From: Hormiphora californensis
Taxonomy: Eukaryota; Animalia; Ctenophora
Assembly: GCA_020137815.1 (NCBI GenBank)
Contig: CM035354.1
Coordinates: 8,723,341 to 8,787,340, forward strand
DNA length: 64,000 bases
Direction of reading: 5' to 3'
A program made the translations under genes and the position numbers. Below, piece after piece: positions 1-64,000 of this stretch; position 1 is the first letter of the stretch; each line of letters opens with the position of its first letter. The notes beneath the pieces are model-generated. The model saw only the letters and a program-made list of their open reading frames with translations. It ran no database searches and was not told the DNA's origin.

Positions 1-341
1 TCAGGAAATGTGAGCCGTGCATTGTGGCACGCAATTTAGTGCTACTAAAACACAAGACCAAGTTCCATACGGTTTGAGTGATTGATAAATGATGAGAAAT
101 GTCTGGCCCGCCTTCACATTAAATTTAGTTATGAAAATAGAGGTTGGCGGGGAAACATAGCATTATGAAACATAATGCAATGATTCTTGTTATAGTGTGT
201 GTCATAAGTAAGGAAGGTGTTATAATTTAGGTATACCACTCTGACGCTGAGCAGTGTCAGTCAAAATTCAGTTTGCTGGCCCTGTTTTGCCTGGGCGGTA
301 TACAAAAACTTATATTATTATTATTATTATTATTATGCTAA

Positions 342-974
342 GGGTGCGATCACACCAGGATCTTCGAAACAATTGCTTCGAAGATCCAAACTGAATCACA
401 CTGAAAAGTTTGGTTGGTTCTTCAAATTAGCAGGCGTTCAGTTGTGAACGTGGACGCTGGCAGGCTTTTACATGTTGCAACATGTAACATCTTGCCAGCG
501 CCCATGTCGCACGTGCCAATGTGCCGCACACAACAGGCGCCCCCATCAAAAGTTCGCGACGCTAATTCTTGGTTGGCGTCGCGATTAACGTCGCTAAAAA
601 AGTTCATTCGCTGCAAGAATAGCGTCGCGAATCCAGGTATTCGCGGCGTTTTCACTGCGTTTTTTCAAAAAAGCAAATTTTTCAGCATTTGAATTTTTCA
701 AAATCAGCTGCTGAAAAATGCAAATGCTGAAAAATTTGCTTTTTTTGAAAAAACGCAGTGAAAACGCCGCGAATACCTGGATTCGCGACGTGATTCTTGC
801 AGTGAATGAGCTTTTTTAGCGACGTTTATCGCGACGCCAATCAAGAATTAGCGTCGCAAACTTTTGATGGGGGCGTTCACAACTGAACGCCTGATAATTT
901 GAAGAACCAACCAAACTTTTCAGTGTGATTCAGTTTGGATCTTCGAAGCAATTGTTCCTGGTGTGATAGCGCCC
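342..974. mobile_element. Palindromic MITE, PIF/Harbinger-type
   Basis: TAA|GGGTGCGATCACACCAGG...CCTGGTGTGATAGCGCCC|TAA; the arms are near-complete inverted copies; 3-bp TAA TSD. Confidence 0.8.
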
Positions 975-1135
975 TAAGAGTAAGAGGTGGTAATGGAGGT
1001 GCAAATACCGCTTACTGCTTAGTTTAAGTCTGGCGTCACTTAACCGTTGAAGACACAGATTTTTTTTTACCAACTTAAAAGCTAAATACTGTATCCCCAA
1101 AACGACTGGAGATAGGGCAATAGTTTCTTGATAAG

Positions 1136-1418
1136 GGCAATTTGCGATTTGCGGGCATCGCATTATAGAGGCATTATAGACGCATTATAACAGCAATATA
1201 AACGCATTTTTATAGACACGACGCAGTATAGGTGCACCACCCACGCCAAAATTGTGTTAAAGACGCACTATAGACGCATATAGACGGAGTATTAGAGGAG
1301 CACCATAAACACTACATAGCCGCATTATATACGGATTATAAACGCATTATAGACGCAGGTCGCTTTTTATAGACGCGGCGTCTATAAAAACGTACTTTTT
1401 TAAGAAGCACTATAGACG
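1136..1418 (+). mobile_element. Truncated left arm of the TATAGACGCA-repeat foldback element (family of 11245-15155)
   Basis: Starts GGCAATTTGCGATTTGCGGGCATCGCA as at 11245 and has the same subrepeats. Confidence 0.7.
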
Positions 1419-2068
1419 TAAAGTCGGATTTTTGAAGTTGTCACCCCCCATTTCACGAGCGGCGTTGTATTTGCGTGTGACAGCCCCCACTTTTTCTCAT
1501 TTTCGAAAAAAAAAACCCGAATAACATCGGAAAGAGCATAATTTTGTGAGTCCGTAGAGTTTTTGTTTGACGAAATTGGTCAAGAAACAAGGGTGTGAGA
1601 GCCAAAACAAGATTCCGGTGCGCAAATAAAATGTCGCACGCCACCCTAGATGGTCGGTATGATTTTTAAAATGAGAGAGAACAGCAGGGATTTTCACAAA
1701 AAGTTATCTTGATACTCCTTGATGACTAACTCAAACTTTAGTGAAAACCGCATGTCTCTAACATGTTTTTGAAAGTTAGCTCAATTTTCAAAAACATGCT
1801 AGAGACATGCGATTTTCACTAAAGTTTTAGTTAGCCATCAAGGAGTATCTAGATAACTTTTTGTGAAAATTCCTGCTGTTCTCTCTCACTTTAACAACTT
1901 TTTGAGTTTTAGGTACTACATGGTCGGACCCCGATTTACAGGAACCCCGATTTATCGGGAGGATAAACTCCCCCCAATATAGGAAATTAACAGTTTTTCA
2001 CCCCGATATACCGAGCACCCCGATTTGGGTGGTCATTTGGGGGTGACAACTTCAAAAATCCGACTTTA
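1419..2068. mobile_element. TIR non-autonomous element
   Basis: TAAAGTCGGATTTTTGAAGTTGTCACCCC...GGGGTGACAACTTCAAAAATCCGACTTTA with an internal palindrome at ~1670-1890; related end at ~34290-34438. Confidence 0.65.
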
Positions 2069-2631
2069 CAAACTTGATATCATACTATTATTAAAGCAAA
2101 TAGGGAAATGATGTGTCCCGTTTTTTACCAAATATGGCAAATAGTGTTCCTATTTCCTGGAAATTCCTGGAAATGGCCTTTTGCACGTGTTGTCCCTAGA
2201 GGGACCCTAGCAACCTGCCAGCTTGAGCCTTAAACTGCACGTGCATCCTTGATTCATCTCTCTGCCGGTTGTGTGAATGATCGTTTGCTCGATTTGATCT
2301 GTTCACCACGTTTCGTGAACATGACTATTGACTACTCAACTTCAACACAATCGCCAGTGAGTTTGGAGGAGCCATATGTCGCAAACTGGCGCTGACCCCT
2401 ATAGACTACGTGATAGAACCCTAAAAAGAGGTGATTATTATTCAAAAAATATTGTCAACACACGTAATAACAAAGTATCAATGGCACTAATAAGAAATGA
2501 CAGTAATACGTGAAAGTATTTTGCAAATGTGCTCCTTCATAAAATACTTAAGGACTTGGTAAAAGAGGACCCGTGGTTTTTCTGTCGAAAGAATCCCTGT
2601 GGTCAATTTACTGATTTTAAAAATTTCAAAT

Positions 2632-3700
2632 GACTAGCGCACCCATTGGGTGCGCCTCAAGTAAGGGCCTTTTGATAACCCACCCGGCTTCGCCGTGTGG
2701 CTCATTTCGCCACTTTCAACGTCAATAACACGGTTGCCATGGCAACTGAATTGGTAAATATGGTGACTGAATTGTTAAAATTCATTCGAAAATAGTAAGA
2801 AACTTCCACTGGAAGTTCCAAAACTGTGAGTAACAGCTTTACAGCTTTGGGCACATAGAGTGTTTTATGAAGGAGCACTGTCGCTTAGATACCGCCTAAC
2901 GAACGACTTCGACTTCGACGTTCATCTCCAAATTATAATAGAGATAGCGCACCCATTGGGTGCGCCCCAAGTAAGGGCTTTTTGTTAACCCATACGGCTT
3001 CGCCGTGTGGTTGTTTTTGCCACTTTTAACGGAAATAACGCGGTTGCCATGGCAACTGAAGTGGTAACTATGGGGACTGAATTGTTAAAATTCATTCGAA
3101 AATAGTAAGAAACTTCCACTGGAAGTTCCAAACGTGTGAGCTTTGGTCGCATAAAATGTCGCATAAAATGTTTTATGAAGGAGCACCCATTCCTACCCGG
3201 TTATCATTTGTGGTTTTTTTGATCTTTGATGTCGATTTTTTCAAAAACCCTACTTGGGATTAGATTAATTCTTTTTCTAATCGACTAAGCTAATCCTAAG
3301 CTTTCGAAAACACACCCTATTGATATAGAGCGGATGAAAAAACTTCGACGTCGTTCATCTCCAAATTATAATATAGACTAGCGCACCCAAATTGGGTGCG
3401 CCTCAAGTAAGGGCTTTTTGATAACCCACCCGGCCTCGCCGGGCGGTTCTTTTCGCCCTTTCTGCTTTCAACGTCAATAACACGGTTGCCATGGCAACTG
3501 AATTGGTAACTATGGGGACTGGGCTGTTAAAAGTCATTCGAAATATTAAGAAACTTCCACTGGAACTTCAGAAAGTGTGAATAACAGCTTTACAGCTTTC
3601 GTCATATGAAGTGATTTATGAAGGAGCAGTCTGTCGCTTAGATACCGCTGAACGAACGGCTTCGACTTCGACGTCGTTCATCTCCAAATTATAATAGAGA
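2632..3700 (-). mobile_element. Three tandem copies of a ~310-bp Helitron-like non-autonomous element
   Basis: Units start (A)CTAGCGCACCCATTGGGTGCGC, i.e. a hairpin followed by CTAGT on the - strand; a fourth copy in the opposite orientation lies at ~44385-44694. Confidence 0.55.
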
Positions 3701-4480
3701 TACCACACTATTTGCTTAGTTTACTGTATGACCATCCCCGACATTCGCCCGTAGGGCGAGCGGGCTTACTAGTAACAAGAATTATTGCATTATGTATTCA
3801 TAATGCGGTGTTTCCCTGCCCCAGATGGGTGAAAAATTGATGAATGAGCTTCAAATTCAGATTTTCCGATGAATTTTGCACTTTAAGAGCAATTTTTGGC
3901 TGATACGATGTTAGTTGCTTATATGGTAACCAGGGTGGTTGCTATGGTAACCAAGGCAGTTGCTATGATAACTAAGACAGTTGCTTAGGAGACCCTAGTT
4001 GGTGACCAAGCGCTTCACCTTTACCCTCAGGCCTCAGTCATCTTAATTCTTAGCACCAGTCACTTGCAATTATTGTGTGATAATAGTTTCATGCTTGGAA
4101 GACTTGCTACCACGTCATGGTACGGCTGTAGGGTACCCAAAGTGATTTCAGGTGAAAGTAGGAAGTGATACGAGTGAGTAATTGCGCGCCACAATGCGTA
4201 TTAATCATTTCCTTTGTTGAATCAACAAAGTGTGAGTTGAAATATTTATGAAGGAGCAGACTTTTTTGCTATGTGTAACGGTGGACAGACGGACGGACGG
4301 ACATTTAGCTAACTCCACGATCTGCTGATTTCTAAACCCTGAATGATCTTTTTAGCACGTGCGTGCTAAAAACATCATCCCGGATGATTGCCTTCGGCAA
4401 TCACCCGGGCAGGGAAAAAATCAATTGATTCTAAGAAATATCTTATTTTTTTCGTGAACTACCCCTTTAACATCTTACAG

Positions 4481-4819
4481 CTGAAGAGGCGCCTGCAAGT
4501 TGGTCTGCTTCTATCACCTACACGAGCTCCTCTGATTGCACAACTGTGGACCGGGTCGAGGATGTCATAGAGGCCATGAATTCCAGTCTATTATCTGGAA
4601 TTAATTATGAGAATGTTACCTTGGGAGATATATCAACAACCAGCCTTGTTCCTGAGATGAAATGTGAGATATCATTCGATCTATATGGCGGAGAAACATT
4701 AGACGAAATGAACAGAGTGTATGAACGAGTTATTAATGCTCTTTCACCTGCTGTGGAGGGTAGGGTGACTTCCACTTGTCAGAGTGGTCGAGGAATCAGT
4801 GGTGATGGTTTAAATTGTG
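4481..4819 (+). CDS. Receptor PTP exon A (first visible; SEA-like extracellular module)
   Basis: ttacag acceptor, open frame EEAPASWSASITY...GDGLNC, G|gtaagt donor; phase 1-1. Confidence 0.75.
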
Positions 4820-4880
4820 GTAAGTGTGTGATTGTGAACATCTCACACATCAATAGCTTTTTTACTACAGTTTGTTGGTA

Positions 4881-4976
4881 CAGTCGGACCCCGATTTAGT
4901 GGCCCCGATTTAGTGGCACCTCGATTTAGTGGCAGGATTTTTCCCCCGAGGACGCCACTTAATCGGGGTCCGACTG
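4881..4976. mobile_element. pogo/Tigger-type MITE
   Basis: TA|CAGTCGGACCCCGATT...AATCGGGGTCCGACTG|TA; same family at 17042 and 25962. Confidence 0.8.
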
Positions 4977-5017
4977 TAGTTATGAAACCAAAATGTAACA
5001 TTAACATGCACTATCAG

Positions 5018-5164
5018 TGGAATGTGCCGCGGGAAGATTCAGCAGTAACAACGTGTGTGTGGAGTGTGACAGTGGCAGTACTGAGTCCAGTACCGGGCAG
5101 ACATCATGTTCCACATCATGCCAGTCCTATCAGACAAACTATCAAAACACCTGTACCAATTCCA
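5018..5164 (+). CDS. Receptor PTP exon B, GCC2/GCC3 (ephrin-receptor-like) Cys-rich repeat
   Basis: atcag acceptor; VECAAGRFSSNNVCVECDSGSTESSTGQTSCSTSC...; A|gtgagt donor; phase 1-1; this frame is absent from the ORF track. Confidence 0.8.
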
Positions 5165-5350
5165 GTGAGTAACTGCACCAGGGCCTAACAATCCCAATGG
5201 TCCAGTCAATTGGGAACTAGCTGACCTTTTTAACTAGAATCTAACTAATTTAGTCAGGAACACTATTGGTGCGCGGTCGTACCCACGGAAGGAATGCTTG
5301 GATCATCTTGAACCTGGTTTTAAGTTCGCTAACGTATATTAGACAATTTT

Positions 5351-8722
<3,372 letters not shown>

Positions 8723-9353
8723 AAGTACACCTACAGAGCTCGCAGGCTCGCTCAGTAGTTACACTTAGCGTGCCTCGCAGGCTCGGCAGCTAAGTAAAAG
8801 GATCTACCTCGACCTGTCGGTCTCGGTTCATTATTGTTGTATTTAGAACACTCGGCCTTCGGCCTCGTGCACTAAAAAGTAATAGACCATTTTAACCAGT
8901 CATCTAATCATATAGTGTATACCCAAAAGTGTCTGTAGCCATATGGGTGATGTTCTGACAATCCAATCACGAGTTATAACCGAAAAACACAGCCCTTATA
9001 TGAAGCTTCATATATGGGCTGTGTTCAGATCCTCCTTTCGAAGGGCTGGGGCTTTGAAACTTCTTGTGTGGACAAAGAATTGTCTAAATTTGCAGTCTCA
9101 AATTTCAGATAGCTTCTATTTTTTGTAGTTATCTAATTAGAGTCGTTTAAACATGTGAGAAGTTGCTAAAGGGGCCTATAATAAACAGATAAAAGATAGA
9201 AACTATATCAAAGTCGCAAATTTGGACGATTCTTTGTCCACACAGGAAGTTTCAAAGCCCCAGCCCTTCATATAAGGGCTGTGTTCAGGTCCTCCTTTTT
9301 GTCACTTTAAAAAGTTTTTTTTCCACTGTTTTTCGGTCATAACTTGTAATTGG

Positions 9354-9622
9354 TACAATGAAATAGTGTTTATTTAGGACTGTAGACGACTCGGAGATTT
9401 ATCTCAGGAAAGATAATACGGGACGGTTTCGACGTTTAACGACTTTTCAACACTACTTTAAACAAATTAATTTGAGCTGATGATGACGTTAAACGTCGAA
9501 ACCGTCCCGTATTATCTTTCCTGAGATAAATCTCCGAGTCGTCTACAGTCCTAAATAAACACTATTTCATTGTATCAAAACTATGCGACTCAAAAACAGC
9601 CGATTGGTCAACTTATTGATTC
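9354..9622 (+). mobile_element. SL-hammerhead retro-element copy 1 (inverted partial copy + spliced leader + hammerhead-core body)
   Basis: 12-bp TSD ACTTGTAATTGG (9342-9353, 9623-9634); SL 9442-9476 followed directly by CTGATGA T GACGT-TAA-ACGTC GAAA CCGTC. Confidence 0.75.
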
Positions 9623-9678
9623 ACTTGTAATTGGATTGTCAGAACATCACCCAAATGGCTACAGACACTTTTTGGGTA

Positions 9679-11056
9679 GGGTAGCCACTGGCTATTTGAA
9701 ACGTCTGCCAATTTGAAACAGTTTTTGGCTATTTGAAACACATGGACTGGCTATTTGAAACATAGTGCCCCGTATGTACAGAGTGGGCCAGAAACATGGT
9801 GCCACTTTGAGATAAGTAACGTGTCAATACAGTTCGCTCTCCGATGTACAGAGTAATTTTCACGGTCTATTGACTAGAAAAGGCTCTCCTGAGGATTGAG
9901 ATCGACAGAGAGTCACCCTTTCCCTAACAATTATCAGCCTGTCAACTGACAGGGTAACACGTTGAAATGTGGATCCGTACAATGGAGAGAGGATTGTATT
10001 TTTCCAATTCTTATCTCCAAGTGGCTCCATGTTTCTGGCCCACCCTGTAGTTGCCTTGGGAGAGGCATAGAAAACAATACATAGACATGCCAGTGTTTTA
10101 AACTCTGGAATAGAAACAATCCTTGTGTTTTAGTAAAAATTCAAAAATTATCTTTTTATTTCAAAAAATAAAAATTGGGAAACTTGAATATAATTATAAA
10201 TAGCTTTTTAAACCTCTGGGCGCGCGTCTGAGATCGTAAAAGTGTTCTAATTGAGCATAATTGGGTCTTAATGACCCCATTTACAACTTTTCACCTGGAA
10301 ATGTTAGATGCTTATGTGAGGGCACTTTTCCGACTAATTTTGTTACGCTGAATCACGTAAGCAACCTTTCCAATCCCTCAGAGGTCGGGAAAGTGCCTTA
10401 ATTGAGCAATTAAGGCCAATTAGACCCAATTATACTCAATTAGGGCATACGTGATTCAGCGTATCGAAATTAGTCGGGTTCAGTGGTTTTCGCTATGATA
10501 TGATTTGCAGGGCAAGCGATTCTGGTAATTTGAACCACTGCGGAGGGCTATTTGAAACACTTTTCTCCAAATTCGCTGTCGGAAATGTATGATGTTCATC
10601 TTGAGCATGATAGGGAGGATATGAATTATGATTTTAGCCATTTCCGCCAAAAATTGGCCGAATTTTGGGCAAAAACTATTTTCCTGGCTATTTGAAACAC
10701 ATTTTGGAAACATTCACTGCACCAAGCACGTGCAAAAAAATTCAGATTTCAGACATGGAATGGCTTTGTACAACCCTTTTCTAACTATTTCAGGTCGAAA
10801 ATTTTGGTTTCGTGGACAAATTGAGGGAGATACAAATTAGCAGACTGAGGCGGGCTAATTGAAACACCAAATTTGGATATATATCACGTGATCCTGACCC
10901 CGGAAGACAAAATAAGATATCTCAAACCACCCCAGAAATTGCCCAGGGACTGTGTCGGTAACATAATGTCAAAAAATTTTGGGTTCGACTTGATTTGTGG
11001 ACACGCAAGCGAAAAAAAAAGTGAAAAAGTGTTTCAAATAGCTGCAGTGACTACCC
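9679..11056. mobile_element. Non-autonomous TA-TSD DNA transposon, copy 1
   Basis: TA|GGGTAGCCACTGGCTATTTGAAAC...GTTTCAAATAGCTGCAGTGACTACCC|TA; homologous to 13740-14886. Confidence 0.8.
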
Positions 11057-12061
11057 TATGCATTAGTTAAACCGGTTTCAAGATGATTCAAGCACTCCTT
11101 CCGTGGGCACGACCGCGCACCAATAGTGGTCCTGACTAAATTCGGCATTTCCGGCTGGTGATTCGGTCTCTCTACCGCCTATGGTAGAGGACTATTTGAT
11201 CTCCTGCTTTAGTCTAGTTGGATACGTGATCCACTGCAGCCTTTGGCAATTTGCGATTTGTGGGCATCGCACTATAATAGACGCAGTATACCCACGTACT
11301 ATAGACGCATTATAGACGTATTATAGACGCATTATAGACGCAGTATAGACACACGCAATATAGACGGACTTTCTTAAGCAGCAGTATAGACGCAGTATAG
11401 GCGCATTATAACAGCAATATAAACGCATTTTTATAGACGCGACGCAGTATAGCCGCATCATAGGCGCACTACCCAACCCAAAATCACCTTATAGACGCAC
11501 TATAGACGCATTATAGACTGACTATAGCAGCACCATAAACGCTACATAACTGCATATAGACGCATTATAGAAGCATTATAGACGCAAATCGCTTTTTATA
11601 GACGCCGCGTCTATAAAAAAACGTGCTTTTTTAAGAAGCACTAAAGACGTACTCCAGGCTACAGTGCGATATTTGAGGCGCAGTTGGGCGTTTTATAAAC
11701 GCATTTTTGTCGCATATAAAAGGAAGCAGTATAGACGCATTATAGACGCATTATAGCCGCATGTGTGCGAAATCGATTAAGACGCAATATAGACGCAAAA
11801 TAAGAAGGATATGGAGAGCGAGAGGGAGGGAGGGATGACCTCGCTTCGACTTCTGTGATCCAAGCACGGGCGTGACAGGATTCCACATTTGGGGTGATGA
11901 TGACAAGGATTTCTTTTCTTTCTTTTCTTTCTGATGAAAAGGATTTCTTTTCTTTCTTTTCTTTCTGATGACAAAGATTTCTTTTCTTTCTTTCCTTTCT
12001 TTTTTTCAAGCTAAATCAAAAGAAATCCTTGTCATCATCAGCCCACATGTGGAATCCTGTC

Positions 12062-13203
12062 AGGGACGGGAGGGAAAGGGAGGGAGGCGGGAGGGAGGGA
12101 GGGATGGGAGGGACGGAGCAGGGAGGGAGGGAGGGAGGGAGGGAGGGGAGGGAGGGAGGGAGGGAGGGAGGGAGGGAGGGAGGGAGGAGGGAGGGAGGAG
12201 GGAGGGAGGGAGAGGAGGGAGGGGAAGGAGAGGGAGGGAGGGGAGAGGGAGGGAGGGAGAGGACAGGGAGGGACGGGAAGCAGCGGAGGGAGGGAGGGAG
12301 GGAGGGAGGGAGGGAGGGAGGGAGGGAGGGAGGGAGGGAGGGAGGGATGAGGAGGGGAGGGAGGGAGGGAGGGAGGGAGGGAGGGAGGAGGAGGGAGGGA
12401 GGGAGGGAGGGAGGAGGGAGGGAGGGAGAGGGAGGGAGGGAGGGAGGGGACGGAGGGAGGGGAGGGAGGGAGGGAAGGGAGGGAGGGAGGAGGGAGGGAG
12501 GGAGGGAGGGCGGGAGGGAGGGAGGAGGGAGGGAGGGAGGGAGGGAGGGAGGGAGGGAGGGAGGAGGGAGGGAGGGAGGGAGGGAGGGAGGGAGGGAGGA
12601 GGGAGGGAGGGAGGGAGCGGGAGGAGGGAGGAGGGAGGGAGGGAGGGAGGGAGGAGGGAGGGAGGGAGGGAGGGAGGGAGGGAGGGAGGAGGGAGGGAGG
12701 GAGGGAGGGAGGGAGGGAGGGAGGGAGGGAGGGAGGGAGGGAGGGAGGGAGGGAGGGAGGGAGGGAGGGAGGGCAGGGAGGGAGGGAGGGAGGGAGGGAG
12801 GGAGGGAGGGAGGGAGGGAGGGAGGGAGGGAGGGAGGAGGGAGGGAGGGAGGAGGGAGGAGGGAGGGAGGGAGGGAGGGAGGGAGGGAGGGAGGGAGGGA
12901 GGGAGGGAGGGAGGGAGGGAGGGAGGGAGGGAGGGAGGGAGGGAGGAGGGAGGGAGGGAGGGAGGGAGGGAGGGAGGGAGGGAGGGAGGGAGGAGGGAGG
13001 GAGGGAGGGAGGGAGGGAGGGAGGAGGGAGGAGGGAGGGAGGGAGGGAGGGAGGGAGGGAGGGAGGGAGGGAGGGAGGGAGGGAGGGAGGGAGGGAGGGA
13101 GGGAGGGAGGGAGGGAGGGAGGGAGGGAGGGAGGGAGGGAGGGAGGGAGGGAGGGAGGGAGGGAGGGAGGGAGGGAGGGAGGGAGGGAGGGAGGGAGGGA
13201 GGG
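12062..13203 (+). repeat. (GGGA)n purine microsatellite, ~1.1 kb
   Basis: Direct reading; source of the spurious GRE/PPSL ORFs. Confidence 0.95.
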
Positions 13204-13739
13204 ATACAGACGGATAAAGACCTGAGACAGACGGACAGAGTAAGATGGAGAGAGACAGTGAGATAGGGACGGAGTGAGACAGAAAAAGACAGATATGGAA
13301 ACAAACGGACAGAGACAGACGGACTGACAAACACGCGCTTACTATATCCCTCTCTGTCTCACTCTCTCCATCTTAATCTCTCTCCATCTTACTCTGTCCG
13401 TCTGTCTCAGGTCTTTATCCATCTGTCTCTGTCCCTGTATCCATCCCTCCCTCTTTCCCTCTCCCTCCCTCTCCCTCCCTCTCTCTCGCTCTCCGTCTCC
13501 TTCCTATTTTGCGTCTATATTGCGTCTTTATCGATTTCGCACACATGCGGCTATAATGCGTCTATAATGCGTCTATACTGCTTCCTTTTATGTGCAAGAA
13601 AAATGCGTTTATAGTTCGCCCAACTGCGCCTCAAATATCGCAGCGTGCGTCTGAGTACGTCTATAGTGCTTCTTAAAAAACACGTTTTTTATAGACGCGG
13701 CGTCTATAAAAAGCGATTTGCGTCTATAATGCTTCTATA

Positions 13740-14886
13740 GGGTAGCCACTGGCTATTTGAAACGCCTGCCAATGTGAAACAGTGTCTGACTATTTGAAAC
13801 GCATGGTCTGGCTATTTGAAACGCAGTGCCGCGTATGTAGTAGCTTGTCTTGGGAGATGCCTAGCAAACAGTTGGTAGACATGCCGTTATTTCAAATTCT
13901 GGAATAGAAACAATCCTTGTGTTTAAATAAAAAATTCAAAGATTTCCTTTTTATTTCAAAAAATGAAAATTGAGAAAATTAAATATAATTATAAATAGCT
14001 TTTTTAAACCTCTGGGCTCCGTCTCAGATCGGAAAAGTGTTCTAATTAAGCATAATTGGGTTTTAATGACCCCATTTACAACTTTTCACCAGGAAATGAT
14101 TTATACTTATGTGAGGGCACTTTTCCGACTAATTTTGATACGCTGAATCACGTAAGCAGCCTTTCCAATCCCTCAGAGGTCGGGAAAGTACCTTAATTGA
14201 GCAATTAAGGTCAATTAGACCGAATTATACTCAATTAGGGCACTTAATCGGCCTCAGACGGATTGGAAAAGTTGCTTACGTGATTCAGCATATCGAAATT
14301 AGTCGGGTTCAGTGGTTTCCGATATGTTATGATCTGCAGGGCAAGCGATTCTGGTAATTTGAAACACTGAGGAGGGCTATTTGAAACACTTTTCTCCAAA
14401 TCCGCTGTCGGAAATTTTTGATGTTCATTTTGAGCATAGGGAGGATATGAATTATGATTTAAGCCATTTCCGCCAAAAATTGGCCGAATTTGGGACAAAA
14501 ACCGTTTTCCTGGCTATTTGAAACACTTTTTGGAAACATTAACTGCACCAAGCACATGCAACCAAATTCAGATTTCAGACATGGAATGGCTCTGCACAAC
14601 CCTTTTCTAACTATTCCATGTCAAAAATTTCGGTTTCGTGGAGAAATTGAGGGAGATACGGGTGTTTCAAATTAGCAGACCGAGGCGGGCTAACTGAAAC
14701 ACCAAATTTGGATAGATATCACGTGACCCTGGCCCCGGAAGCCAAAATGAGACATCTCCAACCACCCCAAAAACTACCCAGGGACTGTCTCGGTAACACA
14801 AGGTCAAAAAAATTTGGGTTCGACTTGATTTGTGGGCAGGCAAGGGAAAAAAGTGAAAAACTGTTTCAAATAGCCAGTCGCTACCC
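13740..14886. mobile_element. Non-autonomous TA-TSD DNA transposon, copy 2, nested in the right arm of 11245-15155
   Basis: TA|GGGTAGCCACTGGCTATTTG...CAAATAGCCAGTCGCTACCC|TA. Confidence 0.8.
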
Positions 14887-15541
14887 TAATGCGTCTATAT
14901 GCGTCTATGTAGCGTTTATGGTGCTGCTAAAGTCAGTCTATAATGCGTCTATAGTGCGTCGCGTCTATAAAAATGCGTTTATATTGCTGTTATAATGCGC
15001 CTATACTGCGTATATATATACTGCTGCTTACGAAAGTCCGTCTATATTGCGTGTGTATATACTGCGTCTATAATGCTTCTATAATGCGTCTATAATTCGT
15101 CTATAGTACGTGGGTACTGCGTCTATAGTGCGATGCCCGCAAATCGCAAATTGCCGGAGCCTTTTATTGCAGTCTTTTATAAGAAGCGAATTTCTACTCA
15201 CCTGCCGCATTTCTAATTGTTACCTTCTCTCTAGCGTATATCAATACTATTCCATCCATGCCGTTTACGTCATTGGTCCCTGAACCCTCGACTACAGTTT
15301 CAACTACTACCTCAATTACTATGTCCTGTGAACCTGGATTTACATACGGAGATACTGCTGTATCAATTGTAGAAGCAGATGCAGATGCATTTGATTTCTT
15401 TTGCAGAAGTAAGTAGTAACAATCGGGTTTGTATAGTGGGAATTTACCTAAACTGTAAAGATTGTAGGTTTGCAAAGAATATGCCGTGCTAGTACACATT
15501 ATACAATGTCTTCACACATAACAACCTCATCTCCAATTTAG

Positions 15542-15722
15542 GTGTTCAGATGGAGCAGACTAACTCTCTGTATGTGATAGGATCCGATACATCATATGCT
15601 ACTTGCCATGCCCAGGGGGCTGAGGTGGGAGATATCACATTCTACTGGTGCAGTTCTGACAAGCCCAACTGTGTGGAGATTACTGGGACTCAAACAAGCA
15701 TTTCTAGCACTCATATTATCAG
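15542..15722 (+). CDS. Receptor PTP exon C (N-half of an Ig-like domain)
   Basis: tttag acceptor; VQMEQTNSLYVIGSDTSYATCHAQG...TFYWC; AG|gtatgt donor; phase 1-2. Confidence 0.75.
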
Positions 15723-17041
15723 GTATGTTGCAACGTGGAGACGTTTCCATCTAGTACGAAATTGCTAAATACATATAGACCCCGCTGGCTCAAATAGACG
15801 CACGGCGCGCTCAAACAATTTGCACTGGTCTATTGGGCCGTGCACTGCCGTGAGTTTGTGTCTCGATAGACGCACGCCCTCTGACAGATTTGTGTAAAGA
15901 TCACAAAGAATCACTGGAAACACGATAAAATGACATGAATACACAAAAGGGAGTGTGTGTACAACCAACTACTTAGTAATGCACGGGTCCCGAAGGGAAC
16001 CGTGCGTTACAGCCCTGTAAATCCCGAGCGTCAGCGAGGGGTTTACAGGTATATCTGCACGCAAGGGAGGGAGTTGTGTTCTATAGACCCCGCTGGCGGG
16101 CACCTAGAAGCAAAACATGCACAATTTACGTGGTGCTCAAACAGAGAGCTCACACAAAACGGGTCAAACAGTTGGAAATGGAGCTACAGAGTGTCTCTCT
16201 ACATTCCTACACACTCGTAGCAATCGTTTTAACATATCAAAAGGGTGGAATGCTGAGAGAGATAACCGTTAATTGTGGGTCAAGAGGAACAGTTGCCAAC
16301 AGACTGGCGGGCGCCAAATCTAGACAGAGAGCGTGTACTGTACCCTAACACATAGGAGAGTTTAGATCAGTGTCGGGTTATGACTAGGCGTGATGAACAC
16401 GGACATTATGTGTTAGGGTTAGGGAACGGTCACAGGACCGTCTCCCTTGAGTTATATTAGTGGTAGCATTTATTATTGGATTACGATAGTTTCTATTCTA
16501 CTTTAGTCTTTGTATATAGTTTGTCGTATTCGTACCACATTTTACCCTAAAATGGTTCATATCGGTCATGGTCGGTCACGGTAGTCACAACTTCGATAAC
16601 ATACGCGGGCAGATATTTTCGAGGCAATTAATTTTCGCGATTCGATCAAAATTTACTATTTTCGCGATTTTAATTTTCGCTAATCCCACTGCTACCCCCA
16701 TTTCACGGTCCTAGTTTATTGTCTAATTACGCCAAGAGTGCAGTCATCATTGCCATGAGACACTAGACCTGCTTGGCGTAGACCAATGAAATGTGAGCAA
16801 TTACAATTTCTGATCTGATGAACCGATTGTCGTTGACTTAGTACTAAAAGTAAAAAATGTGTCATCCTGAAATAACTTGCACGAGCTATTTCTGTAAAAA
16901 TCGTCCAAAATATTTTCGCGGAATTAATTTTCGCGGATTTTCCAGCCAAAAATAAAGAGCGAAAATAAAAATCTCACGAAAATTTCTAGTTTTACAGTAT
17001 ACAGCTCAATAGATGCACTGCTCTGCAGTAGTTTTTAACTA

Positions 17042-17213
17042 CAGTCAGACCCCAATTTACCGGGCCCCGATTTACCGGAACCCCGATTTACCGGGAGGAT
17101 AATCTTCCCCCGATATAGGAAATTGACGGTATTTTGCCCCGACATACCGGGCACCCCGATTTACCGGGCAAAACCCTTTCCCCCGATCATCCCGGTAAAT
17201 CGGGGTCCGACTG
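17042..17213. mobile_element. pogo/Tigger-type MITE
   Basis: TA|CAGTCAGACCCC...GGGGTCCGACTG|TA. Confidence 0.8.
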
Positions 17214-17217
17214 TAAG

Positions 17218-17510
17218 TATTTCTCAGTTCTCTTTGTGTGTTTTGATTAGTGTTCTCTCTCTCTTGTTGGTGTGTAATACTTGAAATAAACAACTAAAGC
17301 AGGGTATATAACCCATAAACTCTGACCACTGGCACGTTATAGGTTTAAACCCCTCCGCCTCTCCCTCGGCTCCGCCTCGGGATCGTCGTCGTGATTTAAA
17401 CCAGTTTATCCGCCAGCGGCGGATAAACTCCAGCTAACTTCTCCCAGCGGCGCGCTGGGAGAAAGTTATCTGAAATAACGCGCCAGTGGCCAGAGTTTAT
17501 GCCTCATATA
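17218..17510 (+). mobile_element. Partial non-autonomous Crypton end
   Basis: Near-identical to 18190-18479 and to the reverse complement of 50818-51031. Confidence 0.7.
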
Positions 17511-17549
17511 GTTTTCTGGATGAGTATCGATAACGAAATCCACTTGCAG

Positions 17550-17695
17550 AGTGGTTAAGATCCAAGACATTTTCGATAACCTACAGAACGCAACTGTGGC
17601 TAATGGGGATTCATTGGTTTATTGGTGTGAAGGAAGAGACAGTGATGGAGTTGAAACGTCCTCTCAGACAAAATCAACTGTTACCGCTATACATG
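17550..17695 (+). CDS. Receptor PTP exon D (C-half of the Ig-like domain)
   Basis: ttgcag acceptor; VVKIQDIF...LVYWCEGRDSDG; G|gtaagt donor; phase 2-1 matches exon C. Confidence 0.8.
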
Positions 17696-17804
17696 GTAAG
17701 TATGGCTTTAGGACTGTAACTCACCTGGACAGTAACTCGAAAGTGAGTTAACTCACCTCTCTTGGGAACTCGAGAATTCGGCCGCATACGAGAGTTCACT
17801 AGGT

Positions 17805-18479
17805 TATATACCCTGCTAACTTAAATAATGCGCCAGTGGCGAGAAGTCCCACTAGCGCGCTCTCGATAACCAGCCAGTCCAGCGGCAGATTATTTCCCAC
17901 TGGCAGGTTATTTATTTTTAACTCCTATGTTACATTCAAAGTGTGTGTAAATGATCAGTTCTTACTGAAATACAGAGGGAACACTGTTTGGAAGAGCTTT
18001 ACACACTAAATTGGAGAGAAAGAAACAACACATTCCGTCAATTACTCTATCTTTATTTTCCCTTTTGTTTCACTATCTCAATTCCTCTGTGTTATGTCTG
18101 GCATGCCCCATATCTTGTTATTTCTTTCTCTCTCTCCTTAGTAACTGTTACCAAACAATGTACACTCAATTGAGAGATGTTTTTGACTGTTTCTCAGTTC
18201 TCTTTGTGTGTTTTGATTAGTGTTCTCTCTCTTGTTAGTGTGTAATACTTGTAACAAACAACTAAAGCAGGGTATATAACCTATAAACTCTTGCCACAGA
18301 CGCGTTATAGGTTTAAACCCCTCCGCCTCTCCCTCGGCTACGCCTCGGGATCGTCGTCGTGATTTAAACCAGTTTATCCGCCAGTGGCGGATAAACTACA
18401 GCTACCTTCTCCCAGCGGCGCGCTGGGAGAAAGGTATCTGATATAACGCGCCACTGGCAAGAGTTTATGCCTCATATAT
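17805..18479 (+). mobile_element. Non-autonomous Crypton derivative
   Basis: Both ends match the ends of the recombinase-coding element at 50818-56774. Confidence 0.75.
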
Positions 18480-19179
18480 TCGTCTTAGTAGTGTTAGGGT
18501 TGTCGTTTGGGTTCGATGTTAGGGTTGTATTAGGGTTGGGTTTTACGGTAAAATCCAGGTGAGTTTGAAATTCGACATTTTGTCCTAGCTATCGACATTT
18601 TGTCCTAGCAAAAAATCGAAAAAAGTGCGGACAGAAAGTCACCACAAAATAAGAACTCGACGCCAATTTTCGGACAATAACTCACTTTCGAGTTACTGTC
18701 CAAAATTCAAATTATGAAGCTTTGGTTCAGTGGAAACTGTTTTTCTTGTTTAGTTTCAATCTTGCAGTGACTAAGTTGTTTTTTTCTTGCCCACAACGTT
18801 TTGTGGCTGAGAACTGGCCAAGAAAGTGTCTAAAAGCAAGGTTTTTTCCTATCTGACCAAAATTGCAAAAAAATGAAGTTGGAAAAGGTTTTACGCGAAT
18901 ATGATAGTAATAAAACACAAAATTTAGGCAGAAAGGATAATTAGCCTGGTCAGGAGCCGTTTGAAAATTTGGTACCTCGGAAAGGACACAAAGAATTTCA
19001 CACCTCTTTTGAATGAATTCTTGCGTGTGATAAACTACACGTGATATGAGATATATCACCTCGGATGCAGCACCTCGGATATCAGCCCGCTACTGCGCGG
19101 GTGATATTGGTCTAAAAAACGCAGCGGGCGTTATAAACTCGGGTTTATTGATTATATTTAACCGCTCTTATTGTTACAG

Positions 19180-19434
19180 TCGGTGAGATCACGAAAGACT
19201 TAGCGACATCGTGGTGGTTCGGAAGCACAGTTACCGTGACTTGTTCTACGCCTGGTGAAATTACCACTGTCATGTACAACTCACGTTACTTGACTGGGGA
19301 TCAGATTGCCGGTATTGACGCGGGCACAGTAGTGGTGGAGGTGGTTCTTGACCCTTCATACACTCACGAGCTGGTTTGTGGAACCGAAGTAGGGGGACAG
19401 AAGCACGAGATTGTCTTGAAGGAAAACATTAGTG
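19180..19434 (+). CDS. Receptor PTP exon E (Ig-like)
   Basis: ttacag acceptor; GEITKDLATSWWFGSTVTVTC...ELVCG; G|gtgagt donor; phase 1-1. Confidence 0.8.
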
Positions 19435-19594
19435 GTGAGTGTTCTCTTATTCCGTCTCGCTGTTTGGACCTCTGTATCTAGGTTTATGTACCAATAAATA
19501 TTTAATTTGGTTTGGAAGGCCAAGGATATACCTTGAAAAACTCTTTGGCCTTCAAACCATATGATCAGATGGTATTCAATAAAACTCTTGGCAG

Positions 19595-22335
19595 GTGTTA
19601 TTTCTGGTTTGTACGATGACCGCTGGTGTAAGCAGGGATCAACAGCGATCTTCACCTGTGAAGTTGATGCTCTCTCCGGCTCTGACACCATCACCTACGT
19701 GATAGACGGAGTAAATGAAACCGTGACAGATTCACTGACCCAGGAGATAAACACTACAGAATTGGGGAGGTTTGAGTATAGCTGTTGGAACAACGATCAA
19801 ATTATGGGCGAGACCATCACCATTACAGTAGGCAGCTCGGCCCTAGAGATGTTGAGTACCGAACAGGTTACTACTGGGGGTTCTGTCTCACTTCAGTGCA
19901 CTGCACCTCTTGGCACAACTGTTACCTTCAAGAAAGTGGGAGAGTTGAACCTCGATCTATCTTCATTCACTAGCTCTGTCAGTGACGAGACCCTTGTTAC
20001 ATCCACATTCCTCTTACCCAGCCTGGTATCGTCCTATTCAGGATTTTATTACTGTGATTCGGATAACGGACGGACCTCTGCTGTGCAGATATTACAGTTG
20101 AATCCCATTACAGAGGTACAGGATGTGGCTGTGGGAGATACTGTTACATTAGTTATAGAAGGTATAGCTCCCCCTGGTATTGGACTATCTGCGGGTGACG
20201 GAACCGACACATCAGCTAATATAGACCGTTACGAGACAAGCGATGGAAACACTATGTACGTGGGGACTGTAAGCAGTGCAGGGCAGTATAATTGGATGAC
20301 TTTAGAGGGCGGTGTAGTGGGGGAAGTTGGAATTGCTTACGGCCTGACTGTCAATGCCACAGCTCCAAGATACTACACTGCTGGGCAGGAGGTCCAGGTG
20401 AATTGCGATATGAAGGGGATCCAGGCAACAGTGGCAGTGAGTGTAAACGAGGGGTATTTAGCTGTGTTAGAATATCCTGATGGGATATTGGATAAGGTGG
20501 CAGCGGGGGAGACTATTTCCTACTCTTCATCCCTCAAATTGCCTGTTGGTGAACAGTCAGTAGACGTCACATGCTCGGCAACGGGATCCGGTCTAGCCGT
20601 ACAAGACACAGTTGTGGTTGGGTTCATTGGGTTCCTTGAGTCTATCGATGATCAAACCATGACTGTAGGTGACACAATGCAGTTAACGGCAACAGTGTGT
20701 GGACCAGACGATGAAACTTTCAGTGTTTCTTTACAAATTATTGATGGGGATGATGAAGGCGATCAGTTTGCCTTTGGAGAGGGAACTGGGTGTCTAAATA
20801 TTTCTAGCACTTTCTCGATAACTAAATCACGCTCTAGTTTACTACAGCTGTCTCTTGATACCTCTCAAGGTGACGCAACCAGTAACACATTCTCTCTGAC
20901 CGTTTATGACGACTTGACTGATTCAACTGAGAAGTCGATCAACTATCCGGGAATCAGGACAGAGACTGTCAAAATTGCTTGCAGGATCGTATATGCATCG
21001 CCTCTCGCCCTAGGATGGGCCATAACACAAGATGGCTCTACAACCTATCTCTCCGCAGACTCACCATATGTTCAAAACATTTTCACCGACTTAACAAGTG
21101 TGACAGAGTCTGTTGTCGAGTTTACCATCACAAACCATGTGGAGAACGACACATTCTCAGCTGGGTGCTACATCAACTACAACTCCAGCAGTAGGGGTAT
21201 CTATCATTACACGTTCACGGTACAGAACTACGGACTGGAGCTGAGTGACGAGAGTGCAGCATGGATGAGCAGTTCAAGTCACTCTCTTTCCGAAGTGGGC
21301 CCATATACCAACTCAACTGTATTTTATCCTGATGGGACCCCCCTTACAGACCTCTCCTCTGCGTTCCTCTCAAGTGACATCACCACCCTAACATCCCTAG
21401 TGGAATGGGAGGCGGGTGCAATCACCTCCTATTACCAAATATCTACCGATATAAAGTTGGCGGGAGTTGAAGTATTAGCCCAAAATACAGATACCTTGAT
21501 TCCTGGGGCAAATGTACAACTGACGTGTTACGCGTCTACAACAGATAAACTTATTGTTAACACAGTCTATTGGACGGCAATGTTTGAAAATGGAACGGAG
21601 ACGATATATGTCGATACGGCCCCTAACACTACAAACTATTACACAGTCTCTCTTCCTAACACTACAGGAGAGTCTGTGGAAGTAGAGTGCACAGTTCAGT
21701 ATGGATACACCGACAATACTGTTAGTAATCACACCTCCTCTTTCCAACTAACCACCCAACAAGGCTGCCACATCTCCCCAGTCCTACAAGATGGCTCCAT
21801 CTCAGCCACCTCTCTCATTCTATACCCCGCTGAAAAGGTGACTGTTACCTGCAACAACGGATACCAACTCAACGGCGCCTCTCAGTACACATGTGATGGG
21901 AGTACAGGTCTTATTTGGGACTCTACACCCTCGTGTGTCTCCCTGATATCTTCTCTTTGTCCCGCTGTTGCTCCAGAGAACCACCGCATCAGCTACTCTA
22001 ACGATGAACTGAGTTTGAATTGTGCAGGTGAAGATTATGCACGCTTCCGGGACTCCCAACCAGTCGAGTGTAGTCCCAACCAGGGATGGGTAATCAACAG
22101 AGACCAATCAATTTCAGTGAAGAACCTGAAGGTGTGTGGAGAAATGGTGGCACCCATTTCCAAGGAGGTTGGAGCGGTTGTTACCTACAACAGTGGTACT
22201 CAATACTGCGTTTCTACTAACGAAGAAAACAATGCATATGCTGCATTCCTTAATGAAACTTTACTTGATCAAAACACTAAGCTGGAGCTGGAACTTGATG
22301 GATGTACCTCAACTGCGACTGGATATATTTTGCAG
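19595..22335 (+). CDS. Receptor PTP exon F: 2.7-kb exon with several Ig-like domains and Sushi/CCP module(s)
   Basis: ggcag acceptor within the 936-aa ORF; Ig motifs (VSLQC...SGFYYC, VQLTC...VYW), Sushi (CH...VTVTCNNGYQLNGASQYTC...W..TPSC); CAG|gtatgt donor; phase 1-0. Confidence 0.85.
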
Positions 22336-22448
22336 GTATGTCACACTGAGACAACAAACCAGTGCTGGTAGGTCAAGTCATCATATTTATTGATCCAGTT
22401 CCCATCGAATTATTTTAGTATCTGTTGTTAAAAAAAAAATCCCCACAG

Positions 22449-22644
22449 GTTAACATTCGTGTGCTATATCCCTATTTGGATGAACTGGATGTGATCGATC
22501 TCACCTCACTTACAAGTACGATAAGTGCTAGTGACGGTAACACCCTCAATAGAAGAAAGAGGTCCACCTGGAACTTTGTTACTGTTACCTATACCTACAC
22601 GTTAAACTGCCCCAGTGGTGCCCCTGCCTACGATGATCAATGTG
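22449..22644 (+). CDS. Receptor PTP exon G with a furin-type RRKR site
   Basis: ccacag acceptor; VNIRVLYP...NRRKRST...DDQC; G|gtaagt donor; phase 0-1. Confidence 0.8.
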
Positions 22645-23087
22645 GTAAGTACATCACCCAGAATACCGTCATACTCATTGTACCACTTCGGTGTATCTAT
22701 GAGCCTTAACGGTGCCTGTATTCTGCTGTGGATTAAGTTATGCAGATACAATCTCTCCTTAAAGTAAGAGTGGTGCACCGTGTTTTCTCACAAAACTTAG
22801 TGGATGAACTAGGAGTACCATCAGGACCATTGCTACGGTATCGAAAATTTCTAATTCTGTCTCGTTCATTAGTTAAGACGTAATATGTTCGTTGTTTAAA
22901 CTTTTATGTAATTACTCTATACAGCAAAATCTGTGCGTTGTGGATTGAAATGGATACTTTCATCGTGTTTAGCGTCAAAAAATAGCCGGGGTACCCAATT
23001 ATGGTGTCTCTACCTTGTCTGTGACGCGAGATATCGACAATTATCAAAAACGACAAAAAACGGGAGAAAGAGAGTTTGTTATTTTTG

Positions 23088-23121
23088 GTTTCAAACTTTT
23101 CAACACTACTTTAAACAAATT
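23088..23121 (+). other. Truncated spliced-leader relic
   Basis: GTTTCAAACTTTTCAACACTACTTTAAACAAATT, cut by the MITE at 23122. Confidence 0.7.
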
Positions 23122-23311
23122 GGCAGGTCGGAAGAATCTCGACACACTATTGCAGTACCGTAATAACTCGCTATTACAGTACTGTAATAGCGAGGCCCTC
23201 TAATAGCGAGGCCCTGTAATAACTTGCTATTACAGTACTGTAATAGCGAGGCCCTGTAATAACTCGCTATTACAGTACTGTAATAGCGTGTCGAGATTCT
23301 TCCGACCTGCC
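23122..23311. mobile_element. MITE with internal subrepeats
   Basis: GGCAGGTCGGAAGAATCTCGACAC...GTGTCGAGATTCTTCCGACCTGCC. Confidence 0.75.
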
Positions 23312-25940
23312 GCTAAACTATTATCTGGATCGGGAGGACCATCTGGGGCTGACTCCGATCTATGGAAGCATATGCTGCTATCCAAGAAACTCAGTCCTGC
23401 TTCCGAGCTAGCGCAGGCTATTCCTTGGTGACATTGACACCTAGTGCGTGCGAGATCGAGCTCGCACATAGGTGTCCGCTCCGCCCCCTAAAAAAGGGTC
23501 GTGTCTTTCAAGCCAAATTGCACGTGATCTACTGGACCGATTTGCATCCGGTTTGTCGCAAAAGACTACAAATTGGTCCTAGTTTACTGGAAAATACCCG
23601 AGAAGTTTGTTTGTCAACAGGAAGTGGGTCAAAATTGACACTAAAGTCAAATCTATAATCTGGCTTCCGAGCCTTTTTGCACCACTCCCAGACGGTGTAG
23701 AATGAATCTGAGGGTATCAGAAGATAGGTTGAACTCTTGTGAGTACTGGAAAATACCCGGCATTAATAGCTGATGCTAATTGCATCAACATATCTCCCAA
23801 TATCTTCTAAATCGCATGGGAGTGGTGCAAAAAGGCTCGGAAGCCAGATTATAGGTTTGACTTCAGTGTCAATTGTGACCCACTTCCTGTTGACAGACAA
23901 ACTTCTCGGGTATTTTCCAGGATATTAGGATCATTTGTAGTCTTTTGCGACAAACCGGATGCAAATCGGTCCAGTGGATCGCGTGCAACATCCCTTGAAA
24001 GAAACGTCCCTTTTTTGAGGCGGAGCAGACACCTGTGTATGAGCTCAATCTTGGTCGCGTACGGTGTCTATGTCACCAAGGCTATTCCCACCTTTGCCTT
24101 CAAACTAGCAACAGAACCTACAGATCCAAAACTTTTATCAGCCTATGTTGCATCTCGCTTGGTTCCCCTGAGCAAACGGCCAACAGGTATCAGACCCATT
24201 GGAATAGGGGAAGTTCTGAGGACACTGGCTGGCAAAGTCATTACCCAAGCTCTCAAACCAGACCTGATAGAGTGTACTGCACCCGTCCAGCTGTGTGCAG
24301 GGTTGGAAGGCGGCGTTGAAGCTGCTGTTCACGCTGCTAGAGACTTGTTTGATCTTGAGAGTACTGAGTGTTTATTGTTAATTGATGCGAGTAATGCTTT
24401 TAATTCCCTAAATCGGATCGCTGCTTTGAACAACGTTAAATACACTTGCCCTGAATTTAAGATTTATTTACAAAATACATATGGACTAACTGCGAACCTA
24501 TTTTTATGCGATGGCGAGAACAATAAAGTTTTGAATTCGTCTGAAGGGACAACCCAGGGAGATACTGCTGCCATGCATATGTACGCTTGCTGTTGTCAGA
24601 CACTGACTGTACAGTGTACAGTGTACATCGCGCAACCTACGTGCGAAGAGGTCTTATATGAGACAAGCTTGCTGCCTAATGCCGCTTATACGGTCTGTTG
24701 AGGATAAGGATTCTAAATTGACTCAGATCTTTTACGCAGACGACGGCCTTGGTGGGGGCACTCTCAGCTCTGTAAAAACCTGGTGGGATAAAGTAAAACG
24801 TGATGGACCTGGTTATGGCTATCTCCCAAATCCAGGGAAATCCTCGCTGATTGTGAAACCAGAGTTTGAAGAAGCTGCTCGATCCATGTTCCCTGATGTA
24901 AACATCACTTCTCAGGGCCAGCGCTACCTAGGTTCATACATTGGTACGGAGGAAGGCCAGACCGAGTTTGTGAGAAATGAAATCGTGAAATGGGAGAGCG
25001 AAATTGATCAGATTTGTGATATTGCCCTGAACGAACCTCAGCTTGCATACACTGCATACAACGTCGGACTATCAAAACGTTGGAGCTATCTCATGAGAAC
25101 TACTTCTGGGATTTCGGACCAACTAGGCATTATTGAGGAGAAAATTCATCAGAAGCTCCTCCCGGCAATAACCGGTCAGCCTGTTGTAAATGAAACTTTG
25201 AGATTGGTTGCATCCCTCCCTGTACGGTTCGGAGGTCTAGGAGTGGATAACCCCCAAATAACATCAGACTCAGACTACAGCTTCTCGAAGTTTATCACTG
25301 AGGAGCTCTCAGTTGCAGTCCTAGCTCAACAGGAAACATTTAAAATCAACCAAAAGGAACGAGCAGAGAAGAAAACCCTCATCCACCGAACCAAGAACGA
25401 TATTCATCAGAAGAAAATCGATGAGATCAAAAACATGATGACTACAGCTGAAATCAGAAACCTGGACCTACTCACGCAAAAGGGGGCCTCATCCTGGTTA
25501 ACATGTCTCCCTCTCCAATCTTTGAACTTCACCCTCAACAGGCAGGAGTGGCATGACGCCATGTCAGCCCGTTATAATCTGCCTCTTGTTGGACAGGCCT
25601 TACCTCAGAAGTGTGCATGTGGGGAAGACAACACTATCGATCCCCTCATATCCTGTAAACTCGGAGGTTCTGTTTGTTTCCGACACAACAACGTGAGAGA
25701 TCTCATTGGTCACGAACTGAATCAAGTTTGCATTGGCACTAAGATCGAACCCAATCTGCTAAATGTTCGGGGGTGAATCTACCGGCTGGAACTATTAACA
25801 GCCGATGGCGCCAGACTAGACATCAGTTATAGTCGCGGCTTTTGGTCTGGAATGGACAATATCTATTTCGACGTAAGGATCTTCAATCCAAGGATATCGT
25901 CCAACTCAAACCAGACCATCGCCAAGACATTAAATAAATA
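23312..25940 (+). pseudogene. Disrupted CRE-clade non-LTR retrotransposon (RT + restriction-like endonuclease)
   Basis: GSGGPSGAD (~23330), RPIGIGEVLR, QLCAGLEGGVEAAVH, DASNAFN, EGTTQGD, YADD, LPVRFGGLG, CxC...RHNNVRD, RLDI...FDVR; several insertions and frameshifts. Confidence 0.85.
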
Positions 25941-25961
25941 CCCGATTGACTCTTACTAATA

Positions 25962-26139
25962 CAGTCGGACCCCGATTTAACGGCACCCTCGGGGAAAGGG
26001 TTTTGTCCGTTAAATCGGGGTGTCCGCTAAATCGGGGTCAAATGACAAATACTGTTGATTTTCTATATCGGGGGAAGATTATGCTGCAGTTTAATCGGGG
26101 TGCCGCTAAATCAGGGGCCGTTAAATCGGGGTCCGACTG
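25962..26139. mobile_element. pogo/Tigger-type MITE
   Basis: TA|CAGTCGGACCCCG...CGGGGTCCGACTG|TA. Confidence 0.8.
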
Positions 26140-26327
26140 TAGTTTAGCAGCCTATGGCGCGAGTGCTTACGTCTTAAAAAAACTCATTTAAAATTATTTA
26201 AAAAAAAGTAGCTATAAGGCTAAAACACACTCTTATACTGGTTGTAAGCTAAATTTATTTAACTCATTAATAACAACAATTATATTTAATATTTACCCTT
26301 GATTCCCAGTTCCCCACCTCCCTCCCC

Positions 26328-28592
26328 CACGGCGTGCCTGGTGAAATTTTAACACGACCTAGCATGCAACGGGAAACCACCACTTGTACGTGGTAGCTGA
26401 GGGTCTACAGAATGGCGCTACGGTGCGGGAAAAAACATTCCATTCCCTAAAATCGTTTTTTTTACTTTTATTTGATTTGGGTCAAAATTGGCTATATTAA
26501 ACGTGGTCCCGAAAAATCCATAATGACTTAGCACACGAAATATGTCACCCCTACCTATTTTTGCACGTAGAATCGATTGCCGTTGAAGTCGAATCTCTAA
26601 AATGACTGTAAAATGGTCAAAAGTTGATTTTTTACCATTTTTTGGAGGTTTTTGGCCCCTAAACCATTGAAAACGATGAGATAGGAATTTGAAACTAGTG
26701 CCAATCGTTAAAATGGTCATTTTTCTACCAAGAACCAAGTTTTCGTGTATATCCGATTTATGGTTAGATTTGGGTAAGTTGTTGAAATCTGCCAACTAGG
26801 AGAACCGTAACTTGATTTTCTTGTTTTTTGGATTTTGGCATTTTTGACAAACTTCTGATTGAAATGGTCAATCGGGACCATGCTTAAGTTGTTTATGGGA
26901 CAATTTTCGACTAAAATCCAAGATTTCATACCAATCCAATAACAGATCGTTGATTTATAGAAAATTTAAGTAGGCAAAACGGTCAAAATAAGCAAGAAAA
27001 GTTGTCATTTTGACCGTTTTGCCTACTTAAATTTTCTATAAATCAACGATCTGTTATTGGATTGGTATGAAATCTTGGATTTTAGTCGAAAATTGTCCCA
27101 TAAACAACTTAAGCATGGTCCCGATTGACCATTTCAATCAGAAGTTTGTCAAAAATGCCAAAATCCAAAAAACAAGAAAATCAAGTTACGGTTCTCCTAG
27201 TTGGCAGATTTCAGCAATTTACCCAAATCTAACCATAAATCGGATATACACGAAAACTTGGTTCTTGGTAGAAAAAATGACCATTTTAACGATTGGCACT
27301 AGTTTCAAATTCCTATCTCAACGTTTTCAATGGTTTAGGGGCCAAAAACCTCCAAAAAATGGTAAAAAATAAACTTTTGACCATTTTACAGTCATTTTAG
27401 AGATTCGACTTCAACGGCAATCGATTCTACGTGCAAAAATAAGTGGGGGTGACATATTAGGTCGTTCCATAAAGAATTTCGTGTCCCGATATTTTCGAAA
27501 GTACTCAAGATATTCACATAAACCCTTTTCTAGCTTGTTAATTGAGCTCTTGACTACTCACAACAGTAGTTATTTTGAAATTTTTGATCAGGGGTGGCTC
27601 TCGGCGAACCCGGAAAAAATTGAACTTAAATTGCCGCTGCACGGGAAAAACGCGCATAGTACTGAAACTGCTGTACTTCTTAAATATTGCATTTGTGGGA
27701 TGTTTTATTGCATCAAGCTTGTTCATTAGACAATTATCTTTCGTTTAAGACGTATTAGAAGATCCTAGCTTTATTCGCGGCTGAGCAATGGGCCTCCAAA
27801 AAATTTTGGTAAAAATTGGAAAATTTCACTTCCGGGTCCCATCACGTTTTATGGGAGTGGCTTATAATCAAAAACTTTGCAGTAAAAGATAGTTCTAAGT
27901 AAGTTCTATGCCATAGTGAAGCCAATTATTTGATTTGTCAACATATAAAAGTGACTAATTGACGTTTTCGAAGATACCCCCAAAACAGGCCGAAAATTGA
28001 GGTCAGATTTTGCACTTTTTCGATTTTTGATGTTACATTTACTGTCCTAGAGGTTTTTAGGCAACGCGTCGAGACTCAAATCACATATATATCTCATCCT
28101 TAGACGATGGGCTATCGATTGAGCACTGTAGAAAGTAAAAAATGTGTACCGGCTCTGTTCCAGCGGCGTTTGAAAAACTCTGGGAACCCCGTGCAGCGGC
28201 AGCACGACTTCCGGTGTCATAGCACCAAATTTCGAGCACTTCAAATAGTCGTATACTATTCCAAACATGTTTCCAGGTAGAGAATCGTCCACTGAACAAG
28301 TTAAAACTAGGTAGAAGTCTTTATCTCTAATAGGTCCCAAGATATCGGGACACGAAATTCTTTATGGAATGACCTAATATTTCGTGTGCTAAGTCATTAT
28401 GGATTTTTCGGGACCACGTTTAATATAGCCAATTTTGACCCAAATCAAATAAAAGTAAAAAAAACGATTTTAGGGAATGGAATGTTTTTTCCCGCACCGT
28501 AGCGCCATTCTGTAGACCCTCAGCTACCACGTACAAGTGGTGGTTTCCCGTTGCATGCTAGGTCGTGTTAAAATTTCACCAGGCACGCCGTG
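26328..28592. mobile_element. Chapaev-type palindromic non-autonomous element
   Basis: CCCC|CACGGCGTGCCTGG...CCAGGCACGCCGTG|CCCC; 4-bp TSD; near-perfect arms of ~660 bp centred near 27000. Confidence 0.75.
27458..28376. mobile_element. Academ-like non-autonomous element nested in the Chapaev arm
   Basis: ATAT|TAGGTCGTTCCATAAAG...CTTTATGGAATGACCTA|ATAT; the empty site is present in the opposite arm. Confidence 0.7.
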
Positions 28593-29920
28593 CCCCCATG
28601 AACCATACTCCGAATTTAACGTCATGTCGACTGTTGGGTAGATGTTAAGATCAGTTGTAATTCACATCTGTGGTGCGGGTCCACCATCTTGTTTCAAACT
28701 GCTCAACACCACTCCAAACCTTCAATTCGAGTACAATGTAAGAATGAAAACTATGTGTGGAAGAAGGACAGTTATTGTAAAGATAAGGCAGAGAAAAAAG
28801 CTACAAAAACAGGATATTCATATGATCAGTGTATCCGGTACCTGAGGCTAAGGTTGTCGTTTGCTATAGTCCGATCCGACACCATTTCCATCAGGGGACA
28901 CTGAGGACGAGCGAGGGCAGAAGACAGCAGCGATCGGGATATGACAGTATCTACCAAATAGACTAAATCTGTTTTTTGTATAATTTATTGACCCCGTTTG
29001 TTTAATTTATTATTACCATTGTTAGTGTGTGTACCACTATTCATATTCAAGGCCAATATCGGCCGCCCCCCCCCCCAATTTTTGGTTGCTGTGTGCACGC
29101 AACCAAGTGTAAAAATCTCTCTCACCCAATTTGGTATATTTTTTGGTATATATTTTTTATATTTGTCAATATCTCGCGTCACAGGTAGAGACACCAAAAT
29201 TTGGTACCCCGGCTATTTTTTGACGCTGAACACGATGGAAGCATCCATTCAAATCTACAACGCACAGATTTTGCTGTAGAGCAATTTTATGAAAGTTAAA
29301 ATAATGTCATAATTATGTCATAACTAATTAACGAGACAGAATTAGAAATTTTCGATACCGTAGCAATGGTCCTGATGGTACTCCTAGTTCATCCACTAAG
29401 TTTTGTGAGAAAACACGGCACGCCACTCTTACTTTAAACAACTGCATCTTTCACGCGTGTTGCGTAAGGGTCAGCACACACCAAAGAAAAATTAAAATTT
29501 TGATTTTAATTTTAACTTTGGTGTGTGCTGATTTTTAATAATGTGAACGGGGGGGGGGGGGGGGGCGCACACTTAAATTCACTTAATTCCATTTGCGCGT
29601 GCTAAATTCTTTTCCTGACAATCTTAAGACTTAATCCTAAAAGTATCGGAAAGATAATTTTAAGACCTTTTCAATGCAACCAAGATCAAGTCTTTATCTT
29701 ATCAGGAGCCAGAGATATGATCGAAACAAACGGAAAAAAACTTTCCCACGGTGCGTGGGAAAGTTTTTTGCGCGCCCCCCCCCCCCCCCCGTTCACATTA
29801 TTAAAAATCGGACTTTAACCCTTTAAGTGATGATTTACCACGCTGTCGTGTATTCGAGTATCAGGATTTAATTGAAAAGTCACATTGAGGTGTGTATTTA
29901 TAACCTGTCGCACCTCTCAG

Positions 29921-30076
29921 TTGAGTGTCCTGTTGGTTTCTACTCTGACGGTGCGACATGTCAAGAGTGCCCCCAAGGCACCTACCAAAGCGAGACAGGG
30001 AAAACCTATTGCATATCATGTCAAGATGGTCAAACAACAGGATTCAGCGGTAGTAGCAGTGTCAGCGACTGTTCAG
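29921..30076 (+). CDS. Receptor PTP exon H, GCC2/GCC3 repeat
   Basis: tctcag acceptor; VECPVGFYSDGATCQECPQGTYQSETGKTYCISCQDGQTT...SDCS; G|gtattt donor; phase 1-1. Confidence 0.9.
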
Positions 30077-30106
30077 GTATTTTTAAATTTAGTTTCTTAT
30101 TTTAGA

Positions 30107-30510
30107 TACAATGAGTAGTGTTTATTAGGGACCAGTTACAGATTTGGAACCGGGCGTCAGGTTCCTCGTGCGCGAATTTTTGCACACTGCTGACAATGAA
30201 TCATGCTCAACTCCCCATTCATTCTGGAAATTTAGTCGCGAATTGTAAATGATGACGCACAGCATGGTTCATCGGGAATCTCCCATCAGGAATCTCCCAT
30301 CAGGAAACTGACGCCCGGTTCCAAATCTATAACTGGAGCGTAAAGGACTTCTGACGACTCGTAGATTTTATTCAGGAAAAGATAATCGATTATCTTTTCC
30401 TAAATAAAATCTACGAGTCGTCAGAAGTCCATAATAAACACTATTCGTTGTATCAGAAACTATATGCGACTCAAAAACAGCCGATCGCGATTGGTCAACT
30501 TATTGATTTT
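30107..30510 (+). mobile_element. Diverged relative of the SL-hammerhead element (centre missing; MITE inserted at ~30132-30337)
   Basis: Same arms (GACGACTCGTAGATTTTATTCAGG...) and same tail GCGACTCAAAAACAGCCGAT...TTGGTCAACTTATTGATT as 9354-9622. Confidence 0.65.
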
Positions 30511-30533
30511 ACATTTCACTCTTTTACAAATTA

Positions 30534-30595
30534 AAACAAGTTGGATTTACCAAACAATTGTTTCGATCCTAGATGGATCTCTTCAGTGGAATAAC
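30534..30595 (-). ncRNA. Minimal type I hammerhead ribozyme (Penelope type)
   Basis: - strand: TTCCA CTGAAGA GATCC-ATCTA-GGATC GAA ACAATTGT T TGG; palindromic stem III, GUU triplet. Confidence 0.7.
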
Positions 30596-30795
30596 AACAA
30601 ATAATTAATTTGGATGAGATGGTGGAGGTTGGTGGGGTAATATATCTGTTTGGTTTCATTATTCACACGAATGGTGTTGGCGGGTGTGACATGACATCGA
30701 AGACGCTCATTTAGACGTTTCGGCTGTACGCCGATGATGGCCGTACAGTGTACGGCCATTATCAATAATGCTCAATAAATAGTTTTACGTTGTAA

Positions 30796-30836
30796 TTTCA
30801 AATTTTTCAACACTACTTTAAACAAATTAATTTGAG
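30796..30836 (+). other. Spliced-leader relic, not followed by GT
   Basis: TTTCAAATTTTTCAACACTACTTTAAACAAATTAATTTGAG|TTTG. Confidence 0.75.
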
Positions 30837-31690
30837 TTTGCCGTCAATCGATCCGATAACTGTGTTAGCATATATTCTCTAATCTTTTAGATCTTTGTTG
30901 GGCCTACTTTACGAGTGATATTAGTGAAGAGTTTGTTATTGGCCGGCGTGCAACGGGTGTTTTAGGATGACTAAATCGTATGACAGTTGTATCACTAAGA
31001 GTGAATTTAAAGATGTGTTGGTAAGTGATGTATTCAATAATTGTAAGGGTAGTGAATTGTTAGTGTGTCTAGAGAGGGGTGACACTGTTTGTTCGTCGTC
31101 TGTCCATAAACTTCAGTTGTGGGATATTCTTAAAGTCTGCTACAAAATGCTTCCGGCGACGGCACCGTTTTCTGTTCCTGGAGACCAAACTGGTCTGAGA
31201 GAATCGTTTGCAAAGTTACACAAAGATGTGACGGTGTCTTTTTGTGAATTGCTTTTGGACTAGCTTCAAGAATCTGTGTCCAATATCCGTTTCCACTGCC
31301 ATAGAGAATTGGGGTGTATACCACAGGCAATTCGTCTTCTTCCGAAAGGTTTCAGCGGTTTTTTCTTGGTATACCAAATCTTCATCAGAGTGTCCACTCC
31401 TCCTCAACACTTCTTGGTAGAATGGTTTGGCGGCTTCAAATACCTCCTTTGATGAAGAAATCCTGTTAATTCGGTGGTTGATCATTTTAGGGAGGTTCCT
31501 TCGTACTGCAGTGGGCGGGTGATTAGATGATCTGTGGACGTATTCGGTTCTTTTATCATTCTTTCTAAACGGTCTGTAAGACTAAGTCCCGTCTGCTCCG
31601 AATGTTACGTCGAGGTAATCAACTGTTAGCGATGGTGGTGATACAGTGATCTTTAGCCCTTCGTTTGAGAATTCTCACATTTCGCTTATC
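30837..31690 (-). pseudogene. Penelope-like element fragment (RT C-terminus/linker)
   Basis: DYLDVTF...RPFRK...YVHRSSNHPP...PKMINHRINRISS...WYTPQFS...IGHRFLKLV; contains stops; boundaries approximate. Confidence 0.7.
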
Positions 31691-31829
31691 TATTTTGTAT
31701 CTCGAGCAGCGCTCTGCATACTTGTACAACTGCTAGTGTTCCTGACCCAGTACACCTGTACTGGCCAACCAGTTCCAGATGGATTGAGCGTTTTCAACAT
31801 TCAGTTCCTGGCGACAATGCAGGTATAGC

Positions 31830-32773
31830 GGACTTCATCCGGCTATAAGAGACCTCAATCCTGGCTACTATGAGAAGAATCGGGGGCTACCCTGACTCCA
31901 ACAAGGAGGGTGGTGAATTTGATCCTAACAAGATCACTACTGCAGCAAACTATCGAGTCTTGACACTAACAGAAGGTGAAGTTGATTGCAGACATGGCTG
32001 GTCTGATCTGATTCCGAGCTCTGCCCCTGTCGAAGTTAGCTAGAAAACAGTTTGAGCTAGTGGAAGAGAAACCAAATCTTGACGAGTCTAGAGGTGGAGA
32101 AACTGCTGGGACACTTAGAGCACATCAGAGACCGTCTCGACACTGTCAAGGACGAGCTACTGGATCGTGACAGGAAAATGATCACCCTTCAATTAGTGCC
32201 TAAAAGACTCCATTATCTCGATGAAGGATTCTCAGCTGGAGAGTAGCATTAGTGCTTTCTAGACTGTTGTAAAAGAGGAAATGAACAGCTATTCATCTGC
32301 CCTTCAGACCGCTGCTACCAACATGAAGCAGACTTGTGTATCTACTCTAGCTCCCACTAAGATACGTGCTGCCCTGGCCAGCGCCACAGTTGACCGATCT
32401 GCAAATCTGAGTCTAAGGACTAGCCGAGAACAATGATGACAGCGACTCTACCAGGGTAAAGGAATTGTTTCAGAATTTGGCAGAGGCACCTGTTTTGGTG
32501 GAGGTTGATAGACTGGGGAGGAGGCGTGATGAGGATGTACGTCCTGTTCGTGTGGTATTGAGAAGCAGGGAAGTAGCTAGGACTATTTTGTGCAAATCTG
32601 CTCAGCTGAGGGACTCCGATACTAATCAGTTTGTATACATTTCCCCAGACAGAACTCTAGAAGAAAGGGCTGAAAGGAGGGATCTTGTTGCCAGAATGAG
32701 AGAGAAGAGGGAGAAAGAGCCAGAGAAGGTTTTTAGAATCAGGAGAGGTTCTGTTATCGAGATCAATGAGTGA
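31830..32773 (+). pseudogene. Degenerate ORF1 of a CR1/L2-group LINE
   Basis: RLGR...RPVRVVL...ILCKSAQLR...VYISPDRTLEERAERR; left boundary approximate. Confidence 0.65.
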
Positions 32774-32939
32774 GTGATTTTATGTTTGAGAAGGGGAGAG
32801 ACTGAGCTGCTATATCGTGTATGTTCCTGTGCTCGGGCGAGAATGAGAACGAGAGAGGGAGATATGAGCTTTGATAAACCACTACATATTCACTTCATTT
32901 TACAGAATTAATTTTTATATTTATTACCATTATTACCTT

Positions 32940-33103
32940 CCCTACTAAAATATAGTTCGACGCGACGCGACGCGCGATCGATGAACGATCGATAAACGAT
33001 CGATATCGATCGTTTATCGATCGTTTATCGATCGTTTATCGATCGTTTATCGATCGTTCATCGATCGCGCGTCGCGTTGCGTCGAACTATATTTTAGTAG
33101 GGT
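32940..33103. mobile_element. Palindromic MITE with internal ATCGATCGTTT repeats
   Basis: CCCTACTAAAATATAGTTCGACGC...GCGTCGAACTATATTTTAGTAGGG. Confidence 0.75.
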
Positions 33104-33400
33104 TTGAAGTGTGAAACATATTGTTCGGACACGGTGGGTACCAGGGTCGGGCATCCTGGTAAACGCACACAAAAGACCTTACCCGTCTTCGTGTTATTAG
33201 CCTTGATGCGTCACCCTGTATCCCCACCCAGTTTTATCCAGTGTGGCTGGTTTTCTTGACATTATATATTTAATTTCGGCACATGCCACTGCCAGCGGCA
33301 GTTTTGATTGATTGATTGATAAATTTTTCCTGATTCTCTCCACACCGGAAGCCGACAAGTTCTCCAACAACATCGGGGGGGGGGCCTGCCGTAAAAATAG

Positions 33401-33462
33401 GTTATTCCGCTGAAGAGATCCATCTTGGATCGAAACAATTGCTTGGTAAATCCGACTTGTTT
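33401..33462 (+). ncRNA. Hammerhead ribozyme motif, inverted partner of 30534-30595 (triplet GCU)
   Basis: TTCCG CTGAAGA GATCC-ATCTT-GGATC GAAA CAATTG CT TGG. Confidence 0.6.
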
Positions 33463-33541
33463 GCTGCTCTCGGTTCGTAATTGGATCGATTGAGCTCTCT
33501 CGTGGTGAATCGACCATCAACATTGCATTTCACTCTTTTAC

Positions 33542-35340
33542 TAAAACTAGAAAGCCCATTGTAGTCTTACAACAACCCCCCGCCCGTCTCTTATATGTCT
33601 CGCCCCCTCTCAATCTTCGTCTCTCCATGTCGGGGTAAAGACTAAATAATGCGAAGGTTGGTAGTGGTAGAGCGCTGGTGATCAAAAGAAATCCCGCTGA
33701 ATAACATGTAGAATCAGGTGATAAAGATCCGTAGAATTGTAGGTGTGTAGAGAATCAATGTGGTACGTAGGTAGAAAGGCTTTGGCCCCAGCAGTAAATC
33801 CCAAAGCACCACAAAACACCACAGGAACACGCAACAAAAACCAACAACATGCACGTGCAGTATCCCCCCACAATCTCCAATACCCCTCCCAGGGCACCTC
33901 CCCTCTATTTGCACGTGATGATAGGTCATACTCCTCCTCATCACGCCACTCATTTGTACTTTATAATTAGGACTAGAAAGCCCATTGAAGTCCTACAATA
34001 GCCCCCCCCCCCCACCACCCGTTTCTCTCCCCTCTCACTCTTCGTCTCTCCATGTCGTGGTAAAGAATACGGAGGTTGGTAGTGGTAGAGCGCTGGTGAT
34101 AAACATCAAGGGAAATCCCGCTGAATAACATGCAGAATCAGGTGAATCAGGTAGAATTGTAGCTGTGTAGAGAATCAACGGGGTACGTAGGTAGAAAGGC
34201 TTTGGCAATCATGGGGCCCCAGCAGTAGATCCTAAAACACCACTAAACACCACAGGAATACGCAGCAAACATCCGATAACATGCACGTGCATGTTTTACG
34301 GACTCACAAAATTATGCTCTTTCCGGTGATATGCGGCTTTTTGCCGAAAAGTGAGAGCAAGTGGGGGCTGTCACACGCAAATACGACGCCGCGCGCGAAA
34401 AGGGGGGGGGGGTGACAGTTTAAAAAAATCCGACTTTATCCCCCCCAAAATCTCCAACACCCCTTCCAGGGCACCTCCTTGACAACCCCCCTCTATTTTC
34501 ACGTGTGGATAGGACATATTCATCACCACGACGTTCATTTCTACTTTATAATAGGGACTAGAAAGCCCGTTGTAGTCTTACAACATTACCCTCCCCCACC
34601 CGTCTCTATGTCTCCCCCCTCACTCTTCGTCTCTGCGTGTCGGGGTAAAGAATACGGAGGTTGGTAGTGGTAGAGTGCTGGTGACAAACATCAAGGGAAA
34701 TCCCGCTGAATAACATGTAGAATCAGGTGATCCGTAGAATTGTAGCTGTGTAGAGAATCAACGGGGTACGTAGGTAGAAAGGCTTTGGCAATCATGGAGG
34801 CCCCCGCAGTAGATCCCAAAACACCACAGGAACACACAACAAACACACACAACAAACAATCAACAACATGCACGTGCAGTATCCCCCCATCACCTCCTAT
34901 ACCCCTCCCAAGCCACCTCCTTGGCAACCCCCTCTATTTGCACGTGGGATAGGTCATCATACTCATCACGCCACGCATTTGCATCTTTTAATTAAGACTA
35001 GAGAGCCCAGGCAAAAAACCCAAAACTCCTCTCGCCCCCTACTGAATCCTCCCACCCCTTTCGAATTGACTGCTTTCGTCCCACATTATTCAGCACCCTC
35101 CCTCCCCCGCCCCCGGGCTATGTTGACCAACTCACCCCATAATCCCCTTACAGCCAGGAGTCCTACAACAACGCCTTCCCCCCCCCCCCCCGGTCTCTAT
35201 GTCTCTCTCTCCCCCTCTCCGTCTCCGTCTCTTTCCCTGTCCCCTCTCCAATGGATAGTCTTCATCTATCCCCTTCTCTCTTTATCCCTCTAACCCCATC
35301 ATTCTCTCTCTATCTCTCTATCTCTCTCTCTCTCTCTCTC

Positions 35341-35372
<32 letters not shown>

Positions 35373-35373
35373 C

Positions 35374-35435
<62 letters not shown>

Positions 35436-36284
35436 TATCGGGCTGGTGAATATAATGGAAGCTGGAATCAGGTGATAAAGATCCGTAGAACTGGAGCTGT
35501 GTAGAGTTATTAAAGCTGGGATACGAATTGGTAGAAAAGCTGTGGCATTCATCGGGGCCTCAGCAGTAGATGGCCAAACACCACAAAAAAACCACAGGAA
35601 CACGCAATACAACACCCAACAACATGCACGTGCAGTATTAACACTCTTGCCCACCATCATGGCAACTCCCCAAACCCCCCACCAAACACCCCTAACAACA
35701 CGTCAATTTTCCACGTACAAGCCCTAAAACCCCCTCCCCCAAATTTTGTCGTGCAACCATCTCTGCTTTATAATATAGACTAGAAAGCCCGTTGGTTGGA
35801 CCCCGTTGATGTCTCTCTCTCCCTCTCCCCCCCCCTCTCTCTCTCTCACTTCATCTCTTTATCATATCCGTGTCGGGCTGAAGAATATGGAGGTTAGTAG
35901 AGTGGCAGGGATGGTGATGCTAAAAAGCCCGTTGATTGAACTCCGTTGATATCTATCTTTCTCTATCTCTATTTTTCTCGATGTATCTCTCTATCTCTAT
36001 CTCTATTTCTATCTCTATCTCTATCTCTCTCTGCCCCTCTATCTCTCTTTCCCTCTATCTCTCTATCTCTCTCGCTCTATCTAGCTCGCTGTCCCTTTAT
36101 CTCTCTCGCTCCATCTCTCTCAGATCTCTCTATGTCTCTCTCTAGCTCTCTATCTCTCTTTGTCTCTATCTCTATCTCTATCTCTATCTCTATCTCTATC
36201 TCTATCTCTATCTCTATCTCTATCTCTATCTCTATCTCTATCTCTATCTCTATCTCTATCTCTATCTCTATCTCTCTCACTCTC

Positions 36285-36383
<99 letters not shown>

Positions 36384-37107
36384 TCTCTCTCTCTCTCTCA
36401 CTCTCACTCTTTCACTCCATCATGTCAGGCTGAAGAATATGGAGGTTGGTAGAGTGGTACGGATGGTGATGAATATCAAGGGTCATCGTTAGATGGCTGC
36501 TTGAAACGTGTCGAATTAGGTAATAAACATTTGTAGCTGTGTAGAGTAATTATCGGGGGTACGTAGGTAGAAAAACTCTGGAAATCATCGGGGCAGCAAC
36601 AGTAGATGCCATCACACCTCAAAACACCGCAGGAACACGAAACACAACATCCAACAACATGCACATGCAGTATTCACACCCTTCCCCACCAACCATAACA
36701 ACCCCTTGATTTGCACGGGCAAATGGGCAAATTGTTGCACGCTAGTGTTGCAAGCTAGGATACTCCATCACCATCATCACGCCACTCATTTGTACTTTAT
36801 AATAAGGACTAGAGAGCCCAGGCAAAAAACCCAAAACTCCTCTCGCCCCCTACTGAATCCTCCCACCCCTTTCGAATTGACTGCTTTCGTCCCATATTAT
36901 TCAGCACCCTCCCTCCCCCGCCCCCGGGCTATGTTGACCAACTCACCCCATAATCCCCTTACAGCCAGGAGTCCTACAACAACCCCCCCCCCCCCCCCCC
37001 CCGGTCTCTATGTCTCTCTCTCCCCCTCTCCGTCTCTTTCCCTGTCCCCTCTCCAATGGATAGTCTTCATCTATCCCCTTCTCTCTTTATCCCTCTAACC
37101 CCATCAT

Positions 37108-37183
<76 letters not shown>

Positions 37184-37555
37184 TTTCTCTCTCTCTCTCT
37201 CTCCCCCTCATATCGGGCTGGTGAATATAATGGAAGCTGGAATCAGGTGATAAAGATCCGTAGAACTGGAGCTGTGTAGAGTTATTAAAGCTGGGATACG
37301 AATTGGTAGAAAAGCTGTGGCATTCATCGGGGCCTCAGCAGTAGATGGCCAAACACCACAAAAAACCACAGGAACACGCAATACAACACCCAACAACATG
37401 CACGTGCAGTATTAACACTCTTGCCCACCATCATGGCAACTCCCCAAACCCCCCACCAAACACCCCTAACAACACGTCAATTTTCCACGTGCAAGCCCTA
37501 AAACCCCCTCCCCCAAATTTTGTCTTGCAACCATCTCTGCTTTATGATATAGATA
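33542..37555 (+). repeat. Complex tandem array of diverged ~400-800-bp units with CT/CTAT tracts
   Basis: Recurrent ACTAGAAAGCCC...GGAGGTTGGTAG...AACATGCACGTGCAG; ~34960-35780 is duplicated at ~36770-37555. Confidence 0.8.
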
Positions 37556-37619
37556 TGAATAGAACCCATACACTGTTTCTTTTCCTGTCCCGTTAATTCT
37601 TCACATTCCTCTCCCACAG

Positions 37620-37793
37620 AAAGTTGCACAATTCCAGATATTGCACATGGAAGCAGCTACCCACCAACCTCTGATGTAACGATTATCACACCTGTAACTA
37701 TTCTTTGTGACGAAAGCTTTGCAACGGCCAACAATCTTACCAACGTTCTATCTTGCAGTGATGCAACTGACAACCAGTCCAATCTTTGTGTCT
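37620..37793 (+). CDS. Receptor PTP exon I, Sushi/CCP-like
   Basis: ccacag acceptor; ESCTIPDIAHGSSYPP...VTILCDESF...LSCSD...LCV; T|gtaagt donor; phase 1-1; not in the ORF track. Confidence 0.8.
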
Positions 37794-39317
37794 GTAAGTA
37801 TCTCGACCAAAACGCGGAGTTTTTACGTCAGCCGACCCGAAACCGGATTAAATTTGGCTACCCGCTAGTCTCAGGGCTTCCAAATATGTCAAAATATGTT
37901 TAAATTATCATTCTGGGTCATTTAGACCTTTTAAGGGTACGCCGACCGAAATTTTTTTCGAGTGCAGGGAAATCTCTCACCGTAGGGTTGTAGGCCATAC
38001 CAAGGAGACCTCAAATATGCAATTTTAGCCCTTAAGTCGAATTCATATTTTTGCTACAGCTGTTTAAAAAATATCCTGTAAATACGTTTTTGCAGGCATC
38101 TCAAAAAAATTTTAAAGATAGGAGCATGAAAATTTGGGGATTTGAAGAGGACATGAAGGTGAATAACCAAAAAAAAAATTGGTAATCCCCGTTTGTTTTA
38201 TTTATTATTGCCATTGTAAGTGTGTGTACCACTATTTATATTCAAGGCCAAGATCGGCCGACCCCCCCCCCCCCAAATCCGAGCTGATTTCCGGTCCTGA
38301 GATGGATTTCTTTTTTTCCACTTTGCCCCTATTTGGCAAAGTTCCGAAGACATTTGAAAGCTGTAAATTGGTGAAAAGTTGCGTCTAACGATTATCTAAG
38401 TGGTCATAAATTTTGGGCGTGTCCTTATTTGAGATAAGCTGTACAGAGTTTTTTTTGTGAAAGCCGTCATTTCAGAAATAAATAAATTCCCTGTATCTCA
38501 AAAACGGCTGATCGTAGAGACCTGAGACTATGCTTAAACGATTCAGAGGGTCCGATTTGGGGGGGGGGGATTTCTGAGAGACATTTTGCTCCTACTTCAA
38601 CCGTTTTTGCTGTAATTGCGAAAAACAAAAACCCATCTTCGCCATCGTGGATTTTTTGTGATTTTGTTTTTGGTGATTATAGGGACCCATATGGACCGAA
38701 TAGTGAAGGAATTAGCTTGTTACACATTTTTCCATAGTTTCGGTCCTTTCTTAGCCAAAATTCCCTAATTACAGGATATTGGAATTTAGCTTTTGCCCTT
38801 TTCATAGAATTTGTTTTTCGCAATTACAGCAAAAACGGTTGAAGTAGGAGCAAAATGTCTCTCAGAAGACCCCCCCCCCCAAATCTGACCCTCTGAATCG
38901 TTTAAGCATAGTCTCAGGTCTCTACGATCAGCCGTTTTTGAGATACAGGGAATATATTTATTTCTGAAATGACGGCTTTCACAGAAAAAAACTCTGTACA
39001 GCATATCTCAAATAAGGACACGCCCAAAATTTATGGCCACTTAGATAATCGTTAGACGCAACTTTTCACCAATTTAAAGCTTTCAAATGTTTTCGGAACT
39101 TTACCAAATAGGGCGTTAAAGTGGAAAAAAAGAAATCCATCTCAGGACCGGAAATCAGCTCGGATTGCAAAAATTTTTTTTGGTTATTCACATTCATGTC
39201 CTCTTCAAATCCCCAAATTTGCATGATCCTATCTTTAAAAAAATTTTTTGAGATGCCAAAAACGTATTTACAGGACATTTTTTAAACAGCTGTAGCAAAA
39301 ATATGAATTCGACTTAA

Positions 39318-40305
39318 AGTGAGAGTAGACAGAATCAGAATTGGACAAGTTTGTTCGAGGTTGTAGAGATTAGTTCTATGAGCATTTTGCTTTTTTGCCG
39401 CTCAAAATCAACCCATCCATCACTGAGATATTTTTGTTACTTTCGGGGAATTCCTGTTTAATCAGTATGTAACAAACAGGATAGAAACAATCGTCATGTT
39501 TTACCAACACATTCTGAATATAAGCAGTGAGGTTGTCATGTCCATACACAAAAGCAGAGCAATGCAATTCAGCATATTAAAAATTTATACAATTTTTTAG
39601 TAAAACACAAGAATTGTTTCTATCCTTCAGAATAAAGAGATCTGAGCAAGAATTAAATTAAATAGGGAAGAAAATCGAAAAATACTGGGTTCGACCTGTA
39701 TGGCGGCGCCATACCCCATTTGATTCTCAAATTGCGACAGTGCGCTCAGATGGGGTTCGACCGGGAATTGAACCAGGGACCTCCAGAAAGACGCGCTCGA
39801 TGCTCTACCACTGAGCTACCGAACCCCTGTACAGATCGCATTTCTTCACACTATATTCAAGCACATGCCCTTAGCTAGACACCATGTGATAGAGGAAGTA
39901 ATTTTGATATCTCCTTCTGGTGATCAACACACACACACGCCCTCCGTACAACGGTTATATAGGGGAATCTCACACACACACGGGCAGATTTCGGTCAAGG
40001 AGAGATTAATTGATTATTCAGAATAAAGAGATCTGAGCAAGAATTAAATAGGGAAGAAAATCGAAAAATACTGGGTTCGACCGGGAATTCCCGGAGGGCG
40101 TGTGTGTGTGTTGATCACCAGAAGGAGATATCAAAATTACTTCCTCTGTTTCTATCCTGTTTGATAAATATTGATTCAGCAGGAATTCCCCGAGAGTAAC
40201 AAAAATATCTCAGTGATGAATGGGTCGATTTTGAGCGGGAAAAGGGCAAAATGCTCGTAGAATTAATCTCTACGACCTCCAATTCTGATTCTGTCCACTC
40301 TCACT
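39318..40305. mobile_element. Second Kolobok-type element inserted in a TTAA of the outer right arm
   Basis: TTAA|AGTGAGAGTAGACAG...CTGTCCACTCTCACT|TTAA; the left arm shows the empty site GCCCTTAAGTCGA. Confidence 0.8.
39752..39827 (-). pseudogene. tRNA-derived sequence (SINE head or tRNA pseudogene)
   Basis: GGTTCGG TA GCTCAGTGGTAGAGC...CCTGGTTCAATTCCCGG TCGAACC: A and B boxes and acceptor stem present, anticodon arm poorly paired. Confidence 0.7.
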
Positions 40306-40903
40306 TTAAGGGCTAAAATTGCATATTTGAGGTCTCCTTGGCATGGCCTACAACCCTACGGTGAGAGATTTCCCTGCACTCGAAAAAATTTCGGTCGGCG
40401 TACCCTTAATTACATGTAATTACCCTTTAATTACATGTAATTACATTTTAATTATATGTAATTACTTCAAATTACATGTAATTCCTTCCAATTACATTCC
40501 AATTACTTCAGCACCTCGAGAGCTTTCGAACGCACCCTAGAACACCTTTCTACTCCTTTTAATTGCAGAGATCTGCATACCCCTTATTTTGACTGTTTTT
40601 CGCGTCCGACCCCTTATAGGTTTGGGTATGGCCATCGCCACACCCCCTATACGTCGCGGGAGCTTTCCAACGAGCCATAGAAAACCTCTCTACGACTTCA
40701 GGGGGTTTCAAAACTTTCACCCTAAAAATATCTATGATTTATGATTATGGTTATGGATTTATGGTGTTGTTTTAGGGGGATGGGTTGAGTTTGGTTTATA
40801 TTCGGGTCGGGGGGCCTTGCCAGGCCCCGAATAATCGGCGCTAAGTTACTGATATTTAGGCAGTATAATTTGCCGCATTTCATTAACTCTTAACTATCCG
40901 CAG

Positions 40904-42241
40904 CTGTTTGTAAAGTAGATTCTACTGATATCAGCAACTTGAACTGGAATCTAATTGCCAACACGGTTTACTCCCACGGAGAGCAGTTAGCATTTTCTTG
41001 CGTTGATGGATACACACCCTACCTCAGTGATGGACAGGATGACATTTCCACCAGTGGTGTTGTTATGGAGTGCAGCTATGGAAATCTGGAGTTCTCGAGC
41101 CTAACCAGTGACTACACAATCGTGTGTAAAAAGGACGGACTATCTGCTGGAATCATTATCCTTATCATCGTGATATGCCTCCTCATTGTCCTTACACTGA
41201 TATGTATCCCACTATGTATCATGTACTACAGGGAGGAGCGAGAAAAGGACGAGTACGAAATGTACAGCAGATCTGAAGAGGAGATGAGGCCGATGAGTGC
41301 GTACAGCTGTAGCAATCATGTCATTGTTCGGGGGAAAGGAGAGGAGAATCTAATTGGTAACAGTAACCCGTTCAAACTGTCTGATTTCAACACCTACATC
41401 CGGGACATGGCAGCTAATAGGAATGAGAAGTTTATAAAGGAGTTCAGAAGTATTCGAGTGGGTAGTGACAGTAAAAAGATTATCTCCCAGCTGAGTGATA
41501 ATTACCACAAAAACAGATATGGAACCATAACAACATACGACCACTCCCGGGTTCGATTACAAAAACTTGGTGGCGATCCTAACGCGGACTACATTAACGC
41601 CAGCTATATAAACGGATATGTGGTTCCCAACACCTACATCGCTACCCAGGGGCCCATGGATTGCACTATTGAGGATTTTTGGAGGATGTGCTGGGAACAA
41701 GATGTGAGCTATGTGGTAATGCTTACCAACATTGTACAGGGCGATCAACCTAAATGTGCCATGTACTGGCCCGAGATTGGCAAATCTAGCTCGTACGGAG
41801 TGGTAAAGGTTAAAACCCTATCCGAAAACATTTTCCCGGGATTTATGGTTAGGGAGCTGGAGTTGGAGGTTGAGGGGAGGAAGAGAGCAGTTCTTCAGTT
41901 CCACTATACTGACTGGCCCGATGTGGGGTACCCCAAGGAAAACCAGTTCCTCCACTTCCTCTACTACATTCGGCACCTGAGACAAGGTGACACTAAGCCG
42001 ATGGTGGTGCATTGCAGTGCTGGTTCAGGGTGGACGGGTGTGTTCCTGGCTCTGGACTTTACACTTGACAGAATCACAAAAGAGGGCACTGTAGATGTAT
42101 TGGGATGTGTGAACGGGATGAGGCAGCAGCGATCTGCCATGGTCCAGAATGAACCACAGTACATCTACCTGCACAAACTACTGGTGGACTGTGTTAACTC
42201 TGATAACTTCAACAATCTTCGAGCGAACAGATTCCGATCTA
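40904..42241 (+). CDS. Receptor PTP exon J: Sushi-like module, TM helix and single PTP domain
   Basis: ccgcag acceptor; TM GIIILIIVICLLIVLTLICIPLCIM; KNRY, DYINAS, YIATQGP, WPD, HCSAGSGWTG, MVQNEPQY; A|gtaagt donor (in-frame stop at 42249 if unspliced). Confidence 0.92.
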
Positions 42242-42313
42242 GTAAGTAACACAACCTTCTCATGGTCTAATTTTGTAGGAAATTTTCAAATGTGTCGCAC
42301 CTTAAATTTATGT

Positions 42314-42963
42314 AGGGTAAGCTGGGGTAAAGTGGCCCGCGGGGTAAAGTGGCCCATGTATGGGGCAAAGTGGCCCTAGTTATTACATGTGGTCACGTGA
42401 CTTTTTCTCCAGCGGAGACCTGCTCGTTCTGTTCCGAATTTTCGCTTTAAAACTGCTGTCATTTCTGTTTGGGTTGGCCGATTTTAATTTTGCAGAAACT
42501 GCCAGTTAGACTTTATAATTCTCTAAAACGTGGTATAAAAATTTTTGAAGAAATTGGCATTTTTGTTGTCTTAATTGTCAATTTTGTGAAATCGGGGCGA
42601 ATATGGCCCACTCTCCGGGGCAAAGTGGTCCGGTCTGGGGCAAAGTGGCCCATGTTCCAGTGCAGAACATGGGCCACTTTGCCCCTAGTTTGATCGTTTC
42701 GTCTAACAACACCAGGCACGTGATAAAATCGAGCAATGCTATTGGCTTGGGCCACTTTGCCCCGGTGCAAATTTTCCAAAAAACGCCTCACCAAATTATT
42801 TGAATTGATTAATTAACCCATTAAATAAAACTTGTAGATTTTAAAATTTAGCTCGGCTGAAAGGAAAAGATTTCATTGGATAGCATATGTAATTTTTTTC
42901 TTCCTGCTGTATAAATTGCGTATTTTAGAACCTAAAACGTTAAAAATGGGCCCCAGCTTACCC
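42314..42963. mobile_element. TA-TSD non-autonomous element
   Basis: TA|GGGTAAGCTGGGG...CCCCAGCTTACCC|TA; GGGGCAAAGTGGCC subrepeats. Confidence 0.75.
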
Positions 42964-42987
42964 TACTTTTTTATGTAAATTTATGTA

Positions 42988-44009
42988 ATTTTTTAGTTGG
43001 TTTGGGACTTCTCGCGGTGGTGGGAGAGAGTTAGTTTCAGACATTGAAAACAAGGAAAACAAAGAATTCGATATTTCGTCTTTCGACTTAATCATGAATA
43101 GAGAAAATATAATCAGCTCCTTCATAAAAACATCAGAAGCTGTAACCATTTCCACATTGGGTGTTTAGCCTTGGGCGTAGCCTCTTGATCAGATGGTCTT
43201 CAAGGAGGTATGTGACCAGGGTGTCTCTTGATCTCCCCAGGATGTCCACCTTGAAATTATTCAGGAAGGTGATCCATTCCCTGGAAACCAGGTGAGGGTG
43301 TTCGTCAAGTAGGTGCTCGCCGAGGGGGGCTGAGGGCGGCAGTTGGTGTCATTTTGGTGGCGGTCACAGTTGGTGACGCGGCCACCCCTACACAGGCCGC
43401 GCGAAGCGCGGCAACGAGGCCCGCGAAAGGTCACAGGTACAGTCTCTCTCAGGGGCCACTCGAGTTTTCAGCTATCTCTTGACAAGGTTGGCAACGGTTG
43501 TACCAGACTGTGTGACCAATTTAATTGGAAGTTTCGATTTCTTGATTCTGGTCCTGAGGATCCTCGTACTCGATTCACTGCAATAGGGGACCTTCAAGAT
43601 GAAGGAATTCTCCCAGGAGTCGGGGTTCGGTGTTTGGAGCCTTGGGGAGTCTCTGCCTTCCATCAGCCGCAGGATGGTGGTTGTGACCTTGTGTTTTGGG
43701 TAACCTGATGCCGTTAGGTTACCCAAAAGAGACACCCTGGACACATACCTCCTTGAAGACCATCTGATCAAGAGGCTACGCCAAAGGCTAAACACCCAAT
43801 GTGGAAATGGCTACAGCTTCTGATGTTTTTATGAAGGAGCAAGACCAAGTTTTGTCGAATCTGATTATATTTTCTCTTATTCATGATTAAGTCGAAAGAC
43901 GAAATATCGAATTCTTTGTTTTCAATGTCTGAAACTAACTCTCTCCCACCACCGCGAGAAATCCCAAACCAACTGAATTGTACTGCGTTGCCTCATTAAT
44001 TTTTTTCAA
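42988..44009 (-). mobile_element. 5'-truncated Penelope-like element with inverted terminal copy
   Basis: 12-bp TSD TAAATTTATGTA; ~42995-43229 is inverted at ~43728-43974; - strand encodes LKVPY...EHLLDEH...LLEDHLIKRLRPRLN (GIY-YIG-like C-terminus). Confidence 0.75.
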
Positions 44010-44028
44010 TAAATTTATGTATTTTCAG

Positions 44029-44099
44029 ATCTGGAGGGAGCTATTTATGTGAATCCAATCGCCATTCGAGCAAATAACGAGTACGAAAAAGGACTTTGA
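44029..44099 (+). CDS. Receptor PTP putative terminal exon K (NLEGAIYVNPIAIRANNEYEKGL*)
   Basis: ttttcag acceptor; phase 1 matches the donor at 42242; YxNP motif. Confidence 0.65.
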
Positions 44100-44384
44100 G
44101 TTGTGATCGTGACATAAAACACGAGTGAAACAGTGAAAAGCTTCTACTCCCAGGGAAAGGACTCATGGTAGAATTGATCGTCAAACCAATTGAATTTCTT
44201 GTCAGAAAATTAAAATCACACGCACTCTGACCCCGTGCAAGTGGCAAGTCTAAATATCATGCAAGTAGCGTAACCGTTGAGCTGTGCAATCAAAAAATTT
44301 CTGACAAGAAATTCAACTGTTATGTCGTCGTATGAGATAGCTGGAGAAGATGAAAAAACACTTGGGGCAGTACACACCAATCTC

Positions 44385-44694
44385 TATTATAATTTGGAGA
44401 TGAACGTCGTGATGGTCGTTCGTTCAGTGCGTTTCTACGCGACAGTGCTCCTTCATAAAACACTTTATGTGCCCAAAGCTGTAAAGGTGTCATTCACACT
44501 TTCTGGAGTTTGTGAATACTTTCGGATGAATTTTAACAATTCAGTCCGGATTCAGTCCCCATAGTTACCGTTGCAGTTGCCATGACAACCATGATTTTGG
44601 CGTATGTGAATAAAGAGCGCCCCAGAGAGCCACCCGGCGGAGCCGGGTTGGTTGTCAACAGTCCTTACTTGAGTCGCACCCGGTGGGTGCGCTA
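44385..44694 (+). mobile_element. Helitron-like element, same family as 2632-3700
   Basis: Ends CGCACCCGGTGGGTGCGCTAGT. Confidence 0.55.
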
Positions 44695-44869
44695 GTAGAA
44701 ATTAAAAATTAAAAATGGACGTTTTTAGTTATAACTCCGCCGTTTCTTGGCCAAATTGCATTTTCTTGGACTCGTTGGAAAGACGGCATCGAGCTCGTCC
44801 CAAGCAGCTTAAGAAATTTAAAATCGGCACAGAAATGGCGAAGTTTTAGCGCAAAATGCGTGTTTTATA

Positions 44870-47063
44870 CAGGGGTGGGCAAAAAAAATGTCCGCCCTAG
44901 ACTAGCATGGTTCCAGATATCGTAGAGCGCTAAAATTTGGCAGAGTTACTCTATGGGACAAATAAATAGGTTGACCAAAATTTCAGACTTTTAGCTCAAA
45001 ATTCATTTTTTTGATCGGAATGAACATTATCATTCATTCCAAAAAAAATGATTTTTCGGTCCAAAAATTAAACAGCTGTTTTTGGCTATCGATTAGCTTT
45101 TCAACGCGACCAAGAAAACCCGAAACGAACAACCACAAGACACACAGTGGGCGTGTTTCTGACAGTTAGTCAGGTAATGTGATCCTATTCATAAATCATG
45201 GAGCAATTTAAATTAAGTATACAGAAGTGGGTTAAACAAAGGTTAGAAATACAGAATAAATTAACAGAAAATTCAAAAAACTCAGAAAATTCACAGAATT
45301 TTAAAGGTATCGCTCAATATGCCCTCCAGCTTGTTGGATACAAACTGCACACCTTTTCTTTACGGACTGGCAAGCGTTTCTGATATGAAGAAGGTTGGTG
45401 TTCGAAGCAGCTCTCTCGATCGCTGCTCTGTGGAGGAGGTGGGAAGAATAAGGTCCGTTGATACCAACTTCACCCTTTAACCATGACCAATACCAAAAGT
45501 CAAGCGGGGTAAGGTCTGGGGAACGAGGAGGAAACTCGCCAGAAGTAATCCGTCGGGGAACCAACGTAATGACTTGGTTTGAGAAGGTCGATGAAAGAAG
45601 AGTTCGGTTCAGGACTGTAGTGTGACAAGTGGCACCATCTTGCTGGAACCAAAACTCCGACATCTGGACGCCGTTCACTGTGCACCAATTCTGGATGTGG
45701 GGAATCACTTTCTGTGTCAGCAGTTGATTGTATCCATACTGATCCATTGCCCCCTTCCTCGACTGCTGGACTTGTGACAGGTCCTTCAGAAAGAATGGGC
45801 CGATAAGTCCCATACGGCTGTTGAATCCAGCCCAGATGTGGATCTTGGGAGAGAAAGAGGATTTATTCACTGCAAAGTTTGCAGGAGGTGCCGTGCTGAA
45901 GTACAGGTTGTTGAGCTTGGTTCCTCCAGTCCCGTCTCGGGCGAAAGCTGATTCATCGGTCCAGATGATTTTGTCCTCAAAGTTGGGATCCAGGGCTTGG
46001 TGTGCAGCAAACCAGTTGGAAAATGCCAGCCGCCGTGCAGGATCAGTTGGATGCAGCACCTGTTGGAGTTTTCTCTTGTATCCTCTGACTCCGTTTGACT
46101 TGTGGATACGGCTCACGGCTCGGCGGGATGTTTGAAGTCGCAATGATCGTTTCTTAGTCGATTGAATCGGGGTTGCCAATGTATCCCGGAGCACTGCAGC
46201 TGTAGAGGCGGGTGATGTTGCTGATTTCTTCCTCCCGGATCGGCCCTTGTTGTTATTCTTAGAGTGTCCCTCGTTCGATACTGTCTTGTGGATCCTCCTG
46301 CATGATCTGGCGCTGGGTGGGTTCCGGCCGAATTTCAGGATAAAGCGCTGCTCCAGTTGAGGGTATTCTGCTCCATTCTCCTTCTCCTTCCAGATAAAGT
46401 TGCGTTGATGTGAAGTAAATTGAGGCATGATGCAATAATTGATTGAAAATTATCTGACTTAAATATCCTCCCTGACATGACCATGTGACCCATAACATGT
46501 TACCTTTCTTGATGAATTGTGAGGTGATCTTCATGAAAACAAGGTTTCGCCCCTCGGATCACATGAATCATCCCCGTGCGGCGTGCACCCGTGACATGAC
46601 TCCTGTCACATCCAGTATCTACCGAAACATGAGAATATCTGATAGGCCAGTCACAGTATCGGTCCAATTCCTCATTAGCGGCCTCGATACGTGATCCCCT
46701 ACCGCTTTAGCCAATTAATTGCTCTATTGATCCATGATTTATGAATAGGATCACATTACCTGACTAACTGTCAGAAACACGCCCACTGTGTGTCTTGTGG
46801 TTGTCCGTTTCGGGTTTTCTTGGTCGTGTTGAAAAGCTAATCGATAGCCAAAAACAGCTGTCTAATTTTTGGACCGAAAAATCATGTTTTTTGGAATGAA
46901 TGATAATGTTCATTCCGATCAAAAAAATGAATTTTGAGCTAAAAGTCTGAAATTTTGGTCAACCTATTTATTTGTCCCATAGAGTAACTCTGCCAAATTT
47001 TAGCGCTCTACGATATCTGGAACCATGCTAGTCTAGGGCGGACATTTTTTTTGCCCACCCCTG
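44870..47063 (-). mobile_element. Full-length Tc1/mariner element with ~333-bp TIRs
   Basis: TA|CAGGGGTGGGCAAAA...TTTTGCCCACCCCTG|TA; TIRs nearly identical. Confidence 0.92.
45301..46428 (-). CDS. Tc1/mariner transposase, rosa/DD41D-like with DD45D spacing
   Basis: Intact 375 aa; WTDES, QQDGATCH, PPRSPDLTPLDF, GGHIE; 45 residues between the 2nd and 3rd catalytic Asp. Confidence 0.92.
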   Translation of the reverse strand: MPQFTSHQRNFIWKEKENGAEYPQLEQRFILKFGRNPPSARSCRRIHKTVSNEGHSKNNNKGRSGRKKSATSPASTAAVLRDTLATPIQSTKKRSLRLQTSRRAVSRIHKSNGVRGYKRKLQQVLHPTDPARRLAFSNWFAAHQALDPNFEDKIIWTDESAFARDGTGGTKLNNLYFSTAPPANFAVNKSSFSPKIHIWAGFNSRMGLIGPFFLKDLSQVQQSRKGAMDQYGYNQLLTQKVIPHIQNWCTVNGVQMSEFWFQQDGATCHTTVLNRTLLSSTFSNQVITLVPRRITSGEFPPRSPDLTPLDFWYWSWLKGEVGINGPYSSHLLHRAAIERAASNTNLLHIRNACQSVKKRCAVCIQQAGGHIERYL

Positions 47064-47321
47064 TATAATAGTTGAAACACGCATGTTGCGCAGAAATCTC
47101 GCAATTTTTGGACTGATTTCATAGTGGGAGACACTAGCGTGGTACGCGCAAAAAAATGCGCGCCACATACCTAAAATAACAGGTGTGTGGCGCGCATTTT
47201 TTTTGCGCGTACCACGCTAGTGTCTCCTACTATCAAATTTCTTGAGCTGCTAAGGGCGAGCTCGATGCCCTCTTTCCAGCGAGCCCAGGAAAAAGCAATT
47301 TGGCCAAGAAATGGCTGATTT

Positions 47322-48127
47322 AACTGAATCAATCGACCAATCGGCTGTTTTTGAGTCACATAGGGGGAGACACACTGAAGTTGAGCGCGCTCGTTCAAAT
47401 CTCAACCTCGCGACACACACTGAAGTTTGAAGTTTTGCGAAAACCCATTATCGGCTGAGAAATCATTTGTAAGATGGTAACTTATTTACTGGTACATCTC
47501 TCGAGGTGTCCTTTATCCATACCAAGTCAATTTCACTGTTTTTAAAATGTTTGGCGAATTGGGACAACTGTGACTGAATTAGCCAAATATTTCAAAAATG
47601 GTGAAATTAACTCTGTATGGATAAAGGACACCTCGAGAGATGTACCAGTAAACAAGCTTGCATCTTACAAATGATTTCTCAGCCGAAACTGTTTTCGCGA
47701 AACTTCGAACTGTTCCACGAAACTTCGAATTTCAGCTGTATGGCGGCGCCATACCCCATTTGACAGTGCGCTCAGATGGGTCGCGGCGCCAGACAGAATT
47801 TCAGTGTGTGTCGTGAGGTTGAGATTTGAACGAGCGCACCCAACTTCAGTGTGTCTCCTGCCATAGTTCTGATACAATAAAATAGTGTCTATTAAGGACT
47901 GGTAGACGACTCGGAGATTTTATTTAGGAAAGATAATACAGGACGGTTCCGTCGTCATCAGCTCAAATTAATTTGTTTAAAGTAGTGTTGAAAAGTTTCA
48001 GCACTACTTTAAACAAATTAATTTGAGCTGATGATGACGTTAAACGTCGAAACCGTCCCGTATTATGTTTCCCGAAATAAATCTCCCAGTTGTCTGCAGT
48101 CCTAAATAAACACTATTTTATTGTGTC
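47322..48127 (-). mobile_element. SL-hammerhead retro-element copy 2 (two head-to-head SLs; MITE inserted at ~47364-47860)
   Basis: ~14-bp TSD AAATGGCTGATTTA (~47308-47321, 48128-48141); SL on - at 47962-47997 and on + at ~47998-48027, each fused to CTGATGA. Confidence 0.75.
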
Positions 48128-48324
48128 AAATGGCTGATTTATGACCAAAACCGTCCATTTTTAATTTTTATTGGTGTGTGCTGCCCCTAACAGTAACATA
48201 AACTGAAATAATAACTTTTGATAGCGAGATCGCATTTTAAACACTTTCTAATAAAGTATTTAATTAGCTTAGTGCTGCATTGATCTATCTGAGATAGATA
48301 TTATTACTATTAGTATCTCGACCC

Positions 48325-48493
<169 letters not shown>

Positions 48494-49844
48494 CGCTCTC
48501 ATTGACCTCGTCTCTGAGCGATTATTGGACTATGAGGACGAGAGATACGGCCGAGATGGACGAGCAACGACCGAGAAAGCGAGTTCGCTTTGGACCAGGT
48601 CAAAAGAATGTGAGTCATTAACCTCCCTGATATCTGTGCCTCGTTCGGCACCCGCACCTATAAAGGTGGTGTTTTTCTACAACTCGTCGTATACCCAAAA
48701 CTCTCAATTTAAATGATGCACCGAGTGTGTATTACTTTCTTTCGCACGTAATAAAGGATCTCAACACCACCCACGGAACACGGGGTGAACTATATTGGAC
48801 ATTTAATTATGACAACAGTAATTACAGGCATATCAAAGTTGCGTTAGCAAAGGATATGTTATATCTCGGGCCTCGTTAGAAGACGGTGCCGAAATCGCGA
48901 CTTCGATGCGGGGGCAATACATGGATATGTTTCACCTTGATTCATTAGTGCGCATAGGAAAATCATAACTGGGTCTTGTCAGGGAACTCTCACTCGCCTA
49001 GTCGTGCATGTAAACATCGAGCTATCATAAGTTCATAGGAGTGATCTGAGAAAAATTCGGGAGATCTTCGGATCTTACTGCACACGAATCAAGTGAGCTG
49101 CAAAATGCTCTTCCCTCACACGTCTTATGAAGACAGGGACTGATCGGATGCAATACCGTGTTGTTCAGGCTGATCACATATATACAGAGGTGTGTGTAGG
49201 CTAGAATGTGTGTGTGTGACGTCCCTAGCTAGAGCACCTAGTTCGTCATGAATACTACGTTAAGTTGTAGTTCAATTATCGAGATACATATCAATTTGGC
49301 ATTGATTTGCGCACCATGATATACTCTCACTGGCTTGAAGGAATCGACAAATCACTGGTGGTTTAAACAATAGATAGCCGTGCATACACACAATCTTCAT
49401 ATGGCAATTTAACAACGGTGTCTTCTATTTGGTATGTGATTATTACGACGTCCTCTAGAGTTTGACGTATGTTTAGGGATCTTTATCTAAAACTACTGAA
49501 ATTTAGGTTTCATAGCACTAAGAAATGTAACAGTCACCGGCCCCCACTTCCTCCTCTCCTCACTCGCCTAACGTCTAGAAAGGATCTAGACCATGCTGGG
49601 GGTGAGTTGAAAAGGGAACAAAGTATATATATTTTATAGACAAAGAGCAGAGTTGAGAAGAGACAATGAGTTGTGTATGCATCACAAACATAGTCCATCC
49701 GCAGGAATACATCTCTCTCATACCTAAACTTCTATCAGAAGATAGTAACAAACTGTTCAACATCATCACACGGCCAGGCATAGATTATAGATTCTGCCAT
49801 AACATTAGATACACCTTTACTTATCTACTCTTCTCAGTCTCTAC

Positions 49845-50246
<402 letters not shown>

Positions 50247-50319
50247 TATTTGTTGTTGAACTGTGAAATTTTGATGATGTTCAATAGTTGAAAATAGAGT
50301 TGAAAAACTTGAAAGGGGA

Positions 50320-50586
50320 TTAAAGTCCAATTTTTAATAATGTGAACGGGGGGCGCGCATTAATAAAAACATAATTCCATTTGCGCGTGCTTAATCTGGT
50401 TCCTGATAAGATAGAGACTTGTCATTGGTCGCATTAGAAAGATTTTTCTCTTTCCAACGCAACCAGGATCAAGTCTTTATCTAATCAGGAGCCAGAGATA
50501 TGATCGAAACAACCGACAAAAAACTTTCCCACGGTGCGTGGGAATTTTTTGCGGTTCACATTATTAATATTAAAAATCGGACTTTA
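50320..50586. mobile_element. MITE (second copy at ~29530-29818)
   Basis: TAAAGTCCAATTTTTAATAATGTGAAC...TTAAAAATCGGACTTTA. Confidence 0.7.
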
Positions 50587-51063
50587 GTGTTGTTCTCTCC
50601 TTGATTGCAGTGGGCATTATATGCTATAACACCTTGTATGTATCAAATACATTTGAATGGAACCCACTCATCAGTCATCACCCAAAATCACAGGTCACGC
50701 AAAGACAGTGGGACACCCTGTATATCGCCCTCACTACGTTCGGGCGATATATTGCATATCGCCCCCTTGCTCCGCAAGGGGCCGATATGCGGCCATATCG
50801 CGCCCTGCGCGGGCGCGATATATGAGCCATAAACTCTTGCCAGTGGCGCGTTATTTCAGATACCTTTCTCCCAGCGCGCCGCTGGGAGAAGGTAGCTGCA
50901 GTTTATCCGCCACTGGCGGATAAACTGGTTTAAATCACGACGACGATCCCGAGGCGTAGCCGAGGGAGAGGCGGAGGGGTTTAAACCTATAACGCGTCTA
51001 TGGCAAGAGTTTATGGGTTATATACCCTGCTTTTGTGACTCCGTGTTTGTGTGTATGTGTGTA

Positions 51064-51176
<113 letters not shown>

Positions 51177-51351
51177 GAGAGAGAGAGAGAATGGGAGGGA
51201 GAATGTACAGAGAGAGAGAGAGAGAATGGGAGGGGGAATGTACAAAGTAACTACTGTAGAGAGATGGGGAGTGAATACCTTATTTTGAAAGAAAGCGTGA
51301 GAAAACAAGTTTTGGTTAAACGGCTAAAAGTAGAAAACACATAATATGCAA

Positions 51352-52622
51352 TTAGTATCCCCAGAGTTTCCAAGCTCCAATCAGGACGAGTGCCACAGCA
51401 AATCCTCCAACGAAGGTAAGTAACATGTTCCACGGAAGTTGGTTCCACAAAGTAAGGCGGCTATCTGGAGATATGGCGTTAACAGCTTTACTGATCTCTC
51501 GGTCGGTTCTTGAAGAGTCTGGTCGGAGGTATTGGTAGAGGGCAGTAGTTGTCGAGTGACCGGTCCTGGTCTTTATCTCAGCGGCAGTCATCCGCTTCTC
51601 GTTCAACATCGTGGCTGTAGTGGCTCTTACTGAGCGGAGGCTGAGGTTCCGTTCAGAGGCCCCTTGGATCCCTGTTCTCTCGATTAAATTCTTGAAAATC
51701 AGGTTGTAAGAAGCCTTGCCCATACATCTACCTTTGCAATACCACGCGGTGTTGTTGGTAGGCGGTATCTTCCGGGGGTGGAGGAACAGCCTGTTTGTTG
51801 GCTCCTTTGCGTAGTCCACCGGCAGGTGCGAGAGGTACATTCGGAGGAAACATGTCAGAGAGTAAGAGTCCCCGGAGTCATCCACATGGACAACCACTTT
51901 GGGCTTCTTATTTATCCCCGAGAGCCCACCCTGTTTGTTTTTTGATCTCCTCTCGGTGTAGGTGATCTGTGTCGTACCGTCCTTGTTATCATAGATTGTG
52001 ATGGAGTCGATGGTGAGGGCGGCTAGCTCTTCCCCTCCCCGCAGGCAGAAAATCCGTGCAACTTGAAATACTAGTCCCTCTAGCAAGGAGAACCTGTCAC
52101 AATCAGCCGGTCTTGTGTTCAGGAGAATAACTCTAACTTCCTGATCAGTAAGAATACCAGGTTGAGTGTACTTGATCTGCTGTGTTGCTTGCTTCTTCTT
52201 CAGTAGCCCATCCACTACATTCCTAAACTGACGGAACATGGGGCTCGAGAGTAAATCCAATTCGGGGTGCTGCTCCTTAAAGTGTCTGTTTATCGCAGTA
52301 ATGCAGGCATACACGGTCCTGTGAGCTACGTTGTCGAAGCTCTCAACAAGGAAACACTGGAGTATGTAGTTCAATCGAGGGGGGGGGGAATCTCGTCCAA
52401 AGTAGTGAAACCAAATGTTGTTCCCTTGAGCCAGTTGTCGAATTTGTTAACTCCCCACGAAGTGCTCTTTCTTGTGTTGGGAGGTATCCTGTCTTCCAAT
52501 AACTGGGATATGGCAAGGTTGAAGTTCGGATGTGTTCCGGATTCTTCTTCGTTGTCCGACTCACTTAGTGAGGAGAGGTTAACATCGGACCAGTTGATAC
52601 CGGGGACTGAAGAAGAGGCCAT
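51352..52622 (-). CDS. Crypton tyrosine recombinase (DUF3504-type), one frameshift at a G homopolymer near 52380
   Basis: LRGGEE, SKNKQGG, RSVRAT, TGHS...YLR; the upstream ORF 52371-52622 (IPPNTRKSTSWGV) is the N-terminus. Confidence 0.8.
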
Positions 52623-52732
52623 TGGTATACCGCTAAAAAGTTAGGAATGATTAATTTAAAAACCGTAATAAAATAAGCGGGGTATAAGGAATCTAAAAAG
52701 GGGAGGGTCATAAAACATGAAGAGTTGTGCAG

Positions 52733-55424
52733 TTCTCTACACCATATTTAGAAAAGATAGAAGTGAAATCGACAAAAATAAGTATGGTAAAAAAGGGGGC
52801 GGTGGAGTAATGATATTATGTAAAAACCATAGTGATATACAGTACTCTGCTATTATGGAGCAAACTGACCTACCAATAGTTAGTATTCTAGTTAAGCCTA
52901 AGAAAGGACCTAAGTTATGCATCTCGACCTATTACAGATACGACTATTCCGACTGTGAATCCAACAGTCAAGCTGAAACGTATTATAAAGTTCTCTCGAA
53001 GCGATATAATTCCCTTACAATAATAGGCGACCTCAATCTTAGCTCTATAAAAAACTGGGATTTGCCTTCATCCAATGTTGGCAGACAATCTAGTTTCCTT
53101 GAAATCGTAAGTAACCTTGGTATGGTATCCCTGATAAACTCTCCTACGCATCGTTCAGGAAATATCCTAGACCTCATTCTTACAAATAGACCTAGCATAT
53201 ATAATCAAGTTAAAGTTGAACAGGATCTATTAGTTAAATCTGATCATAGCACAATTAAATGTACGATCAATTTAGGAGTCTCCATGAAAAATACTGCCAA
53301 GTTTAGAAAATTTTCATATAAGAAAGCAAACTGGGATCGGATTAACCAAGATCTGAACTCATGCAATGTGTCTCTTGTCTCAAATCAAAACTAGACATTA
53401 TCCTAAAAAGGTACGTTCCTATGGTCACTGTTAAACCCTCCTCTCGTCCACCCTGGTTCGATGAAGACCTAAAAGCTCTCCGAAAATCTGTAGAAAGAGC
53501 CCGCAAGCTTCATCTTAAGCATCCTGACGATATCACCTTAAACGACGAATACGTATCCCTGGCTGACAATTACAAACTCTCTGTAGAAGACAAAAGAGCT
53601 AGTTACTATACAGACGAGGAAATGAACGACAGTAATACTATAACTAAAAAGTTCTACAAGTATCTTAAATCTTTAGTAGGGAGCACTAGAATTCCCGATT
53701 CTGTTAGTGACAATAACAACTCTTCCTGTAGAACTTCTGAAAAATGTAACATGTTCAACAACTTCTTCTGTGCTCAATTTTCTGATATTAGTAGTTACAA
53801 TACAGTAATCGATCCTAACAGGAACCACGTAAATGACTGTAATAATCTTCTATTTAGAGAGGAGGATGTTCAAAAAATCCTCAAGGATATAAACCCCTCC
53901 AAAGCAACTGGTCCTGACAATATAGACGGTATTGTTCTTAAAAAATGTTCTTCAGTCCTAGCTCGCCCTCTTGCATACATCTATAATCTCTCATACCATT
54001 CCAGTTATTTGCCATCAGAATGGAAAGAGGCAAATGTAGTGCCAGTCCACAAGAAAGGGGACAAGTCTCTAGTTAAAAATTATCGGCCTATATCTCTAAC
54101 CTGCCTAGTAATGAAGGTATTTGAAAGACTTATTAGGGACAAGCTCTTCCTTATTTGCCAAGATAAAATTTCTCCTCATCAACATGGCTTTGTACCTAAT
54201 AAATCATGCTGTACCCAGATGATTGAATTCACTGACAGCCTCGCCTACAATATAAATAACCATCTTCAGACTGATATCGTATATTTTGATTTTGCTAAGG
54301 CCTTTGATAGTGTTAATCATGATGTAATTATAGATAAACTCCGAGATCATTACAATATTAATGGGAAAATGTTAAGTTTCATTATAGAATATCTTAGGGA
54401 TAGAAAACAGCGGGTAGTTATAGATAGTATATCCTCTGAATGGGCACCAGTACATTCTGGGGTGCCTCAAGGATCCATTTTAGGACCACTTCTTTTTGTC
54501 TTATTTATTAATGATATCACTAGTGTAATCAATCAGGGTACCAATAGTAGGCTATATGCTGATGATCTCAAAATATGGAAAAGTGTACACTCTCCCTCAG
54601 ATAGCCTACAATCCGATATCGACAACCTTCACAAATGGTCTATAGAAAACCGCATCTCCTTCCACCCAGCTAAATGTAAATTAATAAGGCTTAATCTAAA
54701 TAGACGTGAAATAGCTCATTCTTACACTCTTGCAGGGGAATTAATTGTTTCAGTTTCCTCTGAGAAAGACCTCGGCATTCTTATTAGTAACCGATTGAGT
54801 TATGAGGAGCACAGAAATTCTATTCTTGCTTCCCAGAGGCAAAAGTTAGGGTTATTAAAGAGGCACAGTAAATTAGCTAGAACACCACCTGAACGGAAGA
54901 CCCTATACTTGTCTCTTGTGCGGTCCTTACTAGAACATTGCTCACAAATCTGGAGACCAACTAGTACAGCTGGGATTGAAAAGCTAGAAAAACTCCAGAA
55001 GCGAGCGATAAAATGGATACTAGATGAAGAAAATTCTAGCTACTCTGAGGTAGAATATTTTTCCAAGCTTGCCAACCTCAACATACCTCCTATTCGTAAT
55101 AAATTCGAGCTTAATGATTTAATGCTTCTGCACAAAATAATATATGGTACCTCCCCAATCGATCTCCCTCCTTATCTCTCGTTCTTTACCCCCTCCCAGA
55201 TAGTAATAAACACTAGGGCCCAATCCAATATGGATTCACTCCACCTGATGACGTCCGAGGTTCCTAGAGTTAACATATTTGAAAATTCCTTCTTCTACCG
55301 TGCCCATAAGCTCTGGAACCTTCTTCCGCTTTCCCTGAGAGCTACTTCTGATCCCATAATTTTCTCTTCTCAATTAAAAAGACATCTTTGGGATAGTTCT
55401 GGGACTGATCAGGGTGTCACTTAG
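52733..55424 (+). pseudogene. 5'-truncated CR1/L2-group LINE ORF2 (APE endonuclease + RT), frameshift near 53370
   Basis: IFRKDR, GGGVM, IGDLN, LDLIL, SDH; YRPISL, DFAKAFD, GVPQGSILGP, YADD, EKDLG. Confidence 0.9.
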
Positions 55425-55598
55425 GTAGTCACTAAATGGGTCTTCTTTTATCGTTCTCATAATATCGAAAGTGTTTCACTTCAGCATTTAACTCGTGCTC
55501 TCTACTCCATTTTGGCGCGATCTCCCGTTAACCGTTTTTATGTATTCTGTCAAGTATCTCTCCTATTGTTCCCATCTGTCTCTCTCAGTCAGTTCAGT

Positions 55599-55727
<129 letters not shown>

Positions 55728-56372
55728 ATTGTCTAACTATTCTTTCAGTTCCTAACTGCTCTCTAATTATTGGCTTGTGTTGAACATGTGATCTCTCCAC
55801 CATTAGCCAATAGCGCTCTCGTGTTATTTACTCTCTCTTGGTCTTGGAAATATTCCAATTATAGCAGAAGCACCATCATAACATTATTACTCATGTTGAT
55901 CATTATCATCGTGCGGCTGCTCATGCTCAAATCTCAATAAAATTAATTACTATTTAATAACTATGATAATACTATAAATATCATATATTCTATAAATTGA
56001 TTTAATATTTCTCTTGATAGGTGTAAGCGCTGTCTACAGCCCTCCGCTATCTGGCTCTATTGTACAGGGAAATTTATCTTTATATCTATATTATGTGTGT
56101 CTATATCTACGCGTGTTTGTGTCCCTGTATTGTAGACCTTTTAGTTTGAAAATCAAATCAAAGTGAAAGTGGAGGGACACTGTCCTCTTTTATAGGAAGA
56201 GAGAGTGAAAGTGAAAGTGAAAGAAGAAGATAGGGATAGTGAAAGTGAAAGAGAAAGATAGAGAGATTGAAAGTGAAACAGAAAGAATCTTTCTGTTTCA
56301 CTTTCAATCTCTCTATCTTTCAAAGATAACGGAATGGAGAGAGAGAGAGTAAAAGTTCCACACTGCAGACTA

Positions 56373-56425
<53 letters not shown>

Positions 56426-56491
56426 TGTGTGTGTGTTGCTATAGTAACCATAGTGGTAGAGAAAAGACAAGCCATCAATCTCTCTCCCCCT

Positions 56492-56585
<94 letters not shown>

Positions 56586-57577
56586 TAACACTGTTACAGT
56601 GTCAAACTGTATGGTTCATTTGTACACATCTGTGGTAATATGTTGGCATGAATAAAAGGGGAAATAAACTGCCAGCCAGCGGGAAATAATTTGCCGCTGG
56701 ACTGGCTGTTTACTGAGAGCGCGCTAGTGGGACTTCTCGCCACTGGCGCACTATTTAAGTTAGCAGGGTATATACAAATACACACCAGTGTTATAGCATA
56801 TGTAGCTCCTACCGGTTGGTGTGGCAACATGAATTAACTGTCAGTCTGAGAGTCGCGCGAGGAGGAGTTCAGAGACAGAGTGAGATATTGAGAGTGGAGA
56901 GATTTTGATTCTGAGAGTTGGAGAGATTTGGAGAGAGATAGTATTTGAGCTAGAGAGAGTAGTAAGAGTGAGAGAGCGTTGGTTAGATAGTGGGAGAGAG
57001 ACCTAGAGAGAGATGAGAATATTTGAGTTCATCAGAGTTCGATTGTGAAGGTCAGAATTTTGTATACCGATTCCCTTTTCTCGTTCCTTTGAAAGTACCG
57101 TTAGTGGCCCCGCATATAACGTGTTTTCGAATTTGTATACCAAAAACATCATTGGAAGGATCCTCCACACCACCACACACGGGGGACAATTGGAATGTAA
57201 TTTGAAGTAATTACATGCAATTAAAATGAAGTCGTAGAAAGGTTTTTAGGGCTCGTTAGAAAGGTCTTGAGGTCGTTTTCATGCTTCCTTGAAGAGAATA
57301 GAAGAAACTATTGGATGGGAGAAAGTTTATCCTGAAAACCATGAAAGTAATTGGAATGTAATTAGAAGTAATAACATGCAATTAAAATGTAATTTAGCCC
57401 CCTGAAGTCTTCTAGGGCTTGAAGTTTTCTAGGGCTCGTTGGAGAGGACGTATAGGGGGTGCGGCAATGGCCGTACCCAAAAGGAGTATGACGCTAAAAC
57501 AGTTAAAATAAGGGGAATTAAACGAGAATTAAACAGTTATAGATCAAGGCATCATGACATACTGCCTACGGAACGTT

Positions 57578-58945
57578 TGGGGACACATTATGGACACGAT
57601 GTGGACACATTGAGGACAGGTTGAGGACACATTGAGGACACATTGAGGACACATTGAGTAACAGTTGCACATCAATCGTGGACACATTAAGGACACATTG
57701 AGGACAGGTTGATGACACGTTGAGGACACGTTGAGGACACATTGTGGACACATTGAGGACACATTGTGGACACATTGAGGACAGGTTGAGGACAGGTTGA
57801 GGACACGTTGTGGACAGGTTGTGGACAGGTTGAGGACAGGTTGAGGACAGGTTGAGGACAGGTTGAGGACACGTTGTGGACAGGTTGTGGACAGGTTGAG
57901 GACAGGTTGAGGACACATTGAGGACAAATTTGGGGTATTAGATTTGGACGCTTCCATTTTTCTCGTGGACACATTAAGGACACATTGAGGACACATTGTG
58001 GACACATTGTGGACACATTGTGGACAGTCTGAGAACACATTGTGAACACATTGTGGACAGGTTGTGGACAGGTTGAGGACAGGTTGAGGACACGTTGTGG
58101 ACCGGTTGTGGACAGGTTGAGGACAGGTTGAGGACACATTGAGGACACATTTGTGACAAATTTGGGGTATTAGATTTGGACGCTTCCATTTTTCTCGTGG
58201 ACACATTGAGGACAGGTTGTGGACAGGTTGAGGACACGTTGAGGACACGTTGTGGACAGGTTGTGGACAGGTTGAGGACAGGTTGAGGACAGGTTGAGGA
58301 CAGGTTGAGGACACGTTGTGGACAGGTTGTGGACAGGTTGAGGACAGGTTGAGGACAGGTTGAGGACACATTGAGGACAAATTTGGGGTATTAGATTTGG
58401 ACGCTTCCATTTTTCTCGTGGACACATTAAGGACACATTGAGGACACATTGTGGACACATTGTGGACACGTTGAAGACACATTGTGGACAGTCTGAGAAC
58501 ACATTGTGAACACATTGTGGACAGGTTGTGGACAGGTTGAGGACAGGTTGAGGACACGGTTGTGGACAGGTTGAGGACAGGTTGACGACACATTGAGGAC
58601 ACATTTGGGACAAATTTGGGGTATTAGATTTGGACGCTTCCATTTTTCTCGTGGACACATTAAGGACACATTGAGGACACATTGAGGACACATTGTGGAC
58701 ACGTTGAGGACACATTGTGGACAGTCTGAGAACACATTGTGGACAGGTTGTGGACAGGTTGAGGACAGGTTGAGGACACATTGAGGACACATTGTGGACA
58801 CGTTGAGGACACATTGTGGACAGTCTGAGAACACATTGTGGACAGGTTGTGGACAGGTTGAGGACAGGTTGAGGACACGTTGTGGACAGGTTGTGGACAG
58901 GTTGAGGACAGTCTGAGGACACATTGTGGACACATTGAGGACACG
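57578..58945. repeat. 11-bp satellite (TTGAGGACACA/TTGTGGACAGG) with a higher-order ~42-bp spacer
   Basis: AAATTTGGGGTATTAGATTTGGACGCTTCCATTTTTCTCGT recurs four times, ~220-235 bp apart. Confidence 0.9.
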
Positions 58946-59164
58946 TTTTGGACCGGAAAATTTTTTTTCTGGAATGAATGACAATGTTCATTCTTGACTT
59001 GTTCGACCCTCCCTCCCCACGCCCCGGTTTGAACAAAACAAGTTCATTCCTATCAAAAAATATGGATTTTGAGCTAGAGGTCTGAAATTTTGGTCAAGTT
59101 ATTTATTTGTCTCATAGAATTACTGGCAGGTCGGTAGAACTTCGACAGAATTTAGGGCAGGTCT

Positions 59165-59275
59165 GAATTTAGGGCAGGTCGAGTCTGAATTTAGGGAAGG
59201 TCTGAATTTAGGGCAGGTCTGAATTTAGGGAAGGTCTGAATTTAGGGAAGGTCTGAATTTAGGGCAGGTATGAAT
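59165..59275 (+). repeat. 17-bp tandem repeat GTCTGAATTTAGGG(C/A)AG after a GGCAGGTCGG TIR-like start
   Basis: Direct reading; the start at ~59146 resembles the MITE end at 23122. Confidence 0.7.
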
Positions 59276-59412
59276 ACTAAGCATGTGAATGTGATTCGGC
59301 GAAGCTTATTAGCGGTGTGAGACGATACGAGATATGGAACATGATTCGGGGAAGCCAATCAGGAGTGTTAGACGATATGAGACACGATTCAGTGAAGGTT
59401 TCTATCGCTTTC

Positions 59413-59836
59413 CATCACAAGACATCACAAGACATCACAAGACATCACAAGACATCACAAGACATCACAAGACACCAAAAGACATCACAAGACATCACAA
59501 GACATCACAAGACATCACTAGACATCAAAAGACATCACAAGACATCACAAGACATCACAAGACATCACAAGACATCACAAGACATCACAAGACATCAAAA
59601 GACATCACAAGACATCACAAGACATCACAAGACAACACAAGACATCACAAGACATCACAAGACATCAAAAGACATCAAAAGACATCACAAGACATCAAAA
59701 GACATCACAAGACATCACAAGACATCACAAGACATCACAAGACATCAAAAGACATCACAAGACATCACAAGACATCACAAGACATCACAAGACATCAAAA
59801 GACATCACAAGACATCACAAGACATCACAAGACATC
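59413..59836 (+). repeat. 10-bp minisatellite (CATCACAAGA)n
   Basis: Direct reading, ~42 units. Confidence 0.95.
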
Positions 59837-62800
59837 GATCCTCAATCATCCAGTAAAGAAGTATAACAGTAGAGCAGGGACATCTCAGGAGCTGTAGTAG
59901 AGATCCTCTCTGTAACTGGTCCGAGTGGGAACTGCCCTCAATGGAAAATTCAGCTTCCTTAAGTATTCCTTTTCGTCGGAATACTCGGCGGGTATTGGAT
60001 TACTCGGCGGGTCCCAGCGGGAAACTCGGCGGGCCAAACATGAGGCCGTTAGTATGGTATCGGGTTACATCATTCACGATTACGACATACGTCGAAATAC
60101 TCGGCGGCTCGGAACGGCAAATGACGAGTTGTCTCAATACCAATGATGCTGGCAAGCTAGTGTAAAATTATAGCACGTTCCGGTACACTCAGTATGTACG
60201 TCCTTCCATCTTCTGTCTTCCGTATCATGCTACATGTCATCTCCCTGTCTTCAAGTCTTCACAGTCCACATCCTCCCTGTCCTTCCTATCCTCCAGCACA
60301 TCCCGCCTCTGTCCTTATGACATGTCTCTGTCATTCATACATCATCATGCAATCATCTCCTTTCTATCCTTCTGTCTCCAACATAGCGTCTCAGTCCCCA
60401 TCTTACTTCTATGATTCCAGACTATCGACATCAGTCCAGTCCTGGTGAGAAAATGCACCTTACAACCAGCAAAACGATCCGACAAAGTTGTTAAGGGACG
60501 AATGCATCAAATTTGTAAAAAATACAAGCTCATTACAATACAAACATAAAATTCATCATGTGACAGTAAAAGAATTAAGCGAAACCAATGAAAAATTCAC
60601 AAGCTATCCTTCACTAATTTTTTAAGGTCTCCTAAGCCCCCAGAAAAGTGTACCCGTGTCGGGAGAACATGGTACATTTCGGTAGGCTAGTGCCATGTGA
60701 AATTACCTTTTCCTTGGGTTGACGTAAAAAGTCATTAAATGTGCATAATGAGGTTTTGGTAGGTACGACATGTCAAAGAAAATTCATGAATTTTAGAGAA
60801 ATTGCGAAATTGCTTTAACAGGACAACATCCCTCATGTAAAATTGCTGTAATGGGGTAGTGGGTTTGCCCGAAAATCTACTCCTGACGAACATCGTTAGG
60901 GGGAATCAGTGCAAATGAGCAGATTTGTATTACGTTTTTTATGAATATGCAATTAGAACTATTCATAATTAAAATTGGACTTGGATCCGGAAAGACTACG
61001 CCGACCAAACATTTGGGGTGCTTGTAAATTCCTCAAACCATTTAATGATATCCTCCAATACCCCAGCCTTGAACTCTATACCTCTAAACCTAGCCCACCT
61101 ATCTCCTTCTGTCCTCCCATCCTCAGCTCCTTACACTGCCATCGTACCCAGTACTTCCTGTCTCCCTTCTCCATTCCTCAGCCCATCCTGCCTGTACTCC
61201 TATCTTCCTACCCCCAACCTACGTCCTCCTGTCCTCCCAAGCCTAGCCTACCTGATCCCTTTTCCTTCTTCCGATCCTTCAGTTCCCTATCCTTCTCGTC
61301 TTATATCCGTCAGTCCTCCTTTACATTCCGTGCGATTAGCGGCCGTGTAATCCCTTGACATCCATTCCCAACTATTCTATCCCCTAAGCCAATAATGACG
61401 CAGTCCACTTAGAAGTCTTCGGCGGGGACCGACGAAATTGACATGTCTTTCCAATGGAAGTTAGACAAATGGTAAACATTCGTGTAATTCTGCAATGGCA
61501 GTAGAAAAAAAACATTACATTTCAATTTTAGATACCTGGCGTAGGCCAAAAGGAGCTCGCAAATGTGTTTTAGGGTAAGATCGGTTCAAATTTTGACAAA
61601 CAATCTTAGTTTTATCCATTGTAATTGTACAGATTTTCAATTTAAAATTTTATGGATTAAAAATTGTAGTCTTTTAATAATGAAAAAATTCCTTGTCCAA
61701 ATGATTTTCCGCAAAATGAGCCTAAGGTATGCTAAAGTGTAAGCTGTAAATTCTAAAATGCAATATTTGGTCCAATTACGCTTGAAGCTTTGACTCAGAT
61801 ACCTGGAAATAAATTCTTCCTTGGAAATTAAAACTGAACTAATTGAACATCGATCTTATGGTAGACTTAAACTTCAAAAATAAATTTATGTTTTTAATTT
61901 TTTCTATACTCATTACATTACCAATCCCAACCTACTGAGACTTAGTCTCGAACCCTAAGACTTGATGCTTATGCTGATTGGTAGCAAGGGATGCCTGACC
62001 CCAGATCACTAGAACGTAACAGTGTTAGTGGACTAACTTTCTGACTGCTTGTCCCTAAACCCGTTTTAAGATAATCATACATGGATAATCTAAAAGGTTT
62101 AAACAAAACTTGGAAGAACAAAACCAATGCTACAACATGAATCAGCGTTAGATACATGATTCGATTTGACTGAAACCGTTAATTGATAAGCCTCCAAATC
62201 TGCAAAATACTAGAACCTCTGATCGATTACACGGTCCAGGACCTAATCTTAGACCCTCCCTGTACCTGCCCAGCGTATCCCACTGGACTTCGAAGGCCTG
62301 ACATATAGGGCTCTGAGCATCCAGTACCCAGGATCTACGGGCTGGACCTGAGTCTGAGACGGTACCTACACTGTCTAAGGTATCAGAGGTACTGAGAGTC
62401 TGGTCTAGGTACTATGCGATCTAGGATAGGGATGGTCGAGATATCAGAGGGATCGACGGTACTTGACGGTGTATAGGAGCCGGGTTACCCTGGACATCAG
62501 ATACGGTCGAGGATAAGTAGGTTGGTACTAGAGGTTAACAAGCTCAGATATTCTAGGGGTATAGGATCGCCACGATACCTACGGACGGTGCCAAGGGGTA
62601 TCTAGGACGGCTAAGTTAATCGTAGAGGACTCTAAGCTTAGAAAACTCAGACTGTCTGATAGGTTCTAAACAAGGTTAGGGCTATCTGGAGGTCAGAGGA
62701 CCTACGATCAGGGGTACTATGAGTAAGAGGCTCTTAGTCTAGTACTAAAAGTTCGTAAGGTCGCCGGTAGACTTGAGTAAGCCACGGTCTTAGGCTTTTA

Positions 62801-64000
62801 GTGAGCCCCTGACTGCCCAACCTACCCTACACAGACTTCAAGCAATTAAGCCACCTAAGATGTCCGAAGTATACTAGCCTAACGAAAATTGGGCTCAAGG
62901 CTTCGTCAATTAGAGTAGCTGAGAGATCGGGGTTCAGGCTAGATTGCGAGTTACTGGAATGGATCTGTCTTTAGAGTTTGAGGTAATATAGCCGTTTTAA
63001 CTTTTTAGATAAGGTCCACCGTTAGAGTTTAGAATCGGTACTCTAGGTTTAGCTATTAGAGTCTTAGTATTACTGAATATCTGGAAATTAGAGTATAGGA
63101 GGTCTGAGGTATCTGGGAGGTCAGAGGGGTCACTAGGGTGGTCGAGGGGTATCTGGATGGTCAGAGGGGTATCTGGGAGGGTAGGGAGGTCAGAGAGGTT
63201 AGTAGGAGATATAGTAGATAAGATATATGGAGGGTGTCTGGGAGGGTTTGTATAGAGGGTCTAGGGTACTGTAGGGTCTGAGGGGATCTGGGAGGGCCAT
63301 ATATTAACATGTTTAGGGTATTTACACTTTTGTACGGCACTAAACGTTTTTGGTCGGGTAAAGTTATTGTTAATTTTTCCGATTAAATTCTTTTTAATTA
63401 TTACTAATTAGCAATTATTCAATTGAAAATGTTCATGAATTAATAAATCGACGTCTCTCTACACACGATGTTTTCGGTCGGAGTAGATCTTTTTCCGGGC
63501 CCGAACCCATCCTACCCCATTAACCATCAAATTTACCTTGCGTGAGCACTAATTATGCTAATTATGCAATTATCTCATAAAATAATCATGAAATTTTAAT
63601 TTTGACATGTTCTACCCCCACTAACCCGTCGATTCTGCACATTTTGATGTCCTCATTTTACTACTTAACCCAAAGGGAAAGAAAGTGTCAATCTTCACCA
63701 TGCGCAGCCACGCCCAACCGGAAATGACCATGTTGCACCCCGCACACCGCGTTACACTTTTCTGGGGGCTTAGTGGAGACCCTTAGGAACACATTAGTGA
63801 AGGAATTAGCTTGTTGCAAATTTTTTCCCATTCATGAGCCTTTGTCCCCTAACTAAAGGAACACTTTTAAGAAGGGGTATTTTGCCCGAGAGTGTCCCTG
63901 AAAAAAGTTTTCTTTCAGAAATCAGTGAAGATGACGTTTCTATGAGCTCCTGATTTTTAAGAAGCGTTGGGAACCTATCTAATGGACATTTAGTGAAAAA

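Follow-up and report, generated by a model that had tools for sequence, protein, structure and literature searches.

The window, a 64,000-nucleotide stretch of the Hormiphora californensis genome (contig CM035354.1), contains three copies of a short insertion, and in the first of these a ctenophore spliced leader (SL) is joined directly to the first base of a hammerhead ribozyme core. Copy 1 is a 269 bp insert (9354–9622) lying between 12 bp target duplications, and its parts are arranged as follows:

9342–9353, no strand: left target-site duplication, 12 bp, identical at 12/12 positions to 9623–9634
9354–9441, minus strand: inverted arm, an 88/88 reverse complement of 9487–9574
9442–9476, plus strand: ctenophore SL exon, 5′-truncated (35 of 44 nt), with no GT after it
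9477–9506, plus strand: minimal hammerhead core, consisting of CUGAUGA, an extra U, a 5 bp stem II, GAAAC, a 1 nt loop and GUC
9485–9489 and 9493–9497, plus strand: stem II of the core, 5 bp
9504–9506, plus strand: GUC of the core, with the predicted cut after 9506
9507–9574, plus strand: body common to both arms, without a long reading frame
9575–9622, plus strand: one-sided 3′ tail, 48 nt (in other copies the family end is ~4 nt further)
9623–9634, no strand: right target-site duplication
8963–8974, minus strand: target site without insertion, in the opposite arm of the host inverted repeat, 10/12 identical, single copy

An earlier note on this DNA had described the insertion, its 12 bp duplication, the inverted partial copy and the empty site that the host repeat keeps in its second arm, and all four stand with the coordinates given above. 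Its ~110 bp tail does not; this comprises ~68 nt common to both arms and a true tail of 48 nt at one end. The inverted arm spans from the inside of stem II to the inner end point, and the tail is absent from it. The host of copy 1 is a nested pair of inverted-repeat elements (8922–9675 and 9040–9269). The other two copies are located as follows:

47309–48141, minus strand: copy 2, with a 14 bp duplication (47309–47322 = 48128–48141) and both arms extending into the SL
47323–47363, within the minus-strand copy 2: its tail
~47364–47861: later inverted-repeat transposon inside copy 2
30098–30508, plus strand: copy 3, older, without SL or core, its arms meeting at 30387–30388
~30133–30337: later insertion inside copy 3

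The copies have several features in common. First, the inverted arm ends at ~9574–9578 (copy 1 numbering) in all three. Second, the forward arm alone has a further ~45–50 nt tail, which occurs a single time in each copy. Third, the target duplications are unequal, 12 bp in copy 1 and 14 bp in copy 2 (copy 3 gave none resolvable). Finally, the centre of the insertion varies between copies and always faces the RNA 5′ end; in copy 3 the arms join 1–2 nt 3′ of the predicted cut site. The Penelope-type anatomy that had been proposed from the inverted partial copy and the long duplication is supported. Insertions of EN+ Penelope-like elements (PLEs) are described as having an inverted truncated arm, a one-sided tail of 30–40 bp and 8–10 bp duplications (PMC8557442, PMC3846280), and the PLE protein of the anole cuts and extends both target strands, with two internal RNA start sites delimiting the tail (PMC11167929).

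The leader of Hormiphora californensis is printed as 44 nt (PMC8527503), and the 35-mer of copy 1 corresponds to its 3′ 35 nt at 35/35 positions; the earlier identification as a ctenophore SL is therefore correct as to identity but not as to completeness, the sequence being 5′-truncated. A 25 nt SL pattern has four exact matches in the window and none in 100 shuffles, and 107 exact matches among metagenome contigs. That the sequence should lie at mRNA 5′ ends is supported by 97 of these 107, which lie no more than 30 nt from the beginning of a contig or locus, in mRNA-like contigs, and by the excess of sense over antisense ORF length in 94 of the 97, counts that come from metagenome contigs and not from RNA of the sequenced individual. 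The pattern had no match in the viral and prokaryote contigs searched. SL copies in the window are followed by CT or TT and never by a GT donor, and they are not SL RNA genes. An SL RNA gene is present at locus L068 (263–381, 693–735, 1041–1159), where the exon is followed by a GTAAG donor within a 778 bp tandem repeat containing 5S rRNA.

PLE minimal hammerheads have an extra base after A9, a G10.1–C11.1 pair, a palindromic helix III and a helix I of 4–5 bp (PMC4209133). Both of the first two are present in the core, and its helix III loop is a single base and not palindromic. A minimal-hammerhead descriptor matches the window at three places (9477, 48028 and 30586, the last an unrelated motif) and has no match in 40 shuffles (2.56 Mb, both strands). 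No hammerhead family was matched by the element in an Rfam search at E≤10, as is expected for a core without helix I; the search gave only hairpin-driven miRNA and snoRNA matches, all below the gathering score, and the fold of 9442–9634 is not more stable than its shuffles (z −0.36). The motif is a core only, since helix I cannot form with the SL. In copy 1 the SL occupies the place of the 5′ strand of helix I; in this SL-headed form one of the first four helix I positions pairs and the best duplex reaches −0.8 kcal/mol, which rules out the SL 3′ end as completing the helix. Because the SL cannot rebuild helix I, the SL-headed RNA that was copied is predicted to be a disarmed ribozyme, and probably was. 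Variants listed across the family number 0 in 9477–9513 and 10 in 9514–9623 (p 0.049, with those near contig ends unlisted), and by this comparison the core is conserved within the family. The earlier note had staked its reading on conservation or covariation of stem II across copies; conservation of the core is found, and with no variant listed at 9477–9513 no covariation of stem II was seen within the family.

The family extends well beyond the window. At least half of the sampled words are present in 13 of the 24 public runs listed, and read layouts were made for four runs, three of them DNA. Summed body depth in the three DNA runs is 18,000–290,000 as against 13–340 for the listed contigs, which suggests that the family has hundreds of copies, summed depth being, by the tool's own warning, no copy number. 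Loose ends at 9621–9623 are of low agreement (0.41–0.53), as for many different flanks at one fixed 3′ end. At least two subfamilies have the SL–core junction in common, and five strand-switch joints are present in the read layouts, one of them perhaps the window's own locus and counted once. Among metagenome contigs the exact core pattern has no match; the element body was not seen at 106 metagenome SL loci among the BLAST matches listed, and no hammerhead was found 3′ of the SL among the metagenome SL loci listed. Since the read depth of the SL is several times that of the core in the runs examined, most genomic SL copies head things other than the hammerhead family.

The same arrangement is found in a second SL–hammerhead family, recovered from the loose end behind 9480 in run X2, in which the SL is joined to the first base of the core (C3) in three contigs at an agreement of 0.96; its stem II is different (G4/C4) and its helix III is palindromic. 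A candidate third family (the loose end behind 9477 in run X1) has a mixed consensus with an agreement of 0.62 and was not counted. Loose ends behind 9483–9487 in the RNA runs resemble ordinary mRNA starts.

Trans-splicing of the source RNA is well supported. The absence of GT after the SL had led to the proposal that the insertion is a cDNA of an already trans-spliced RNA, and this is strengthened by the discovery of an unspliced form. In run X9 (organism B) seven contigs, with an agreement of 0.87, align from the AG at 9475–9476, and upstream of this AG there is a branch-like CTAAC motif ~20 nt 5′, a stretch with 13/16 pyrimidines and then TAG. The family therefore exists with a splice-acceptor-like sequence exactly where the SL sits in other copies, and it is the presence of branch point, pyrimidine tract and AG at this position in seven contigs that supports trans-splicing. 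One contig in the marine RNA run X15 starts at 9475 and is preceded by 184 unaligned letters; among the loose ends listed for organism A (24 of 246 being listed) there is none of the unspliced form. Bridging of the SL–core junction was scored at a threshold of 31 letters on each side, and only one listed DNA contig has at least this much (run X1, record 1). In the organism B contigs the SL side amounts to 19 and 14 letters, and the single RNA contig spanning the junction is 50 nt long with 22 letters on the SL side, short of the bar of 31, and could be DNA.

The SL also differs from the body in its divergence between copies. Between the window copies there are 0/35 differences in the SL and 8/68 in the body (p=0.03), in a second pair 1/31 and 12/68 (p=0.04), and in a third 1/31 and 8/68 (p=0.16), the three pairs not being mutually independent. 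With the SL less diverged than the body, it is likely that the leader is added anew in each round rather than inherited. Helix I of the unspliced form, judged by eye, is weak, with four of its first five positions pairing and an A–C mismatch, and 5/5 pair with the variant from the forward arm of copy 2. Trans-splicing is thus likely to disarm a ribozyme that is already weak.

We consider it likely that these insertions were made by a Penelope-type reverse transcriptase (RT) copying the 5′ end of a trans-spliced RNA in which the SL is joined to the first base of the core. The steps envisaged are these. In the pseudo-LTR of the source element a 3′ splice acceptor would sit on the 5′ strand of hammerhead helix I. 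On receiving the host SL at this acceptor, the RNA would become capped and lose the helix strand, so that self-cleavage would be prevented. The enzyme would then nick both target strands 12–14 bp apart and begin cDNA synthesis within the RNA at two positions, which lie ~100 and ~150 nt 3′ of the SL–core junction. Each cDNA would extend as far as the capped 5′ end, and the head-to-head joining of the two would produce the pair of arms and the tail on one side. The leader would be renewed in every round and not inherited. Unspliced RNA might conceivably cleave itself instead, in which case the resulting copies would begin where the RNA was cut.

The two arms of an insertion bear on how the cDNAs are made. 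Copy 1 shows 0/67 differing columns between its arms, copy 3 shows 2/45 and copy 2 shows 13/68. Because the arms of copy 2 differ to this extent beside a perfect 14/14 duplication, this copy was probably built from two different RNAs. For copy 1, snap-back synthesis or gene conversion would also account for the identity of the arms. Across window copies and strand-switch joints, the longer arm starts in the SL in 5/7 and no more than 2 nt from the cut site in 2/7. This cut-site class consists of copy 3 and one joint starting at 9506, if the latter is read head to head, and the other four joints start in the SL, among them the one that may be the window's own locus. The chance of such clustering is ~0.03 for a 5 nt window picked afterwards, and these arm starts are only a hint of cleaved templates.

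The chances that the template RNA continues into an RT-endonuclease frame are near even. An ATG in the tail at 9583 is open to the element end in copies 1 and 3, not in copy 2, and in copy 3 its frame has an in-frame 6 nt insertion. This ATG could open a PLE frame, given that in published elements the tail can overlap the first codons; by eye, its 14–15 codons have no likeness to the start of P0002. No autonomous partner of the family could be linked, only the PLE remnant in the window having been compared, and that remnant is ruled out as a partner by its different hammerhead and the absence of AG before the core.

This remnant is a broken endonuclease-type PLE (31231–31674 and 33320–33373, both minus strand), interrupted by LINE pieces. 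The piece at 31231–31674 is 78% identical to P0001 and is grouped by the Atlas with HTH_animal clusters. P0001 ends, by eye, in a cysteine motif and a GIY-YIG-like region on which Pfam made no call, a layout that we take to be Nematis-type. An endonuclease-type PLE, with an RT and a putative C-terminal endonuclease-type region, is on this evidence present in the genome as a remnant. The broken PLE has its own fuller hammerheads at both ends (30586, minus strand, and 33410, plus strand), each with a 5 bp stem II and a palindromic helix III, and there is a scrambled third hammerhead type at 30700–30790, with a 3 bp stem II and a small internal inversion.

Several other accounts of the insertions were weighed. 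The one that survives best, which corresponds to the SINE-like reading of the earlier note, is a self-propagating, SL-headed, non-autonomous family whose genomic copies are themselves transcribed and recopied; the SL would then be inherited, and the AG at its end might serve as the acceptor through which splicing renews it. High abundance, a fixed 3′ end and an SL–core junction common to at least two subfamilies would all follow from such a life style, as would a core AUG without a reading frame (from the stem II AUG, copy 1 has 13 codons before the stop and copy 2 has 23). However, an acceptor-bearing form exists, drift has been smaller in the SL than in the body, there are no pol III boxes and no tRNA head, and GAG is rarely used as a splice acceptor; furthermore, the copies in the genome form long hairpins in which the SL is truncated, and are presumably poor templates. 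We regard this account as unlikely.

A second possibility is that the SL was gained without splicing, by an RT that switched templates onto SL RNA, a free SL exon or a capped mRNA. Retroelement enzymes jump between templates, the insertions already contain a strand switch, and SL-bearing RNA is very abundant, as the depth in run X15 indicates. Such jumps would nonetheless have had to fall at the exact exon end in 3/3 SL-bearing window arms and again in the second family, with no SL intron sequence after the SL, and at the very position where the unspliced form has its AG, branch point and pyrimidine tract, a coincidence that makes the switch distinctly improbable.

The third account, favored by one of the labels in the earlier note, is a non-LTR retrozyme, a circular-RNA replicon processed by its own hammerhead. 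A hammerhead core in a short, non-coding unit of low GC is what such an element would have, and a PLE link has been proposed for retrozymes in the literature. Yet there are no head-to-tail monomers (150–450 nt) in the three copies, all of which are arranged head to head; no unit-length go-back joint is listed in the run contigs, where short contigs limit detection; and the hammerhead is minimal rather than a canonical type I with a 6 bp helix I, which is absent altogether from the SL form. With tandem monomers lacking and helix I lost, the retrozyme label is not supported and the reading itself is very improbable.

An ordinary MITE or fold-back DNA transposon with a chance piece of SL between its arms, the alternative that the earlier note had set against its own reading, is suggested by the long, near-perfect inverted arms and by a window that abounds in true inverted-repeat elements, yet is barely credible given asymmetric ends with the tail on one side in 3/3 copies, duplications of 12 and 14 bp rather than a fixed short length, a variable centre that always faces the RNA 5′ end, and five strand-switch joints. 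The SINE-like label of the earlier note is not supported either: there is no match to pol III A or B box motifs, no tRNA head and no Rfam match, and the element ends in unique sequence without an A-rich tail.

Among metagenome loci with at least four foreign letters 5′ of the SL (13 in all), six are LINE heads in which a first frame precedes an endonuclease frame (Pfam Exo_endo_phos, below the cut-off in one case) and two are homologous to those heads; the remainder are two unconfirmed ORF1-like frames, one SL gene and two mRNA-like loci. The SL-headed LINE copies belong to several families (L020, L029, L032, L049, L063 and L066, also L098 and L105, with L054 and L101 unconfirmed), and L009 is an mRNA-like contig in which the SL is present together with an ORF1-like frame. 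In this lineage LINE RNAs appear to be trans-spliced before they are copied, and SL capture is not peculiar to the SL–hammerhead family, given these LINEs with an SL head.

The window has a LINE head of this kind at 30796–31240 (plus strand), where the SL is joined to a LINE 5′ end that is 83% identical to L029, an element with an ORF1 and an endonuclease ORF2; it lies antisense inside the PLE remnant. A nearly full SL at 23088–23122, cut off by an inverted-repeat transposon, lies upstream of an RT frame (23811–25773, plus strand), the two possibly constituting another SL-headed retroelement (Pfam RVT_1 is weak); by its motifs the frame is presumably CRE-like. Other open frames recognized by eye are Tc1/mariner transposase-like (45304–46449, minus strand), tyrosine recombinase-like (51355–52446, minus strand) and CR1-type LINE ORF2-like (52714–55421, plus strand).

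Leader sequences are dispersed in two ctenophore genomes, with 718 and 491 copies (PMC8527503). Retroelement heads offer an explanation for these, 8/13 of the loci above being LINE heads by domain or homology and 1/13 an SL gene, and dispersed SL copies may be a source of error in gene annotation.

In the anole study, which bears on the role of the PLE hammerhead, no RNA ends were found at the cut site and cleavage was not needed in vitro (PMC11167929). In the insertions described here the SL shows, at the DNA level, where the template RNA truly began, so that hundreds of copies could be sorted into those from capped and those from cut templates, and the arms of each insertion could be typed as derived from one RNA or two (copy 2 suggests two). 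A broader proposal, which we put forward only tentatively and consider doubtful as it stands, is that trans-splicing is a ribozyme switch: several unrelated ctenophore PLE-type families would have an acceptor on helix I, and a transcript would be either SL-capped, and so disarmed, or cut. Were this so, the two classes of insertion would document, in the genome itself, that PLE hammerheads cleave in vivo, the short non-coding family would have a promoter-independent, self-renewing 5′ end, and most dispersed leader copies in ctenophore genomes would be retroelement heads.

Among the listings of the literature searches there is no description of SL-headed PLE insertions or of an SL joined to a hammerhead core (subscription papers, supplements, Repbase and Dfam lie outside this scope). 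The ingredients are known separately; their combination, with a fixed junction at the first base of the ribozyme in two families, appears to be new. Insertions of EN+ PLEs, as described for Penelope/Poseidon, Neptune and Nematis (PMC8557442, PMC3846280, PMC11167929), resemble those reported here in the inverted 5′-truncated arm, the one-sided tail and the duplication of ~8–14 bp, as well as in the hammerhead motif near the RNA start and the two end points, which match two internal RT start sites. They differ in that a host SL exon heads the unit here, that the tail is 48–52 nt rather than 30–40, and that no RT-endonuclease frame is linked. In the anole element the AUG of stem II opens an ORF (PMC11167929), whereas here it closes after 13–23 codons.

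The closest precedent is the Penelope of Drosophila virilis, in which an intron ends on the 5′ strand of hammerhead helix I (PMC4209133), the position proposed above for the acceptor. That element is described as cis-splicing to its own exon, and its copies keep the intron; here trans-splicing is to a host leader and the spliced form is copied, and loop III is not palindromic, in contrast to the Drosophila virilis variant (PMC4209133). Trans-spliced RNA as a template is shared with the SL-tagged retrocopies of dinoflagellates (PMC5585692, PMC12014239), and use of host trans-splicing by transposon RNAs with Hydra, where SL-capped transposon transcripts account for ~30% of TE Iso-Seq reads (PMC12220107). 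Those are retrogenes and transcripts, respectively, whereas the insertions described here are short PLE-type fold-backs with the SL at the first base of the hammerhead. Finally, metazoan non-LTR retrozymes (PMC7229834; bioRxiv 10.64898/2026.07.22.740005) are likewise short, non-coding and hammerhead-bearing and are thought to use PLE enzymes; retrozymes, however, are built of tandem monomers whose type I hammerheads are canonical and active, and they form circular RNAs, none of which was seen here.
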